From an uncultured delta proteobacterium (GTDB lineage Bacteria > Desulfobacterota > Zymogenia > Zymogenales > Zymogenaceae): a DNA stretch of 64,000 bases. Below the pieces are notes generated by a model. It was not told the DNA's origin, searched no databases, and saw nothing but the letters and a program-made list of their open reading frames with translations. Below are positions 1 to 64,000 of the stretch, piece by piece; positions within the stretch are counted from its first letter, which is position 1; each line of letters opens with the position of its first letter. The DNA lies in assembly GCA_963735595.1 (NCBI GenBank), contig CAVTLK010000001.1:672001-736000 (forward strand). The letters run 5' to 3'. The translations under genes were made by a program, and so were the position numbers.

Positions 1-1117
1 CGCACCGAACGACGATCTCCCGGTCGTGGACAAGGAAGAAGTCGGCTATATCCGAGAGACTCGCCAGCGCGTCCTCGTTCCCGATGGCAATCGGCTCTCC
101 GGAGCGGTTCCCGCTCGTCATGACCAGGGGCGGCATGTCGGAATCAAAAAGGAGGTGCTGCAACGGGGTGTAGGGCAGCATAACGCCGAAAGTTCCCATC
201 CCCGGGGCAACGGACTGCGCGACGATAGTCTTTTCGGTGCGTGGCATAAGAACAATCGGCCGCCTGGCCGACGTCAAGAGCGCTTGTTCTTCGGGCGTAA
301 TCTCGACAATCCGGCGGGCCTCCCGGAGATCCCTGACCATGAGCGCGAACGGCTTTTCTTCTCGAAGCTTGCGCCGCCTGAGCCGCAGGACCGCTTCGTC
401 ATCGGTCGCGTCGACGGCCAGGTGAAATCCCCCGACACCCCGGATCGCCATGATCGAGCCGGAACGCAACAAGCGCGCCGCCTCGCCCACTGGATCGCCC
501 GTGTCAACGGGCACGCCGTCGCCCGTCAGCAGCAGCACCTTCGGCCCGCAACGGGCGCAGGCGTTCGGCTGGGCGTGGAACCGCCGGCTTGCGGGATCCT
601 CGTATTCGCTCCTGCAGTCCGGACAGAGATCAAATGCAGCCATCGAGGTCTTTTCCCGGTCATAGGGGATATCTTGAATGATGGTCAGACGGGGGCCGCA
701 GTCGGTACAGTTGATGAATGGATAATGGTAGCGGCGATCGCCGGGGTCAAAGAGCTCCTCGACGCACCGGTCGCACGTCGCGATGTCGGGGGGGATGTGC
801 AGGGCCGATTGCCCGGTCCTGCGGCTCGCTATGATGCGAAACTCGTCGGCCCCGACCGTCGGGATCGTTTCTTTTACGAGAGCCGGTGATCTCGGCCAGC
901 GGCGGGAGTTCCGTTTCGGACGGCGGAAAAGAAGGATGATACCGAAGGGGGTTGTCCTTCCAGCTCCACGACAACGCCGTCCGACGTGTTCTTTACGAAC
1001 CCCGCCAGTCCGAAGCGTACGGCGTATCCGATAGATAAAGGGACGAAAGCCCACTCCCTGCACCGTGCCGGAGAACAGGGACCTCACGCGAATACGATCG
1101 TCCGAATTGGTTAACAA
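1..1117 (-). CDS. hypF: Carbamoyltransferase HypF, N-terminal part (runs off the window; several apparent indels)
   Basis: Manual reverse-strand translation gives the acylphosphatase motif GTVQGVGFRPFIYR and the zinc fingers ATCDRC..YPFINCTDCGPR and LCPDC..RRFHAQPNACARCGP. It follows hypD. Confidence 0.93.
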   Translation of the reverse strand, partial: MLTNSDDRIRVRSLFSGTVQGVGFRPFIYRIRRTLRTGGVRKEHVGRRCRGAGRTTPFGIILLFRRPKRNSRRWPRSPALVKETIPTVGADEFRIIASRRTGQSALHIPPDIATCDRCVEELFDPGDRRYHYPFINCTDCGPRLTIIQDIPYDREKTSMAAFDLCPDCRSEYEDPASRRFHAQPNACARCGPKVLLLTGDGVPVDTGDPVGEAARLLRSGSIMAIRGVGGFHLAVDATDDEAVLRLRRRKLREEKPFALMVRDLREARRIVEITPEEQALLTSARRPIVLMPRTEKTIVAQSVAPGMGTFGVMLPYTPLQHLLFDSDMPPLVMTSGNRSGEPIAIGNEDALASLSDIADFFLVHDREIVVRC

Positions 1118-1124
1118 GCATCCA

Positions 1125-2226
1125 TCATTGGTACTTGTAATAGGCCGCGCAGGTTCCCTCCGCCGAGACCATGCAGGGGCCGAGGGGGTTTCGAGGGAAG
1201 CACGCCGAGCCGAAACCGCGGACATTCGGGTGGCGAGATGATCCCCTTGAGCACGTCTCCGCAGCGGCAGCCCGGCGTATCGTGAGACTCAACGGCCGGG
1301 ATGTCAAATCGCATCGACGCGTCAAATCCCCGATACTCCTTACGAAAGCCAAGGCCGCTTTTCGGTATCATCCCGAGGCCCCGCCAGATGCGAGTCGGCC
1401 AGCTCGAAGACCTCGTATGAGGATCCTGCGGGCCGCCGCTATTGCCCTCTTCCTTGACGCGCGCGCCGATACTGAATCTCGGTCTTTACGTCTCCCGGAG
1501 ATGATCTGTTCCAGGATCATCAGATCCCTTCGAGGATGTCCACCGGCTCAAAACCGGTGATCACTCCCGCCCGGCCGCTTTCGGGCGATGATGCGAATAG
1601 GCGGCCGTCCCGAGGATCGTGCTCACGTGCCCGGGAAGCATGAAACCGTCCACGGAGATCAGGGGATCGGAAAGGAGTGCATCGATTGCCGGGGGGATAA
1701 CTTTATGAACGGAAAACACCGCGAGATTGGAAATGGAGCATGACACTGGCGGTCTTGACGACCGACGCCGCCGCCGGCGACGTCGTCTCGAATCCGATCC
1801 CCATGAAGACGATCTGCCGGTCCGGGATTGTTTTTGCGCCAGCGTCCAGACACTCCACCGCGGAATCGACGACCCTGACGTCCGCACCGTCGGCCCGCTC
1901 CTTTTCCAGCGACCGCCGTTCCGGTGCCGGGCACCCGGAGCATGTCGCCGAAGGAGGCAAATATGACGCCGGGCTGACGGGCCAGGAACAGCGCCGCGTC
2001 GACGTCCTGCACGGCAGGTCACGCAGACCGGACAGCCGGGTCCCGAAATAAGCCGGATGTTTTCGGGGAGCAGTCCCCGTATGCCGAAACGGCCGATGGC
2101 GTTGGTGTGGCTTCCGCAGACCTCCATAATGGTGATCGACCGGGTTAGCCGTCCCGCCCGTTTTCTGACTGCGGCCAGAAGCCCGTTAAAAAGCTTCGGG
2201 TCCCGATACTCGTCAATAAACTTCAT
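1125..2226 (-). CDS. hypD: Hydrogenase maturation protein HypD (frameshifted over several ORFs)
   Basis: MKFIDEYRD start, IMEVCGSHT, GPGCPVCVT, GIGFETT, GFMLPGHVS, GCRCGDVLKG and C-terminal PLGPCMVSAEGTCAAYYKY. Confidence 0.95.
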
Positions 2227-2440
2227 GTTCGGTAAGCTCCCGAAGCAGCGCAAGCTTCTCCCTGGCGAGCTCCTCATCGACCTTATGAATCGCGAAGCCC
2301 GCGTGACAGATGACGTAATCCCCGATCGTGACCTCTTCATCGATCAGGTCCAGAAAGGCCTCGCGCCGAGTCCCTTCGATATCGATAATCGCCCGATTAT
2401 CGTCGATGGAGATGATTTTCCCGGGAAATGCAATGCACAT
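2213..2440 (-). CDS. hypC: Hydrogenase assembly chaperone HypC
   Basis: MCIAFPGKI start and GDYVICHAGFAI motif; 75 aa. Confidence 0.96.
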   Translation of the reverse strand: MCIAFPGKIISIDDNRAIIDIEGTRREAFLDLIDEEVTIGDYVICHAGFAIHKVDEELAREKLALLRELTEHEVY

Positions 2441-2442
2441 TG

Positions 2443-2800
2443 CTACTCCTCTTGTTCCACTTCCATTTCGATGAGCTTCAGGTCTTCCGTGCCCCCTACC
2501 AGAAGCACCGAAGGATCACCGCATGAGGGGCACGATGAGTATCCCCTGATAGTCGATGTCATATTCCTTCCGACAGGAAGACACGAAATGACGACCGGAG
2601 TGATCTCGAAGGAAAGAACGGCCCCTTCGGCCCGGGTTCCCCGGGCCATCGCCTCAAACGCCGTCTCCAGGGCGTCCGGCTGGATGCACGACATCCTGCC
2701 GAACGAAAGCGTGATCCTGTCCGACTTTTGCCGCGTTGTTTTTTTCGGCGTGTTCAAGGGCGATCTCAAGGACCGACTGCGCCAGGCTCAGTTCGTGCAT
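2443..2800 (-). CDS. hypA: Hydrogenase nickel metallochaperone HypA (frameshifted)
   Basis: MHELSLAQSVLE start at 2800 after a GGAGG RBS; C-terminal CPSCG..GGTEDLKLIEMEVE. Confidence 0.9.
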
Positions 2801-3313
2801 TCCGGCCTCCTGACGGGTTTTACCGAGAGGGCCGCCAACTCCTCCAGCAGCAACCGCTCAATATCCGAAAATCGCTCGACCAACAGATCCGAAATCCTTA
2901 CTTCCATTGTATCATATTTCTCCGGCACGACGGTGATAAAAGTAACCGGCGGGCATTGATCCAAAAGATCGGCCATGGCAAGGACGTCCAGGAACTCCAC
3001 CTCGTGGGCCGACGTGGGTGCGTGGCAGATAGAGCGACATCTCTTCTTTCGTGAATCGGTATAGTGAGCCCGGCGTATCGTCGATCCTGATCGCATCGAT
3101 GACGATGAGATGCCCGGCGCCGGTGACGATATCCAGGAGACCCAGGCCCGCCGTCCCCCCGTCCACCAGCGAGACGGTATCCGGCAGTATATACCGATCC
3201 GAAAACCAGGCGATAAATCGGACCCCGAATCCGTCGTCCCCGACGAGGAGGTTGCCGAGTCCCAGTATGGTGATAGTTTTGTTTTGTTCATCGGCATGTA
3301 CGTAAAAAGACAA
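2788..3313 (-). CDS. Hydrogenase maturation endopeptidase (HyaD/HybD family), frameshifted; start uncertain
   Basis: ILGLGNLLVGDDGFG, VDGGTAG, IVIDAI and SAHEV motifs are spread over two overlapping ORFs. Confidence 0.92.
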
Positions 3314-3320
3314 GGTCGCA

Positions 3321-3356
3321 TAATAACAAAGTCCTCGCCGAAAAGCGAGGACTTTG
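3321..3356 (-). terminator. Hairpin/likely intrinsic terminator between hydrogenase structural and maturation genes
   Basis: Minus strand CAAAGTCCTCGC-TTTTCG-GCGAGGACTTTG followed by TTATTA. A second hairpin (GAGGGGAGA..TCTCCCCTC) lies at about 3367-3393. Confidence 0.6.
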
Positions 3357-3416
3357 CGAGATTTGTGAGGGGAGAGGATCCTTCTCCCCTCTCATTTCTT
3401 GAACAGGCGAGCCGAT

Positions 3417-4108
3417 TCAGTGCTCTTTGGCCTTAAAGACCATGCCGTTTATCATCGAGGAGACGGTGCCTTCCTTGAAGACGATGTCGTACCAGAAGGC
3501 CATATAAATGTGCACGATGATAAACAGGACAAAGAGCCAGGTCAGGATATGGTGGACGTAGCGCACCATCGCCAGCCCCCCCATGCAGACGCTCGACGGG
3601 GGTCAGTATCCAGGCGTAAGGCCCAGCAGCCCGTGATCGTATCCCGCCCCGGTGAGGATGAGTCCCGTAATGACGATGAGAAAGATCATCACGAAGAGCC
3701 CCATGTAGGACAGCGCCTGCAGCGGCCCGTACAGGTAGACGTGCTCCGGGCGCTCGTTGGACACGAGTAGGTAGAACTTGATCTGTTTAATGAAGTTCTT
3801 CCAATCGGTGATCGCGAGGAAGTTCTTCCAGTTGGCGTGAAACCTCTCGAAAGAACCCCATGTACATTCTCCAGACGAACAGTATCGTGAGGATCACGCC
3901 GAACAGGAGGTGATAGTACCGCATCTCCCCCATGAGGAACTTATGCACCGTCTCTCCGGACGACACCGAGAAACGGATCGGCGATATACCAGCCGGTTAC
4001 GATAAGGAAGAAGATGGAGATCGCCATGGCCCAGTGGTGCACGCGGATTGGCACCGTCCATTCCCTGACGGGTGTCCTCTTTTCCATGGCCGTATCTTTA
4101 TTTTCCAT
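3417..4108 (-). CDS. Ni/Fe-hydrogenase b-type cytochrome subunit (frameshifted; missing from the ORF track)
   Basis: Manual translation: MENKD..WTVPIRVHHWAMAISIFFLIVTGWYI, MRYYHLLFG, YGPLQALSY, VRYVHHILTWLFVLFIIVHIYMAFW..SSMINGMVFKAKEH*. It follows the large subunit directly. Confidence 0.92.
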
Positions 4109-4119
4109 GGCGGACTCCT

Positions 4120-5790
4120 TTACAATACTTTGAACTTCTTGATCTCGTTAGTCCTCGGGTCAATGATGTGGACGGCGCAGGCCATGCACGGATCAAACGA
4201 GTGGATCGTCCTGATGATCTCCAGCGGCTGATCAACGTTGGCAAGGCGAGTCCCGATCAGCGATTCTTCGTACGGCCCCCTGAGGCCGGCCGCATCCCTC
4301 GGCGAGCAGTTCCACGTCGAGGGAACGACCGCCTGGTAGTTTTCGATGACCTTGTTCTTGATCTTGATCCAGTGGCCCAGCGACCCGCGCGGCGCCTCTT
4401 TCATGCCGCGCCCTTGCGCCTCCTCGGGAACATCGCAGCGGGTCCACGTCCTGGTATCGCCGGACTTGATGTTGGTCACCAGCTCGTTGACCCAGGCCTC
4501 AGTATTGTCGGCGATGAGCTTGGTCTCGAGTGCCCGCGCGGCAGTCCTTCCAAGGGTTGAAAAGAGGACCGTGACCGGCAGTCCCGTGGCCTTGAGGGTG
4601 GAGTCGACCAGGTCCTTGATCTTCTGATCGCCCGTGGCATATCCGATGATGAAGCGTGCCAGCGGCCCCACCTCATAGGGGAGACCGTCGTACCGGGGCG
4701 CCTTGCACCAGGTATACTTCTCGTCGGCCTTGACGTGTCCGGACTCGTCGTAGTCGGTATAATTCGGTTCGGTTGACCCATCGTACGGGTGCAGCGGCTG
4801 GCCGTCCGTGTACCAGGAGTGCGTAACGTCCTCGGTGATCTTGGTCTCGTCAAGCTTCTCGACGTTTGCAAGGTCCCGGTTCTTGATGACGCCGGGCTGG
4901 AAGAACGTCGTGGTGTAGTCGTCGTCGAGGTTGATCCCCCCGTAGGAGAGGTAGTTCTTGACTCCGCCGCCGATCCCGGCCAAACCCTCGTCCTTGTAGT
5001 AGGTGGCCGCCAGCAGGACGTCCGGGATATACGCGGTCTCGACGAAGTTCCTCATCTCCTTGAGCCGGAAGAGATACTCGCCGATTCGGTAGGCGTCCAG
5101 CGTATCCATTACCGAGGTAACGCCGCCGGCAACCAGCGTCTGCGGGTGGGGGTTCTTGCCGCCGAAGATCGCCATCATCTGGGCGCCGACCTTTGAGACG
5201 GCCAGGGCGTCCAGGTAATGGGATACGATAATAAGGTTTGCCTCCGCGGGCAGCTTGTAGGAGGGGCTTCCCCAGTAGCCGTTGGCAAAGGGCCCTAACC
5301 GGCCCGATTCAACGAATTTTTTCAGCCGTTCCTGGACGGACTTATAGTGGGATGCGGAGGAATTGTACGGGTTGTCGCAATAGGCGCGCGCCATATCCTC
5401 GGCCCTCCGGGGGTCCGCCCCCAGGGCCGAAACGACGTCCACCCAGTCAAGACCGTGCAGGTGATAGAAATGCATGATGTGGTCGGTTATGTAGAGAGAT
5501 GCATTGATGAGGTTTCTCACGATACGGGCGTTCGTGGGCGGCTTGACCCCGAATGCGTCTTCCACTGCCAATATCGAGGCCTCATAATGGGAATAGGTGC
5601 AGACCCCGCAGAACCGCTGGGTCATGAGCCCCGCGTCCCGGGGGTCTCTCCCCTTGAGGATAGTCTCGATGCCCCGCCAGAGGGTGATGGTAGACCAGGC
5701 GTCCTTTACGGTATTACCCTCCAGCTCGACCTCTATGCGTAAATGTCCTTCAATCCGGGTAATCGGATCGATTATTATTTTCTGAGCCAT
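4120..5790 (-). CDS. [NiFe]-hydrogenase large subunit, group 1 (probably 1b)
   Basis: DPITRIEGHLRIEV, L1 motif QRFCGVCTYSH, L2 motif SFDPCMACAVH plus a cleavable C-terminal tail. Ligands are all Cys (no Sec). Confidence 0.97.
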   Translation of the reverse strand: MAQKIIIDPITRIEGHLRIEVELEGNTVKDAWSTITLWRGIETILKGRDPRDAGLMTQRFCGVCTYSHYEASILAVEDAFGVKPPTNARIVRNLINASLYITDHIMHFYHLHGLDWVDVVSALGADPRRAEDMARAYCDNPYNSSASHYKSVQERLKKFVESGRLGPFANGYWGSPSYKLPAEANLIIVSHYLDALAVSKVGAQMMAIFGGKNPHPQTLVAGGVTSVMDTLDAYRIGEYLFRLKEMRNFVETAYIPDVLLAATYYKDEGLAGIGGGVKNYLSYGGINLDDDYTTTFFQPGVIKNRDLANVEKLDETKITEDVTHSWYTDGQPLHPYDGSTEPNYTDYDESGHVKADEKYTWCKAPRYDGLPYEVGPLARFIIGYATGDQKIKDLVDSTLKATGLPVTVLFSTLGRTAARALETKLIADNTEAWVNELVTNIKSGDTRTWTRCDVPEEAQGRGMKEAPRGSLGHWIKIKNKVIENYQAVVPSTWNCSPRDAAGLRGPYEESLIGTRLANVDQPLEIIRTIHSFDPCMACAVHIIDPRTNEIKKFKVL

Positions 5791-5815
5791 TCTCACTCTC
5801 CTTTATGATGGCCTG

Positions 5816-7027
5816 CTACTTTTTTTCGGCTTTCTTCTTCTTGTCGTCTTCCGGGCCGTGGCGCTTGATGGCCGAAGCCGCTGCATGGGCGGCAACGCCG
5901 GCCACCGTGAGGCCCGCCAGGGTCGCGAAGACCGTGTTGACAGTGGACTCAACCCCCTTTACGCCGATCGCCCCATCGGATATCGGTTTTTCGAGGGGGG
6001 CCATCGTATCCCAGAAGGCCGGCTCGTAGCATCCCATACAGCCGTGACCGGCCATGATCGGCCACGAGGTGCCGTCGTTATAGCGGACCTTGCCGCAGTT
6101 CGCATAGGTGTAGGGGCCCTTGCACCCCATCTTATAGAGGCACCAGCCCCGCTTTGCGCCGGCGTCGCCCCATTCCTCGACATACTCGCCGGCGTCGTAG
6201 TGGGAGCGCCGCTCGCAGTAGTCGTGAATACGCTTTCCGTAGGCAAACAGCGGCCTGCCGAGGGAATCGGTGGCCGGCAGCGCCCCGAACATCAGGAAAT
6301 GGAGAACGGTCCCGACGAAGTTTACCGGGTTGGGGGGGCATCCCGCGATGTTGATCGTCCTGATCCCGAGGGAGTCCCGAATGCCCTTGGCATCCGTCGG
6401 GTTGGGCTTGGCAGCCTGGATGTTACCGAAGGAAGAGCAGCTCCCGATGCAGATGACGGCGGCGGCCTTCGAGGCCGCTTCCTTGCCGATCTCTTTTCCG
6501 GTTTTCCCCTCGCTCCCGATCCTCAGGTACTTGCCGTCCAGACCCTCGGGGATGGCACCCTCGATGACCAGCACGTACTGCCCCTCGAAATCGGCCATGG
6601 CCTTCGTGAGGTTTTCCTCGGCCTGCTTGCCGGAAGCGGCCATCAGGGTCTCGTGGTACTCCAGGGAGATCGTGTCCAGGAGAATGTCATCGACGTTCGG
6701 ATAGGACGTGCGCAGGAATGCCTCGCTGCACCCGGTGCACTCGGCGAAGTTAAGCCAGATGACCGGCAGCCGGCTGAAGTTCTCCGCCGCGCGCGCCACC
6801 ATGGGGCGGAACATCGGCGGGAGCATCATGACGCCGGTTATGAACGACGTCCACTTGACGAACTCCCTGCGTGAGACCCCCCGCGCCTTGAGGCTTTCCT
6901 GAAGACTCTCTCTCGGTTCGGGCAATGTCTCTTCAATTTGATCCAGTTGGACCTGACAGTACTCCATTAATTCCCGGTACTGCTTTTCTACCGTCCGGCG
7001 GTGGCCGGAGCCGTTTGTGCCGCCCAT
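5816..7027 (-). CDS. [NiFe]-hydrogenase small subunit with Tat signal and C-terminal membrane anchor
   Basis: SRREFVK twin-Arg motif, ECTGCSE, GCPPNP, HDYCERR, CLYKMGCKGP, GHGCMGC and a hydrophobic tail with His. AAAGGAGG RBS precedes the ATG at 7027. Confidence 0.97.
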   Translation of the reverse strand: MGGTNGSGHRRTVEKQYRELMEYCQVQLDQIEETLPEPRESLQESLKARGVSRREFVKWTSFITGVMMLPPMFRPMVARAAENFSRLPVIWLNFAECTGCSEAFLRTSYPNVDDILLDTISLEYHETLMAASGKQAEENLTKAMADFEGQYVLVIEGAIPEGLDGKYLRIGSEGKTGKEIGKEAASKAAAVICIGSCSSFGNIQAAKPNPTDAKGIRDSLGIRTINIAGCPPNPVNFVGTVLHFLMFGALPATDSLGRPLFAYGKRIHDYCERRSHYDAGEYVEEWGDAGAKRGWCLYKMGCKGPYTYANCGKVRYNDGTSWPIMAGHGCMGCYEPAFWDTMAPLEKPISDGAIGVKGVESTVNTVFATLAGLTVAGVAAHAAASAIKRHGPEDDKKKKAEKK

Positions 7028-7350
7028 AATGCCTCCTTTCAATAGATCATCTGGTCTCTGTAGGAAACTACTCGGTATAATCAATTAGATCGGCGCGCAA
7101 TCCTTCCGCCCCGCTTTCTGTACGGATTATCGATGCTCATTGGACATCGATGCCGGCAGGGAGCCGATTGCCCGGCTTCGTATCGAGCGGGTCTCGATAA
7201 TCGTGATGCCGACAACAAAGCACTCCGACCTGATGAGATCCGCTGTCAGTTCGCCGCTAAGATAAAACCGGTGTTTTGGGAAGGATACGCGATGCGCAAG
7301 GGTAAGATTCCGGGAAGATGACATGGGCACGTCATCCCGATCCTGCGCCG

Positions 7351-7493
7351 TTCTCCTTTCCAAACACGGGAGGCATGGGCGTTTCCGTCCATACCCTATC
7401 GTCCCTGTTCCATCGGCGGAGGGGAAAGGATTGCCTTTTCGTGGCCGTAAATCCCTTCCCGACCCGTACCATTAGGGCACAGGGATCGGAGAA
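7351..7493 (-). ncRNA. Moco/Wco riboswitch aptamer (P3-less, tungsten-cofactor-type architecture) in the hydrogenase leader
   Basis: Minus strand: P1 TTCTCC/GGAGAA; CCGA; P2 TCCCTGT..CCTAA..GATGG..ACAGGGA with an inserted hairpin; P4 AGGGTATGGACG-GAAA-CGCCCATGCCT; P5 and 3' end CCCGTGTTTGGAAAGGAG. This matches the remembered Moco motif consensus GCCTCCCG..TTTGGAAAGG. Confidence 0.88.
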
Positions 7494-7502
7494 AGCAGGT
7501 TA

Positions 7503-7531
7503 TTTATAGTGCAACCGCATAAAGATGTCAA
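7503..7531 (-). promoter_or_regulatory. Sigma70-type promoter for the hydrogenase operon
   Basis: TTGACA-17 nt-TATAAA; predicted start site near 7496, just 5' of the aptamer. Confidence 0.75.
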
Positions 7532-7684
7532 GGTTTTTTGATGGGCGGGTAGATGAAAAGAAGCGATAGGGGATAGCCCCACAATAGCGCTGTTATCCCG
7601 CTACCCATAACATGACAGCGGGCGGAAGTGAGGAGAGCGGCTAGCCGGCATCGGCCGCGTGCTGTCCTGCCGGAACGTACTCTA

Positions 7685-8534
7685 TTATGTATCGATTGCC
7701 AGGACGCTCACCAGGTCGACCGTGTCCCGGATATATCCCTCCCGTTTCGCAACGATATCAAGGCGGATGGTCGTAAGGTCCTCAAGTCTCGGGAAGGGCG
7801 TCGGCCTTTCTTTCGAGTCGACCGATTTCAGGTAGTGCTTACAGGTATCGCAGACATATACCCGGTGGGCGGGGTCGTTTTCAACCGTGAAATATCGTGT
7901 CTTTTCCCGCCCGGCTTCACCACAAAACGGACAGGTCAACCGGCGGAAGTTCCACCGCGTCAAACATCGGCCGCAGGAGAGCGTGAGACGTGCCGTCCTC
8001 TCCCTCGATGAGCGAAAGGTGCGGGGCGGCGCCGCACACGGGGCAGTAGGAGGCCGCCCACTTGTCCAGCAATCCGGTTCGCTCAAAGCTCTCCTTAATC
8101 GGATTAAGGAGATACCGCAGCGTCTCGTTTGCCGCCAGAAGCGCTACCGGACGCGAGCCCCCGAATCCCTCCGGAAAGAGATATTCCTGGCTCAGCACCC
8201 CGCTCAGCAGCGCCCGGAAGGCCTGCCGATCGCCGTAAAACCCGACGATTTCCTCGGCGCCTTTCTGATCCTTTTCGAGCACGACGGTTACCAGCCGGGC
8301 AAACCGCTTCCCGAGCCTTTCGACATCGTCAGGAATCAGCCGCACGTCGGCCAGAGGGAATCCGTCGGACAACCGGCCTGAATCCGGAGGGGCGTCCGCT
8401 TGCCTCTGCGTCCCCGTCTCTTCTCCGCCGATTCGCACAAAACCCGTCAGGATTGCCAGAAGCGGCTCGATTTTCGGGTCATTACTCATCGCCCGTTTAA
8501 TGGCGGCGATTTCGGGGTCTTTCATGTATGCCAT
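7685..8534 (-). CDS. fdhE: Formate dehydrogenase accessory protein FdhE (frameshifted)
   Basis: CPVCG..P, CGRCLTRW, CPFCG and CDTCKHYLK motifs, plus EDLTTIRLD; downstream of the gamma subunit. Confidence 0.88.
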
Positions 8535-8599
8535 TCCCCATAATGATTGGGGCGGCCGTACGGCCGCCCCTTCAATGATAGATCGGGTTTTCGGCTCAC

Positions 8600-9238
8600 T
8601 TAAGCCTTTGACTTTCGGGTTTCCTTGACGATCTTTTCCCGGTAGTAGCCGGGCATATGGGTCTTGGCCCACGCCTCGGTCACCTTGCCGTCCGTCATGA
8701 CCGGCAGGCTGCCCGTCGTGCCGACGGTGCCGAGATAGATGTGCACCATCGAAAACCCGCCCATGACGGCAACACCGAGGGCATGAAAGACCACCGTCCA
8801 CCGCATGAGCGGAGCCCAGATGAGGCCCTTTCCGAACCAGAGCAGTAACCCCGTGGCAATCATTACGGCGCCGTAGAGTGCCACCGTAATAAAGAACAGC
8901 TTCTGGCCCGCGTTGTACTTATACGGCTCGGGTATTTTCGCCTTCCAGAGGTAACCGCCCGCCGCCTTCATCCACTCGATATCTGTCTTGTCGATGTAGC
9001 CCGCTTCTTTATACCAGTGACGCACGGCAAAGACAAGGGCAATCGTGAAGACAAGGCCGATAAACCGGTGGTAGTCCTTGACCGCCCGGTAACCGCCGAG
9101 CATTTCGGCAAGGGGGGCAAACGCGTTGACGGCGATTATCAGACCGGTAAAGACCAGGGCCAGACACGTCCCCGCCAGAACCCAGTGGATTACCCGCTCG
9201 TAGGGGGTCGATGCGATAACGACTTTTTGCCCAGCCAT
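8600..9238 (-). CDS. fdnI: Formate dehydrogenase cytochrome b (gamma) subunit
   Basis: ERVIHW, YHRFIG, KYNAGQK, HALG, VHIY..MTDGKVTEAWAKTH; four TM helices. Confidence 0.93.
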   Translation of the reverse strand: MAGQKVVIASTPYERVIHWVLAGTCLALVFTGLIIAVNAFAPLAEMLGGYRAVKDYHRFIGLVFTIALVFAVRHWYKEAGYIDKTDIEWMKAAGGYLWKAKIPEPYKYNAGQKLFFITVALYGAVMIATGLLLWFGKGLIWAPLMRWTVVFHALGVAVMGGFSMVHIYLGTVGTTGSLPVMTDGKVTEAWAKTHMPGYYREKIVKETRKSKA

Positions 9239-9239
9239 G

Positions 9240-10043
9240 CTACTTACCTCCCTCTTCCTTGGGATGCTTCGGTCCCTTGATCATATAGTGAAGGAGCGCC
9301 CCCCGATGACGCCTCCGATTGACAGGAGTCCGAGCGGTTTGGCGATGTTTCTCCAGAGTTTTACGGTTATCGGGACGTGCGGCGAGACCGGGAGCTTCGC
9401 GTAGAGCTTTTCCTGCTCGGTCAGCACGTACATGACGTGGGTCCCATCGACGTAGTCCCTACCGTACAGGGAGGCCGCCAGACCTTTTTCGACAAGTTGG
9501 GCCACCCGCTGCTCTCCCTTGTCGATCATCTGCTCTTTGAGGCCGAAGCTGAGGCACCCGGTGGGGCATGCCTTGACGCAGGCCGGAATCATTCCGTTGG
9601 TGATTCTATCCTCGCAAAGGGTGCACTTATACGTCACCTTCGTCTCTGAGTCGTAGCGCGGTATACCGAACGGACAGGCAATGACGCAGTACTTGCAGCC
9701 GATGCAGAGGTCCCGGTTGAGCCTGACGGCCCCTTTCTCCCCGTACGTGAGGGCGCCGGAAGGGCAGACCCGCACGCAGGAGGCGTCGGTGCAGTGAAAG
9801 CACCCGTCCTTGCGGAAAATCCAGTCGACACTGCCGTCCTCTTTTTCACGCTCCTGGAAGCGGATGAGCGTCCAGGTGTTGTGTTGAAGGTCGGGAGGGT
9901 TTTGGTGGCTTCCCCAATTTGTTGTCTGGGCGCCCGGCTGTGAATTCCAGTTCTTGCAGGCAACCTGACAACCGCGGCATCCCGTGCACTTTGGAGAGGT
10001 CGATGAGTTTGACCATCTCTTCCTTTATCTTTGTCGCTGCCAT
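9240..10043 (-). CDS. fdnH: Formate dehydrogenase iron-sulfur (beta) subunit with C-terminal TM anchor (frameshifted)
   Basis: GCRGCQVACKNWN, GCFHCTDASCVRVCP, CIGCKYCVIACPFG, KCTLCEDR..PACVKACPTG, GTHVMYVL. Confidence 0.93.
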
Positions 10044-13000
10044 TATAGCCACCCTCCTTTCACCTTTTCAACATTAACCAGGAAGGCCTTGCTCTCGGGA
10101 ATTGAGGTGTTTGGGTCACCGATAGTCGACGTGAGCAGATTGGCCGAGTCGCCGAACGTGTAGACCTCCGGCTTGGGCACGGCAGGATCGCTGCTCTGCC
10201 CCTCCTCGGTGGTCCGCCACCCGAAGTGCCACGGGATACCGACCTGATGGAGCTCGACGTTGTCACCGAGTTTAAACGGTTTAAACCGCTTGGTCACGAT
10301 GGCAACGGCCACTATTTCGCCCCTGGCCGACGAGACCTTAACCCGGTCACCCCCTTCGATCCCCTTCATCTCCGCGAGCTCTTCGCTCATCTCTACAAAA
10401 TTTCCCGGCTGCATCTCTGCCAGCCAGGGCTGCCAGCGCGTCATAAGCCCGGTCTGCCAGTGTTCCGTAACGCGGTACGTAGTCGCCAGAATCGGGTACT
10501 TCGGATCGCAGGTGCCGGCGTAAACGTCGACGTCGCTGCCGACTTCCGGTCTATCGTAGCGGCGGATGACGGGACTGATGAGCTGTTTGGGATTGAGCAG
10601 GTTTGCCGGCACGGGACACTCGACAGGCTCATAGTGCACCGGGAACGGGCCGTCGGCAAGGCCGGGGCCGAATATCGATGCTACGCCCTCTTTCTGCATG
10701 ATGAAGGGGAGCCTCCCATCCGGGTTGGTGGACCCGTCGGCCTTTTTGAGCGGCGGATAATTCCCGTCGATGACATCCCCAACCCACTTGTCTCCGGCCC
10801 AGCGGACGACCGGCTTTGCCGGCGCCCACGGCTTGCCGGTGGGATCGACCGATGCGCGGTTGTAGATGATCCTCCGGTTGACGGGCCAGGACCATGCCCA
10901 TTTCGGGAAAAGACCGATGCCCGACGTATCCGTGTTGTTCCTTCGGGCGGAGTTGTTGCCGTCCGCGTTGTAGGACTGGGAATAGACCCAGCTACCGCTG
11001 GAGGTGGAACCGTCGTCCTGGAGCATTACGAACGAAGGCACGAGGTCCCCCTTCTTATACTGCTTGTCCTTGATGACTGTATCGTCGAGGAAGTATCCGT
11101 TTATCTCTTTGGCCACGTAGTGGCGTATCAAAGGCCTTCATCTTGCCCGAGTAGTCCTTAGGGCCGTATTCCCAGGCGAGCTTGGTGAAGGCTTCCTTCA
11201 AGACGGCGTTGTCCTTCTCCATGTGCTCCCTGACCTTGAAGAAAGAGCTCGGTATGATCTCGCCGTCGGCCATCGCCTCTCCCGGCGGATTGACCGCCTT
11301 ATAGCGCCATTGCATCCAGCGACCGGAGTTGGTGATGCTCCCCTCCTTTTCGAGGGACGCGGCGCACGGAAGCATGAAGACCTCTGTCTTGATATCGGCG
11401 GGTTCATTCCAGGACCCCGCCAGAAAGAGCCGGTCTCGTTGTCGAAGAGATTGACGTTCACGAGCCACTCGAGCTTCGCCAGGCCCTTTCTGACCTTATT
11501 CGCATGGGCACCGGAGCATGCCGGGTTCTGACCCCAGGCGAGCACACCCTTGAGTTTACCCTTGTAGGCGGCGTCCCAGATCTGCAGCCAGGAGTAGTTG
11601 ACGCCGTCGTCGGGCTTGGGGAGGTAGCCGTAGCCTCTTCGAGAGTGGCGTTCAAGCCGTAGAGCGCCCGCAGGAGACTCACCATATACTTGGGATAGTT
11701 GGATGCCCAGCTCGCGCTCAGGGGGTTGGATGGCTTGACTGCGTGATCCGGGCCGGTTGTAGGCGGCCAGCGTACGCCAGAGACGCGGTCGGCGCGGCGA
11801 GGTATCCGGGAAGAATATGGTAGAGGAGTGCCGTAGTCGGTGGAGCCCTGAACGTTGGACTCCCCCTCAGCGCGTTGACGCCGCCTCCGGCCACTCCCAT
11901 GTTGCCCAGAAGCATCTGGATGATGGACATCGCCCGGATGTTCTGGACGCCGACCGTGTGCTGCGTAAAGCCCATGGCGTACAGGATCGTCCCGGCCTTG
12001 TCGGACGCTCCCGCTCTTCGCGTACGCCTCGTAGACGGCCGATGAGCTTATCTTCGGGGGTGCCGGTAACCTGTGAGACCGTCTTCAGGCTCGTACCGGT
12101 CATACTCTTTCTTGAGCAGCTGTAAAACGCACTGCGGATCAGTAAGCGTCCGGTCTTTCATCGGGAACCCGTCCCCGCCGGCCACGAACGTCCAGGTCGC
12201 CTTATCGTATTTGCCGCCCGCCGGCGTCTCCGTCAGGCCGGAAAATACGCCGTCGTTGTCTGCCGCCAGCTTAAAGGCTGAATTGACGACAAACGACGCG
12301 TTCGTATATTCCCGGACGTATCTCAGAAGTAGAGCTTCTTTGTCGATGATATACCTGATCATACCGCCCAGAAAGGCGATATCCGATCCGGATCGGAGGG
12401 GGGCGTAGATGTGGGCCTTTGATGAAGTCTGGGTGAACCTCGGATCGACGCTGATAAGGACGGCACCGTTGTCGATAGCCCGCTGTACCCATTTGAAGGA
12501 AATCGGGTGATTTGCGGCAGCATTGCTGCCCATGACAAGAATGACGTCACTGTTCTTCAGATCGATCCAGTGATTGGTCATTGCGCCTCTACCGAACGAC
12601 TCTGCCAGAGCCGCTACCGTTGCGCTGTGTCAGATACGGGCCTGGTGTTCAATATACACCAGGCCTAACCCCCTCAGGAATTTCTGATAGACATAGCATT
12701 CTTCGTTGTCCATGGCCGCGCTGCCGACCGAGGCGACCGCGGTCGTTCGGTTGACGACCTGGCCCTTGTCGTTGGTGCGGGTGAAGCTCTCGTTGCGGGA
12801 CTTGACGATTCTCTTGGCGATCTTGTCGAGGGCCCAGTCCCACGATACCGCTTCCCATTTGTCCGAGCCGGGGGCGCGGTAGAGGGGAGTCGACAGGCGG
12901 GCGTCATTGACCGCTATCTGATAGAGCGAGCCGCCCTTCGGGCAGAGGGAACCCTCGTTGATCGGGTGATCTGGATCGCCCTCGGTGTTGATCACCGTGC

Positions 13001-13187
13001 CGTTGCGGGTATGGACGATGATTCCGCAGCCCACCGCGCAGTAGGGACAGATGGTGGTCGTCTCTGTGGCGTACAGGGTTTTCAGCGGGAGCGCCTCCGC
13101 CCGAACCGAAGCGATATTCAGGCCCAGACCTCCCACGAAGACCGTGGCGCCGGTTAGTCTAAGAAACGTACGTCTGGTAACTTCCAT
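10043..13187 (-). CDS. fdnG: Selenocysteine-containing Mo/W formate dehydrogenase alpha subunit (Tat signal); Sec UGA at 12630-12632; several indels
   Basis: TRRTFL Tat motif, CPYCAVGCG..CPKG, EHQARI-UGA-HSATVAALAESFGRGAMTNHW in frame, MGFTQHTVG, and C-terminal TTYRVTEHWQTG..PESKAFLVNV. Confidence 0.96.
12596..12614 (-). promoter_or_regulatory. Bacterial SECIS hairpin
   Basis: 15 nt after the UGA: GCGGCTCT-GGC-AGAGTCGT stem-loop with a G-containing apical loop. Confidence 0.75.
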
Positions 13188-13258
13188 GGCTCTCCTCTTT
13201 GCCTGAGTAATACTTTATTGACCGTTGACGTTCAACCCGATTGGCCAACCAAACCAAT

Positions 13259-13315
13259 AAAAAAAAGGAAGAGATACCTCCCCCTTGTCCCCATGGGAAG
13301 GTCATCTCTTCCTTT
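13259..13315 (-). terminator. Intrinsic terminator inside the fdnG leader (riboswitch expression platform)
   Basis: AAAGGAAGAGAT-G-ACCTTCCC...GGGGAGGT-ATCTCTTCC followed by T8. It lies 70 nt upstream of the fdnG ATG and downstream of the promoter. Confidence 0.88.
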
Positions 13316-13392
13316 GCAAACGGCGGGGTAAGCGATCTCTCCCTTACCCGTATCGGCTCACGGATCCCGTCGGGATCGGTGAACTCGGAAGA
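13307..13392 (-). ncRNA. Compact variant of the Moco/Wco riboswitch aptamer upstream of fdnG
   Basis: P1 TCTTCC/GGAAGA; CCGAG; P2 GTTCAC-[GATCCC GAC GGGATC]-GTGAGC; linker CGATA; P4 GGGTAAG-GGA-GAGA-TCG-CTTACCC; P5 GC-CGTTT-GC then AAAGG. Same topology as the 7351-7493 element. Confidence 0.7.
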
Positions 13393-13408
13393 TAGTATTT
13401 TCGCGAAA

Positions 13409-13437
13409 ATAATATACGGGTGGTACTAAAATGTCAA
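13409..13437 (-). promoter_or_regulatory. Sigma70-type promoter for the fdn operon
   Basis: TTGACA-17 nt-TATTAT; predicted start site near 13402, about 10 nt before the aptamer. Confidence 0.75.
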
Positions 13438-13547
13438 GAACTTAAACGCAGTACCGACCACAATAATGTGGGGGATGTGGACGGTTAATATCTCGGGCAG
13501 GCGGCCGTTTTTCTCGCGAAACTACCGCATCACGGTCGTGCCGGCGA

Positions 13548-14465
13548 TTATAGGGCCGTGAAGTCTCTGATTTCGCGGAGGACGTCGTCGATGTCATAGG
13601 GATATTCGAGACGGTAAATCCTTTCCATTTTACGAAACCAGGTCATCTGGCGTTTGGCGTACCGTCTGGTGTTTCTTTTGATGAGCGCGATCGTCTCGTC
13701 AAGGCCGAGCTTCCCCTCGAGATGGTCCACGATCTCCCGGTACCCGATTGTCTCAAGCCCGGGCGACCGGGGGCCGTACCCCATATCGAGGAGACGCTGC
13801 ACTTCGCGAACGATCCCGTCCGATATCATCAGGTCAACCCGATCATCAATCCGACGGTTGAGGGCCTCGCGTTCCATCGAAAGGCAAAAGGTGATCGCAT
13901 CGTAGCGTCTCGTTGAAAACGAGTGGCGGGCCGCCAGCTCGCTCTTGGGTATCCCCGTCAATCGGTAGATCTCCAGGGCCCGAATAAGCCGTACCCGGTC
14001 GTTTTGGCCGATATGGCCGGCCGACCGGGCGTCTACCCGCTCAAGCTCCTCCCTCAGACGGTCGGTCGAAAGTACTCCCAGCTCCTCCCGCACCATCCCC
14101 CCGTCCGGCGAACCGGGCAGCTCGAAGATACCGAAGACCAGGGCCTTGAGGTAGAGGCCCGTCCCTCCTGTCACGATCGGGACTGCCGCGTCGCCGACGA
14201 TTTCTTCGATAGCGCGGTCTGCCGCCCGTGCATAGGCCATCGCGTTATATCGGCGGTCGGGATCGATTATATCAATGAGATAGTGGGGAACCCTCTCGCG
14301 TTCGGCCGTGGTCGGCTTGGCGGTGCCGATATCGAGGTATCGGTAGACCGCCGCAGAGTCCGCCGAGACGATCCGGCCGCCGATCTGTTCCGCTATATCC
14401 GCCGCGAGGCCCGATTTGCCCGAGGCGGTGGGGCCGGTGATGATAACGATTTTCGCCAGCGTCAT
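13548..14465 (-). CDS. miaA: tRNA dimethylallyltransferase
   Basis: GPTASGKS, DIGTAKP, GGTGLY, TRRYAKRQMTWF; follows mutL. Confidence 0.97.
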   Translation of the reverse strand: MTLAKIVIITGPTASGKSGLAADIAEQIGGRIVSADSAAVYRYLDIGTAKPTTAERERVPHYLIDIIDPDRRYNAMAYARAADRAIEEIVGDAAVPIVTGGTGLYLKALVFGIFELPGSPDGGMVREELGVLSTDRLREELERVDARSAGHIGQNDRVRLIRALEIYRLTGIPKSELAARHSFSTRRYDAITFCLSMEREALNRRIDDRVDLMISDGIVREVQRLLDMGYGPRSPGLETIGYREIVDHLEGKLGLDETIALIKRNTRRYAKRQMTWFRKMERIYRLEYPYDIDDVLREIRDFTAL

Positions 14466-14542
14466 GATTCGATTTCCCGCCGCCGAACGGCATACGTTAT
14501 CCGAGACGGCCGTGACGAATACCTCGACGGTCCATCAGGCCG

Positions 14543-16327
14543 TCACGTCCTCCTGAAACGCCGCTCGATTTCCTGCCGGGTGATCCTGATCATCGTCGGC
14601 CTCCCGTGGGGACAGTGAGCGGCAAAGGGAGTATTCTCGATCTCGCCGATGAGCCCGTCTATCTCCTGGACCGAGAGGTCCCTGCCCGCCCGAACCGATC
14701 CGTGACAGGCCACGGCCTTGATCATTCGATCGACCGTCTCCTCGATTCCCGGCCGGCCGGTTTCCTCCCGGAGTTCTTCGGCAATCCCCATGACGAGGCC
14801 CCGCACGTCGGCGTCTTTGACAATCGAAGGGACGGCCGAGACCAGAAGCGTCGCGCCCCCGAATTCTTCCAGCTCAAAGCCGATCATGTTGATTTCGTCC
14901 AGATACCTGACGACGGCGGCACGGATGGGGCCGTCGAGTTCCAGGGTGATCGGGAAGAGGAGCCGCTGCTTGGCCACGGCGTTCCGGGAGCGGCCCGCCT
15001 TGATTCGCTCGTACACCACGCGCTCGTGCGCGGCGTGCTGGTCGACGAGGACCAATCCCTGTCCGTCCGAGAGGACGATGTAGGTGCCAAGGACCTGTCC
15101 CAGGAGTTTTGCACCCGGTCCTACGGCCTCCTCCATCTCTCCCGGGATCTCGGGGAAGATTTCCGCTTCTTCACCCCGGGGATACAAATCGGCCGGCGCC
15201 GCCCCGGGGCGGTCGGAGAGAGAGGCCCAGAGGTCCATCGCCTCCCGTATCGATCCCTCGGCAGGCCTTTGGACGTCGCGTTCGGAGTCGTAGTGGGTCG
15301 GCCTGCCAACAGAGATGGAGACTTTCGTGAGCCGCCGAACCGCCGCATCGACCGACCGGTAGACGACTCCGCCGACGAGCTTCGGATCGACGAACTTTAC
15401 CTCGCGCTTGGTCGGGTGAATATTGACGTCCACCTCCGAAAACGGGAGCTGTATGAAGATTACCGCGACCGGAAACCGCCCGCTAGTAATCAGGCCGGAA
15501 TAGGCGCGCACGATCGCCGCGGTGAGCGAATAGTCTCGCACCGGGCGGTCATTGACGAAGAGGTGTATGCCGGACTGAGTCGAGCGGGATTCTTCGGGCC
15601 GTCCGATGAGGCCCGTTGCCCTGATACCTTCTTCCTCGCCGTGCACTTCCTCCAGGTCCCGGGCGACACGCCTTCCCAGGACGTCCCCGGCCCGCTCTCT
15701 CAACGTCCCGGGCGGCGCACTGATTGCCTCCTTGCCGTCGGCCGTCAACCGGAACCGGACGTCCGGACGCGAGAGGGAGTGCTTAACGATCACGTCGTAA
15801 CCGTTGAGGTATTCGGTACGGTCGCTCTTGAGGAACTTCCGGCGCGCGGGCACCGAATAGAAGAGATCCTCCACGATAACCCGTGTGCCTTCCGGAATCC
15901 CCGCGTCCCGGACGTGCTGGACGACTCCTCCGGCGGCGACAATCTCGGTCCCGGCGTCGGCCCCGCGCTCCCGCGAGAAAAGCGTAAACCTCGATACGGA
16001 CGCGATCGAGGGGAGCGCCTCTCCCCGAAAACCGAGGGTGTGAATCGCCCCCAGGTCCTGCCTATCGGTTATCTTGCTGGTCGCATGACGCTGGAGGGCC
16101 AGCCGAACGTCGGCGGCGCTCATCCCGATCCCGTCATCCACCACGACGATACGCTGCTTACCCCCGGTTAACATCTCGATATCAATACTGCGGGCTTCGG
16201 CGTCAAGGGAGTTTTCCACGAGCTCCCTGATCACCGATGACGGGCGTTCGACGATCTCACCTGCCGCTATGAGGTTGATGAGCGTATCGGGCAACAGCTT
16301 GATTTTGGGTTGTTCGTTAACGCCCAT
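14543..16327 (-). CDS. mutL: DNA mismatch repair endonuclease MutL
   Basis: IAAGEIVERP, GFRGEAL, DQHAAHER, ACH and CPHGRP (endonuclease-type MutL). Confidence 0.98.
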   Translation of the reverse strand: MGVNEQPKIKLLPDTLINLIAAGEIVERPSSVIRELVENSLDAEARSIDIEMLTGGKQRIVVVDDGIGMSAADVRLALQRHATSKITDRQDLGAIHTLGFRGEALPSIASVSRFTLFSRERGADAGTEIVAAGGVVQHVRDAGIPEGTRVIVEDLFYSVPARRKFLKSDRTEYLNGYDVIVKHSLSRPDVRFRLTADGKEAISAPPGTLRERAGDVLGRRVARDLEEVHGEEEGIRATGLIGRPEESRSTQSGIHLFVNDRPVRDYSLTAAIVRAYSGLITSGRFPVAVIFIQLPFSEVDVNIHPTKREVKFVDPKLVGGVVYRSVDAAVRRLTKVSISVGRPTHYDSERDVQRPAEGSIREAMDLWASLSDRPGAAPADLYPRGEEAEIFPEIPGEMEEAVGPGAKLLGQVLGTYIVLSDGQGLVLVDQHAAHERVVYERIKAGRSRNAVAKQRLLFPITLELDGPIRAAVVRYLDEINMIGFELEEFGGATLLVSAVPSIVKDADVRGLVMGIAEELREETGRPGIEETVDRMIKAVACHGSVRAGRDLSVQEIDGLIGEIENTPFAAHCPHGRPTMIRITRQEIERRFRRT

Positions 16328-16381
16328 CGGTATCCTTCGCTATGGCGGGTTCCCGGCTGCGGGGTCCAGATCGCACCGCGG

Positions 16382-18088
16382 CTAGAACTCCATCCTGGAC
16401 AGTCGCCGTACGCCGAGCCTCATCGGGACAAAAAAGACCGCCAGATTCAGGGCAATAATCAGGGCCGCCGATACGATGAGGCTCGCATATTCGTACGTTC
16501 CCGGAAGCATCTGCTCCCGGAAATAGACGTAGACCGGCCGCGCCTCGATAACGATAGACAGTCCTATATAGATCAGTCCGATTATCATGTAGATGATGCC
16601 CCCAAACCCGGCGGCGATCTGGGCAACGTTCTCATAGAAGAACCGGGGATAAATCGCCCCGAGCCCCACTCCCAGCGCCGTGAGCGAGAGGCCGAACAGG
16701 AACACCGTTACGGTAGAAAGCACCATCATGAAAGGAGCCACGCCCAGAAGGATGTTGGAGGCGATTATGAGAAATTCGCCGAGGACGATTATCGGAACGA
16801 CATAGATAGAAAACTTACTCCAGAGAAACTGCCTGACCGACAGTGGTGAAGTAAAGATAATCCAGTACGCCTGCCCCTCGAGGCTCGTCGTGGGGAAGAT
16901 GAACCTCACGGCCAGGGCGGCGATTACAAATCCGGTGAGACCGAGGTTGAGAAACGCCGTAACGTCCTTGAGAAAATCGCTCGTCGCCGGGATGCTCCGT
17001 ATTGAAAAGAGATACATGACAATAAGGGAGGCTAACAGGAAGAGCTGGGACCACTGTGTCGGGTCCCTGAACAACGTCTTGATGTCCTTCACGACGACCG
17101 CCCTCCGCTCCGAATCAAGCGGAGAAAAGATGCGGTCAACGAAGCCGAAGCCACGGACACGACGTTCCGTCCCCCGATCCCGGCCCTCGGAGCTCTTCGA
17201 AAAGCCGGGGAAGTAGATGAATCGGGAAACCGCCATAACCGCGGCTGTTCCGAGGATAGCCCCGGCGACCAGGAAGATGAGGTTTTGCGTGAAGACGCCC
17301 GTCTCTTGCCCCACCATCGAATTGATCAGGTGAGAAAGCCACGTGGAGGGGAGAAACGGATACTTAGGCACCCGCAGCTCTTCCAGTGCCAGCATGAATA
17401 CCGGCTGCGAGAGCGTGCTGATATCCTCATAGAGCGACTCCGGCCTGAGGTACCGAAAGAAGAAGATGAGCCCCCCCGCGAAAACCATCCCGAGGACGGT
17501 CAGCACCTGATGGGTACGCCGTGCGGGAAAGAAACGCAACAACAGCATCGTCATGAGGGTCCCGATAGCGGCAGGGATCAATATGAACGGGATCAGGAGC
17601 AACACGATTCCTGCATAGAAGCCGACGCCCGCGCCGAAGGCGCGGCCTAAGGCAAAATATATGGGGAGGCCGAAGATGACGACCATGTAGGAGCTGTTGA
17701 CGGTGCTTTGGGCGAATTTCGCCGCAAACAGCCGGGTATGCGGTATCGGTGACGAAATCAGGAGGTCCAGGTCGCGCGAGAGGTAGAGGGCCGACAGCGA
17801 AGCGATGATATTGCTGAAAACCAGGACCGAAAAAAGCGTGAGGTTGATCATCGCCATGAGGCGATCGACGAGGATCGATCCCACCTGCGCAATATCCAAC
17901 CCGACTATCGGCTGGGGATTCAGGAGGAGGCCCAGGATTCGATAGAAAAGTATATAGTCAAGGACGATAAAAACGACCCCTCCGACGCCGAAAAAGACGA
18001 TCTTGAGGGTTTTCTCCCCGGTCGGGTTTTTGAGGTCGTTGAAGGTCGATCTGATCTTCTCGCCCCATAGGGTCATCAACTGGCTCAT
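16382..18088 (-). CDS. Putative ABC exporter permease
   Basis: About 12-14 TM segments, LYLSRDLDLLISSP and SLEGQAYWI motifs; overlaps the ABC ATPase stop. Confidence 0.85.
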   Translation of the reverse strand: MSQLMTLWGEKIRSTFNDLKNPTGEKTLKIVFFGVGGVVFIVLDYILFYRILGLLLNPQPIVGLDIAQVGSILVDRLMAMINLTLFSVLVFSNIIASLSALYLSRDLDLLISSPIPHTRLFAAKFAQSTVNSSYMVVIFGLPIYFALGRAFGAGVGFYAGIVLLLIPFILIPAAIGTLMTMLLLRFFPARRTHQVLTVLGMVFAGGLIFFFRYLRPESLYEDISTLSQPVFMLALEELRVPKYPFLPSTWLSHLINSMVGQETGVFTQNLIFLVAGAILGTAAVMAVSRFIYFPGFSKSSEGRDRGTERRVRGFGFVDRIFSPLDSERRAVVVKDIKTLFRDPTQWSQLFLLASLIVMYLFSIRSIPATSDFLKDVTAFLNLGLTGFVIAALAVRFIFPTTSLEGQAYWIIFTSPLSVRQFLWSKFSIYVVPIIVLGEFLIIASNILLGVAPFMMVLSTVTVFLFGLSLTALGVGLGAIYPRFFYENVAQIAAGFGGIIYMIIGLIYIGLSIVIEARPVYVYFREQMLPGTYEYASLIVSAALIIALNLAVFFVPMRLGVRRLSRMEF

Positions 18089-18822
18089 CGGGCGACACCG
18101 TCCTCCTCGGTGAGGGTAAAGAATATCTCCTCCAATTCCCGCGAGCTCGTGTGAGCTGCCGTCATTAAATCGTCGATAGAGCCCGCGGCTACGAGCTCCC
18201 CTTTATTGATAATTCCGATTCGGTGGCACATCTGTTCGGCGTGGGCCAGCGTGTGGGTAGACATAAAGATGGTCGTCCCGTTTCTTGAAAGGTCGGTAAA
18301 TATCTCGCCGACCAGCTTTATGCTGCGGGGGTCGAGCCCCACCATTGGCTCGTCCACGATAATTATTTCGGGGTCGTGGAGGAGCGCCTGTGCCATTACG
18401 GTCTTTTGTTTCATCCCGTGGGAATACCCCTCGATGAAATCATCGAGCCATCCTCCCATCGAGAACATATGTGATACGATCTCGATCTTCTCGTTGATCT
18501 TCGCCCGGTCCATGCCCCACAGGCTGCCGATGAACCCGAGGAATTCTCTGCCGGTCAGCTTTTCGTAGATGAAGGGTTTATCCGGGATATAGGCGCAGAT
18601 CCGGCGCGCCGCCGTTGCGTCGCGCTCCAATGGAATGTTCGAAAGGCGGATCGAGCCCGCGGAGGGCCTCAAGAGCCCGGCCATCATCTTAATGGTCGTG
18701 GTCTTGCCCGCCCCGTTGGGACCCAGGAAGCCGAAAAACTCACCGCGCCCGACGGTTAGCGTCAGGTCATTGACCGCCCTGATTCTTCCGTAATCCTTAA
18801 CGAGATGCGATAGTTCGATCAC
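18085..18822 (-). CDS. ABC transporter ATP-binding protein
   Basis: GPNGAGKTT, YSHGMKQK, IIVDEP, STH; likely GTG start at 18822. Confidence 0.95.
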   Translation of the reverse strand: MIELSHLVKDYGRIRAVNDLTLTVGRGEFFGFLGPNGAGKTTTIKMMAGLLRPSAGSIRLSNIPLERDATAARRICAYIPDKPFIYEKLTGREFLGFIGSLWGMDRAKINEKIEIVSHMFSMGGWLDDFIEGYSHGMKQKTVMAQALLHDPEIIIVDEPMVGLDPRSIKLVGEIFTDLSRNGTTIFMSTHTLAHAEQMCHRIGIINKGELVAAGSIDDLMTAAHTSSRELEEIFFTLTEEDGVAR

Positions 18823-19568
18823 GATTCCCCCTCCTGGCGTTCCATCAGCCGGCGATAGATTACCTCTCCGATCGAAAGACCGATGTCGATGAATTCCGGG
18901 CCGTATCGCCGCCCGGTTTCGGTCCGAAACGTTTCTTTGATCCGCTCTATCCCCCCGATACTCTTGTGGTATCCCGCCAGCATGCGCCCCACGTCGATAT
19001 GCGAATACTCGAGCATATCCCACAGGGTGACGATGAAGTTATCCGGGCCCCAGCGAAATTTATCGGCGTCATACAGGGAGTCGGAGATAGTCTTTGCCGT
19101 GCGATCGGCTATCGGGGTTTGCTGCCTGAAGGCCTCATGATTCCTGATGGCCCCCACGATTATCGTCCTGCGGGCGGCGTCCATCCCGTATTGTTCGAGT
19201 ATCAGGTCGGCATCCTCGGCGCTCCTCTCGGCGTGATTGGATTCCTTCCTCCGTATATCGTGCAGCAGTCCCGCCGTCTGTACGGCGATTATCGCCTCGG
19301 TTGCCTTCGGGCCGGCCTCTCGCATCTCTACGGCAACAATCGTGCCGGCATCCAGCGCCACAAGCTCCGAATGCGACAGTCCGTGCCCGATATTATCGGC
19401 CTGCCCCGACAGGTAGTCTCTATATCGCCCAACCGTCTCGTCGGTATGGTAGATACTCGTGGAGAGCTCAACGGCCGACTTATTTTCGCGATAGAAACGG
19501 GGTATACCGGCCTGCCGCCCGGCTTCCCGCGCGACGAGCCTGGCCTCGTCAATCGTAATAGGCCTCAT
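18819..19568 (-). CDS. HD-domain phosphohydrolase
   Basis: HGLSHS, GLLHDI, NHA, RNHE and LYDADK. Confidence 0.85.
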   Translation of the reverse strand: MRPITIDEARLVAREAGRQAGIPRFYRENKSAVELSTSIYHTDETVGRYRDYLSGQADNIGHGLSHSELVALDAGTIVAVEMREAGPKATEAIIAVQTAGLLHDIRRKESNHAERSAEDADLILEQYGMDAARRTIIVGAIRNHEAFRQQTPIADRTAKTISDSLYDADKFRWGPDNFIVTLWDMLEYSHIDVGRMLAGYHKSIGGIERIKETFRTETGRRYGPEFIDIGLSIGEVIYRRLMERQEGES

Positions 19569-19684
19569 TGGTCAATGATACAGGAATCACCACGCCGCTG
19601 TCAATGGCCGGCCGTAGTTTCGATTGCGGATTGCCGGAGATTATGGTAGTATATATTTACTACCTCATTGAGGGAGGCGATAAG

Positions 19685-19840
19685 ATGACTGGAAAGATGA
19701 AAAAGGCCCTTCTTGCCCTCATGATCGTCATCACGTTGGGGGCAGGCTTCGGCTGCGCGACGGCGTCCGTGGGATTCGGATACCACGTCCCCGTCACGTC
19801 CCGCTTTGGAACCGGGGTCTATTTCGGCTTCGGTTTTTAG
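19685..19840 (+). CDS. Small putative lipoprotein (51 aa)
   Basis: GGGAGG RBS; MKK plus hydrophobic core plus GFG-C lipobox-like site; fills the gap between two minus-strand genes. Confidence 0.7.
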   Translation: MTGKMKKALLALMIVITLGAGFGCATASVGFGYHVPVTSRFGTGVYFGFGF

Positions 19841-20568
19841 GCGCCGAGCGCGACGATCTTCACGTCTCCGGCGGCGCCGATCTTCCCGCCGGCGATCGCC
19901 ACCGCGCCGAATACGCCCGGTATCCCGGTGATATCGGACAGTGCCGGTTCTATGTCCATTGTTTTCTTCACCCGGTTTCCCAGCGCAGTGGCGGCGGCGT
20001 CCGCGAGCGCCCCATACCCGGCCACAACCGTTGCGAGATCCGCCGTGCCCAGGCTCAGAGACCGGCCGATAAGCGCCGACGATGAACATATGCCGAGCCC
20101 TCGTTTCGCATCACCGATCTCAATGCCGACGCTCGGCCCTTCGTTTTCGGCGTACAGGGCGATCACCCGGGTATCCCCCGAAATCAGGAAGACGTCCCCG
20201 CCGTTTTCCACTATGATCTCACTCGAGGACGGCAAAAGCCTTCGGGCGACGAATTCGGCGATTGCGCCCGCCACACCGGCCATCGGCCCCACCCCCGAGA
20301 GACCCGAATCCCGGATCATCTCCTTGATGATGGGCGCGGCGTACGGGTCATCGGCGATGGGGATGAGCGATGTCTGGAATTCGGACCTGGATCGAATATA
20401 TCCTTCGACGGTGTTACGTGCGTCCATAACCGCCGAGTATGCCTCATCGGTCAGGTCGGTCTCGGCCCGAATAAGAAGGTTGGTTTCTTTGACGGTGACG
20501 GAAAACTCGACGAGATCCGCGCTCCGTGATATCGTCCGATAGGTCCGGTTTTCAAACAATCGCTGCAC
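19837..20568 (-). CDS. UPF0280 / ApbE-like family protein (start approximate)
   Basis: RTYR..KETNL, VGPMAGVAGAIAE, ENGGD, SLSLGTAD and ADAAATALGN. Confidence 0.88.
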   Translation of the reverse strand: MQRLFENRTYRTISRSADLVEFSVTVKETNLLIRAETDLTDEAYSAVMDARNTVEGYIRSRSEFQTSLIPIADDPYAAPIIKEMIRDSGLSGVGPMAGVAGAIAEFVARRLLPSSSEIIVENGGDVFLISGDTRVIALYAENEGPSVGIEIGDAKRGLGICSSSALIGRSLSLGTADLATVVAGYGALADAAATALGNRVKKTMDIEPALSDITGIPGVFGAVAIAGGKIGAAGDVKIVALGA

Positions 20569-20588
20569 TTCTGTCCCACGGCTCCCGT

Positions 20589-21294
20589 CTACTTCTTTTC
20601 CCGTCGGTGCGGAGCCTTCGCGCCTTCGCAAACGTCCGCCGGCAGGCTCTCATGTTCCTTCAGCTTCTTCTCGAGGGACCGCACTTTCTTGATCAGGAAT
20701 TGAATCGCCTCTTCCTCGGGATCGGGGAGGAGATGGTGTTCGAGGTTAACGTCCTCGTGGGGCTCACCCTCCTGCGAGAGGATAATCCGGCCGGGTACGC
20801 CGACAACGGTCGACCGGGCGGGGAGTATCCCTGACGACGACCGAGTTGGCGCCGATGCGCGTGTATGCGCCTATGATGCAGGGACCGATAATCTTGGTTC
20901 CGGCGCCCACCACCACGTGATCGGCCAGGTCCGGGTGGCGTTTTTCCTTTTTCCAGCTCTTGCCGCCGAGCGTCACCCCCTGGTAGAGGGTTACGTTGTC
21001 TCCGATAATCGAGGTCTCCCCAACGACAACGCCCATCCCGTGGTCGATGAAGAAACGCCTTCCTATCGTGGCCCCGGGATGAATCTCGATGCCGGTGATG
21101 AATCGGCCGAACTGGGAGAGGATGCGTCCGATCAGCTTAAGCCTATGGTTCCACAGGAAATGGGAAAGCCGGTAGATCAGAAGGGCGTGCAGCCCCGGGT
21201 AGCAGATGAGTATCTCCAGGGTCGTCCGGGCGGCCGGGTCCCGCTCGTAGATTACCTGAATATCCTCCTTGATCGTCCGAATGCAGCGAAACAT
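20589..21294 (-). CDS. cysE: Serine O-acetyltransferase (frameshift near 20820)
   Basis: [33 protein letters not shown]; continues [12 protein letters not shown] in another frame. Confidence 0.95.
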
Positions 21295-21395
21295 ATGTAT
21301 ATCCTTTCAGAAAATAGTCGAGGATGTGTGGAAGATCGCGCCGGCCGCGCGCTCCGATACGACACCAATCCGGACGGCGATAGCCGGATATCCTC

Positions 21396-22353
21396 CTACG
21401 AAGTAAACACTCCGATCCTTCTGAATCGTTCATAGCGGGCGCCGACAAGCCGGTCGACGGGAATCTTCATGAGCTCCGAGAGGTGCCGGTGTACGGCGCC
21501 GGCAAGCCTCTCGGCCGCGGCCGCGTGATCCCGGTGGGCGCCGCCGTGTGGCTCCGGTATTACCTCGTCGATCAGCCCGAAGGCAAGGTTATCCTGCGCG
21601 GTGGATTTGAGCGCTTCGGCGGCCTTGCGCTTCATGGTGTGGTCTTTCCAGAGTATCGACGCACATCCTTCCGGAGAAACTACCGAATAAGGTGGCATGC
21701 TCCATCATCAATAACCGATCCGCGACCGCAAGCGCCAGCGCACCGCCGCTGCCGCCCTCCCCCAGCACAACGGTGACGATCGGGGTCCTGAGCAGCGACA
21801 GGACCGCCATCGAGCGGGCAATCGCCTCAGATTGGCCCCGTTCCTCCGCCGCGACGCCGGGGTACGCCCCCGGGGTATCTACCATCGTGATAAGGGGAAG
21901 CGAAAAGCGCTCGGCCAGTTCCATCAGCCGCTGGGCCTTTCGGTAGCCTTCCGGGTGGGGCATCCCGAAGTTCCGCGTCATCCGCTCCTTCAATCCCCGC
22001 CCCTTCTGATTACCGATGACCATAACCTTTACGTCACGAAAAGTCCCGAATCCCCCCACAACGGCCGGATCGTCTGCGAAGAGCCGGTCACCCTTCAGTT
22101 CAATAAAGTCGTCAAATATCAGCGAGATGTAGTCGAGCATCTGGGGCCGCTTTTCATGCCGCGATATCTCGACCTTTTTCCAGCGATCCATCTTCGAAAA
22201 GTAGTCGAGTTCGAGCCGCTCCGCCTGGGCCTGGAGTTTCTCGAGCGACTTGCGTATGTCGGGATGCGGTTCACCCCCCGACGCGGTCTCTATCGACCGG
22301 ATCTTTCGATGCAGCTCGCGGATGCTCCGCTCAAATTTCGCTCCATTGTCCAC
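21396..22353 (-). CDS. accA: Acetyl-CoA carboxylase carboxyltransferase alpha (frameshift near 21690)
   Basis: NFGMPHPEGYRKA, DTPGAYPG, AEERGQSEAIA, GEGGSGGALA and SPEGCASILW. Confidence 0.96.
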
Positions 22354-22369
22354 CGATCGTTTCTCCCGT

Positions 22370-25300
22370 TTAAGCCAGATTTATCGATCCGTCATAAAAG
22401 AGTTGCCCTACCGCCTTGATGAACCCGTCGGTAGGGTCCACCGTGAGTTGTTCGGGAAGCGAGATCGTCACGCATCCCTCGTGCTCATTGCATATCCGCA
22501 GGAAAACCCTGGATGACCCGCGGTTTTCTTCTATCAGCCGTCTGAGGGCGGCGATCCGCTCCTCGGGGAGATCGAGGTCGTTCACCTCGATATAGACCGA
22601 TCGTGCGCCGTTTTGCGGGACCTTGCTGAGGGGGGTTATCTTCCTGACGAGCACCTTGACCGATTCCTCGCCTTTGTCGAGATTTCCTTCCATGAGTATC
22701 GGTATGTCTCCGACAAGATATTCCCGCGACTCGGCAAACGTATCCGCAAAAACGACCGTCTCGACGAGCCCCTTGGTGTCTTCCAGTGTCACGAAGGCCA
22801 TCCGGTCTCCCTTCTTGGTGATGATCTCCCTGATGGCAGCTACGATCCCGCCGATAACTACCGTTGACTTATCCTGCATCTCCCCGATCGAAACGGTATC
22901 GCAGGTGGCGATGCCCTTGAGTATGGTGAGGTATTGGTTGAGGGGGTGGCCGGTAATGTAAAACCCGAGGCTTTCCTTCTCGTTGGCCATCGTCACCTGA
23001 TCGCTCCAGTCGGCCACGTCTCGGGTAGTCCCCCTCGAAATCCGCCACGGGTCCGGTTTGCGGGTCTTTCGTCCTGATGTGATCGAAGATGCTCATCTGC
23101 CCCAGTCTCTGGTTTTCCTGGTGGGTCTGGCCATTTTCCACCGCCCGGTCCACGGCCGCCATCATCCTGGCACGGCTGCGGCCGAAGCAATCGAAGGCGC
23201 CGCATTTGATGAGGCTTTCCACTACCCGTTTGTTGACCTTCCTCAGATCGACCCTGCGCGCGAAATCGAACAGGGACGTAAAGGGGCCGCCGGTCTCTTT
23301 GGCCTCGATGATCGATTCGATGGCCGATTCCCCCACGTTCTTGACGGCCTTGAGCCCGAAGCGGATCACGTCTCCGGATACGCAGAAGTCAAGCCCGCTT
23401 TCGTTGACGTGGGGAGGAGCGGCCTCTATGCCCATGTCCCGGCACTCGCCGATGTACTTCATGATCTTGTCGGTATCGTCCATCTCCGAGGTCAGGAGGG
23501 CCGCCATGAATTCCACCGGATAGTGGGCCTTCAGGTACGCCGTCCGGTAGGCGACCATCGCGTAGGCCGCGCTGTGCGATTTGTTGAACCCGTATTCGGC
23601 GAATTCCTCCATCTGGGTGAAGATCTTCTCCGCCTTCTTGACGTCGATCCCGTTGTGGACGGCGCCGCCGACGAACTTCTCGCGTTGGCGCCCCATCTCC
23701 TCCCGTATCTTTTTACCCATGGCCCGGCGCAGCAGGTCGCTGTCGGCCGTCGTGAAATCGGCCAGTTTCATCGCCATCTGCATGACCTGCTCCTGGTAGA
23801 CCATGACGCCGTACGTGTCGGCCAGGATCTCCTTGAGCTGGGGCAGCTCGTATTTGATCGCCTTCTGGCTGTGTTTTCGTCTGATATACTCGTCGGTCAT
23901 ACCGGTATTGAGGGGGCCGGGGCGGTACAGCGCCACCAGCGCGATGATCTCTTCGAACTTCTCGGGGACGAGCCTGACCATCAAGTCCTTCATGCCGGTT
24001 CCCTCGAGCTGGAACACACCGTCGGTGTTCCCCGACTGAAAGAGCTCGTAGGTCTTTTTATCATCGAGCCTGATTCTCGATATGTCTATATCTTCGCCCC
24101 GGTTATCCTTGATCAGCCGTGTCGCGTGATCGATGACGGTCAGGGTCTTAAGGCCGAGGAAATCGAACTTGATCAGCCCGAGCTTCTCCACGCCCTTCAT
24201 ATCGAACTGGGTGACCACCTCGCCCTTCTGCCCCCTTGTCAGCGGCATATAATCCATCAGCGGGCGGTTACTGATCACCATCCCCGCGGCGTGCGTGGAG
24301 GAGTGGCGGTTGAGCCCTTCCAGCGATTTCGCAATCTCGATGAGACGGGAGACCCGCTGGTCGGATTCGACGAGCTCCCGCAGCCGGGGCTCGGCCTTGA
24401 CGGCGTCTTCCAGCATGATGTTCAGCGGCATGGTCGGGATCAGCTTGGCAATCCGGTCCACCTCGGGGTAGCTCATGTCCAGCACCCGCCCCACGTCCCG
24501 AACTACCGCCCGGGCCTGCATCTTGCCGAACGTGATGATCTGCGCGACCTGCTGCTGGCCGCCGTACTTCTCGGATACATACCGGATGACCTCATCCCGC
24601 CCGTTCCTGCAGAAGTCAATATCGATATCGGGCATCGATATCCGCTCCGGATTCAGGAACCGCTCGAAGAGGAGGTCGTAGGCCAGGGGGTCAATATCGG
24701 TAATGCCGAGGCTGTAAGCCACGAGGCTGCCGGCCGCCGATCCCCTGCCCGGCCCCACCGGGATACTGCTTTCTTTTGCGTAGTTAATGAAATCCGCAAC
24801 GATCAGGAAATAGCCGGCAAAGCCCATACTCATGATGGTGCCGACTTCTTTTTCGAGGCGATCAAGATAAAGCTGTCTGCTCCGTTCGGCGTCGTCTTTA
24901 CCCGAGAGCAGGCGGTCCGACCGGCGGTCAAAGCCGGCCCTGACCTCCCTCTCGAAGTAGGCGTTGATATCCTCTCCATCGGGAAGTCGGTATTCCGGGA
25001 ATTGAAAGGTGCCGAAGGAAAACTGAAATGAGCAGCGCTCGGCGACGGCGCAGGTATTGGCGATCGCATCGGGAATCTCGGCAAACGCCCGGGCCATCTC
25101 CTCGGGTGACTTGACGTAGAATTCGTCCGTCGTCATCCTGATACGGCCGGGGTCGCTGATGGTCTTTCCGGTCTGGATGCATAAGAGTACGTCATGGGCG
25201 GCCGCGTCCTGGCGCTTCATATAGTGGCAGTCGTTCGTGGCTACCATCGGCAGCGAGAGCTTACCGGCCATCTCGATGAGGGCGCGGTTGACCTTACGCT

Positions 25301-25853
25301 GCTCCACGATACCGTTTTCCATCAGCTCGAGGAAGAACCTGCCCTGATATATCTCGGAAAAAACACCGGCGGAAGCAAGCGCCCCCCGTTCATCTCCCTG
25401 AAGGATCTTGGAGGCAATCTCTCCCTTGAGGCAGGCCGAGAGGGCGATCAGGCCGCCGCTGTAACGGGAGAGGAGCTCCTTATCGACCCGGGGTTTGTAG
25501 TAAAAGCCCTCGAGATGGGCGTGCGTCAGGAGCCGGTTCAGGTTTCGGTACCCTTCCTCGTTCTCGACGATCAGGACAAGGTGGTTGTTCCTCTCGGCAA
25601 GCGGCCCCGTCTCGTGATCGGTGTAGGTGCCGGGGGCGACGTACACCTCGCAGCCGATGATAGGCTTGATGCCGGCCTCTTTGGCGTGGAGGAAAAAATC
25701 GAGGGCTCCGTAGAGGTTGCCGTGGTCGGTAATCGCCACCGCCGACATCTTCATCTGGCGGGTGGCGTCAAACAGGTCCTTGAGGCGAATAGCCCCGTCA
25801 AGCAGGCTGTATTGGGTGTGGAGGTGGAGATGGACGAATTGGGGGTCGGCCAT
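22370..25853 (-). CDS. dnaE: DNA polymerase III alpha subunit (one-base insertion near 23020)
   Basis: FVHLHLHTQYSLLDG, GPGRGSAAGS, PDIDIDF, YGFNKSH; C-terminal EKESLGFYITGHP plus OB fold in the second ORF. Confidence 0.98.
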
Positions 25854-25855
25854 GA

Positions 25856-27412
25856 CTACTCCCACTCTATCGTGCTCGGGGGCTTGGTCGAGACGTCATA
25901 CACGACGCGGTTGACCCCCTTCACTTCGTTGATGACGCGGGAAGCGATCCGGGCCAGGACGTCATACGGGAGCCGAACCCAGTCGGCGGTCATCCCGTCA
26001 AGGCTGTTGACAATCCGCAATGCGACAACATTGTCGTAGGTGCGCTCGTCTCCCATGACCCCTACGGTCTTGACCGGAAGCAGCACCGCAAATGCCTGCC
26101 ATATCTCGTCGTAGAGGCCGGCGGACTTGATCTCGTCTTCCACGATAACGTCGGCCTCGCGCAGCATATCACAGTGCGGTTTGGTGACGTCACCGAGGAT
26201 CCGCACGGCAAGCCCCGGTCCGGGGAAGGGATGACGGCCGATGACCTCTTCCGGCAACCCCAGTTCCCGGCCCAGCACCCGGACCTCGTCCTTGAAAAGT
26301 TCCTTGAGAGGCTCGATCAGGATGAGGTTCATGACATCGGGCAGCCCCCCGACGTTGTGGTGGCTCTTGATGGTGGCTGAAGGCCCCTTGAACGAGACGC
26401 TCTCGATTACGTCGGGATAGAGCGTCCCCTGGGCGAGGTATTTCACGCCGGGAATGGCGGCGGCTTCCTTCTCGAAAAGCTCGATAAAGAGGTTGCCGAT
26501 GATCTTGCGTTTCTTCTCGGGATCGGTCACACCGGCGAGCCGCGCGAGAAACTGCTCTTCGGCCCATAGAACGTGAAGATCCATGTGGAAATGCCCATGG
26601 AAGACCTTTTTTACCCGCTCTGCCTCTCCCGTGCGCAAGAGACCGTTGTCCACGAAGATGCAGGTGAGCCTGTCGGCTACCGCGCGGTCGATAAGGGCCG
26701 CAACTACCGAGGAATCGACCCCCCCCGAAAGGGCGCAGATCACCCGGTCGTCCCCCACGACATTCCTGATTCTGTCTATCTCCGTATCGATAAATGAGCG
26801 CATCGTCCACAGGCCCGAGAGACCCGCGACATCAAACAGGAAGTTCCTGAGTATCTCGGTCCCCCGGGGGGTATGCACCACCTCGGGATGGAACTGAACG
26901 CCGAATATCCTCTTTCCCCGATTCTCGATAGCGGCCACGAGGTCATTATCGCTTTTGGCGCAAACAGTGAAGCCCGGCGGCGCCTTCTTGATGCTGTCTC
27001 CATGGCTCATCCAGACCGCGACTTTCCCTTCGGCCTGGAAGCCGGAAAAGAGGGTGTCGTAGGACGCCGGTCTGACAACCGCCCTTCCATACTCGCGATT
27101 CCCGGACGATGCCACCTCACCGCCCAGAAGGTGGGTAATGAGCTGCATGCCATAGCATATCCCCAACACGGGTATGCCCATGTCGAGTATCTCCCGGGCA
27201 ACATGCGGAGCATTTTTATCGTAGACACTGGCAGGGCTGCCCGAAAAAACGAGCGCCCGCGGGCGAAGCTCTCTGATCTTCTCGATCGGTATCGTATAGT
27301 GGTGGATCTCGCAGTATACGTGCTGCTCCCTGATACGCCGGGCGATAAGCTGGGTATACTGTGAGCCGAAGTCGAGGATGAGGACGTTTTCCTGGTGGAT
27401 GTCGCTATGCAT
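25856..27412 (-). CDS. guaA: GMP synthase (glutamine-hydrolysing)
   Basis: [33 protein letters not shown] and KPPSTIEWE. Confidence 0.98.
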
Positions 27413-27419
27413 CGGGAGT

Positions 27420-28883
<1,464 letters not shown>

Positions 28884-28973
28884 TTAAAGGGCGCCCCCCG
28901 GAGGATACCCATGCCTCCGCGGGGCCGGCCTGTTAAAGGTGAGACACACAACGCCCAGCGGCGTTCATATGTC

Positions 28974-29908
28974 CTATATATACGGCGATTTAATCAGTCC
29001 CTCAATAATCCCTTCGAGGATTCCCCGGTCGCTCACAATCAGGCCGCCCGCGCCGAAGCGATCCATTATCGCCCCAACGATGACCGCCCCCGCGATGATC
29101 ACGTCCTCCCGCCCCTTGCTCATAACGGGATAGCGGGCCAGCCGTTGCCAGCCGGTCATGGATATGCACTCCTTTCAGGATGGAATCGATACGGCCCCGT
29201 GTGAGGAGACGGCCTTCCACGGCGTTTGGGTCATATACATCAAGATCACGATCGATGGCCGCCAGCGTCGTTACGGTGCCGGCCGTCCCCGCGAGGCGTA
29301 ACGGCCCGGTGCCTGTTGTGAATCGATTATATACCCGATCGATCCGTTTTTCCACAAAATTCAAAAGGCGATCTATCTCTTTTGGCTGCGGCGGGTCTCC
29401 GGCCAGGAACATCTCGGTGGTTCGAACCACCCCCAGGTCGGTGCTTACAATGTCTATGACGTCACCATCCCGGGCGTGTATTAACTCGGTGCTTCCTCCT
29501 CCGATGTCGATGACGATGAGATCTCCCCGGCCCCCTCGAACCGTTGGGGCGATCCCATCCATGACCAGGCGGGCTTCCTGGGTGCCGGAGATGACGTCAA
29601 TCCCGATGCCGCATGAGCCGGCCGCCGCGACGAATTCTATGGAATTTTCGGCCTCTCTGACGGCGCTGGTTGCCACCGCCCGATAGCGTATTACGCCAAG
29701 CCGTTCCCAACGGTTTTTGAAGTCTTCCGAGTGCGTCCACTGTTCGGGCGATCGCCGCGGGCTTAAGCCTCCGCGAGGTCCCTATCCCCTCACCGAGCCG
29801 CGTAATCCGCTGGGCCCGTTCTATAACCTGAAAGCCCTCCCCCGTTTCCTTTTCGCCTACCATTAACCGGACGGTGTTTGACCCTACGTCCACCGACGCC
29901 GAACGCAT
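28974..29908 (-). CDS. ppx: Ppx/GppA family exopolyphosphatase (two frameshifts)
   Basis: DVGSNT, ATSAVREA, DIGGGSTE, GREDVIIAG and SDRGILEG across three ORFs. Confidence 0.9.
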
Positions 29909-30361
29909 CTATGTTTCCCCTCCGAGGGACTCCGTCATGAGGGGGACGTTGCCGCGGACCAGCAAAACCGTCTTGCGAAAAAGGGCCAGAATAAAAGCGA
30001 CGGCGATTTCCGGATGTTCCATGGAGAGTCGGGTCAGTCCCTCCCGCGAAAGGATCAGGGTCTGCGTATCTTCGTCGGCCCGTGCGGTAACGACCCTGGG
30101 GCCCTCGTCGATGACTGCAAGTTCACCAAAGCTGTCTCCGGGCCCCAGCCGAACCAGCCGTTTTTCCACCCCTTCGGTGACCATCTTGGTCAATGATACG
30201 TAACCCGAGTCGATAAGGAAGAGTGATTCGCCGCGCATATTTTCCACGAAGATGAGCGAATCATTCTTGAAACGCCGCATTGTCAGGTACCGGGAAAAGA
30301 CGGTCAGCATCTCATCGCTCATCTCGGATAGTAATGGGAATTTCCTGAGGGCGGCGGTCAT
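29909..30361 (-). CDS. Stand-alone cyclic-nucleotide-binding domain protein
   Basis: LGPGDSFGELAVIDEGPRVVTARA; no HTH. Confidence 0.88.
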   Translation of the reverse strand: MTAALRKFPLLSEMSDEMLTVFSRYLTMRRFKNDSLIFVENMRGESLFLIDSGYVSLTKMVTEGVEKRLVRLGPGDSFGELAVIDEGPRVVTARADEDTQTLILSREGLTRLSMEHPEIAVAFILALFRKTVLLVRGNVPLMTESLGGET

Positions 30362-30364
30362 ACT

Positions 30365-31129
30365 CTACCCCTTTTTCTCCTTGAGGGACTTGAGAATCTC
30401 CGAGAGCTTCTGACGGGTTTCATCGTAAGAAAGCAAAAGCGCCGAGAGCTCCACCTCGTGTTCGACGGCCGAATGTCGATCGAGCCGGGGCACAAGGTCC
30501 GATATCCGTTTGATCATCGACAGTACCTTTGGCGATCTTTGGGCGAGTTTACCGGCGAGGTCATTGGCTGCATCCATAACCTTTTCGGGAGGCAATACCT
30601 GCGTGACAAGACCGATCCGCTCCGCCTCTACCGCCCCGATGGGTTCTCCGGTCATAGCCAGTTGCTTGGCCTTGGCGATTCCTACTCTTCGCCAGAGGGG
30701 ATCGAAGATCGGATTGAGGCCGAACTTTACCTCGGGATGGGCGAAGATCGCCGTTTCCGAGGCTATGATGAAATCACACGCCAGAGCAAGGTTGAAACCG
30801 CCTCCCAGGGCGATACCCATCACCGCCGCCACCATCGGTTTGGGGAAATCATAGAGCGAGAGGTAGTAATCGATGATCGGCTCAAAGTAGGTCTTGTACT
30901 CGGTGGAGGAGAGTTTCGTCAGCTCGGCAAGATCGATGCCCGCGGAAAATATCTCCGGTCCTCCCGTGATGATGACGACATTTACCTTTGGGTCGTCCTT
31001 GAGCTCTCCCATGAGGTCGGACAGCTCACCGCAGAGATTCCGGGAGAGCGCGTTCATCTCCCTTGGACGATTGAGGGTGATAGTCCCTACACCGTCCCGG
31101 ACACAAAAGACTAAGTCGGTATAACCCAT
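30365..31129 (-). CDS. Enoyl-CoA hydratase/isomerase family protein
   Basis: TLNRP..NAL, FSAGIDL, ALGGGFNLALACD and HPEVKFG. Confidence 0.93.
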   Translation of the reverse strand: MGYTDLVFCVRDGVGTITLNRPREMNALSRNLCGELSDLMGELKDDPKVNVVIITGGPEIFSAGIDLAELTKLSSTEYKTYFEPIIDYYLSLYDFPKPMVAAVMGIALGGGFNLALACDFIIASETAIFAHPEVKFGLNPIFDPLWRRVGIAKAKQLAMTGEPIGAVEAERIGLVTQVLPPEKVMDAANDLAGKLAQRSPKVLSMIKRISDLVPRLDRHSAVEHEVELSALLLSYDETRQKLSEILKSLKEKKG

Positions 31130-31232
31130 GGTCGCACTTCCAGAATATCAAAGAAAACGGTAATCACGCTCACGGGATCGTTAGTACCGCCGGGCCCCGC
31201 GCCAATCCGCGGAGGCGATACGCACCCGCCCG

Positions 31233-32093
31233 CTATCGTTCGGGATGTATCAGGCCCAGAAGCGTATCGAGGTTTATCCCATCGTATATCTCGGGATTCC
31301 CCTCCTTTGGGGTTTCGATAATCTTGGGGACGCCCCGAAACCTGGTATCGTTCATAATCAAACGAAACGGGTCAAGCCCGAGCTCGCCCCATCCGATATG
31401 CTGATGACGATCCACACGGGATCCGAGCCCCTTTTTGGAGTCGTTGAGATGAAATGCCCGCAGGCGCCGTAATCCCAGCAGCCTGTCGAATTGTTCCATT
31501 GTCTTCTCGTACTCCCGCCCCGTCCTGATATCGTAACCGGCGGCAAAGGTGTGGCAGGTGTCGTAGCAGATCCCTATCCGGCTATCGACTCCCGATTTTT
31601 CGATGATTTCGGAAAGCTGTTCAAACGAATTGCCGATGCCGTTTCCCTGCCCGGCCGTCGTTTCCAGAAGAACCGTTACGGCGCCGGACTTGGAAAGGAC
31701 GTCACCAAGGGCCGCCCCGAGTTTTTCGATTCCCTCCCGTTGCCCTGTCCCGCCGTGGCTTCCGGGATGCATTACCAACAGACCGATTCCGAGGGATAGG
31801 CATCGCTCTATCTCCTGCCGCAGGCTTTCTACCGATCGCGCCGCCGTCACGTCGTTTGCCGACGCCGGGTTGATGAGGTAGTCCGTATGGGCGACGACGC
31901 TCCCGAATCCGCCGTCTTTCACGGCCTGGCGAAACTTAGCCGCCTCCCCCGGATTGATGGGTTTGCCAGCCCACTGGTTGGAGTTCTTGGTGAAGAGCTG
32001 AAACGCGCTCATCAACAGGCCGGCCGCACGTTCCGGCGCTTTCGTAACGCCGCCGGACATGGAGACATGGGCGCCCAGCAAAGGACCTTTCAC
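31233..32093 (-). CDS. nfo: Endonuclease IV
   Basis: GAHVS, HPGSH, LETTAGQG, DTCHTFAAGYD, HLNDSK, DRHQHIG and ETP. Confidence 0.96.
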   Translation of the reverse strand: MKGPLLGAHVSMSGGVTKAPERAAGLLMSAFQLFTKNSNQWAGKPINPGEAAKFRQAVKDGGFGSVVAHTDYLINPASANDVTAARSVESLRQEIERCLSLGIGLLVMHPGSHGGTGQREGIEKLGAALGDVLSKSGAVTVLLETTAGQGNGIGNSFEQLSEIIEKSGVDSRIGICYDTCHTFAAGYDIRTGREYEKTMEQFDRLLGLRRLRAFHLNDSKKGLGSRVDRHQHIGWGELGLDPFRLIMNDTRFRGVPKIIETPKEGNPEIYDGINLDTLLGLIHPER

Positions 32094-32176
32094 GACAAGG
32101 GCCCCATGCCGCGGTTCATTCCTGACGCTGATCTCACCGCATCCTCCGACCGGTTTGAATCGATAGGTCCGCCCTC

Positions 32177-32569
32177 TTAGCTTTCAGACGTGGGCTCCGC
32201 GGGTACCTCTTCCGAAGCTGCTTCCGAAGTTGCTTCCGGAGCTGCGTCCGGGGTTGCTTCCGGAGCGGGCTCCGGGGCCTGCGCCTGCTCCTGTGCCTGT
32301 GCCTTCTGGGTTTCGGCGGCTATCCGGGCTTCCTCGGCCTTCTTGTGGATCTCCTCGGCCTTTTTGGTGGCCCGCTCATGCTTTTCGACGACCCGGGCGT
32401 GCTTTGCCGCTACCGAGGCCGCGAGCGTATCGTCCTTTTTCTTCCTGCGCTGGGCCCGTTTGAGCTCTTTCTTCTTCTCGCGTAACCCCTTATCGTACTT
32501 TTCGACGGTTCCCTGTAATTTCGTGATCTCGGACTTGAGGGTATTAATCCTATTCTCGGCTTCTTTCAT
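32177..32569 (-). CDS. Hypothetical protein: Lys/Glu-rich coiled coil with an acidic Pro/Ala tail
   Basis: Fills the gap on the operon strand; GAGGAGG upstream. Confidence 0.7.
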   Translation of the reverse strand: MKEAENRINTLKSEITKLQGTVEKYDKGLREKKKELKRAQRRKKKDDTLAASVAAKHARVVEKHERATKKAEEIHKKAEEARIAAETQKAQAQEQAQAPEPAPEATPDAAPEATSEAASEEVPAEPTSES

Positions 32570-32663
32570 GGATGACTACTTATCCTCCTCTTTGGATACT
32601 ATCTGTAAAACGTTCGCTCTTCTGCGTGACAGTACGGGACCATATACCGACGGGCTCTCCGCC

Positions 32664-33530
32664 CTATTCCTCTATCTCGGGGGTAACGGAGATATAAAAG
32701 CCGCCGGTCGTGACCGATTTTGAAAAACCGGAGAGTATATCCCCGACAAGCCTTCCCGTGTCCGTCTCATTTTCGGCGATAACGACAGTCCGGCCGTCGG
32801 GAATCGAGACGGTCGTCGCGGCCTCGTAGAAAACAATCGACCCTTCCTCCTCATCGGCGAAATATGAGAAGAACGGGGAAATATCAAGATGCACCTCTGT
32901 ATCCAGGATCGTCGGGGCAAAAATGAATCCGGTCGAGACTTCACGAAAGATCACCCCTTCCCGAACGATGCCGTGATCCCTGAAGCGGATAAGGACATCA
33001 TCCGAGATCGGCACATCGGCCCCGGTTACAAACCGTCCCGATCCGCCGCTCATGACCAGCAGGTCCTGCGTCGTCACCGAGGTTTTGCCGGCCCCCACCG
33101 CCCCGCCAAACCCTCCCACGGTAAGCCCCTCCCCACCGCGTCCGTCTTCGAGGTTTCCGATCATAAACCCGCCGTCTCTGTAGCGCCACCGGACCGAGAG
33201 ATCAACCTCACGGCGATCCTGGGCCTCGTAAAAGGTGACACGCAGACGTACGTGGCGTGATGCAACGTCAAGGTGTGTAACCAACTCCCGGCACTTCTTA
33301 AGTACGGCAGGATTGTCCATTATAACGAGCGTGTTGTTTCTCTCGTCGGCAATCACCGTGCCCTCGGGAGAAAGGAGCGACCTGACCGCTTCCACCAACT
33401 CTACCGCCGGTCGGTGATTGACCTTGATTACGGCATAATCGGCCGCAAAAAGCGCCGCGCCCGACAGTACCGCTGTAAGCACCACCGCCGCGAAAACCCG
33501 GCCCGTCCTCGAATTCAAGAACACCCTCAC
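32664..33530 (-). CDS. Exported protein with NolW-like secretin N-domain and a reduced secretin-like beta domain
   Basis: Signal peptide; VRSLLSPEGTVIADERNNTLVIMD..LDVASRHV; ATTVSIPDGRTVVI. Confidence 0.7.
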   Translation of the reverse strand: MRVFLNSRTGRVFAAVVLTAVLSGAALFAADYAVIKVNHRPAVELVEAVRSLLSPEGTVIADERNNTLVIMDNPAVLKKCRELVTHLDVASRHVRLRVTFYEAQDRREVDLSVRWRYRDGGFMIGNLEDGRGGEGLTVGGFGGAVGAGKTSVTTQDLLVMSGGSGRFVTGADVPISDDVLIRFRDHGIVREGVIFREVSTGFIFAPTILDTEVHLDISPFFSYFADEEEGSIVFYEAATTVSIPDGRTVVIAENETDTGRLVGDILSGFSKSVTTGGFYISVTPEIEE

Positions 33531-34402
33531 GGGATCATCCGGTATTCGGCCCGAAACGTGCGGTCTGCGATACGCCCGGAGATGCCGTCCTGTACCTCCG
33601 ACAGGAGGAAGCTCAACAGGGACGGCCTCTCTTTTTCAGGGTATATGACGTTTGGCTCGCCCTCTATTCCCGACAGCTCCGCTGCCTTATCTATTGCATC
33701 TTCCATATTACCGAGCCCGTCGATCAGCTTGAGTTTCAACGCCTGCTGCCCGGTGAGGATCCTGCCGTCGGCGATCTTGATTACCTCGCTCTCCGGCAGC
33801 TTCCTGCCTTCGGCTACGTCCTTGACGAACTGCTGAAAGATATTGTCGATATATTCCTGCAGGAATACCCGCTCCTCTTCGGTCATCGGACGCAGGGGAG
33901 AAAAGGTATCTTTGAACTTACCGCTCTTGATAACCACTCCCTTGATCCCGAGGTGATCGAGGGCCTCTTCAAGATTGAGCGTTTCGGCGATAACGCCGAT
34001 GCTCCCGGTGGTAGTGGCCGGATTTGCGTAGATGAAGTTCGCCGCCACCGCTATATAGTAGCCCCCGGACGCCGCAACGTCGCCCATGGAGACGACCAAT
34101 ACCTTTTCCTTGGCCAGTTTCTTGAGCTCTTCGTATATTTCCTGGGAGGAAGCGGCGCTGCCGCCGGGCGAATTGATCCTGAGCACCACTGCCGCGACAT
34201 TATCGTTATTCTTATATTCTTTGATCTTCTTGATAATCTCCTCGGAGTCGGCGATAACCCCCTTCACCTCGATTATTGCCACCGATTTTGAGAAGGGCGT
34301 AATCCCGGTCATTACGAAGGAGGCCATCGCCCAGATCCCCGCCACGATAATGACAAAGCATGCGAGGATCACCCCGATCACGATACCCTTATGCTTGACC
34401 AT
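33527..34402 (-). CDS. sppA: Signal peptide peptidase SppA (36K type)
   Basis: LRINSPGG, AASGGYY, TGSIGV, KSGKFKD; follows rpsA. Confidence 0.95.
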   Translation of the reverse strand: MVKHKGIVIGVILACFVIIVAGIWAMASFVMTGITPFSKSVAIIEVKGVIADSEEIIKKIKEYKNNDNVAAVVLRINSPGGSAASSQEIYEELKKLAKEKVLVVSMGDVAASGGYYIAVAANFIYANPATTTGSIGVIAETLNLEEALDHLGIKGVVIKSGKFKDTFSPLRPMTEEERVFLQEYIDNIFQQFVKDVAEGRKLPESEVIKIADGRILTGQQALKLKLIDGLGNMEDAIDKAAELSGIEGEPNVIYPEKERPSLLSFLLSEVQDGISGRIADRTFRAEYRMIP

Positions 34403-34509
34403 GCGACACCTCCCTGCTGTGCCCTATAAAACATACTGGTTCAGGCCGCGGCCTGAACCAGTAGTCATTCGATTATAGAGGATCATGGAATAAAAAAGGA
34501 TGTATGGGA

Positions 34510-36327
34510 TTACTCCTTGCTCTCCTCTTCTTCGTCCGCCGGTGCAGCTTCGGCCTCGGCATCCTCGAGCTTGGACCTGAGCACGTCCCCGAGATTGGGA
34601 GTGTGATTTTCCTGCTTCTTCAGGTATTCGGCGACACCGCCCTCATCCTGATCCTGATCGAGCGCCTTGATGGAAAGCCCGATCTTCTTTTCCGCCGGGT
34701 CGAGGTTTACCACAACCGCCTTGAGCTTATCCTTGACATTACAGAACTTGTGCGGATCGTCGACTCTCCCCTTTGCAAGCTCCGATACATGGATAAGGCC
34801 CTCGACATCGTCTTCCAGTTTCAGGAACACCCCAAAATTGGTAATGCTGACGACCTCGCCCTCAACCACCGTACCCGGCTGATACCGGGACGGTATTTCC
34901 TTTTTCCACGGATCCTCGGAAAGCTGTTTGATACCCAGTGAAAAGCGCTCGGCCTCGGGATCGACGTTGAGCACTACCGCCTCGACTTCCTGACCCCGTT
35001 TGTAGAGCTCGGCCGGATGTTTGACCTTGCGGATCCACGAAAGGTCGGATATATGCACAAGCCCATCCACCCCCTCTTCGGTCCCGATAAAAATACCGAA
35101 CTCCGTGACGTTCTTGACCGTTCCCTTGATGACGGTGCCGGGTTTGTATTTCTTGTCGATCATCTCCCAGGGGTTATCTTCGACCTGCTTGAGCCCGAGG
35201 GATATCCGCTTGTTGTCGGCGTCAACAGACAGCACCACCGCGTCCACCACGTCGCCGAGGGAGACCACCTGCGTTGGGCTCTTGATGTTTTTTGTCCAGG
35301 ACATCTCGGAGATATGGACAAGGCCTTCGATTCCCTCCTGGAGCTCCAGGAAGGCGCCGTAGTCGGTAAGGCTGACGACCTTGCCCTTGACGCGGTTTCC
35401 GGGGGCGTAGTTATTGGCCGCCGTATCCCACGGGTTGGGCTTAATCTGCTTCATGCCGAGAGATACGCGCTCTTTCTCCCGGTCGAACTTGAGCACCTTC
35501 ACCTGCACCTTATCGCCGATCCGCAACTGCTCGCTGGGATGGTTGACGCGGCCCCATGAGATGTCGGTTATGTGCAACAGTCCGTCGATCCCCCCCAGGT
35601 CGATAAAGGCGCCGTAGTCGGTGATGTTCTTGACCACGCCTTCCAGAACCATCCCCTCCTCGAGGACCTTGAGGGTCTCTACTTTCTGCTCCTCCCGCTC
35701 CTGCTCCAGGAGCGTCCGGCGTGAGAGCACGATATTTCCGCGTTTCCGGTTGAATTTCACGATCTTGAAACGGAATTTCTTGCCGAGAAGGGCATCGAGA
35801 TCCCTGACCGGATGGAGATCGATCTGCGAGCCGGGCAGAAACGCCTTCACTCCGATATCCACCACGAGGCCGCCCTTGATCTTGGCGACGATCTTTCCTT
35901 CAACGATCTCATTATCCTCACAGGCCTTTCTGATCTCCTCCCAGAGCATAAACTGTTCGGCCTTTTCTTTCGACAGGACGACCAATCCATTATCATTCTC
36001 GCTTTTTTCGATATACACGTCGACCTTGTCGCCCACGCGGACATCGTACTTGCCATCGATATCGGCAAACTCCTCGATGGGGATCTGCCCCTCGGACTTA
36101 TACCCCACATCGACGAGGACGTGATCCTTCGTCACCTGAACGACGGTTCCCTTGACGATCTCGTCTTCCTTGAGCCGTTCAAGGCTCTTGGCGTAGAGCG
36201 CCTCCATGTCGTTTTCGTCGTCGCTCGTCGCGGCGCCGAGATTCAGGCCGTCTTCCTCCGACCTGCCCTCGTCGGGCATCGGGAGGGCCGTCGGTTCAAA
36301 GGAATTCGTCTCCTCGTTCTTCATCAT
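34510..36327 (-). CDS. rpsA: 30S ribosomal protein S1
   Basis: Six S1 repeats (AFLPGSQ, DGLLHITD, EGLVHISE and others). Confidence 0.98.
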   Translation of the reverse strand: MMKNEETNSFEPTALPMPDEGRSEEDGLNLGAATSDDENDMEALYAKSLERLKEDEIVKGTVVQVTKDHVLVDVGYKSEGQIPIEEFADIDGKYDVRVGDKVDVYIEKSENDNGLVVLSKEKAEQFMLWEEIRKACEDNEIVEGKIVAKIKGGLVVDIGVKAFLPGSQIDLHPVRDLDALLGKKFRFKIVKFNRKRGNIVLSRRTLLEQEREEQKVETLKVLEEGMVLEGVVKNITDYGAFIDLGGIDGLLHITDISWGRVNHPSEQLRIGDKVQVKVLKFDREKERVSLGMKQIKPNPWDTAANNYAPGNRVKGKVVSLTDYGAFLELQEGIEGLVHISEMSWTKNIKSPTQVVSLGDVVDAVVLSVDADNKRISLGLKQVEDNPWEMIDKKYKPGTVIKGTVKNVTEFGIFIGTEEGVDGLVHISDLSWIRKVKHPAELYKRGQEVEAVVLNVDPEAERFSLGIKQLSEDPWKKEIPSRYQPGTVVEGEVVSITNFGVFLKLEDDVEGLIHVSELAKGRVDDPHKFCNVKDKLKAVVVNLDPAEKKIGLSIKALDQDQDEGGVAEYLKKQENHTPNLGDVLRSKLEDAEAEAAPADEEEESKE

Positions 36328-36436
36328 TCGCTAGTACCCCCTGGTTTTTTATTCTCGCGCCGCCGTTTAAGGCGGCCGTTGCTCACTAAAAACTCAAAAT
36401 TAGAACAATTTGTCGCTTTAGTCAAGATAAAAAAAC

Positions 36437-37093
36437 TCATATATTACGTATTTTTTTACGTATCTCTTCGACGACTTGCGGTATCGACAAGCGCGTAGTA
36501 TCGATAATAACGGCATCCTCGGCAGGTTTGAGCGGTGAGAGCTCCCGTTCGGAATCGTTTTTGTCCCGTTTTTCGATCTCCGCTACAACCGCGGTAAGGT
36601 TTGCCGATTCCCCCTTGTCAACCCGTTCGCGGTAGCGGCGCTCTCCGCGCACCTTCGGATCGGCCGTCAGAAAAAACTTCGCGTCCGCGTTCGGCAGGAC
36701 GACCGTACCGATATCGCGGCCCTCCATGACGACACCTCCCCCCTGCGCGGCCCCTCGCTGAAGGTCGATCATCGCTTTTCTCACTGAGGGACGGGCCGAT
36801 ACCGCCGAGGAGAGCCTGTCTATAAGCGGCGTGCGGATTGCTTCGGAAACGTCGCGGCCGTCCATGAAGAGCCGCTCCCCCTTGAACCGGAGCTCGATGG
36901 CATCGCAGATCTCGGCCAGGCCACGGTCGTCGGCAGGGTTTATGGAGCGCTCATGGGCGGCCAGGGCAACCGCCCGGTACATAGCCCCCGTATCGACGTA
37001 CGAAAGCCCGAGCTGATGGGCCAGCAGCCTGCTGATCGTGCTCTTGCCGGAGCCGGCCGGCCCGTCGATGACGATAGTGAGATCCTTCTTCAT
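36437..37093 (-). CDS. cmk: Cytidylate kinase
   Basis: IDGPAGSGKST, DTGAMYRA, EGRDIGTVV; true start is MKKDLT at 37093. Confidence 0.97.
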   Translation of the reverse strand: MKKDLTIVIDGPAGSGKSTISRLLAHQLGLSYVDTGAMYRAVALAAHERSINPADDRGLAEICDAIELRFKGERLFMDGRDVSEAIRTPLIDRLSSAVSARPSVRKAMIDLQRGAAQGGGVVMEGRDIGTVVLPNADAKFFLTADPKVRGERRYRERVDKGESANLTAVVAEIEKRDKNDSERELSPLKPAEDAVIIDTTRLSIPQVVEEIRKKIRNI

Positions 37094-37148
37094 GGATATG
37101 CCATACCATCTTGATATTTTACTTTCAGCGTAGCGTAAAAAGAAGACC

Positions 37149-37270
37149 TCACCACAAAGGCACAAAGGCACAAAGAAGAGGGCTTCTTTATATATGCTCA
37201 CTGACTACGTTCATTTAATGGAGCGGAGCTCTTCTATTGCTTGCTTTGTGTCTTCGTGTCTTTGTGGTGA
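37149..37270. repeat. Octamer-built inverted-repeat element, copy 1 (empty, 68-nt spacer)
   Basis: TCACCACAAAGGCACAAAGGCACAAAG (37149-37175) and CTTTGTGTCTTCGTGTCTTTGTGGTGA (37244-37270). Confidence 0.9.
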
Positions 37271-37330
37271 ATCCCTCTCTTCTCCTATTCCTGTTCCGCC
37301 GGAAGTAATATTCTCGAATGAACACGACTT

Positions 37331-38620
37331 CTATTTCGTTACCGAATCCAGCAAATCAAAGAATGATGGAAACGATGTCCCCACGCATTCGAGGTCGGTC
37401 ACCGTTACCCCCTCTTGGGACGCCAGGCCCGCCACCGCCGCGGACATCGCCGCCCGGTGATCGCCGAACGAGGCGACATTGCCCCCGGTGAGTCCCCCGG
37501 TACCCTCGATGACCATCCCGTCCGGCCGATCCTCCGCCTTTCCCCCGAGCGCCCGGAGGTTATCGCAGGTCGTCTTGATTCGGTTGGATTCCTTTACCGC
37601 CAACTCCCCCGCGTCGCGCACGGTTGTCGTCCCCGTCGCGGCGGCCGCCGCGACGCAGAAGACCGGGATCTCGTCGATCATCCGCGGGATGATCGGCCCG
37701 CCGATCTCGATTCCCGACAGCTCCGACGAACACACCACGAGGTCGGCCACCGGCTCCCCGGAGACCTCCCGCTCGTTTTCGGCGGATATGTCTCCGCCCA
37801 TTTTGACGAGCGCTTCTATGATCCCGGTGCGGCCGGGGTTCATCCCGACGTTTCGTATCGTCAGTTCGGAATCATGCGTGATGAGCGCCGCGACAATAAA
37901 AAAGGCCGCCGACGAGATATCACCGCTCACCTCGATATCCCGGGCCCGGTACGCCTCAAACGGCTCTAACACGAGGTAGTTCCCTTCGCGGGAAAGAGGA
38001 ACTCCCAAATATCGCATCATCCGCTCGGTATGGTCGCGGGATGCTTCCGGCTCCGAGACGCGTGTCTGGCCCCGGGCACACATCCCGGCCAGGAGAATCG
38101 CCGACTTCACCTGTGCCGAGCTGATCGGCAGGTCGTAGGTGATGCCCGCAAGATTACCCCCGGAAATTGCCAGCGGCGGATACTCTCCCCCGCGGCGCCC
38201 GAGGATGGAGGCCCCCATCTCGCGAAGCGGCGCCGTCACCCGGCGCATCGGCCGTTTCGTGAGGGACGCGTCTCCGGAGAGCACCGAAAAGAAGGGCCGG
38301 GCCGAAAGGAGGCCGGCCAGAAGGCGCATAGACGTGCCGGAGTTGCCGCAATCGAGGATCTCCTCCGGCTCGGTAAACCCGCGCATCCCCCTGCCCGTAA
38401 CAACTAGGGTCTTTCCGTCATCCGTGATTTCTGCGCCGAGGGCACGCATGATGTTGGCCGTCGCAAGGGTGTCGGCGGCCCGGAGGAAGTTGGTGATCCG
38501 CGTAGTGCCGTCGGCCTGAGCAGCAAAGATGACCGACCGATGGGAGATTGATTTATCGCCGGGGATGACGATCTCGCCGCGAAGGCCCGCGGCGGGCTGG
38601 ATGAATCGTTTGTTTTTCAC
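37331..38620 (-). CDS. aroA: EPSP synthase
   Basis: PGDKSISHR, GNSGTSMR, SAQVKS, RDHTERM, KESNR and DHR. Confidence 0.98.
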   Translation of the reverse strand: MKNKRFIQPAAGLRGEIVIPGDKSISHRSVIFAAQADGTTRITNFLRAADTLATANIMRALGAEITDDGKTLVVTGRGMRGFTEPEEILDCGNSGTSMRLLAGLLSARPFFSVLSGDASLTKRPMRRVTAPLREMGASILGRRGGEYPPLAISGGNLAGITYDLPISSAQVKSAILLAGMCARGQTRVSEPEASRDHTERMMRYLGVPLSREGNYLVLEPFEAYRARDIEVSGDISSAAFFIVAALITHDSELTIRNVGMNPGRTGIIEALVKMGGDISAENEREVSGEPVADLVVCSSELSGIEIGGPIIPRMIDEIPVFCVAAAAATGTTTVRDAGELAVKESNRIKTTCDNLRALGGKAEDRPDGMVIEGTGGLTGGNVASFGDHRAAMSAAVAGLASQEGVTVTDLECVGTSFPSFFDLLDSVTK

Positions 38621-38717
38621 TTATTCTTATATTAAACTATATAATGCATAAAAGTCTCGTTGGTATAAACGATATAAGGCTATTTATCTGCTTCTACTAT
38701 ATCCCAAAAGAGAATTC

Positions 38718-39227
38718 CACCACTAAGACACAAAGCCACAAAGGAGAAACCTTCTTATGAATAGTTAACTAGAGCACAATTCTTTTGATGCCGTCTTTTA
38801 TTTTCGGAACGTTGAAATTAATCAGAAGCCCGAGGCGCATGCCGGTTAGTTTTAGATACGTCAATAGCTGTGCTTCGTGCACGGGAATCATCTTATCAAC
38901 CGCCTTTATCTCCACATTCAGGAAATCATTTACGATAACATCGCACCTTAGTCCGGCGTCTAATTTTAGGCCATCATAAATTACGGGCAATGCTATCTGA
39001 TTCTTGAAGGAAATATTGCGCTTAGTTAACTCATGACAAAGACATACTTCGTAAACACCCTCAAGTAGGCCGGGACCAAGCCCGGAATGAACCTTATACG
39101 CAGCGTCTACGACCTCTCTGGCTGCTACCTCAGTTTCATACGTAATGGGCTCGTATATTTCCTTTCTCATCCGATTACCAGCTGAAACCTATTTTTCTCC
39201 TCTTTGTGTCTTTGTGCCTTTGTGGTG
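38718..39227. mobile_element. Inverted-repeat element copy 2 enclosing a GxxExxY gene (putative autonomous copy)
   Basis: Arms CACCACTAAGACACAAAGCCACAAAG (38718-38743) and CTTTGTGTCTTTGTGCCTTTGTGGTG (39202-39227); AT-rich interior. Mobility is inferred. Confidence 0.65.
38769..39170 (-). CDS. GxxExxY protein (PD-(D/E)XK nuclease superfamily)
   Basis: VHSGLGPGLLEGVYE, RCDVIV..VEIKAV, HEAQLLTYLK and GLLINFN. Confidence 0.95.
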   Translation of the reverse strand: MRKEIYEPITYETEVAAREVVDAAYKVHSGLGPGLLEGVYEVCLCHELTKRNISFKNQIALPVIYDGLKLDAGLRCDVIVNDFLNVEIKAVDKMIPVHEAQLLTYLKLTGMRLGLLINFNVPKIKDGIKRIVL

Positions 39228-39265
39228 AACCTCTCCCGTGCTTCGTTTACAATCCTAAAGATATT

Positions 39266-39399
39266 TCACCACTAAGACACAAAGGCACTAAGAGCTGCAA
39301 GACAAATTAATATAATCCTTGTTTGTGCCTTCTTATAGCTTGCCTATTTTCTAAGTTCTTTTAGCTTTTCCTCTTTGTGTCTTTGTGCCTTAGTGGTGA
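39266..39399. repeat. Octamer-built inverted-repeat element, copy 3 (empty, 76-nt AT-rich spacer)
   Basis: TCACCACTAAGACACAAAGGCACTAAGAG (39266-39294) and CTCTTTGTGTCTTTGTGCCTTAGTGGTGA (39371-39399). Confidence 0.9.
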
Positions 39400-39421
39400 G
39401 TATCCCCCGCGCTTCTTTGTC

Positions 39422-40435
39422 TTACGCCGTCCTTCCCACCGCCTCGGCCACCTTTCTTACCCGCTCCATCATGTCGGCAAACTTCTTTGGTTTCAGCGAC
39501 TGGTTGCCGTCGCTGACTGCCTTCTCCGGGTCGGTGTGAACTTCTACAAGAATTCCGTCGGCCCCCGCCGCGATCCCCGCCAGCGCCGTCGGCGTAACGA
39601 GGTCCCACCTGCCGGTGGCGTGGCTCGGATCGACGACGATAGGGAGATGCGTGAGGCCCTTGAGGACCGGAACCGCGTTTATGTCCAGGGTGTTTCTGGT
39701 CTCCGTCTCGAACGTGCGGATACCCCGCTCGCAGAGGATAATATTAATGTTCCCTTCGGAGGCAATGTATTCGGCCGACATCAGGAGCTCAAGTATCGTC
39801 GCGCTCATCCCGCGTTTGAGGATGATTGGTTTTTTTAGCTTGCCGACTTCCTTGAGGAGGTCGAAGTTCTGCATGTTGCGCGCCCCGATCTGTACGGCAT
39901 CGGCGTATTTGTCCACGAGTTCGGTATGCCGGATATTCATCAGCTCGGTGACCACCGGGAGTCCCGTCTCGTCACGTACCGCGGCAAGGTATTTGAGCCC
40001 CTCTTCTCCGAGCCCCTGGAACGAATAGGGGGACGTGCGCGGCTTGAACGCCCCGCCGCGAAGCACGGTGGCCCCCATCGCCTTTACCTCGCCGGCGATC
40101 TTCCGGAGGATATCGATCCCCTCAACCGCGCAGGGACCGGCGATCACCTGGATTTGCCGCCCCCCGATGGGGACTTTCCCGATGGTGACGACCGAGTCCT
40201 CCTTTTTGAAGTCGCGGCTGACAACCTTATACGGTTTGAGGATCGGGACGACCTTTTCGATACCGGGCAGCGTCTCAACCGGCAGCCCGCTGAGCTTCCG
40301 TTCGTCACCGATCGCGCCGACGATGGTGCGCTCCTCACCCCTAGAGACGTGAGGTTTGAGTCCCACCTCCGTAATACGATCGATGAGATGTTGAAGGTCC
40401 TGTTCACTGTGACCGGGTTTAAGGACAAATATCAT
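39422..40435 (-). CDS. aroF: DAHP synthase, type I-beta, with N-terminal regulatory domain
   Basis: [33 protein letters not shown] and DPSHATG. Confidence 0.96.
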
Positions 40436-40441
40436 GGCAGG

Positions 40442-41539
40442 CTATCCTTTGTTGAGCACTTTCTTGAGTGCCCTGGCTAATCGTTCGTTTTCCGCCATCG
40501 TTCCCACGGTGATTCGCTCGTGCGTCATCAAGCCGTAGGAGGCCATAGAGCGTACAATCACGCCCTCGCGGAGCATCGCCTGGTATACCTCATTGGCGGG
40601 TTTACCTACGTCCACAAGCACGAAGTTCGTCTGGGAAGGCACGTACGAGAGCCCCATCTCTTCGAACTGACCGTACAGGAAGGAAAGCCCCTCCCGCGTC
40701 ACCGAGAGTGTATTCTGGAGGAACTCCTCGTCGTCGAGGGCGGCGGTTGCCGCCGCCTGCGCCAGCGAATTGGTGTTGAAGGGCTGGCGCACCCGTTCCA
40801 GCAATGAGATGATCTCGGGGACGGCGATCCCGTAGCCCATCCGTATGCCCGAGAGGCCGTACGCCTTTGAGAACGTCCTCGCGGATAGGACCGGGTAGCC
40901 CTTCCTCATGAACGAGAAGAAATCGACCGCTTGACCGTCTGTGACAAATTCCCGGTAGGCCTCGTCCAGGACCACCAGCAGGTGATCGGGAAGCCCATTC
41001 ATGAACCGGGCGAAGGCGGCCTGGCTCACGACGGTCCCAACGGGGTTGTTGGGGCTGTCGATGAAGACGAGCCGCGTCCGCTTGGAGATCGCAGCCTTCA
41101 TCGCGTCCAGGTCGAAGTTCCAGTCCTTCAGGGGGATAATGACGTTTTTCCCGCCCACTGCCTGGTTGATGAGACGGTATACGATAAACGAGGGGTCTCC
41201 CATCACGACTTCGTCGCCCTCGCGCACCAGGAGGCGGATGAGGAACTCGATGATCTCGTTGCTCCCGTTTCCCACGATGAGGTGATCCGGCCCGACGCCG
41301 AGATGACTGGAGAGCCGTTCCTTCAGGTAGTAGCTGCTCCCGTCGGGGTAGCGGTGGAGGTCCTTGGCCCTCTTCTCGATAGCCGCCAGGGCCTTCGGGG
41401 AAGGTCCGAGGGGATTTTCGTTGGAGGCCAGCTTGATGGACCCCGTAATCCCAAGCTCCCGCTCGAGCTCCTCGATAGGTTTGCCGGGGGGATAGGGCGT
41501 GAGCGTCTTGATGTAGTCGGGAACGTACTTCGTAACCAT
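40442..41539 (-). CDS. hisC: Histidinol-phosphate / aromatic aminotransferase
   Basis: KLASNENPLG, GNGSNE, PNNPVG, DEAY and RTFSKAYGL. Confidence 0.95.
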   Translation of the reverse strand: MVTKYVPDYIKTLTPYPPGKPIEELERELGITGSIKLASNENPLGPSPKALAAIEKRAKDLHRYPDGSSYYLKERLSSHLGVGPDHLIVGNGSNEIIEFLIRLLVREGDEVVMGDPSFIVYRLINQAVGGKNVIIPLKDWNFDLDAMKAAISKRTRLVFIDSPNNPVGTVVSQAAFARFMNGLPDHLLVVLDEAYREFVTDGQAVDFFSFMRKGYPVLSARTFSKAYGLSGIRMGYGIAVPEIISLLERVRQPFNTNSLAQAAATAALDDEEFLQNTLSVTREGLSFLYGQFEEMGLSYVPSQTNFVLVDVGKPANEVYQAMLREGVIVRSMASYGLMTHERITVGTMAENERLARALKKVLNKG

Positions 41540-42630
41540 TATCCTCTCCTTGTCTCGCCGCGCGGATATGAGCCCAGCAGTCTGATGGAAGTGGTATATT
41601 TCTCTATTTTTTTAACCGCGGCTTTTACCTTTGGGTCTTCGATGTGTCCGACAAGATCAAGGAAGAAGACGTAATCCCAGAGCTCCCGCCGGGACGGCCG
41701 GGACTCGATCTTGGTCAGCGAGATGCCTTTGGCGGCAAGGGGCCCAAGTACCTTATTAAGGATGCCGGGACGATCCTTCACCGAGAAAAGGAGCGACGTC
41801 TTGTCGTTACCCGTGGGACCGGGGTGCCGGTCGGCGATAATCAGGAACCGGGTATAATTGTTGGTCATATCGCCTATGTCGTGCCGGACGGCGCACAGCT
41901 CGTAGAACTTCCCCGCCTCCTCCCCGGCCACGGCGGCCACCGTTGGGTCTTTTGAGGCTATCAGCGCCGCCTCCGAGTTGCTGCTGGTCTCGACCCGCTC
42001 TACCTTGGGCAGGTTATGCGCAAGCCAGCGCCGGGTCTGGGCCAAACCCTGCGGGTGAGAAAGGACCTTCTTGATGTCCTCCATCTTACCGCTCTGGTTC
42101 ATCAGGTCAAACGTTATCCGGAGTAATACCTCCCCCGTTATCCTGAGGGGCGTCTCGATGAACCGGTCAAGTGTGAGGCTCACGATGCCCTCGGTGGAGT
42201 TTTCTACGGGGACAACGCCGAAATCCGCCTCACGCCGTGCCACCGCCTCAAACACGTCATCGATGCCGGCCGACGCCAGGAACGATCCGTGGCGCGAGAA
42301 CTTGACCAGCGCGGCCTCGTAGGTGAAGCTGGCCGGGGGGCCCAGGTAGGCCACCCGTACGGGGGCCTGAACCGCGCGCGAGACGCCGATGACCTCCCGA
42401 TAGATCGAGCGCAGGTAATCGGGCGGCAGGTCTCCCCAGCGGGCCGTCAATCGCGCGTAGACCTCCTCTTCACGCGCGGCGTCCAGAATCGCCGTGCCGG
42501 TACGCCGTTTCTCATCTCCGATGCGTTTGGAGATATCGACACGCTCCCTCAGCAGCTCGACGATCTTTTCGTCCAGCGCGTCGATGGATGCGCGAAGCTT
42601 GCTAATATCGTTGTCTTTTGTCACTGACAC
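41539..42630 (-). CDS. pheA: Chorismate mutase/prephenate dehydratase (start approximate)
   Basis: LRASIDALD, YLGP..SFT, PVENSTEG, SHPQ, NYTRF and TKIESRPS. Confidence 0.96.
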   Translation of the reverse strand: MSVTKDNDISKLRASIDALDEKIVELLRERVDISKRIGDEKRRTGTAILDAAREEEVYARLTARWGDLPPDYLRSIYREVIGVSRAVQAPVRVAYLGPPASFTYEAALVKFSRHGSFLASAGIDDVFEAVARREADFGVVPVENSTEGIVSLTLDRFIETPLRITGEVLLRITFDLMNQSGKMEDIKKVLSHPQGLAQTRRWLAHNLPKVERVETSSNSEAALIASKDPTVAAVAGEEAGKFYELCAVRHDIGDMTNNYTRFLIIADRHPGPTGNDKTSLLFSVKDRPGILNKVLGPLAAKGISLTKIESRPSRRELWDYVFFLDLVGHIEDPKVKAAVKKIEKYTTSIRLLGSYPRGETRRG

Positions 42631-42801
42631 ACCGTTACGAATATCTGGAAATAATATCGGGAATTTGTATAAAATACAATTGATTTCTATGCCTTTGACA
42701 AAAAAACGCCGCGGCGCGGACGAGTGTCGTCTTGTCCGCGCCACGGCTTGTCTTCCATTACGGATCAGGCAAAACGCCGTTTTACGCCGCTGATGCCGAT
42801 G

Positions 42802-43575
42802 CTATTTTTTCGTCCACCGGTAGCCGCTCAACGCCCACAGCACCACGTTCGTCCCGTAAAATACCCATACGAGGCGGAACATGATCTCGGAGATGTTCCC
42901 CATGCCCAGGTTGTAGATCTCCCCGGCGATCTCGGTGGCAAACCAGCACGTCGCCGCGATGCCGACCATAACGGCGTTTACCCTGGGATAAAGACGGCAG
43001 CGCACCGTCTCCCACGCAAACCACATGGTGGTGCAAAAGAATGCCGTATAGATCGGGGCGATGGCGGCATGCCCCACCCTGACGATATCCGGCCATAGGA
43101 CAATAATGATAACGGTGGCACTGCCGAATATGAGAAGCGGCAGCCACAGGCTGGACGGCTTGAAGTTCTTCAGGTACGGGACTCCGTGGGCCAGCCGGAT
43201 GATCAGGAAGATATGGGCCGCTATGGAAAGCACCCCGCCGACCATAAAGACCCAGGACCCTACCGACAGCGACGAACTGACGACCACAACGCTCATCAGG
43301 ATATCCGTCGGCAGCATGCAGAGGAAAGCGGCAAGGAGGAGCCGCCGGTCTTTTGTTCCGAGGCGGTTCTTGCCGATCATCAGGACGAGCATCAATCCAA
43401 CCAGGGTGATGACGGGTTTGCCGATCGCGGGATAGAGGCTCCGGGTTCCATTGAAATAATCCATCCAATCCACACCGAAGATCGAACCTGCCAGGAGGAG
43501 AACCGCACCGACCAGCCCGAGCACCCACACTATCTTAGGGGGCGCGAGGACCTGATTGTCTTTCATTTTATTCAC
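42802..43575 (-). CDS. Multi-pass membrane protein, weakly YhhN/lysoplasmalogenase-like
   Basis: About 8 TM segments; KP..DIL..AHI..FATE pattern recalls YhhN. Confidence 0.6.
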   Translation of the reverse strand: MNKMKDNQVLAPPKIVWVLGLVGAVLLLAGSIFGVDWMDYFNGTRSLYPAIGKPVITLVGLMLVLMIGKNRLGTKDRRLLLAAFLCMLPTDILMSVVVVSSSLSVGSWVFMVGGVLSIAAHIFLIIRLAHGVPYLKNFKPSSLWLPLLIFGSATVIIIVLWPDIVRVGHAAIAPIYTAFFCTTMWFAWETVRCRLYPRVNAVMVGIAATCWFATEIAGEIYNLGMGNISEIMFRLVWVFYGTNVVLWALSGYRWTKK

Positions 43576-43656
43576 TCCTTATTCTACGGGTAGAACCCAT
43601 GGCTATGCTCAGTACACCGGATCGCCGCGATGATTACGATACTGCGCCGATGCACC

Positions 43657-44724
43657 TCATTCAGCCATAAATTTCCGGCTGGAATAACCCTCGGCGGGGT
43701 TGTTTATTTTATTCGCGGCCTTTTTCATCTCGGCCGTTTTCAGCGCCACGGCGTCGTTGAATCTCCTGCCCGTCCACCCGACGGCAAGCCTGCACCCCAG
43801 GTACACGGAGAGCAATACTGTAAGGAATTTACCCGCCAGCGCGGCGGAGAAAGGCGCCCCGTCGATACCGAGAACCGCGGTGACCCCCCAGAAGACAATG
43901 CCCAGCGCGGCCCCCATAAGGAGCATGAGGATAAAATAGAGAAATCCATTAATACCTCTGGCTTTACCCGTATAGCCGAACTTTCCTACGTACATATCGG
44001 AAAGCGTATAGGTAGATACCGCCAGGAAGACAAAATTACAGATGAACATGAATGTAACCGCGTAATCCAGCGCCATCGCCGCGGTCGGCACCAGGGACGC
44101 CGCATCCTTGGCCGCCTCCAAAGAAAATCCCCTGTTTGCCAGCGGCATATTGATGATGAGCTGCATGACAAACGTGGGCAGGATATAGTTCATCCAGATG
44201 TATCTCCCCTTGGAGTCTACCGGCTTTTCGGAGAATGGCCCTGCGGTCGCCAGTCCCGAGATATCGTCGTATATGAAGCGTTTCACGATGAAGGCAAAGG
44301 GCACCACGAACAGGAGCGATACCGCCACGGTTGCGGCGGGCGACGGAGTCCATCCCAGGCCGTAAACGATTGCGGCAAAGACGGCCGTAAGCGCTGCGGC
44401 CGCGGCGGTCCCGAGCGGTGCCGTTTTGAGCAGAGGATTGGCGATCGGGGATCCGGCCGAAGTCTTCTCGTTATTTTTTACGCCGGCCTTTTCACGGATC
44501 AACTCGGCCCGGGCGGCAAAGAGCGTCCCGTTGGGCTGGAAGATAATAAAGGCGAAAAAGGCGGTAGCGACAAAGCCCAGCACGGTGAATCGGGTGTAGT
44601 CCTCACTCATAAACTTAAATACGAGGATTCCGCCCAGGACAATGAGGACGGCAATGACAACAAAACTGAGGATGACCTGAATAATAAATAGTTTCCTGAT
44701 CCCTATTTTCTCATGGCTTGCCAT
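43657..44724 (-). CDS. Hypothetical multi-pass membrane protein
   Basis: GGGAGG RBS; about 8 hydrophobic segments; no recognised motif. Confidence 0.75.
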   Translation of the reverse strand: MASHEKIGIRKLFIIQVILSFVVIAVLIVLGGILVFKFMSEDYTRFTVLGFVATAFFAFIIFQPNGTLFAARAELIREKAGVKNNEKTSAGSPIANPLLKTAPLGTAAAAALTAVFAAIVYGLGWTPSPAATVAVSLLFVVPFAFIVKRFIYDDISGLATAGPFSEKPVDSKGRYIWMNYILPTFVMQLIINMPLANRGFSLEAAKDAASLVPTAAMALDYAVTFMFICNFVFLAVSTYTLSDMYVGKFGYTGKARGINGFLYFILMLLMGAALGIVFWGVTAVLGIDGAPFSAALAGKFLTVLLSVYLGCRLAVGWTGRRFNDAVALKTAEMKKAANKINNPAEGYSSRKFMAE

Positions 44725-45036
44725 AAAAACCTCCCTTTTTACGGATACAGAGGGCCAAGGAATTCACTCTCAGAGACCATTATTGGTGGGCTACGGGGAA
44801 AGACGTACCGCTTACGTCTTACTATATGAGACTGTAGCGTGTATACTATGCCATTGATCGATCGTTTTCAAGTAATTAGTGGCTCACGCCGAGGTGTTTC
44901 TCCCCCTTCCTCAGATGGAATATCGTTATATTGCCCGAGCAACAACTTTTTTTCTTTATAGTGAATCCTCCGGTCCGTTGGCTCATCTATACTATCAAAC
45001 TAATAGGGATTAACCCAAAAAAGGGAGGAACATACC

Positions 45037-45603
45037 ATGAACACGAAAACATTACTGATCGGTTTGACATTTGCCTTGGCCGCGATGTTTATCGCCCCTT
45101 CGATTGCGTATATGAGTCACGAGCCCGGCACCGTTATCGACGTCAAGGATTTTGTTGGTAACAGCTTCGAGTCCGCCATGCTAAGCGATGAGCCGGGCAC
45201 TATCATCGACATCAAGAGCTTCACCCTCGACACCTTCAAGAGCGCGATGGTTAGTGACGAGCCGGGTACTATTATCGACATCAAGAGCTTTACCGTCGAT
45301 ACCTTAAAGAGCGCTATGGTTAGTGACGAGCCGGGTACTATTATCGACATCAAGAGCTTCGTCGTTGATACTCTCAAAACAGCCCTCTTGAGCGACGAGC
45401 CTGGCACCGTTATCGACGTCAAGGATTTCGTCGGTAACAGCTTCGAGACGGCCATGCTAAGCGACGAGCCGGGTACTATTATTGATATCAAGAGCTTCGT
45501 CGTTGATACTCTCAAGACGGCCCTCTTGAGCGACGAGCCCGGCACGATTATCGACATCAAGAGCTTCGTCGTTGACACGACTCCCATGGAATCCATCAGT
45601 TAG
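45037..45603 (+). CDS. Secreted tandem-repeat protein (signal peptide plus 7 x 23 aa)
   Basis: GGGAGG RBS; Sec signal; repeats diverge mostly at third codon positions in this frame. Confidence 0.9.
   Translation: MNTKTLLIGLTFALAAMFIAPSIAYMSHEPGTVIDVKDFVGNSFESAMLSDEPGTIIDIKSFTLDTFKSAMVSDEPGTIIDIKSFTVDTLKSAMVSDEPGTIIDIKSFVVDTLKTALLSDEPGTVIDVKDFVGNSFETAMLSDEPGTIIDIKSFVVDTLKTALLSDEPGTIIDIKSFVVDTTPMESIS
45118..45600 (+). repeat. Seven tandem 69-bp coding repeats
   Basis: Unit begins GACGAGCCGGGYACYATYATCGACATCAAG; 483 bp = 7 x 69. Confidence 0.95.
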
Positions 45604-45684
45604 GATGCGACCGTGGCCATGCCCACAAGTGGCGTTTCCGGCCGGCAAAATATAACGGGGTGATGATTTGTTACTAAGCCACTG

Positions 45685-45716
45685 AAGCCCTCTCCGCAGG
45701 AGAGGGCTTTATTTTA
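45685..45716 (+). terminator. Intrinsic terminator after the repeat-protein gene
   Basis: AAGCCCTCTCC-GCA-GGAGAGGGCTT followed by TTATTTT. Confidence 0.8.
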
Positions 45717-46087
45717 TCCGAGTTTTGTTGTCACACGATATGTCTTGTACGGCCACGTGAGAAACGGCGAAAGGCGCCAACGATGTCGTCAACCCGGCTT
45801 TCTTCACTGAATCTCCACTTCTCTTAATATTACGACGTATCCATTTAGAGTTTTGACTCGATGCGAAGGCCCATCCACGGCCGGATAGACCCTTGTTCCG
45901 CAACCAAGCCACGTCTGTAATGATTAAGTGCAAATTATCTGTCAACTGACAAGAATATTTTGCACCTTGTTTACTCATCTCGTTAGCCTGCTCAAAGGAT
46001 ACTGAATATCAGGAGCATTACTATAACAATATAGTACAAAATGCGCATTATTACGACAAGGCGGTTCTGCTCTATAGACCCTAAAGC

Positions 46088-46103
46088 TGGCATACTACTT
46101 GCT
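46088..46103 (+). promoter_or_regulatory. Sigma54 (-24/-12) promoter
   Basis: TGGCAT-ACTAC-TTGCT, with GG and GC 10 nt apart, about 100 nt upstream of the GAF gene. Confidence 0.7.
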
Positions 46104-46199
46104 TTTTAATATTAGCCATCACGGAATCACCCACGTGTTGGAGTATACCTGGAGTCTCTTTCGATTATTTTTTTACATACTTAGAAAAGGGGAAACGCC

Positions 46200-46709
46200 A
46201 TGGATGAAAGACACGATAAGTTGATACAGACCGCCCTCACGAGGATGGAATACATTACCGATAAACCGCTCGAAGAATACAAGCACGCCATCACCGTCCA
46301 GCTGTCAATCATGACCGGTTCAACGCTATCCTATTTTGCAACCATGAATTCAGCGGAAAACGTGCTGACGATGATTGGCTGGTCGAAGTCGGCGATGGGC
46401 AACTGCAGCATGATCGATAAGCCGATTGTCTACAAAATCGAAGAGACGGGACTGTGGGGAGACGCCGTAAGGGAAAGGAAGCCGGTTATCACTAACGATT
46501 ACAAGAATCTCGTGAAGCCCACCAAAAAGGGATATCCCGAGGGGCACGTTAATGTAGTAAGACATATGAATGTACCGATCTTTGACGCAAATAGGATCGT
46601 AATGGTTGTCGGCGTGGGCAACAAGGCGACGGACTATAACCAGGAGGATGCCAGGAACATGATCGCATTTATGACCGAGGTATGGAAGGTCCTTAAAATG
46701 AAGCTGTAA
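46200..46709 (+). CDS. Stand-alone GAF-domain protein
   Basis: GLWGDAVRERKPVITNDY..GYPEGHV..RHMNVPIF..VVGVGNK..DY. Confidence 0.88.
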   Translation: MDERHDKLIQTALTRMEYITDKPLEEYKHAITVQLSIMTGSTLSYFATMNSAENVLTMIGWSKSAMGNCSMIDKPIVYKIEETGLWGDAVRERKPVITNDYKNLVKPTKKGYPEGHVNVVRHMNVPIFDANRIVMVVGVGNKATDYNQEDARNMIAFMTEVWKVLKMKL

Positions 46710-46935
46710 TTGGACCGAGATAACCATATGGGATTGAGGGGAGAATCATACTCACGTCGTGTTAGACCTTGATTTTTGCCGGTCATATATGCAGTGAGCC
46801 GCTCGATTCAAGAGATGATATGGCCCCGATTCGTCTTACTCAGGTATATATTCTCTTTCTTCCATTATCTGCATGCGATGGAGTATTAGACTACCCCACG
46901 CGTTGATGAACAGTACGATGAAACGAGAAACAAAA

Positions 46936-47088
46936 ATGACAGAACAGGAAACTAAAATAATTCACAAGGGAAATTGCCTCGAGTGTTCCTATTACAAGTG
47001 CTGCCCGCGTATGCAGGGTATCAACCAGTGTAAGAATATCATCGAGACGCTTACTCCCCAGAAAGATATTGGCAAGCTCTCGGGGTAG
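46936..47088 (+). CDS. Possible small Cys-rich protein (50 aa)
   Basis: CLECSYYKCCPRMQGINQC motif; weak RBS; start uncertain. Confidence 0.4.
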   Translation: MTEQETKIIHKGNCLECSYYKCCPRMQGINQCKNIIETLTPQKDIGKLSG

Positions 47089-47200
47089 CTGGATTTGCGG
47101 CATAGGGTAAGGCTGGTTTAAAAACATATCAAAACGTATAAACCTTCCGAAAACCATGTGACGCCTCGCCTGTCTGTCGTCGCTATTCGTCTCTTCAAGC

Positions 47201-47228
47201 AAAAAAAGGCCCGGTCTCCCGGGCCTTT
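47201..47228 (-). terminator. Intrinsic terminator of the DUF35/thiolase-like operon
   Basis: A7-GGCCCGG-TCTC-CCGGGCC-TTT on the + strand. Confidence 0.8.
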
Positions 47229-47251
47229 CCGTTACGTATCTTCGTTATGTC

Positions 47252-47722
47252 TCAATCGATCACGACGAAGTGCTTGACGTCGGTGATTTTGCCGGCCCGC
47301 TTCTCCTCGAAGACGGCCTTTACCCGCGCACCGATCTTGACCTTCTTTTCGTCCTTGATCTCCACGTAGTGCTGGAGGTCCGTGTCCGCCCCGTCCAGAC
47401 GGATATACGCGTACCCGTAGGGGACCGGTTTCTCCTTTCCCGTCTCGGGGTCAAGGAACGCGAAGCGCAGGATCGTGTAGGTGTGGAGGTATCCCTCGTC
47501 CTTCACGGGAACCCACTCGGTCATCTCTGCAAAGCACGTGCCGCAGACCTTGCGCGGCGGTACGTAGACTTTTCCACACTTCGGACATTTGATGCCCATG
47601 AACCGCTTGTTGTCCCTGATTTCGGCCAGGAATTTCGATCCCTCCGCGCCGACGGTGTAGCTGAACGGCTGCTCGGCGTCTCCGGAGTTTATCGTCAAGA
47701 GGTCAACTCCCTGGTTCGTCAT
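47252..47722 (-). CDS. DUF35 Zn-ribbon/OB-fold protein
   Basis: CPKCGKVYVPPRKVCGTC, YIRLDGADT and GARVKAVF. Confidence 0.93.
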   Translation of the reverse strand: MTNQGVDLLTINSGDAEQPFSYTVGAEGSKFLAEIRDNKRFMGIKCPKCGKVYVPPRKVCGTCFAEMTEWVPVKDEGYLHTYTILRFAFLDPETGKEKPVPYGYAYIRLDGADTDLQHYVEIKDEKKVKIGARVKAVFEEKRAGKITDVKHFVVID

Positions 47723-47735
47723 ACCGACCTCCTCT

Positions 47736-48899
47736 TCATTTAGGTTTGGTGCTCTTGAGAATCGTTGCATCGCTCCAGAAACATCCCCCGAAGCCGCTGG
47801 CCAGCGCCGTCTTTACATCGGGCACCTGCCTCTTGCCGCCCCTGCCCATAATTTGGACCGCCGCCTCGGCGGTCCTGAGAAGCGCCGTTGCCCCGATGCA
47901 GTTGGTCGCGATAACGCCGCCCGACGGGTTAATCGGCAGCTCTCCTCCCATATCGGTCACGCCGTCCCATAAGAGCTTGGGCGCCTGCCCCGGAGCACAA
48001 AGGCCCAGTGACTCTATCCAGGAGAGCCCCGCGCACGAATACGGAAGATAGAGTTCCATCACGTCTATTTCTTTGAGCGGCTCCTTGATGCCGACCTTCG
48101 CGTAAAGCTCTTTCGAGGCCATCTCCATCGACACCAGCCGGCCGTCCCAATTGCAGTCGCCCAAATAGTTATAGGGATGTTTGACCGAGGCCCCGTGGAA
48201 CCATGCCGGCCTGTCGCAGATCTTTTCCGCGTATTTTTCCGACGCGAAGACCACCGCGCACGCGCCGTCCGTCCGAGGACAGACATCCAGCAGCTTGATG
48301 GGGTCCGAGAGCATGGGCGAATTCATCACGTCTTCGATCGTTATCTCCTTTCGGAGCTGTGCGTACGGATTATTCGTGGCATGCTTCCGGTCGCGCACCG
48401 CCACTCGTGCCGCGTCCTTCTCGGTGACGCCGTACTTGGTCATATAGGCCATGGCCTCTGCCGCAAGCCCCGATATCGCCCCCGCAAAGACCAACCGGTC
48501 CCAGATAGGGTCGAACGCCGTGGTGATGGCCGCGGTCGTGTCGGACTCGGAGTTTTTCTCCCATCCGATCGCCAGCACCTTATCGAACATGCCGGAGGCC
48601 ACGAGATGATACCCGCAGTGGCCGACGGTGGATCCGGTTGTCCCGCCGGTGGTGACCTTGATGACCGGTTTCATGAAGCCGCCCGTGCCGTCAATGCTCC
48701 AGGTATCGACGTAGTTTATTCCTTCAAAGTGATCCATATTCCCGATGACGACGGCATCTATATCGTCTATCGTCAGCTCACCATCCTCAAGGCACCGGCT
48801 TACCGCTTCGTGAATCAGCTCGAGCCCGTTGACGTCCAGACGGCTGGAGCGGTGGTGTGTCTGGCCGGTGGCGACGATTGCCGTTTTTTCTTTTGCCAT
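47736..48899 (-). CDS. SCP2-thiolase-fold protein lacking the catalytic Cys (Ltp3-like)
   Basis: GQT..DAVVIG..DHFEG..KVTTGGTTGST..WEKNSES; ELYLPYS; INPSGG. Confidence 0.88.
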   Translation of the reverse strand: MAKEKTAIVATGQTHHRSSRLDVNGLELIHEAVSRCLEDGELTIDDIDAVVIGNMDHFEGINYVDTWSIDGTGGFMKPVIKVTTGGTTGSTVGHCGYHLVASGMFDKVLAIGWEKNSESDTTAAITTAFDPIWDRLVFAGAISGLAAEAMAYMTKYGVTEKDAARVAVRDRKHATNNPYAQLRKEITIEDVMNSPMLSDPIKLLDVCPRTDGACAVVFASEKYAEKICDRPAWFHGASVKHPYNYLGDCNWDGRLVSMEMASKELYAKVGIKEPLKEIDVMELYLPYSCAGLSWIESLGLCAPGQAPKLLWDGVTDMGGELPINPSGGVIATNCIGATALLRTAEAAVQIMGRGGKRQVPDVKTALASGFGGCFWSDATILKSTKPK

Positions 48900-48901
48900 T
48901 G

Positions 48902-50050
48902 CTACCTCCCTACGATCCAAACACAGTGTGACTGGCCGCACGCGCCGTTTACGCCGTGGGCCAGCGCCGTCTTAACCCCCTTGACCTGGTGGTCGCCGGC
49001 ATCTCCCCGAACCTGCAAACACGCCTCGATGAGTCTGATCATACCGCCCGTGATAACCGGGTGGCCGGAAAGGAGCCCCCCCGACGGATTTACCGGGAGT
49101 TTCCCGCCCATCTCGGTAACGCCGCGGTCGATCAATTTCCCTCCGCCTCCCGGCGCGCAGAAGCCCAGACCTTCGTACCACATCAGTTCCATGAAGGAAA
49201 ATGCGTCGTATATCTCGGCCACGTCGATTTCGGAAATCGGATCGGAAATGTTGGCCGCCTCATAGGCCCTGGAGGCCGCCATATCCAGCGCGTTGGCATC
49301 GGCCAGGTCGCGGTCGCCGAGGAAATAGGCGTCCGCGCAGTATCCGACACCCCTGACCTTCACGGCATTCTTATGTTTTTTCGCCGATTCCTCACCCGAG
49401 ATAATCATGGCCGCCGCCCCATCGGAAATCGGCGAGCAGTCCAGCAGCTTCAGCGGGTCGGCGATGACCCTGGATTCCATGACCTCGTCGAGCGTGACGG
49501 CTTTCTTGATCTGGGCGTACGGGTTCTTGAGGGCATTGGCGTGGTTCTTTACGGAGACCTTGGCGCACTGCTCCTCGGTAATGCCGTACTTTGCCATATA
49601 GCGCCGCATCTGGAGGCCCGCGGTATTGAGGGAGTCAAGCCCTATCGGCCGCATATATAGTGGGTCAAAAATGCCGTTGGTGATATGGACGTTATCGGAG
49701 ATGGACCCTTTGACATGCGTGACGACGAGGCTGTTCTTATATGAGCCCGAAAGGATCCGGCACATCCCGTAGAAGGCCGAGAACGTTCCGTCGCCCTCGA
49801 CGGTGGTAATATTCTTGCCCAGTCCCGCTCCCACGGCGTCGTTGACCGCCATGGACGAGATCGTGCGGCCGTCCCAAAAATCGTTGGAGGTGGTCACGAT
49901 ATTATCGATATCATCGATAGTCATGCCGGCGTCTTTAAGCGCCTTGGTGACGACCTCGTAGGCCATATCGGCGAAGGTATCGGCCGGCTTTTGCCGCTCT
50001 ATGGCCGTTTGTCCCACCCCGATAATGGTGATGTCCTCAACTCCGTTCAT
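48902..50050 (-). CDS. SCP2-thiolase-fold protein lacking the catalytic Cys (Ltp4-like)
   Basis: SNDFWDGRTIS, TVEGDG, SDGAAA, EIYDAFS and NPSGGLLSGHP. Confidence 0.88.
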   Translation of the reverse strand: MNGVEDITIIGVGQTAIERQKPADTFADMAYEVVTKALKDAGMTIDDIDNIVTTSNDFWDGRTISSMAVNDAVGAGLGKNITTVEGDGTFSAFYGMCRILSGSYKNSLVVTHVKGSISDNVHITNGIFDPLYMRPIGLDSLNTAGLQMRRYMAKYGITEEQCAKVSVKNHANALKNPYAQIKKAVTLDEVMESRVIADPLKLLDCSPISDGAAAMIISGEESAKKHKNAVKVRGVGYCADAYFLGDRDLADANALDMAASRAYEAANISDPISEIDVAEIYDAFSFMELMWYEGLGFCAPGGGGKLIDRGVTEMGGKLPVNPSGGLLSGHPVITGGMIRLIEACLQVRGDAGDHQVKGVKTALAHGVNGACGQSHCVWIVGR

Positions 50051-50062
50051 GCTCTTCCTCTT

Positions 50063-50521
50063 CTATACCGGTTTAAAATGCTTGATATCAAGTATATGTC
50101 CCTTACGGTTGTCCTCAAAGACGGCCTTAACGCGCATACCGACCTTCACCCTGTCCGGAGGCACATCTCCAATCAGGTGGACAAGCCCCGTGTCGGCGCC
50201 GTCCAACAGGACGATCCCGATGATGTGAGGGGTCTTCCCGGGCACAAGCGGGGTCTCGTACCGGACGACCGTAAATGTCTGGAGCACTCCCTCGTCTTTC
50301 ACTTCGACCCACTCGTGGATATCGGAGAAGCAGTACGTGCACGCCTTTTTCGGGGGGACGAAGACCATGTCGCACGAGGGGCACCTGGTCGCCCAGATCT
50401 TCTTGTTATCCTTTAACTCCATGAGGAAGCGGCTTCCCACCTCCCCCACAGACCAGGTATAGGGAACCTTTATCCTGCTGCTATACTGCAACAGTCCCTG
50501 GTCTTGCTGCTTTTGGGCCAT
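50063..50521 (-). CDS. DUF35 Zn-ribbon/OB-fold protein
   Basis: CPSCDMVFVPPKKACTYC, LDGADTGLVH and GMRVKAVF. Confidence 0.93.
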   Translation of the reverse strand: MAQKQQDQGLLQYSSRIKVPYTWSVGEVGSRFLMELKDNKKIWATRCPSCDMVFVPPKKACTYCFSDIHEWVEVKDEGVLQTFTVVRYETPLVPGKTPHIIGIVLLDGADTGLVHLIGDVPPDRVKVGMRVKAVFEDNRKGHILDIKHFKPV

Positions 50522-51114
50522 TGGTCACCTCCTTGATCATTGCATGAGTTTATTCCGTCGAACTATCTGTCATGTACGGGATACGACAATCGATCCAGAC
50601 CGCCGGTCGCGGGCGTGACGTTCTTGGCAGACGATGACCCAACACGATTTACGAATCGGAAATACATCGCACCAGTCGCTTGGCCCGGCCGCCGCATCAA
50701 GCATCGTATTGCCGTCTTCTTGCCTATCGTGTAAAGGTGTTTTGGAAGACCTGCATGAGGCGTCTCCGACAATCTCTTAGTAAGGAATACTAACCGTATC
50801 AAAGTCCGGATTAGTTGTCAAGGCAATTGATTGACAAATCAATCTTTTTGCCGCCGGCCGGCGGAAGGCTCACCCGGTATACCGTGAAACCGTTAGAAAT
50901 GAATGTATTTGATATATATCTTATATATAATTTTAGAGATTTTATAAATAATTTATGTTCTTTTAAATATTTATCTTGACATTATCGGAAATCTATTATA
51001 TATAGTTATTTGTCGGAAGTGTTTATATTGAACGATGCGTATCTATACCCCCACCGGGAGAGTTGACAGGTATAGAAATACCGGCAGGCGCTTACCTACG
51101 GTCGGAGTGACCTT

Positions 51115-52626
51115 GTGGAACGGCCCGAGATAATCAAAATACTCGTTGAGTCTCTTCACTGCCCCGATCATGATGAGCGGCGCGTTGCGCGCGAGTTTCT
51201 TCGCGAAATCCTCACCCGGCGCGGCGAGCCGCTCACCAACCGATCACGCGCCGCTCTGCACCTCGCGCTCCATCAAACCAGGCAGTTCGGGATTCGCGCC
51301 GCCGGATTGATATCACAAGATGCCTCCTCCGTCGCCCCGTTGTTCCAAAAGATCCGGCTCACCGCACGCCCCGCCCGTGACCGTATTCGCGAAGGATTCC
51401 AGTCGGTCGGCGGTATTGTTCCACTTACATTGATCGCCGCGGCAACGGGGTATTTCAGCGCGCGTGACGCCTTTGCCTTCCGGGTTACCGGGGCAATGAA
51501 CGGGATCAGCGCCGCCCGAACCTTCGTTGTCGATATCGTCGCGGGGCTCCTGGCCTTCGGTATTACCGGGACGGTGAACGTGGCCGCCGGTGCCGTCAGC
51601 TTCGTTGTCGATACCGTTGCGGGCGCCCTGGCGGTAGTCTATGCAGTCCGCGCCGGAATCGTTGACACTGCTATCGCCGCCTTCACCGTCCTCATCGAAG
51701 CCGTCCAATCCGCGCATACCGGCGCCGTCGGCGCCGTTACCGCGGTCATCGCGGCAACCCGAAACAGTATCGAAACGGCCTGCTCCGCCGCATCCGGATT
51801 CGTTGTGCGCTCAGTCACCCGCTCCCGAGACACCGTCCGCATGTGGAAAAGGCACACCGCCGACCGCATCGCGCGAGCGCGGGCCGCCGTCACGTACCGA
51901 TATATCGCTACGCGCAACGCCGTCCTTACAATTGTTGCCCGAATTGTTGACCGCGTCGTTGTTTCGTACCGCCGCATCCGCCACATATACGCCGAAATAA
52001 GAAGACACGCCGTTCGCCAGGTGCTTCCCCAGCCCGCCACTCCGTTTATCGTTGCGGGTCTTGTGTGTCTTGTCCTCTTCGTCTTCGGGATTAACTCATA
52101 CTTCGTTATCAGCGACGTGAACCGGAAGGGGATATTTATGGATTTGAGCCGATACGAGTGGGGGGATGAAGCCCTCGCTTCGATACTGATCGGCGAAGGA
52201 TACGATATCTACCTCAACGAGAAGATCACCGAAAAGAGGATCAAGGAGCTCCTGGAATCGGGTCACTATTACGAGCGGGTCATCCGGGTCACCGGCTATT
52301 ACTCTCCGCTGCCGGACCAGGCGAAATTCGCTACCGGCAGTTACCGCGGAGACATCATCCTGAACGGCCGCGGTATTATGGGCAGCGATACGACACCCGT
52401 CTATATCGGCATGGCGGCCGGCCCCCCCCACATGGAATTCGGCACGAACGTTATTATCGAAGACCTCGGCAAGTTCAACCTCCCGAAGATCTACACGATT
52501 CACGACCGGGGCGGGGCTATCAAGGGAAACCGACTCGATATCTGGGTCGGCAAGGGCGAACAGGCCATGAAGAAGGCCTACGAGATCACCGGGTATTATA
52601 AGGTGATCGTGGTGGGCGATAAGTAA
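51115..52626 (+). CDS. Membrane-anchored protein with C-terminal 3D (MltA-like) domain
   Basis: VTGYYSP, AAGP..FGT, HDRGGAIKGNRLDIWVG; a TM helix precedes it; long Ala/Val/Arg-rich N-terminus. Confidence 0.8.
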   Translation: MERPEIIKILVESLHCPDHDERRVAREFLREILTRRGEPLTNRSRAALHLALHQTRQFGIRAAGLISQDASSVAPLFQKIRLTARPARDRIREGFQSVGGIVPLTLIAAATGYFSARDAFAFRVTGAMNGISAARTFVVDIVAGLLAFGITGTVNVAAGAVSFVVDTVAGALAVVYAVRAGIVDTAIAAFTVLIEAVQSAHTGAVGAVTAVIAATRNSIETACSAASGFVVRSVTRSRDTVRMWKRHTADRIARARAAVTYRYIATRNAVLTIVARIVDRVVVSYRRIRHIYAEIRRHAVRQVLPQPATPFIVAGLVCLVLFVFGINSYFVISDVNRKGIFMDLSRYEWGDEALASILIGEGYDIYLNEKITEKRIKELLESGHYYERVIRVTGYYSPLPDQAKFATGSYRGDIILNGRGIMGSDTTPVYIGMAAGPPHMEFGTNVIIEDLGKFNLPKIYTIHDRGGAIKGNRLDIWVGKGEQAMKKAYEITGYYKVIVVGDK

Positions 52627-52649
52627 AATCCGCAGAGATCTGATCGAAC

Positions 52650-52679
52650 GAAAACGGGCGCCCCAGAGGCGCCCGTTTC
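52650..52679. terminator. Bidirectional terminator-like hairpin between convergent genes
   Basis: AAAACGGGCGCC-CCAGA-GGCGCCCGTTT. Confidence 0.7.
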
Positions 52680-52692
52680 ATATCATATACTG

Positions 52693-53025
52693 TTACCTTC
52701 CCGACCCGATAAGACCGAGCCCCAGTACCAGAAACACCACCGCGAGGATGATAAAGATAAGCACCGTGGTAAATATCGGCAGCCCCGCGGTAATCGCCGT
52801 AGTCCAGAGCACGATTTTAAGCACCCGCTTCGTTGCCGCCTCGGAAAGCGGCACTTTTGTCGTGCCGGCTTCCACCAAAGCCCCGCCGGGTTGCGTATTA
52901 AGAACCAGGACGGTGCTCCTGCAATGCTCACAGAAGGCCTTGTCGGCCCCCTCGGGCACCCGCAGCGCCCCTCCGCAGTTCGGGCACTTGAGCGCGATAA
53001 TACGTACGTCTTTATCTTCGGCCAT
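52693..53025 (-). CDS. Zn-ribbon protein with C-terminal TM region
   Basis: CPNCGGAL..CEHCRS and a hydrophobic C-terminus. Confidence 0.75.
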   Translation of the reverse strand: MAEDKDVRIIALKCPNCGGALRVPEGADKAFCEHCRSTVLVLNTQPGGALVEAGTTKVPLSEAATKRVLKIVLWTTAITAGLPIFTTVLIFIILAVVFLVLGLGLIGSGR

Positions 53026-53080
53026 CGTCTGCTCGCGGTATCGGTCGTTGCGGTATTCCGGAGGGGTCCCTCCCGGTGTT

Positions 53081-53305
53081 TTACAGGCCCAGTATGGCCA
53101 GTAAGATTAACGAACCATGCACCAACGCGAAGGTAATCGTGACATATGCCATGCGGATGTGCCATTTCATGGAGAGGAACCTTATCCTGCGCTTGTTGAG
53201 AGTTGAGATGGTGGCGGTAAACAGCAGGCAGAGCAATGCAATGATTCCCAGATAGAGCGCGAGTGGCAGCCCGAAGATCGGAAAGCCTGCGATTGCTGAA
53301 AACAT
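53081..53305 (-). CDS. Small two-TM membrane protein
   Basis: AAGGAG RBS; KWHIRMAY..LVHG His pair. Confidence 0.7.
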   Translation of the reverse strand: MFSAIAGFPIFGLPLALYLGIIALLCLLFTATISTLNKRRIRFLSMKWHIRMAYVTITFALVHGSLILLAILGL

Positions 53306-53393
53306 GGCGGCTCCTTATAATAAGTATAAATATGTAAAAAGGATACTACGGATCAGCGGCCCTGTCAATCCGTATATGCCCCCTCGATTCCAC

Positions 53394-53422
53394 AAAAAAA
53401 GGGGGAGCAGTTTGCTCCCCCT
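53394..53422 (-). terminator. Intrinsic terminator after the thiolase
   Basis: A7-GGGGGAGCA-GTT-TGCTCCCCC on the + strand. Confidence 0.8.
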
Positions 53423-53469
53423 GGGTACCCCTTTCAAATGCGGGGCGAGTTACTATTGACTCGTTTTGC

Positions 53470-54670
53470 TTACAGCCCTACGATGGATACCGAGCAAACG
53501 CTCATTGCCGGGAAACCACCGAGGTTATGCGTAAGCCCGAACTTCGGGTTCTTGATCTGGCGTTCGCCCGCCCTGCCGAGCAGCTGATTGTACATCTCGT
53601 AGAGCATGCGGATGCCGGAGGCGCCGATCGGGTGGCCGAAGCACTTGAGCCCGCCGTCCGGCTGACACGGGAGAGGCCCCTTGAGATCGTAGAATCCCGC
53701 GCTGATATCCTCGATGGACTTGCCGCGCGGCGATATCTGAAGATCCTCGTAGGTAGCCAGCTCCGTGATGGAGAAGCAGTCGTGCACCTCCATCATGCTG
53801 ATCTCATCGCGGGGTTTCTTGATTCCCGCCTCCGCGTAGGCCTTCTGCCCCGCGCGGAAGGTTGTCTCGACGTGTGCGCCGTCCCAGCTGTCGTACCACA
53901 TTTCCTCGCCTGAGGTCACCGCGATCTGCAGCGCCTTGACGAAAACGGGGTTTGTCTTGCCGAGCTTTTTGGCGATCTCGGGGGTGGCAACGATAGCGGC
54001 GGCCGATCCGTCCGAAACGCCGCAGCAGTCAAACAGGCCCAGCGGCCATGCAATGATCGGGGCGGCCATGATCTGATCCACGGTGACGGCCTTGCGCAGG
54101 TGGGCCTTCGGGTTGAGGGCGCCGTTTGCATGGCTCTTCGCGGAGATCTTGGCAAGGCCCATCTTCAGCTCTTCCGGCTTGACGCCGTACTTGGACATAT
54201 AGCCGGTAGCCATGAGGGCAAACGATCCCGGAGCCGTGGCGTTGGGCATGAAGAGCCGGTTGAAGGTGCCCATCGCGGTCCCGAAGTCCGGCAGGCCGCC
54301 GTACCCGGTGTCCTTTAGTTTCTCGGCGCCCTGCGCCAGCGCGATATCGCACGCGCCGGAGGCAACGGCGTAGACGGCGCCGCGGAAGGCCTCGGTGCCG
54401 CTGGCGCAGAAGTTCTCGACGCGGGTCGCGCCGATATAGGGGAGCTTAAGGGTCATCGGCAGCGCCAGGGCGCTCTTGCCGACGTTGACTTCGTCAAAGC
54501 AGGAGCCGAACCACGAGGCGTCGATTTCTTTCTTATCGATCCCCGCATCGGCCAACGCCTCGACTAAAGGCCTCAACCATCAGGTCCTCGGCGGACATGT
54601 CCCAGCGCTCGCCGAACCTGGTGCAGCCCATACCGATGATAGCGACTTTATCTCTGATCCCACTTGGCAT
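53470..54670 (-). CDS. Acetyl-CoA acetyltransferase (SCP2-type thiolase with catalytic Cys); frameshift near 54570
   Basis: MPSGIRDKVAIIGMG start, ENFCASG, EVHDCF, GHPIGASG and HNLGG. Confidence 0.93.
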
Positions 54671-54703
54671 CGTTTTTCTCCTTATAGTGAGGGTTCTCTG
54701 TTA

Positions 54704-56154
54704 TTACTTGACGGGTATGACTTTCCAGAAGTAGCCGTGAATGCCCCGCTTGTCATCATAATATTTTCTCCGGAAGGTGAGCTTCGCCTTCTGTCCCACG
54801 GAGATATCCTCCAGCTTGCAGTCGGTGAAGTCGGTCCAGAGCCGTCCCCCTCCCTTGAACCTGACTATACCGTAGACCTGGGGCGGATCGTAACAGAAAG
54901 AGAGCATGTCGCCGGTGTAGGAGAAAATCGTCGCCTCCTTATCGGAGAACCGATAGTCCACCATCTGGTCAATGGCGCCGCAGTCGGGATTTACGCACAC
55001 CCGCTGGGGCGGGAACTGGGGCGTCTTGCACTTGGTGCACTCGGTTCCGACCAACGAGAGCACGGCTTTACGCTTGCGCCACAGGGTCGAAAAGGCGGTA
55101 AACGCGCTGTCCTCGCCGCGGATACCCAGTTCCATGGGGATAATGTTGCGGAAGACCGCGTACTTCTCGTAGGGCGCCAGCTCCGCCTTGTTGGCGAGCG
55201 ACGCCTTGATGCCGCCGATGCCCGAAAGCTTCGTGATCTTGTCGGTCACTTCGAACAGGAGCGCGTCGCACCCCGTCCCGAAGCTTGCCATGACGATCTT
55301 GTCGCCGGGCTTGGCGTTCTGCAGGGCCGAAACCATCATAACGAGCGGATGGGCGGCGCCGGTGTCTCCGACGGTGGCGTGCATGTTGTCGTGAATCGCC
55401 TCGGGCTTGAAGCCGAGCTTCGTCCCGATGGTCTTGTGATCCCTTCCAAAGTAGCAGGGATAGACCACGTGGGCCACGTCCTCGGCCTTGACGCCGGTCT
55501 TCTTGAGGAGCCCGCCGATCGCCTCGGGGATGAACTTGGTGTACCCCTCGTCGCGGATCCAGCGCTCTTCCCACGTCCGGTCAAACGGCTTGCCGTCGCC
55601 CCGAAAGTGGTCAACGAAGTCGTACGAAACCGAGAACGATCCCTTGAACTCCGCAACGACGTTGTCTTTGCCGAGAACCAGGCATCCGGCCCCGTCACCG
55701 TAGAACTGCTCGACCATGCTGCCCATCTTGCCGATACGGAAATCAGCAGCCGTCACCATGATGTTTCCCGACCTCGCCGGCCTTGACCGCGTCAACGGCC
55801 GCTAGTCACCGCGGTTGTCCCGCTTTTGACCGATTCGGCGAAGTCCGCGACGCGTATGTCCGTCCTGAGATCCATGGCGGCGGCCGCAATCGCCGCGCAG
55901 GAGCTCTCTTTATACGGAAGCGTCGTAGAGGCGAGGTACACGCCGTCGACCTTTGAGCGATCGATGGCCGACAGCGCGTCGAGGCCCGCGGCCACCGCCA
56001 TCGTGAGGCTGTCCTCGTCGTAGTTGGCTACTGCTTTTTCACCCTGAGCGACGGCTATGGTCACCGGATTGAACCATCCCATCGCACCGAATATGTTAAA
56101 GCGATTGAGCCGGTACCGCGGGATGTACCCCCCAAATGATGTAATGCCTACCAT
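54704..56154 (-). CDS. HMG-CoA-synthase-fold protein fused to DUF35; frameshift near 55795
   Basis: GITSFGGYIPRYRL, DEDSLTMA, GDGAG, VGDTGAAH, then CTKCKTPQFPPQRVC..C and OB fold. Confidence 0.88.
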
Positions 56155-56541
56155 TTTAGCAATCTCCTCTTAATAAGTTGAACGCATATGTCAGGATCTT
56201 GAGTCGTACTTCTTCGACTGTGTCTGCCTTCAAGGGCCAAGATCGAGTTATTCCACGTAGATCTCCGTTACGATTCAAACCGACCCTTACTCACCGTCGA
56301 CTTCGCCCTGTTGAGCCATCCTCGGCAACATCATGCGGTGCATTTCGCACCGGCGCCCGAAGTTGTACAAAATACTGAATGACTCTCGACATTTTTTTAT
56401 TATAAAAAGGTTTTTTTGTCAAGCATTTTTACGAATTTAGTTTTGCCAATGATATTTATCACTTGACAAACGGACAAACGACTCACTATAATTGAGCCGT
56501 GCTCGGCAAGGAGACTTAGATTTTCTTATCAAGGCGTAATA

Positions 56542-57257
56542 ATGCCCGATAATACAAAGAAAATGAATGATGTTCAGAAGAACCTCTCACGCGTCGCCAA
56601 GGGGCTGAGGGCCAATCGGGACCCCGCCGACAAGCGGGAGCGGATTATCGCCGCCGCCGAGCGTATCTTCGCCCAAAAAGGATACTTCGAGACCACCGTC
56701 GCCGAGATCGCCCGTGACGCCCAGGTCGCCGAGGGAACCATCTACGAGTATTTCGCCAACAAGAAAGGACCTGTCTGTACGCCGTCCCGGAAAACTACCT
56801 GGCGGACTACGCCACCTTCGTGCTGGACCATCTGCAGGGCATCAAGGGGGCCCTCAATAAGCTCAGAAAGATTATCTGGTGTCACCTCTCATACTTTCGC
56901 AACCACAAGGATTTCACCAAGATTATGACCCTGGAGATCCGTATCGATCCGGATTACTACCGCAGCAAAACCTACGAAAACCTCAAGCTCTATTCCGACC
57001 TTATCATACAGATAATCACGGAAGGTATCAGGGACGGGGAGATCGGCCCCCAGGTTAATCCTCATATCATCAGGGACATGATCCTGGGCACGATCGAGCA
57101 CGTCTCGATCCCCTGGCTCGTTTTCGACCGCGAAATACCCATCGATAACGTCGTTGAGGACGTCTCCGCAGCTATCTTCATGGGGCTGGCGCCCAGGGAG
57201 AAGGTACTCAAGGTAAACCTCAACGGGTTACTCTCGGGCATCGACGGTAAGGAATAA
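56542..57257 (+). CDS. TetR/AcrR family regulator (FadR-like), frameshift near 56770
   Basis: IIAAAERIFAQKGYFETTVAEIARDAQVAEGTIYEYFANK; C-terminal GIRDGEI. Confidence 0.92.
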
Positions 57258-57295
57258 TAGAGGGTATATACCGACTTTTTTAACAGGAGGCCCTT

Positions 57296-57771
57296 ATGGC
57301 AGACAAATCGAAACTGGGGACGGAGTTTCCCCGCCTTCACCTATGAGGTGGAGAAGGGAAAGATCGCCGAGTTTGTCATGGCGATCTCGCAGAAGGAGAG
57401 CAAGGATCAGATCGACCAGATCTACGCAAGCAAAGATGTGGCCACGAAGGAAGGGTATGACGACATCGTCATATCTCCCACCTTCCAGACCTGCTTCGCA
57501 CTCTGGGGCGGCGGCGGTCTGATGCCGATGATCACCGGCCTGGGTATCAACCTCGGCAGGCTGTTGCACGGCGAGGAGGAGTACGAATACCTCAAGCCCA
57601 TCCATCCCGGCGATGTCATCACCTGCAAGACCAAGGTGGTTGACATGTACGAAAAGGAAAAGAAGAATAAGCCAGGCAGCTTCATGGAATTCACGGTTCT
57701 TGAGACGGAAATGAAAAACCAGAAGGGCGAGGTGGTTATCAAAGGCCGCTCGACCCTGGTCGGAACGGTAG
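57296..57771 (+). CDS. MaoC/FAS1-like dehydratase N-terminal-type hot-dog subunit (indels at both ends)
   Basis: AGGAGG RBS; VEKGKIAEF, SPTF and LLHGEEEYEYLKPIHPGD. Confidence 0.88.
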
Positions 57772-57780
57772 GAGGAAATC

Positions 57781-58236
57781 ATGACAAAGGAAGTCTACTA
57801 CAAAGACGTTAACGTCGGCACCGAAATGCCCTCCTTCACCTCTGATCCCATCACCAGGACCCACCTGGTTCGGTACGCCGGCGCTTCGGGTGATTTCAAC
57901 CCGCTGCACCACGATAATACCTTCACGGCCCTCTTCGGCCTTCCCAACGTTATCGCCCACGGAATGCTGATCATGGGGATCACCGGCCGGGCAATCACCG
58001 ACTGGATTCCGCAGAAGCATCTGAAGAAATACAAGGTACGCTTCTCCGGCATGACCGACCCGATGGACCTCAACGACGCGGCCAACACCACCAAGCGCGC
58101 CACCATCACCGTAAAGGGCAAGGTCGTCAAGAAGTGGGAGGAAGGCAAAGACAAGCTCATCGAATGCGAGATCGAATCGGCCGACGGCAACGGCACCGTC
58201 AAGCTGACCGGCTCGTTCGTGGCCGCCCTCCCGTAA
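57781..58236 (+). CDS. MaoC family (R)-enoyl-CoA hydratase catalytic subunit
   Basis: YAGASGDFNPLHHD and IAHGM. Confidence 0.93.
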   Translation: MTKEVYYKDVNVGTEMPSFTSDPITRTHLVRYAGASGDFNPLHHDNTFTALFGLPNVIAHGMLIMGITGRAITDWIPQKHLKKYKVRFSGMTDPMDLNDAANTTKRATITVKGKVVKKWEEGKDKLIECEIESADGNGTVKLTGSFVAALP

Positions 58237-58316
58237 GGGAGAAAGAGCGCTGATCCCGCGTTCGCATCGTATTTCGCTATCATCGAAACCGTATATCTTA
58301 TTAAAAGGAGCTGAAC

Positions 58317-59228
58317 ATGGCTGATATCAATTTCAAAGGCAGGGTGGCCATCGTGACGGGCGCCGGCGCCGGCCTCGGCAAGACGTATGCCCTGGAGCTG
58401 GCCAAGCGCGGCTGTAAGGTCGTGGTCAACGACCTGGGCGGCGCCCGGGACGGCTCGGGCGCGAGCCAGGGCCCGGCGCAGGACGTCGTCGACGAGATCA
58501 AGAAGGCGGGCGGAGAAGCGGCCCCCAATTACGACAACGTCGCCACCATCGAGGGCGGCCAGGGCATCGTTAAGACGGCCGTCGACGCGTTCGGCAAGGT
58601 CGACATCGTCATCAACAACGCGGGCATCCTGCGCGACAAGAGCTTCCTCAAGATGGAGCCCGAGATCTGGGATCTGGTTATTGCCGTTCACCTGCGCGGC
58701 GCCTACTGCGTCACGCAGCCGGCGTTTGCCATTATGAAAGAGCAGAACTACGGCCGCGTGGTGCTGACCACCTCCGGCGCAGGGCTCTACGGCAACTTCG
58801 GCCAGACCAACTACGCCGCCGCCAAGATGGGCCTCATCGGCCTGATGAACGCCCTTAAGATCGAGGGCGCCAAGTACAACGTCAAGATCAATACGATCGC
58901 CCCGGTCGCGGCTTCCCGCCTCACCGAGGACGTTATGCCCCCCGAGTTCTTCGCCAAACTGAAACCCGAATTCATCACCCCGCTGGTTGCCTACCTCGCC
59001 TCCGAGGAGAACCAGGATTCCGGTTATATCTTCAACTGCGGGATGGGCTGGTACAGCCGGTCGGCAATCGTCATGGGCAACGGCGCCCTTATCGGCGACG
59101 GTAACCGCGACATCAATGCCGAAGAGATCAGGGACGCCTGGAAAAAGATCACGGATCTTTCCGGCGCCAAAGAGGTTGGAAGCGTTCAGGAGACGTTCGG
59201 AGCAATGCTTCCGCTCATCCAGAAATAA
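58317..59228 (+). CDS. SDR, MFE-2-like (R)-3-hydroxyacyl-CoA dehydrogenase
   Basis: TGAGAGLG, VVVNDLGG, NNAGILRD and GNFGQTNYAAAK. Confidence 0.93.
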   Translation: MADINFKGRVAIVTGAGAGLGKTYALELAKRGCKVVVNDLGGARDGSGASQGPAQDVVDEIKKAGGEAAPNYDNVATIEGGQGIVKTAVDAFGKVDIVINNAGILRDKSFLKMEPEIWDLVIAVHLRGAYCVTQPAFAIMKEQNYGRVVLTTSGAGLYGNFGQTNYAAAKMGLIGLMNALKIEGAKYNVKINTIAPVAASRLTEDVMPPEFFAKLKPEFITPLVAYLASEENQDSGYIFNCGMGWYSRSAIVMGNGALIGDGNRDINAEEIRDAWKKITDLSGAKEVGSVQETFGAMLPLIQK

Positions 59229-59289
59229 CGTACGTTCTCTTATATGGGGCGGGGCAATGCCCCGCCCCTCTTTTCTATACTACTCTGCT

Positions 59290-59931
59290 ATGATAATCGG
59301 AATTATCGCCGACATTCACGGAAATCTTCCGGCTCTCACCGCGACCCTCGCGGAGATGCCCGAAACCGACTCCATCCTCCTGGCCGGTGATATCGCCGGC
59401 CGCGCCCATGAGCTCGTGGAGATCCTGTCCATTATCGACGAGCGGCGCATCATCTTCGTCCAGGGCAACCATGAGGAGGCGGCCGTCAACTATTTTTCGC
59501 TGTTCGGCGGGGACCATGCCCTTTCCGCGGCAATCTCCCGGATCAGACAGACACCCCACCGGCTCGAGCTGATTCTCGACGGCAAGAAGGTCCTGCTGGC
59601 ACACGGCAGCCCGGATAACCCGAAGAATGAATACATCTATCCCGAGTACACCGGCTTTTCCGCCTTTGCCGGCCTCGGCTTTGACTACATTATACTCGGC
59701 CACACCCACGTGCCGATGGTCGTTAAATCCGGTCACGTCATGATCATCAATCCCGGCTCAATCGGTGAGCCCGAGGCGCATAATCCCCGCCCAAGTTACT
59801 GCCTGTTGGATACCCGGACGGGCCGGGCCGAAATACGATATATCACGACGTACGTCGAGAAGAAGCGGCTGAAGCATATCACCCCCTTCCGCTGGAGCCG
59901 CTACACCCTCGGGGCAGCACGTCAGGCATAA
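59290..59931 (+). CDS. Metallophosphoesterase (YfcE-like)
   Basis: ADIHGN, AGD, GNHE, HGSP, GHTH and NPGSIG. Confidence 0.92.
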   Translation: MIIGIIADIHGNLPALTATLAEMPETDSILLAGDIAGRAHELVEILSIIDERRIIFVQGNHEEAAVNYFSLFGGDHALSAAISRIRQTPHRLELILDGKKVLLAHGSPDNPKNEYIYPEYTGFSAFAGLGFDYIILGHTHVPMVVKSGHVMIINPGSIGEPEAHNPRPSYCLLDTRTGRAEIRYITTYVEKKRLKHITPFRWSRYTLGAARQA

Positions 59932-59995
59932 TATGTAAATTATAAGGGAAGCAAATTCAACTACCCATGGCATACACGAGACAGGAGGAGCTATC

Positions 59996-61148
59996 ATGTC
60001 ACTTTTGGAACAAATCTACACCGAAGACCATCGCATTTTCAGGGATGCGCTCAGAAAGTACCTCGAGGCCAATGTCACCCCCCATGCCGACGAGTGGGAG
60101 AAAGCTGGCATCACGCCCAAGCAGGCCTGGAAGGATTTCGGCGCCCAGGGGTTCCTCTGTCCCTGGCTCCCGGAAGAATACGGGGGATCGGGGGTCGGCT
60201 TTGAATACGCCGTAATCATCCTCGAGGAGATTTCGAAGACCAAGCAGTCCGGCCTGGCGGTCTCGCTGCATAGCGACGTCGTCGTCCCCTACATCGCTTC
60301 GTTCGGCAACGCCGAACAGAAGTCGCGCTGGCTGCCCGGCTGCGCCAGCGGCGACATCATCTCGGCGGTCGCCATGACCGAGCCCAACGCGGGGTCGGAC
60401 CTGGCCGCCCTGAGGACGACCGCCGTCAAGGACGGCAACGACTACATCCTCAACGGCCAGAAGACCTTTATCAGCAACGGCATCAACTGCGACATCTGCG
60501 TCACCGCCGTCAAGACCGATCCCAAGGCCAACCCGCCGTACGCCGGGATCTCGCTGATCGTCGTCGAGGACGGCACGCAAGGGCTTCATCAAGGGCCAGA
60601 GGTTCGACAAGATCGGCATGAAGAGCCAGGACACCTCGGAGCTCTTCTTTGACGACTGCCGCGTGCCGAAAGAAAACCTCCTCGGAGATGAGGGCGCCGG
60701 CTTCAAGTTCCTCATGCAGAAGCTACAGCAGGAGCGGCTCGTAGCATCGTGGGGCTCCCAGGTGCTGGCCGAGATCGCGCTTGACGTGACCATCGAGTTC
60801 TGCAAGAGCCGCGAGGCCTTTGGCAGGCCGATCTCCCGCTTCCAGTACAACTCGTTCAAGCTGGCCGAGATGGCCACCGAGATCGAGCTGGGCCGGACCT
60901 TCCTCGAGGCCTTGACGCTTGACCACATCGCGGGCAAGGACGTCGTCAAAAAGACCTCGATGGCGAAGTACTGGGTCTGCGAGATGGCAAACCGGGTCGC
61001 CCAGCAGTGCCTCCAGATGCACGGGGGCTACGGCTACATGGAGGAGTACCTCATCGCCCGGCTGTTCAGGGACGTGAGGATTCACACGATTTTCGCCGGC
61101 ACCTCCGAGATCATGAAGCTCATCGTCTCCCGGATGATGGGCCTGTAG
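59996..61148 (+). CDS. Acyl-CoA dehydrogenase (long-chain type), frameshift near 60580
   Basis: AMTEPNAGSD, NGQKTFISNG, QERL, QMHGGYGYMEEY and AGTSEIMK. Confidence 0.95.
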
Positions 61149-61185
61149 GAGACGCCGGAACGACGATCCCGATTAGAACGAACTC

Positions 61186-61214
61186 AAAGGGGGCTTTTTT
61201 GCCCCCTTTTTATT
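61186..61214 (+). terminator. Intrinsic terminator after the acyl-CoA dehydrogenase
   Basis: AAAGGGGGC-TTTTTT-GCCCCCTTT followed by TTATTT. Confidence 0.8.
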
Positions 61215-61314
61215 TATCCGTATCGTTGACGGCCTTCGAGGACCGCTCGGTAACCGTTGTTCAGTGCGAACCAGACAGGTATCGTGTTCCTCATGCCCCC
61301 TACGTCACTTCGCG

Positions 61315-61491
61315 GTCATCGCGAGGGGCCGATAGGCCCCGTGGCCGATACCCCGGGGCGACGATATTGCCATTGCGAGGCTGCGACGCGGCAACCTGAC
61401 TGTCACCGGGACCTCCGGGTGAACAGCGAAGTGCCGCGCTCGATGACAGTGAGGGGATTGCCGCGTCGGGCTACGCCCTTCTCGCAATGAC
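61315..61491. repeat. GTCATTGCGAG...CTCGCAATGAC-type palindromic element (one full copy plus an extra 5' half)
   Basis: CATTGCGAG/CTCGCAATG, CGACGCGGCAA/TTGCCGCGTCG and ACTGTCA/TGACAGT nested stems at 61369-61491; partial GTCATCGCGAG-GGGCC-GATA-GGCCC at 61315. Confidence 0.75.
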
Positions 61492-61552
61492 GGTTAAGTG
61501 GCGTATAAGAAGAACGCACGTTCCCCACACTGGCGGCCGACGAAAAGCGAAC

Positions 61553-61578
61553 GGGGCGGCTCACGAGCCGCCCCTGCA
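61553..61578. repeat. REP-like short palindrome
   Basis: GGGGCGGCT-CACG-AGCCGCCCC followed by TGCA, resembling the CTAC/GTAG end of REPs. Confidence 0.5.
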
Positions 61579-61662
61579 GAATTAAGGGGACACCATACTT
61601 AATTCATTCTACTCCTCGATTGAACAAAGAAACCGGAATTAAGTATGGTGTCCCCTTAATTC
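61579..61662. repeat. Perfect 27-bp inverted repeat with a 30-nt spacer (MITE-like)
   Basis: GAATTAAGGGGACACCATACTTAATTC (61579-61605) and its exact reverse complement (61636-61662). Confidence 0.9.
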
Positions 61663-61678
61663 CCGTAGAACTGCCATT

Positions 61679-62501
61679 TTACTCATCCTCGAACTCCGGC
61701 TCCCGTTTCCCTAGGAAGGCCCCGATCCCCTCGACGCACTCTCCGGTCTCGATCAGGTCGACGGCCCGCTCGCTCTCGAACGCAAGCGCCTCGTCGATCG
61801 GCATATCCGGCGTTTTTCGTGATGACCGAAAGCGCTTGGCGCACGGCCTTCGGGCCGTTTTTCGCGATCGCCCCGGCTATCTCAATCGCCAGATGCGCCG
61901 CGGTTCCCTTTTCGCTCACCCGGTTGACGAGGCCGATCGAAAATGCCTCCTGGGCCCCGACCTTTTTGCCGGTGAGGATCAGCTCCGCCGCCCGGGCCGT
62001 TCCGACCAGCCGCGCCAGCGCAACCCCGCCTCCCCAGTCGGGCATCAGCCCCAGCCGCACCTCCGAAAACGAGATCACGGCGTCGGGGTCGATCACCCGC
62101 ATGTCGCACCGGACGGCAAGCTCCGCCCCCCCGCCGTAGGCAAGGCCGTTGACGCCCGCGATGACCGGGACCGGCAACATAACGAATCGGTCCACCGCCG
62201 CCCGGATGCGCCCGATCAGATCCTCGATGGGCTTTCGGTTCTTCTCGTTGAGCGCGGTGATCAGCCGGGCGACCTGCGGATTGTCGGGGCTCACGTCAAA
62301 CCCCGCACAAAACGCCCTGTCTCCCGCCCCGGTGACAACGACCGCCCGTGGCAGCCGCTCCCTGAGAGTTGCGGCGGCAGATTCAATCGCGGCCCACATC
62401 ACCTCGTCAAACGCGTTACGCTTGTCGGGACGGTCCAGAGTCACCAGGGCGATGTGCCCCTTCGGTCCGATATACTCAACGCGGATACCGTAGTCGGACA
62501 T
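61679..62501 (-). CDS. Enoyl-CoA hydratase/isomerase family protein (frameshift near 61815)
   Basis: DRPDKRNA, AFCAGFD, GGGAELAVRCD, SEVRLGLMPDWGG; C-terminus EGIGAFLGKREPEF in another frame. Confidence 0.92.
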
Positions 62502-62533
62502 TATGGTATACCCCTATTGCATTTATTACGGGA

Positions 62534-63303
62534 TTACAGGCTGTCGAAGAACTCGATAATGGTGCGGGCCACCTCGTCCTTTTCCACGTCCCACGTCAGG
62601 ATATGGTAGGACTCGGTAAACCAGACCAGCCGCTTGTTCGCCGATGACACGCCGTTGATGATGATCTCGGGGTTGTCGGCCGGTATAACGTGGTCGTTCC
62701 TCGACTGCATCACGACCAGCGGCGCCGTCACGCGCCCGAGCCTTTTTTGCGTTATCCCCATGAACCGGATGAACTGGAGGCCCGCCCGAACCGGCCCGTG
62801 GGTATAGGTGACGAGCTTTGCCTTCATCTGTTGGTCACGGATATCCGGCCCGCTCTTTTCCGGGCGGCCGGGAGCAGCCGCAAACCGGGGACCAGTGAAA
62901 GGAGGGCGAAGCTCTTGCGGATCAGCGGGCTGTGAAACCTGACCGGGACCGACAGCACTGCGGAGCCCGCCGCGTTGACCCCCTCGGAAAGAAGATAGAG
63001 CGCCAGCGTCCCCCCTGCGCTCATTCCCACAATAAAGACCTTGGGATAGACCGCGGCCAGCGACCGAAAAGACGAGGCGACCTCCCGGTACCAGTCGATC
63101 CAGCCCGTGCGGTCGAGATCGCCAACGCTCGTCCCGTGGCCGGGCAGCCGCGGGGCCATAACCGTGTAGCCCGCCTCGTTAAGCTTCGTGCCGATATAGC
63201 GCATCTCGAATGGTGAGGCGGTAAAGCCGTGGATCAGGAGGCAGGCCCGCATTCCCCCATCGAGGAAGAAGGGCTCGGCCCCCGGCATTATCGGTTCGGT
63301 CAT
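62534..63303 (-). CDS. Alpha/beta-hydrolase carboxylesterase/monoacylglycerol lipase (frameshifted)
   Basis: IHGFTASP, LPGHG, GMSAGG nucleophile elbow, NDHVI and SYHILT. Confidence 0.9.
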
Positions 63304-63313
63304 GAACTGCCCC

Positions 63314-64000
63314 TCAGCGTATTTCCTGGGGAACCCGGCAGACGGCGCCGGATTCGTCGGTTAGTATCTGGATGGTTGACTCAATGACGCGGTATCTATC
63401 AAACAGGTGTTTTGATATTCGCGGCATCAGGGACATCGGGTTTTTTACCCCGTCGTTAAACCCGATATGGGCCGAGAAAACCAGCATATCCGGGGTAATG
63501 GCCCAGAGGTGCGCCGAGAATACGCCGGAGATCTCGGGAAAACAGCTCATGAGATCGGTGGCGATGGTATCGCTGTCAAACCCGTTGCCGCCCGGCGCCA
63601 TCTCCATGAGGATCATCCCGGATTCCCTGAGCACCCCCCATGCCCAGTACAGGATGACGATGGAGATCCCGATACTCACGATCGGGTCCACGATGGTCCA
63701 GCCGAAATAGTAGATAACCACCGCCGCGCCGACCACCACCACCGACGAGGCGGCGTCGGCCAGCAGGTGATAGAAGACGCTTTTTACGTTCAGATCATGT
63801 TTATGGCTGCCGCTGAGGATAAAAATGCTGGCGACGTTGGCGATAAGGCCGATTATCGCAACCACGAACATCTCGAGGCCGAGCACCTCCCGAGGGGATA
63901 TGATCCGCGCTGCCGCCTCGTAAATAATCACTGCCGAGACAAGCACCAGAAAGATGCCGTTGACAAACGAGGCCAGTATCTCGGCCCGGTAGAGCCCGAA
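63314..64000 (-). CDS. Cation diffusion facilitator (CzcD-like), 5' end outside the window
   Basis: FGLYRAEILASFVNG, NVKSVFYHLLAD, DPIVS, HLWAIT and STIQ. Confidence 0.92.
   Translation of the reverse strand, partial: FGLYRAEILASFVNGIFLVLVSAVIIYEAAARIISPREVLGLEMFVVAIIGLIANVASIFILSGSHKHDLNVKSVFYHLLADAASSVVVVGAAVVIYYFGWTIVDPIVSIGISIVILYWAWGVLRESGMILMEMAPGGNGFDSDTIATDLMSCFPEISGVFSAHLWAITPDMLVFSAHIGFNDGVKNPMSLMPRISKHLFDRYRVIESTIQILTDESGAVCRVPQEIR

Follow-up and report, generated by a model that had tools for sequence, protein, structure and literature searches.

The Moco RNA motif (RF01055) is the described RNA class to which the leaders studied here belong. Its founding report (PMC2408646; Regulski 2008) tested the motif as an OFF control on E. 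coli moaA and did not include a direct test of ligand binding. The main text mentions neither hydrogenase nor an 'ON switch', and no ON subtype or control of pterin-free substitutes appears in parts 1-2, section 11 and the keyword passages. Suppl. Fig. S2 of that report lists three relevant Syntrophomonas wolfei (S. wolfei) RNAs: Swo-1-8 and Swo-1-10, in tandem before an [FeFe]-hydrogenase and cytochrome b, and Swo-1-11, before FDH-N, HybA, FdnI and FdhE. A sequence-only reading of the present locus knew of no description of such a pairing; given these entries, and within open-licence PMC and bioRxiv literature, that claim holds only in part. The choice between Hyd2 and Fdh2 has been reported as dependent on growth conditions, in a study where tungsten, molybdenum and riboswitches go unmentioned (PMC5101538). 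In Eubacterium limosum, three of the five operons under such riboswitches showed no change in RNA when tungsten was limiting (PMC11725836), a point against cofactor control of the kind proposed below.

The window analysed here, 64,000 nucleotides of an uncultured member of the Zymogenaceae, carries a formate dehydrogenase (FDH) operon and a [NiFe]-hydrogenase operon in tandem on the minus strand, with FDH upstream (Table 1), and not back-to-back as first described. The promoters of TTGACA-17-TAT type claimed for each operon were both located. The -35/-10 spacing of the FDH promoter is alike in related genomes G001 and G003, and the hydrogenase promoter is kept in G001, G002 and G003; the latter was missing from the promoter-scanner list because the scanner demands T at position 6. 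From the -10 box to the start of P1 there are ~9 nt in the hydrogenase leader and ~16 nt in the FDH leader.

Table 1 Features of the FDH and hydrogenase operons (positions in the window)
Feature	Positions	Strand	Basis or remark
FDH operon sigma-70-type promoter	13437-13409	-	TTGACA-17-TATTAT, 11/12 consensus
Moco/Wco aptamer, subtype B (FDH leader)	13304..13393	-	alignment and covariation
Intrinsic terminator, 5' arm is the aptamer P1 3' strand (predicted ligand-ON platform)	13259..13315	-	
FDH-N alpha subunit	10043..13187	-	TIGR01553; Tat signal; frameshift-split in present assembly
FDH beta (4Fe-4S) subunit	9242..10043	-	TIGR01582; frameshifted; 3' end approximate
FDH gamma (cytochrome b) subunit	8600..9238	-	TIGR01583 above cut-off
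FdhE maturation protein	7685..8525	-	TIGR01562; frameshifted in present assembly
Hydrogenase operon sigma-70-type promoter	7531-7503	-	TTGACA-17-TATAAA, read from sequence
Moco/Wco aptamer, canonical subtype A (hydrogenase leader)	7352..7494	-	RF01055
Anti-aptamer segment and U-rich tract, hydrogenase leader (candidate: OFF as Rho site, ON as weak terminator)	7259..7287	-	
[NiFe]-hydrogenase small subunit	5816..7027	-	TIGR00391, 457 bits; N-terminal extension and Tat motif
[NiFe]-hydrogenase large subunit	4120..5790	-	NF033181, 595.7 bits
Hydrogenase cytochrome b subunit	3418..4108	-	frameshifted; 3' end approximate

The first operon is of the FDH-N (FdnGHI) type, with a Tat-bearing alpha subunit containing selenocysteine (Sec codon at 12630-12632), a 4Fe-4S beta subunit, a cytochrome b gamma subunit and FdhE. 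Several window genes are frameshift-split, and the FDH genes of G001, G004 and G006 are intact except for the Sec codon; the FDH-N whole-protein cut-off was reached by G004 and G006 and not by the frameshifted window copy. The solved structures nearest to the alpha subunit, 6sdv and 1h0h, outscored E. coli 1kqf, and we take both to be tungsten enzymes. The second operon encodes a Group 1 membrane-bound [NiFe]-hydrogenase with a Tat-bearing small subunit, a large subunit whose translated C-terminal motif has Cys and not Sec, a cytochrome b and no pterin-binding subunit. The intact G001 orthologue of this cytochrome b matches TIGR02125 and PF01292, and hydrogenase maturation genes follow it. Twin-arginine motifs were seen in the leading proteins of both operons. 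The aptamers of the two operons are different subtypes and do not share one design.

The covariance search proposed with the sequence-only reading returned both leaders above the Rfam gathering score of 36 bits. The hydrogenase leader scored 64.9 bits (E 2.5e-13, over 7503-7337 (-)) and the FDH leader 43.1 bits (E 1.3e-9, over 13402-13293 (-)) in a scan of a 131-nt stretch; the FDH aptamer went undetected in three wider RF01055 scans, which we attribute to filters, and its orthologues scored 54.6 and 51.5 bits. Moco-II (RF01713), a far shorter model, matched neither leader. The hydrogenase aptamer is canonical (subtype A), with no P3, a long P2 with a receptor-like loop, a GAAA-capped P4 and a C-C/G-G P5. 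The FDH aptamer represents a subtype B that also has no P3, with a short P2, a GAGA-capped P4 and a P5 of invariant G-C pairs; the GAAA tetraloop and P2 receptor of the hydrogenase leader are absent from it. Its short P5 loop was considered as an assembly error, which is ruled out by the same loop in G003. In the subtype B alignment 95.4% of cells are paired, and two-sided changes occur in 10 of 22 pairs, in P2 and P4 (as high in 0 of 500 shuffles); P1 and P5 showed none.

The 3' strand of the FDH aptamer P1 also lies in a predicted intrinsic terminator (-32.3 kcal/mol, z -5.0, equalled by none of 200 shuffles) that is ~11 kcal/mol more stable than the fold in which P1 is held. Since the P1 strand is part of such a strong terminator, ligand would turn FDH ON, as the terminator logic of the earlier reading had it. 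This architecture was found in 30 of 31 subtype B leaders, including all 18 of the training set and 12 of 13 others. The training set is biased as a test of the rule, because seven of 23 regex rows, in which neither an aptamer core (by eye) nor a U-run could be seen, had been removed as chance matches; the 13 further leaders came from aptamer-only searches and are the fairer test. Of the 30 terminator-bearing aptamers, 18 lie before AOR, 11 before FDH-N and one before a nap operon, so that all precede pterin enzymes. Subtype B is undercounted because scans of >40 genomes filter more strictly and leave some candidates unscored. An exact-pattern scan of the genome contigs was too strict, giving four stretches, one of them a chance match within a coding region.

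In the window's genome, other canonical copies are on tupA, tupBC and the gene for an NAD-aldehyde dehydrogenase (NAD-ALDH). The window's hydrogenase leader has neither a classical terminator nor a leader start codon. A pyrimidine-rich anti-aptamer segment (7285-7268), with a short U-rich tract after it (7267-7259), can pair with P5/P1. This duplex alone was not significant against shuffles in the window (p 0.31) and beat them in only one of ten hydrogenase leaders, and whole-leader partition-function folding, done both with P1 and without it, did not clearly shift ribosome-site access. Rho is encoded in the genome. The hydrogenase leaders of G006 and metagenome locus L311 retain a reading frame that begins 9 nt past the ribosome site of the aptamer. 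In G007 and G008 a start codon lies at +10, and a hairpin with U-rich tail sits where tupA leaders carry a terminator.

The hydrogenase-linked aptamer is present in eight of ten family genomes, with a probable ninth (G008) at a contig end, and recurs in a second family. G005 has neither this aptamer nor an FDH operon at the locus, and FDH-N was not found in its genome; G009 (88% complete) keeps the hydrogenase switch, though no FDH-N was found there. In G006 and L311 the two operons are divergent, each with its own switch. In the second family, G205 has the hydrogenase with a canonical aptamer and a terminator not overlapping P1, followed by FDH with subtype B, and metagenome locus L320 likewise has an OFF-type terminator before its hydrogenase. 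A canonical aptamer directly precedes a second, unrelated [NiFe]-hydrogenase in G002, and NAD-ALDH in G213. The link is rare: an aptamer stood before the hydrogenase in one of 20 loci outside the family and in three of the 69 metagenome loci that extend at least 700 nt upstream, and 208 further genomes gave 77 sites, in 45 of them, none with a hydrogenase downstream. Canonical aptamers in other families also precede AOR and FDH-N, and therefore subtype alone does not mean OFF.

On this evidence we lean towards opposed tungsten-cofactor switches, in which ligand would turn FDH on and likely turn the pterin-free hydrogenase off. From the sequence, transcription from each promoter meets a P3-less aptamer first. 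Without ligand, the 3' strand of P1 in the FDH leader is strongly predicted to form the terminator arm and stop transcription at ~13260, and with ligand P1 is as strongly predicted to hold while polymerase reads on. The hydrogenase leader has the canonical aptamer found also on tungstate-uptake genes, and its OFF step is a weaker expectation. In relatives, ligand may shut the hydrogenase either through a classical terminator or by making the ribosome site of a leader ORF inaccessible; in the window's genus it would expose the pyrimidine-rich tract and so allow Rho-dependent termination. As both enzymes would face outward, each with a cytochrome b, they would be interchangeable modules, with tungsten supply setting formate versus H2 use. 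The same logic appears to pair a tungsten AOR (ON subtype) with NAD-ALDH (canonical) in the window's genome. Of the toggle originally suggested, FDH ON and the conserved pairing are retained, and the hydrogenase OFF half is seen by sequence in relatives only. Among public RNA runs, one contained 6% of the words, in contigs mostly <95% alike, from related organisms, and transcript starts, ends and levels were unreadable in it.

An unlikely alternative for the window's genus is that the hairpin and U-rich tract of the hydrogenase leader form a ligand-relieved terminator, so that FDH and hydrogenase would be co-induced as a coupled formate/H2 module. The long hairpin takes in the P5/P1 strand of the aptamer, 4-6 U (6 U in 8 nt) come after it in G000 and G001, and the window leader shows no evident OFF platform and could itself read ON. 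However, the stem is an irregular one: its z is -2.2, with four of 200 shuffles as good, and that of the FDH terminator is -5.0. The U-tract is missing from G006, G008, G009 and L311. Furthermore, both hydrogenase leaders from outside the family bear OFF-type terminators, no hydrogenase leader was found with subtype B, and read-through from the upstream FDH promoter would co-induce the hydrogenase without a second switch.

The identity of the ligand bears on whether a single toggle exists. The RF01055 alignments of both leaders skip P3, whose absence is the published mark of tungsten sensing; this places them in the Wco (Tuco) class and not in the Mo-sensing Moco class, which has the P3 stem. 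The host has TupA-like and TupB-like best matches (below equivalog cut-offs) and AOR, and modA was not found in any of the four family genomes searched. For these reasons the earlier alternative, that one aptamer reads Mo and the other W, was abandoned as the main idea. A distinctly unlikely, broader form is that the subtypes sense different molecules (mature bis-pterin or dinucleotide versus precursor, or Mo versus W), giving separate signals and no single toggle, which would be compatible with opposite polarity. Subtype B does alter conserved core positions and tracks cofactor-consuming enzymes, including the nap operon, and NapA is a Mo enzyme. It also precedes Thermus modA, by eye, in the PMC2408646 supplement. 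Against this, P3 is missing from both subtypes, and lost tertiary contacts may merely weaken binding, giving a higher threshold fit for an ON switch. We consider it very unlikely that the hydrogenase acquired a copy of a tungstate-transporter leader whose aptamer hardly affects hydrogenase output. The platform of the hydrogenase aptamer does resemble tupA leaders, a possible second promoter lies past the aptamer in G007, G009 and G205 (by eye), and G005 manages without the aptamer, but the core is intact in four genera despite P2 divergence, and the arrangement recurs before hydrogenases in G205, L320, G002 and the S. wolfei list.

Opposed switches thus remain our preferred reading. More tentatively, with slightly less than even confidence, they may exemplify an RNA-only toggle in anaerobes, where one cofactor is read by two designs: the ON subtype would license tungstoenzymes and the canonical aptamer release cofactor-free substitutes (hydrogenase for FDH, NAD-ALDH for AOR), with trace tungsten setting H2 versus formate. 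It would have been reached separately in Zymogenaceae, in a second family of the phylum and in S. wolfei. It has long been asked whether H2 or formate is the electron carrier between anaerobic partners, and trace-metal effects on this have had no molecular sensor; an opposite riboswitch pair on interchangeable modules would, if true, supply one. It may also explain conflicting Hyd2/Fdh2 results in the model syntroph S. wolfei, where tungsten should shift hyd2 and fdh2 oppositely. Furthermore, a predicted ON subtype is defined in a riboswitch class so far tested only as OFF. It marks pterin-enzyme operons, can readily escape Rfam filters, and would make a ligand that has been too unstable for binding assays readable through transcription termination.

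Examples of B12-independent isozymes under cobalamin riboswitches are metE and nrdAB. That category of control (PMC3766115) is alike in that the riboswitch for a cofactor shuts down an enzyme able to stand in without it. In the window the stand-in works on a different substrate (H2, not formate), and the cofactor-using enzyme would be gated by a further switch of the opposite sign. The Moco-II motif (RF01713, PMC2864571), an RNA of ~45-50 nt, shares only the name and the association with Moco genes. Both window leaders match the P3-lacking class of the Moco motif, whose listed targets (PMC2408646) include FDH-N, AOR and tup. The FDH aptamer lacks the receptor, as do four published RNAs with GCAA loops (PMC2408646), and in the rows of that supplement Moorella and Desulfotomaculum RNAs before AOR operons have, by eye, a G-C P5 and a hairpin with U-run that takes in the P1 strand. 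The E. limosum Tuco regulon likewise comprises five RF01055 RNAs that lack P3 and differ in their platforms, on a tungsten enzyme and tup transporters; as reported (PMC11725836), hydrogenase is not among the five targets and FDH is without a riboswitch. The S. wolfei entries differ in having an [FeFe]- and not a [NiFe]-hydrogenase, operons far apart and canonical aptamers on both (by eye), and they are listed uninterpreted; they are alike in that a cytochrome b-linked hydrogenase and FDH-N are each under a Moco RNA, as in the window.

The formate dehydrogenase (FDH) and [NiFe]-hydrogenase operons lie in tandem on the minus strand with FDH first, their genes identified by NCBIfam and Pfam matches. 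As the sequence-only reading had described, each begins with a sigma-70-type promoter followed directly by a structured leader. Both leaders passed the covariance-model check for Moco-family aptamers: against RF01055, the Rfam Moco/Wco model (cut-off 36 bits), the hydrogenase leader scored 64.9 bits and the FDH leader 43.1 bits when a 131-nt stretch was scanned, with no match to the latter in three other scans. FDH leader orthologues from two other genomes of the family, Zymogenaceae, scored 54.6 (G001) and 51.5 bits (G003). The two aptamers are of different subtypes.

Features of the FDH and hydrogenase operons in window coordinates
Feature	Position	Strand	Remark
Sigma-70-type promoter, FDH operon	13437-13409	-	structured leader directly after
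FDH-leader terminator	13315-13259	-	fold -32.3 kcal/mol, z -5.0
In-frame TGA of FDH alpha, then hairpin	12575-12632	-	likely Sec codon with SECIS
Sigma-70-type promoter, hydrogenase operon	7531-7503	-	structured leader directly after
Pyrimidine-rich tract, hydrogenase leader	7285-7268	-	part of the long hairpin that buries P5 and P1
Hydrogenase small subunit	5816-7027		extension of ~40 residues ahead of Tat motif
Region with many frameshifts	1500-12600		hyp, cytochrome b, fdhE, FDH genes

The FDH and cytochrome b genes are broken by frameshifts, which are probably assembly errors because the orthologues are whole; the FDH genes of G001, G004 and G006 are intact, each with one in-frame TGA. A second Sec-containing FDH-like gene lies outside the window at G000:C1:656968-658989 (G000 being the window's own genome), and neither RF01055 nor the subtype B model reported an aptamer near it. 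The FDH is nearer to structures 6sdv and 1h0h, which we take to be tungsten enzymes, than to E. coli 1kqf. The N-terminal extension of the hydrogenase small subunit is common to a clade in several families of the phylum (64-71% identity; loci L066-L079).

Six aptamers are present in the genome, five found by RF01055 and the FDH leader as the sixth. Four are canonical, with a GAAA loop, a C-C/G-G P5 and a receptor-like P2; the genes downstream of them are the hydrogenase, tupA, tupBC and an NAD-aldehyde dehydrogenase (NAD-ALDH). The other two, termed subtype B, combine a G-C/G-C P5 with a short P2 that lacks the receptor, and lie upstream of FDH and the pterin-containing aldehyde enzyme AOR. 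When 18 leaders of subtype B were aligned, 10 of 22 pairs had two-sided changes, every one in P2 or P4 and none in P1 or P5; no shuffle of 500 reached the observed level, a control that is inflated by kinship among the leaders. The suggestion that the two aptamers distinguish Mo from W was not upheld: P3, whose absence is a mark of tungsten sensing according to section 11 of PMC2408646, is missing from every aptamer here, and no modA was found in any of the four family genomes searched.

The ON logic proposed for the FDH leader is supported, as the 5' arm of the terminator is the P1 3' strand of the aptamer. In folding, holding P1 cost ~11 kcal/mol and lifted the terminator hairpin off the U-run. 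The same overlap occurs in all 18 training leaders of subtype B (7 chance regex rows left out) and in 12 of 13 later leaders found by aptamer-only searches, the exception (G036) having no terminator and preceding a protein that is DsbA-like by eye. Downstream of these 30 leaders are FDH-N (11), AOR operons (18, three confirmed by Pfam and the others by similar N-termini) and one nap operon; in G004 the switch lies ~770 nt upstream of FDH. That ligand would turn the window FDH on is well supported by sequence. The nap case (G057, L349:60-4107) is a predicted ON switch upstream of napD, napA and a WD40 gene, which means that subtype B is not restricted to W enzymes. Tandem aptamers were seen in L041 and L044 (G007, G008) and L028 (G005); AOR is preceded by a pair of ON units, and NAD-ALDH by a pair of canonical ones.

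A survey of related genomes, a check proposed earlier, found the aptamer linked with the hydrogenase orthologue in 8 of the 10 genomes of the family (G000-G004, G006, G007 and G009), and the paired arrangement is real and conserved. In G008 the aptamer is at one contig end and the hydrogenase gene at another. In G005 miaA runs directly into the hydrogenase, FDH operon and aptamer are both absent at the locus, and no FDH-N was found in this 88% complete genome, which is a natural control for the pairing. G009 kept the hydrogenase aptamer, and no FDH-N was found in its assembly (88% complete, 550 contigs). Despite varying gene order (tandem; divergent in G006 and the metagenome locus L311; separate in G007), each operon retains its own subtype. 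Outside the family the link is rare: the aptamer was in sense at 1 of 20 hydrogenase loci (G205) and antisense at one, none of the 77 sites, which came from 45 of 208 additional genomes, preceded a hydrogenase (1.5 kb each side), and it was present at 3 of 69 metagenome hydrogenase loci whose upstream sequence was 700 nt or longer. G205, from another family, has the same whole design, a hydrogenase with a canonical aptamer and then FDH with subtype B. Canonical or decayed aptamers also lie on the opposite strand near hydrogenase loci (L306, L309, L312, L313, L325, L328, L332), most in short leaders without a terminator before FDH-N-like starts, and possibly exert translational control.

In the hydrogenase leaders of G205 and the metagenome locus L320, the terminator is 3' of P1, distinct from it, and by eye includes bases that complement the P5 loop, a platform predicted to be the usual OFF design. 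In G006 and L311 a reading frame is retained that starts 9 nt past the ribosome site that P1 holds, like E. coli moaA. The leaders of G007 and G008 carry a start codon at +10, and in them a hairpin with a U-rich tail occupies the position of the terminator in tupA leaders. The window's genus has neither OFF-type terminator nor leader start codon; its leader forms one long hairpin containing the pyrimidine-rich tract. Rho is encoded in the genome, and should ligand free this tract for Rho, the hydrogenase would be turned off. Six of the 10 hydrogenase leaders have such a tract at +66 to +77, and its pairing is better than shuffles in just one of the ten. Alternatively, the long hairpin and the 4-6 U that follow could terminate transcription, making an ON switch. 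The U-tract is not conserved across genera. We consider ON polarity unlikely for this leader. Canonical aptamers do not in themselves imply OFF control, as they precede AOR and FDH-N in other genomes too. An inert leader is quite improbable. Neither whole-leader folding nor RNA contigs decided polarity, and an OFF switch is the reading we favor as probable. The proposed toggle is well supported by sequence on its FDH side, but its other half, ligand turning the hydrogenase off, is a likely prediction for this leader. A possible second sigma-70 promoter was noted by eye between aptamer and hydrogenase start at L059, L060 and L080 (G009, G007, G205).

Canonical aptamers are found on uptake genes and pterin-free enzymes. 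Among the latter are the NAD-ALDH of family genomes and of G213, as well as another [NiFe]-hydrogenase, unrelated to the first, which has the aptamer directly upstream in G002 and lies behind ALDH in the window's genome. Subtype B is found on pterin enzymes with matching jobs, a split of the kind that a cofactor-sparing swap would produce. At G000:C1:155067-161866 (L001) and G002 L086, a canonical aptamer with its ribosome site in P1 is followed by a conserved leader peptide of 24 residues, with three prolines and Ile at its end. NAD-ALDH comes next, and after it the operon of a group 3-like [NiFe]-hydrogenase, which includes a NuoG-like subunit; G002 has a second copy of this leader directly on the [NiFe]-hydrogenase operon. 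In the tupA leaders (G000:C5:171600-171731, L003; G005 L045), a 42-codon ORF begins directly behind the ribosome site of the aptamer and runs up to the tupA start, which suggests translational coupling.

Literature searches covering open-licence PMC and bioRxiv papers found none on the toggle or the ON subtype. Hydrogenase control by RF01055 RNA is not described in the available parts of PMC11725836, PMC3766115, PMC13390414, PMC9971707, PMC8892533, PMC6046458 or the supplement of PMC2864571. The choice between Hyd2 and Fdh2 was left as growth-condition dependent in PMC5101538, whose accessible text does not mention W, Mo or riboswitches. In P. carbinolicus, tungstate raised FDH activity 100- to 2700-fold and changed hydrogenase 1.1- and 0.5-fold (PMC4275255, with no riboswitch discussion in the sections available). 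The earlier statement that no description was known holds only partly: the supplement of PMC2408646 lists tandem Moco RNAs before an S. wolfei [FeFe]-hydrogenase with cytochrome b and one before FDH-N; hydrogenase is not mentioned in the main text as available. Judged from sequence, the arrangement is a variant of a known riboswitch regulon. Four GCAA variants in the PMC2408646 supplement correspond by eye to subtype B: two lie upstream of AOR operons and have a hairpin that overlaps P1, and the other two lie upstream of Thermus modA and have their ribosome site within P1.

What the first reader, a model, noticed from the sequence alone, without database searches (positions are those of the whole stretch)
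7351..7493. Canonical P3-less (tungsten-type) Moco riboswitch upstream of an enzyme with no pterin cofactor
Seen: near-textbook 3' half (AGGG..G-GAAA-C..GCCTCCCGTGTTTGGAAAGGAG), CCTAA/GATGG internal loop in P2, only GAT between P2 and P4, and an extra hairpin (GGGAAGGGATT..AATCCTTTCCC) inserted in P2. It has its own promoter, so it is not just a 3' remnant of the fdn transcript. Known: aptamers lacking P3 were proposed to sense the tungsten cofactor. The first downstream gene is the hydrogenase small subunit, an unexpected target.
Basis: partly seen in the sequence, partly recalled or inferred. Interest (0 to 1): 0.8.

Follow-up and report, generated by a model that had tools for sequence, protein, structure and literature searches.

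The report
Tungsten-cofactor riboswitch heading hydrogenase operon
A well-conserved RNA of the molybdenum/tungsten-cofactor riboswitch family sits under a predicted promoter of its own in front of a nickel-iron hydrogenase operon that encodes no such cofactor enzyme, and it likely shuts the hydrogenase off when tungsten cofactor is plentiful, while a second, compact copy is predicted to switch the neighbouring formate dehydrogenase on.

Summary
Confirmed. Rfam RF01055 hits 7337-7503(-) at 64.9 bits with P3 absent. The RNA heads hydS-hydL-cytochrome b-hyp genes in 9 of 10 family genomes, under three kinds of upstream context, with compensatory pairs and a conserved TTGACA-17-TA promoter. No lost W/Mo gene lies in the leader and none in the operon. 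The one genome without it also lacks FdnG. This genome has six copies: full-size ones before tupA, tupBC-moeA-moaA, an NAD aldehyde dehydrogenase/group-3 hydrogenase operon and this hydrogenase; compact ones with ON-type terminators before AOR and fdnG (the latter, 13295-13401, missed by Rfam). Best reading (0.55): a tungsten-driven formate-versus-hydrogen toggle, hydrogenase OFF. Direction is not settled: this genus's leader also looks like a weak ON terminator (0.22). Not new in kind: a 2022 review has one line on Wco riboswitches before hydrogenase genes, the 2008 supplement lists one case, and this scan reported similar cases on other DNA. Ligand binding and expression are untested.

The parts
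7503..7531 (-). Predicted sigma-70-type promoter of the hydrogenase leader (TTGACA 7526-7531, 17 nt, TATAAA 7503-7508); start near 7496 inferred
   Evidence: same arrangement before 9 of 9 orthologous RNAs; not called by the strict scanner
7351..7493 (-). P3-less Moco/Wco riboswitch aptamer (P1, P2 with CCUAA/GAUGG loop, P4 with GAAA loop, P5)
   Evidence: RF01055 64.9 bits; 92.7% of cells paired, 8 pairs changed on both sides across 9 orthologs
7422..7460 (-). Inserted hairpin capping P2; variable among relatives
7286..7349 (-). Predicted expression-platform spacer hairpin (core 7312-7338), compatible with the folded aptamer
   Evidence: folds; arms kept in the four congeners
7268..7285 (-). 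Anti-aptamer: pyrimidine-rich strand predicted to pair with P5 and the 3' strand of P1
   Evidence: duplex -16.1 kcal/mol, p = 0.12 against shuffles here, p <= 0.05 in 3 of 9 orthologs
7259..7267 (-). U-rich run directly after the anti-aptamer (possible pause or weak terminator tail)
   Evidence: similar runs in G001-G003 and L252
7032..7040 (-). Ribosome-binding site of hydS
   Evidence: conserved
5816..7027 (-). [NiFe] hydrogenase small subunit, group-1 type, twin-arginine motif in the N-terminal part
   Evidence: TIGR00391 457 bits; alignment
4120..5796 (-). [NiFe] hydrogenase large subunit
   Evidence: NF033181 595.7 bits, NF007778 541 bits
1..4100 (-). Rest of the operon: cytochrome b (about 3400-4100), maturation protease (2912-3313), hypA-like (about 2443-2800), hypC (2213-2440), hypD, hypF-like (runs past the window start); several frames broken by single-base indels
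   Evidence: cytochrome b from the intact G001 ortholog (TIGR02125); hypA and hypF named from their N-termini (recalled, not scanned)
7556..7602 (-). Predicted terminator hairpin with U-rich tail closing the fdn genes
7685..13187 (-). fdnG (selenocysteine TGA at 12630-12632), fdnH, fdnI, fdhE: quinone-linked W/Mo formate dehydrogenase
   Evidence: NCBIfam; in-frame TGA with a SECIS-like hit at 12577-12635 (E 0.009, below gathering)
13295..13401 (-). Compact Moco/Wco RNA before fdnG, not caught by Rfam in this genome
   Evidence: nhmmer profile of 9 relatives' compact RNAs, E 7e-23; orthologs in G001-G003 pass the Rfam cut-off, 45.9-54.6 bits; no RF01055 hit here
13258..13312 (-). Intrinsic-terminator-like hairpin whose 5' arm is the 3' strand of the compact RNA's P1, then U8: predicted ON switch for fdnG
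   Evidence: sequence; ortholog folds

Best explanation
This P3-less Moco/Wco riboswitch heads a pterin-free [NiFe] hydrogenase operon, and it likely acts as an OFF switch, so that the hydrogenase would be made when tungsten cofactor is scarce and the tungsten/selenium formate dehydrogenase cannot be loaded. Shown: the RNA, its conservation with the hydrogenase, the content of the operon, and a second, compact RNA with a P1-overlapping terminator before fdnG. Inferred steps: (1) transcription starts near 7496; (2) bound cofactor (Wco more likely than Moco) holds P1/P5; (3) the pyrimidine-rich strand at 7268-7285, which otherwise pairs with the aptamer's 3' end, is freed; (4) the transcript then ends in the ribosome-free 325-nt leader, by Rho in this genus (weakest step) or at a hairpin/U-run in genus g5; (5) the compact RNA does the opposite for fdnG. 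Both enzymes have a cytochrome b and face the periplasm, so the pair would set whether the quinone pool exchanges electrons with formate or with H2. The same logic would pair NAD aldehyde dehydrogenase with tungsten AOR, and a group-3 hydrogenase module with the cytoplasmic FDH.
For: RNA before hydS in 9 of 10 family genomes. Upstream neighbours differ: fdn on the same strand in 5, fdn divergent in G006, unrelated genes in G007-G009, so it travels with the hydrogenase. Structure is under selection: 0 of 500 shuffles reach the pairing or covariation score; slid controls pair 40-55%. No W/Mo gene in the operon: it ends at hypF (G000, new promoter-like sites follow), at hypE (G004, G007) or before unrelated genes (G006). 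Clean split among the 43 family RNAs analysed: 33 full-size copies precede tupA (10), tupB-type permease (4), NAD aldehyde dehydrogenase (9), group-1 (9) or group-3 hydrogenase genes (1); 10 compact copies precede AOR-type (7) or fdnG (3) genes; 4 more compact copies found before fdnG. In 7 of those 10 compact copies the hairpin before the U-run reaches into P1 and vanishes when the aptamer is held. Hydrogenase leaders of G007-G009 have an aptamer-independent hairpin plus U-rich tail at +29 to +31, where tupA terminators of the same genomes start (+28). G005, the one genome whose hydS has no RNA, has no FdnG (best E 3e-18) and a plain promoter-like site there. A terminator-like hairpin and a new promoter separate fdn from hyd although they are co-oriented. 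Separate lineage with fdnGHI-RNA-hyd: L278, L285. C exceeds G at +40..130 in 31 of 33 full-size leaders against 41% of 275 control windows; rho is present. TupA-type but no modB over cut-off in G000. Print (passages): in S. wolfei menaquinol is reoxidised by either a membrane hydrogenase or an FDH (PMC5101538); in P. carbinolicus AORs with this RNA rise with tungstate (PMC3543383, PMC4275255).
Against: In this genus the helix that invades the aptamer ends right at a U-rich run (7259-7267), which reads formally as an ON terminator: stem probability 0.88 free vs 0.02 held in G001, 0.35 vs 0.01 in G002, and the same fold in G000/G003. The same signature appears in tupA leaders of G000 and G003 (0.98/0.85 vs 0.35/0.19), so it is not diagnostic, but it is not explained either. 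No aptamer-compatible intrinsic terminator with a proper U-run was found in the G000 leader. RBS accessibility does not change in the model (0.02 vs 0.02). The anti-aptamer beats shuffles in only 3 of 9 hydrogenase leaders (p = 0.12 here). For the G007-G009 hairpins no antiterminator was found; they form in both states. Outside the family, full-size P3-less RNAs also precede W/Mo enzymes (AOR in L212, L216, L220; xanthine-dehydrogenase-type in L199, L205, L206; fdnG in L275), so aptamer type alone does not fix direction. G005 is one genome, 88% complete, and one deletion could remove fdn and RNA together; G009 keeps the RNA with no FdnG found (88% complete). L253, inside the family clade, lacks the RNA. 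Four loci with co-oriented fdn genes before hydS show no RNA (L304, L313, L318, L322; only L304 was scanned with Rfam). C-richness is partly forced by complementarity, and kin are not independent. In P. carbinolicus hydrogenase activity did not change with tungstate (no such RNA is reported before that hydrogenase).
Confidence: 0.55

Rival explanations
1. ON switch. Without cofactor the long helix from P5 to 7268 forms and, with the U-run at 7259-7267, ends transcription; bound cofactor blocks it. Hydrogenase would then be co-induced with FDH as one formate/H2 module.
For: The invading helix is followed within 0-4 nt by a U-rich run in G000-G003 and L252, like the AOR and fdnG switches. 4 of the 5 metagenome loci with the RNA before hydS have fdn genes next door. 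A full-size aptamer can be wired ON-like (L275 fold hides the RBS when free).
Against: The same signature is in tupA leaders of this genus, where OFF is expected. The stem base is bulged and encloses about 70 nt. In aldehyde dehydrogenase leaders with the strongest invading helix (G006-G008, p 0.005-0.01) and in L285 no U-run follows it. G007-G009 hydrogenase leaders carry tupA-like hairpins. Co-induction would not need a terminator, a new promoter and a different RNA type between two co-oriented operons.
Confidence: 0.22
2. The switch controls the hydrogenase, but the ligand is molybdopterin or either metal cofactor, so it reports general pterin-cofactor supply and not tungsten.
For: P3-less = tungsten is a genomic correlation with exceptions, and direct binding was not shown (PMC2408646). 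P3-less RNAs precede moaA, moeA and ModA-like binding proteins in many lineages. The metal of FdnG cannot be read from sequence.
Against: In G000 the RNAs head tupA, tupBC and a W-type AOR, and no modB passes its cut-off (genome 93% complete).
Confidence: 0.12
3. The riboswitch only tunes one of two transcripts; a second promoter or a protein regulator in the long leader carries most hydrogenase expression.
For: Leaders are 312-485 nt. G007, G008 and G009 have a TTGACA/TTAACA hexamer with a 15-nt spacer at a shared place in the leader; G004 has weak candidates.
Against: No site of 9/12 or better in G000-G003 or G006; 15-nt spacers are poor; the four leaders with candidates are AT-rich.
Confidence: 0.08
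4. Orphan: the RNA is a relic of a lost tup/mod/moa gene, or belongs to the fdn transcript or to a distant W gene of the same operon.
For: fdn is directly upstream in 5 of 9 genomes, and a cytoplasmic selenocysteine FDH lies about 13 kb beyond hypF on the same strand in G000.
Against: No such gene in any of 9 leaders; the RNA stays with hydS when fdn is divergent or elsewhere; compensatory pairs; new promoter-like sites after hypF, and unrelated genes after the operon in G004, G006, G007.
Confidence: 0.03

Closest known systems
Moco RNA motif / Moco-Wco (Tuco) riboswitch, Rfam RF01055, P3-less subclass (Regulski et al. 2008, PMC2408646)
   Same: Full-length model match, P1/P2/P4/P5, GAAA loop and receptor-like P2 loop, no P3; sister copies before tupA, tupBC-moeA-moaA and AOR, the usual targets.
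   Different: Target is a [NiFe] hydrogenase operon with no pterin enzyme; the RBS lies 310 nt beyond P1, not in it as for E. coli moaA; about 50-nt cap on P2.
Tandem Moco RNAs before an [FeFe] hydrogenase-cytochrome b cluster in Syntrophomonas wolfei (rows Swo-1-8/-10, Suppl. Fig. S2 of PMC2408646); one-line remark on tandem Wco riboswitches before 'ferredoxin hydrogenase' and 'nickel and zinc binding hydrogenase' genes (PMC9481103)
   Same: RNA of this family before a hydrogenase with cytochrome b, in a genome that also has one before an fdnGHI-type operon (row Swo-1-11).
   Different: Unrelated hydrogenase class and phylum; single, not tandem. The 2008 main text never mentions hydrogenase and the passage of the 2022 review gives no direction or rationale. 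That Swo-1-8/-10 is Hyd2 is my inference from the cytochrome b gene.
Cobalamin riboswitches repressing B12-independent isozymes (category named in PMC3766115; metE and nrdAB as examples are recalled)
   Same: Cofactor-sensing RNA placed on the cofactor-free alternative of a cofactor-dependent enzyme.
   Different: Here the alternative makes or uses a different electron carrier (H2 instead of formate), and the OFF direction is inferred.
Rho-coupled riboswitches of E. coli (PMC5499598, abstract only)
   Same: Ligand-bound RNA leads to Rho-dependent termination where no intrinsic terminator is seen.
   Different: In thiM the Rho sites are in the coding region and follow translation block; here they would be in a long untranslated leader. 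Untested.

Membership tests
Moco/Wco riboswitch family (RF01055) | Covariance-model score above gathering over the whole model | tested here: met
   64.9 vs 36 bits, positions 1-135
Moco/Wco riboswitch family (RF01055) | P1, P2, P4, P5 with covariation; GNRA loop on P4 and receptor loop in P2 | tested here: met
   GAAA and CCUAA invariant in 9 of 9
P3-less (proposed Wco) subclass | No P3 stem | tested here: met
   CGATA only between P2 and P4
P3-less (proposed Wco) subclass | Host genome has tungsten uptake and tungsten-type enzymes | tested here: met
   TupA-like (NF041772 best hit for the G001 ortholog, 252 bits, under its cut-off of 400), tupBC, five AOR-family loci, no modB over cut-off
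P3-less (proposed Wco) subclass | Downstream gene makes, imports or uses the cofactor | tested here: not met
   Operon is hydS-hydL-cytb-protease-hyp genes only; this is the point of the finding, and exceptions are in print
Riboswitch (cis-acting, 5' leader) | Lies in the 5' leader of the controlled mRNA | tested here: inconclusive
   Promoter and orientation conserved in 9 of 9, no internal promoter-like site in G000; no transcript data
Riboswitch (cis-acting, 5' leader) | Expression platform with two exclusive folds and a defined output | tested here: inconclusive
   Alternative helix predicted; output (Rho, terminator, RBS) and direction unresolved
Riboswitch (cis-acting, 5' leader) | Direct, selective binding of Wco or Moco | not testable with these tools
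   Not shown for the family in the 2008 paper either
Group-1 membrane-bound [NiFe] hydrogenase | Small subunit with Tat motif and C-terminal anchor, large subunit, cytochrome b, maturation protease | tested here: met
   HydDB subgroup not assigned

The most novel reading that the evidence does not exclude
One metabolite, tungsten cofactor, drives a genome-wide RNA toggle with two aptamer forms of opposite sign: compact ON switches on tungsten enzymes (FDH, AOR) and full-size OFF switches on their cofactor-free stand-ins (two hydrogenases, NAD aldehyde dehydrogenase) and on uptake. Tungsten supply would then decide whether these anaerobes trade formate or H2, and the wiring arose more than once, on unrelated [NiFe] and [FeFe] hydrogenases.
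Probability: 0.4. Interest if true: 0.75.

Novelty: new variant of a known kind. Interest (0 to 1): 0.52.

Why it matters
Whether anaerobic partners pass electrons as H2 or as formate is a standing question, and for S. wolfei different studies found the membrane hydrogenase or the membrane FDH dominant. An RNA switch that ties this choice to tungsten gives a concrete, testable cause. The two adjacent leaders in this window (7250-7535 and 13250-13440) are a ready pair of reporters predicted to move in opposite directions, and an ON/OFF pair is a cleaner test of the still unproven Wco ligand than one repressible leader. If the direction is ON instead, it still shows cofactor control of an enzyme that does not use the cofactor. 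The RNA family and the bare link to hydrogenase genes are known, which caps the score.

Tried and rejected
RNA evidence: no RNA holder listed; three runs of contigs laid on 4000-13600 gave only short pieces of other organisms and none on 6889-8493; no conclusion drawn. The 78-codon ORF 7127-7363 starts inside the aptamer and has no counterpart of 70 codons or more in G001 or G002: rejected as a gene. Direct RBS switching in G000: no change in the model. Equilibrium folding could not show switching even for tupA terminators, so it cannot settle direction. In 150 genomes of the phylum, 60 RNAs lay in 30 genomes of other families; I read the genes after 42 of them plus one from G015, none a hydrogenase, and no [NiFe] large subunit lay within 40 kb downstream of any RNA in the 29 of those genomes searched; [FeFe] genes were not searched for the unread ones. 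The careful tree did not finish; the quick tree is quoted. Literature: searches found no paper that tests or explains a Moco/Wco riboswitch on a hydrogenase; the library lacks most subscription papers (Plugge et al. 2009 not held). PMC8892533 and PMC5317091 (passages) added nothing. Only parts 3-4 of 31 and a term search of the 2008 supplement were read; supplements of the 2022 review were not read and may list [NiFe] cases.

Full report
Observation. Each named motif is at the stated place. The hairpin inserted in P2 is real but is the variable cap of that stem. Upstream lie TTGACA, 17 nt and TATAAA; the strict scanner rejects this -10, but the arrangement recurs before 9 of 9 orthologous RNAs. 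A hairpin with a U-rich tail at 7556-7602 closes the fdn genes.

Neighbourhood. On the minus strand: fdnG (in-frame TGA and a weak SECIS-like hit), fdnH, fdnI, fdhE, then the RNA, a 325-nt leader, hydS, hydL, cytochrome b, protease and hyp genes. Many frames in the window are broken by single-base indels and are intact in G001 or G004, which I read as assembly error. After hypF come about 500 nt with new promoter-like sites; in G004 and G007 the cluster ends at hypE, and in G006 unrelated genes follow. So no W/Mo gene is in the unit. The lineage is most likely Candidatus Zymogenaceae, Desulfobacterota, a class described as fermentative (bioRxiv 2021.03.22.436540, passages).

Conservation. The RNA precedes hydS in 9 of 10 family genomes (the G008 contig ends just after the hydS start). 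Upstream of it is fdn on the same strand in 5, fdn pointing away in G006, and unrelated genes in G007-G009. Leaders are 312-485 nt with no tup, mod or moa gene. Across the 9 aptamers 92.7% of cells pair and 8 of 29 pairs change on both sides; slid controls pair 40-55% (the sequences are kin, so the shuffle counts are not probabilities). G005 is the exception: miaA abuts a plain promoter-like site before hydS, with no RNA, and no FdnG was found in that genome (88% complete).

The regulon. G000 has five Rfam hits and a sixth, compact copy at window 13295-13401 before fdnG that Rfam misses. Of 45 hits in the ten genomes I analysed 43; two G003 copies were left out (one a second tupA copy, one not fetched). 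All 33 full-size copies precede uptake or biosynthesis genes (14), NAD aldehyde dehydrogenase (9) or hydrogenase genes (10). All 10 compact copies precede AOR-type genes (7) or fdnG (3) (one AOR named by eye). Four more compact copies stand before fdnG in G000, G006, G007 and G008, and none was found in G004. In G000 the aldehyde dehydrogenase is followed by a NuoG/HoxU-like gene and a group-3 hydrogenase; in G002 that module has its own RNA. The NuoG-like protein is 37% identical to the cytoplasmic selenocysteine FDH and lacks the DxxARL-U/C-H stretch seen there (the motif's meaning is recalled).

Direction. Compact copies end in a hairpin that uses the 3' strand of P1 and is followed by a U-run; in 7 of 10 it disappears when the aptamer is held, in 3 the score is ambiguous. 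That is ON logic, and it fits tungstate induction of RNA-led AORs in P. carbinolicus (PMC3543383 and PMC4275255, passages). tupA leaders have an aptamer-independent terminator in 5 of 10; hydrogenase leaders of G007-G009 have a hairpin with a U-rich tail at the same offset. In G000 the predicted platform is a spacer hairpin and then a strand (7268-7285) that pairs with P5/P1. This helix is followed at once by a U-rich run, in all four congeners and nearly so in L252, which reads as a weak ON terminator. The same signature is in tupA leaders of G000 and G003, and the strongest such helices (aldehyde dehydrogenase, G006-G008) have no U-run. The helix is significant against shuffles in 3 of 9 hydrogenase leaders, not in G000 (p 0.12). 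RBS access is unchanged in G000. The freed region is C-rich in 31 of 33 full-size leaders against 41% of 275 control windows, and rho is present, which makes Rho the best candidate for the output; Rho-coupled riboswitches are known (PMC5499598, abstract). I put OFF at 0.55 and ON at 0.22. Outside this family, full-size RNAs also precede W/Mo enzymes, so the split by aptamer form is a family trait, not a rule.

Breadth. The link is rare. None of 43 RNAs read from other Desulfobacterota families precedes a hydrogenase. From the other side, of the 80 closest metagenome relatives of hydS, 68 had 600 nt or more upstream; 43 were scanned with Rfam and all with a less sensitive family profile. Five have the RNA facing hydS: three in the family clade and two (L278, L285) in a separate clade of the quick tree, again as fdn-RNA-hyd, while their sister L296 has neither fdn nor RNA. 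The tree needs 4 changes of the label (at least 3 on well-supported branches); independent gain is possible, not shown. Seven of the 11 loci with fdn genes next to hydS have no RNA facing hydS.

What is known. Regulski et al. 2008 (PMC2408646; main text parts 1, 2, 4, 5 of 7, term search, supplement parts 3-4 of 31) proposed that P3-less RNAs sense tungsten cofactor, on correlation, and suggested for two exceptions that a gene may be repressed when the cell has a tungsten alternative. Their supplement lists tandem RNAs before an [FeFe] hydrogenase-cytochrome b cluster and another before an fdnGHI-type operon in S. wolfei; the main text never says hydrogenase. A 2022 review notes in one line tandem Wco riboswitches before hydrogenase-related genes (PMC9481103, passages). 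In S. wolfei either a membrane hydrogenase or a membrane FDH reoxidises menaquinol, depending on conditions (PMC5101538, PMC3582634, passages). A 2023 review states Wco binding as fact, citing the 2008 work (PMC10265488, passages). My searches found no test or explanation of the hydrogenase link. Earlier notes of this scan report the same idea on other genomes; I had written this reading down before looking, and they are unchecked AI notes, not support.

Verdict. A true family member by every testable structural feature, with an unusual target kept across a family. New here: a single copy on a group-1 [NiFe] operon, both hydrogenase operons with such an RNA in G000 and G002, an opposite-looking compact copy on the adjacent FDH, and joint absence of RNA and FdnG in one genome. 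New variant of a known kind; interest 0.52.

Noticed in passing
window 13295-13401 (-), terminator 13258-13312: Compact Moco/Wco RNA before fdnG, missed by Rfam in this genome (it is 1-2 nt short in the P5 loop against G001 and G002); its terminator overlaps P1, a predicted ON switch.
   Followed up: yes
G000:C1:155067-161866 (+): Full-size RNA, NAD aldehyde dehydrogenase, NuoG/HoxU-like gene, group-3 [NiFe] hydrogenase, protease-like gene; no NuoE/F genes in the unit, so it may borrow the diaphorase module encoded beside the cytoplasmic FDH (G000:C1, about 656500-663800).
   Followed up: partly
G005:C7:181690-182149 (-); G007:C49:10087-10400 (+): Tandem copies: two full-size RNAs before aldehyde dehydrogenase in G005, two compact RNAs before AOR in G007.
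   Followed up: partly
L275:367-1755: Full-size P3-less RNA faces fdnG, divergent from hydS, with a small ModE-like ORF between (named by eye); the free-state fold hides the RBS, an ON-like wiring.
   Followed up: partly
G007, G008, G009 hydrogenase leaders (L048, L042, L038), about 135-190 nt after the Rfam hit: Shared TTGACA/TTAACA site, in G009 part of an inverted repeat: a second promoter or an operator.
   Followed up: no
L092, L107, L116, L128: P3-less RNAs head genes for secreted proteins with a CBM96-like domain (two with a FlgD Ig-like domain) in three records titled Ignavibacteria and one titled Zixibacteria; role in metal uptake unknown.
   Followed up: no
L129, L142, L147; L099, L136, L150: P3-less RNAs before ECF-type transport genes (ABC_cobalt permease, tandem ATPase) in Anaerolineae, WOR-3 and Actinomycetota records: candidate importers of the cofactor itself.
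   Followed up: no
L073, L079, L080/L081: In Actinomycetota records the RNA precedes an unassigned ORF with a GTP/ATP-binding-like motif, upstream of tupA-like genes; no Pfam hit at 1e-8.
   Followed up: no
G000:C5, about 169100-170300 (-): After tupA lies a membrane protein that looks like a MOT1-type molybdate/tungstate transporter (named by eye, not scanned).
   Followed up: no
window 1-13200: Many single-base frameshifts in fdnG, fdnH, fdhE, cytochrome b, hypA, hypD and hypF; orthologs in G001 or G004 are intact, so probably assembly errors.
   Followed up: partly
G000:C1, about 670300-670600 (-): After hypF, two promoter-like sites and a perfect inverted repeat (possible regulator site) before an MFS transporter of the lactate or oxalate/formate type.
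   Followed up: no
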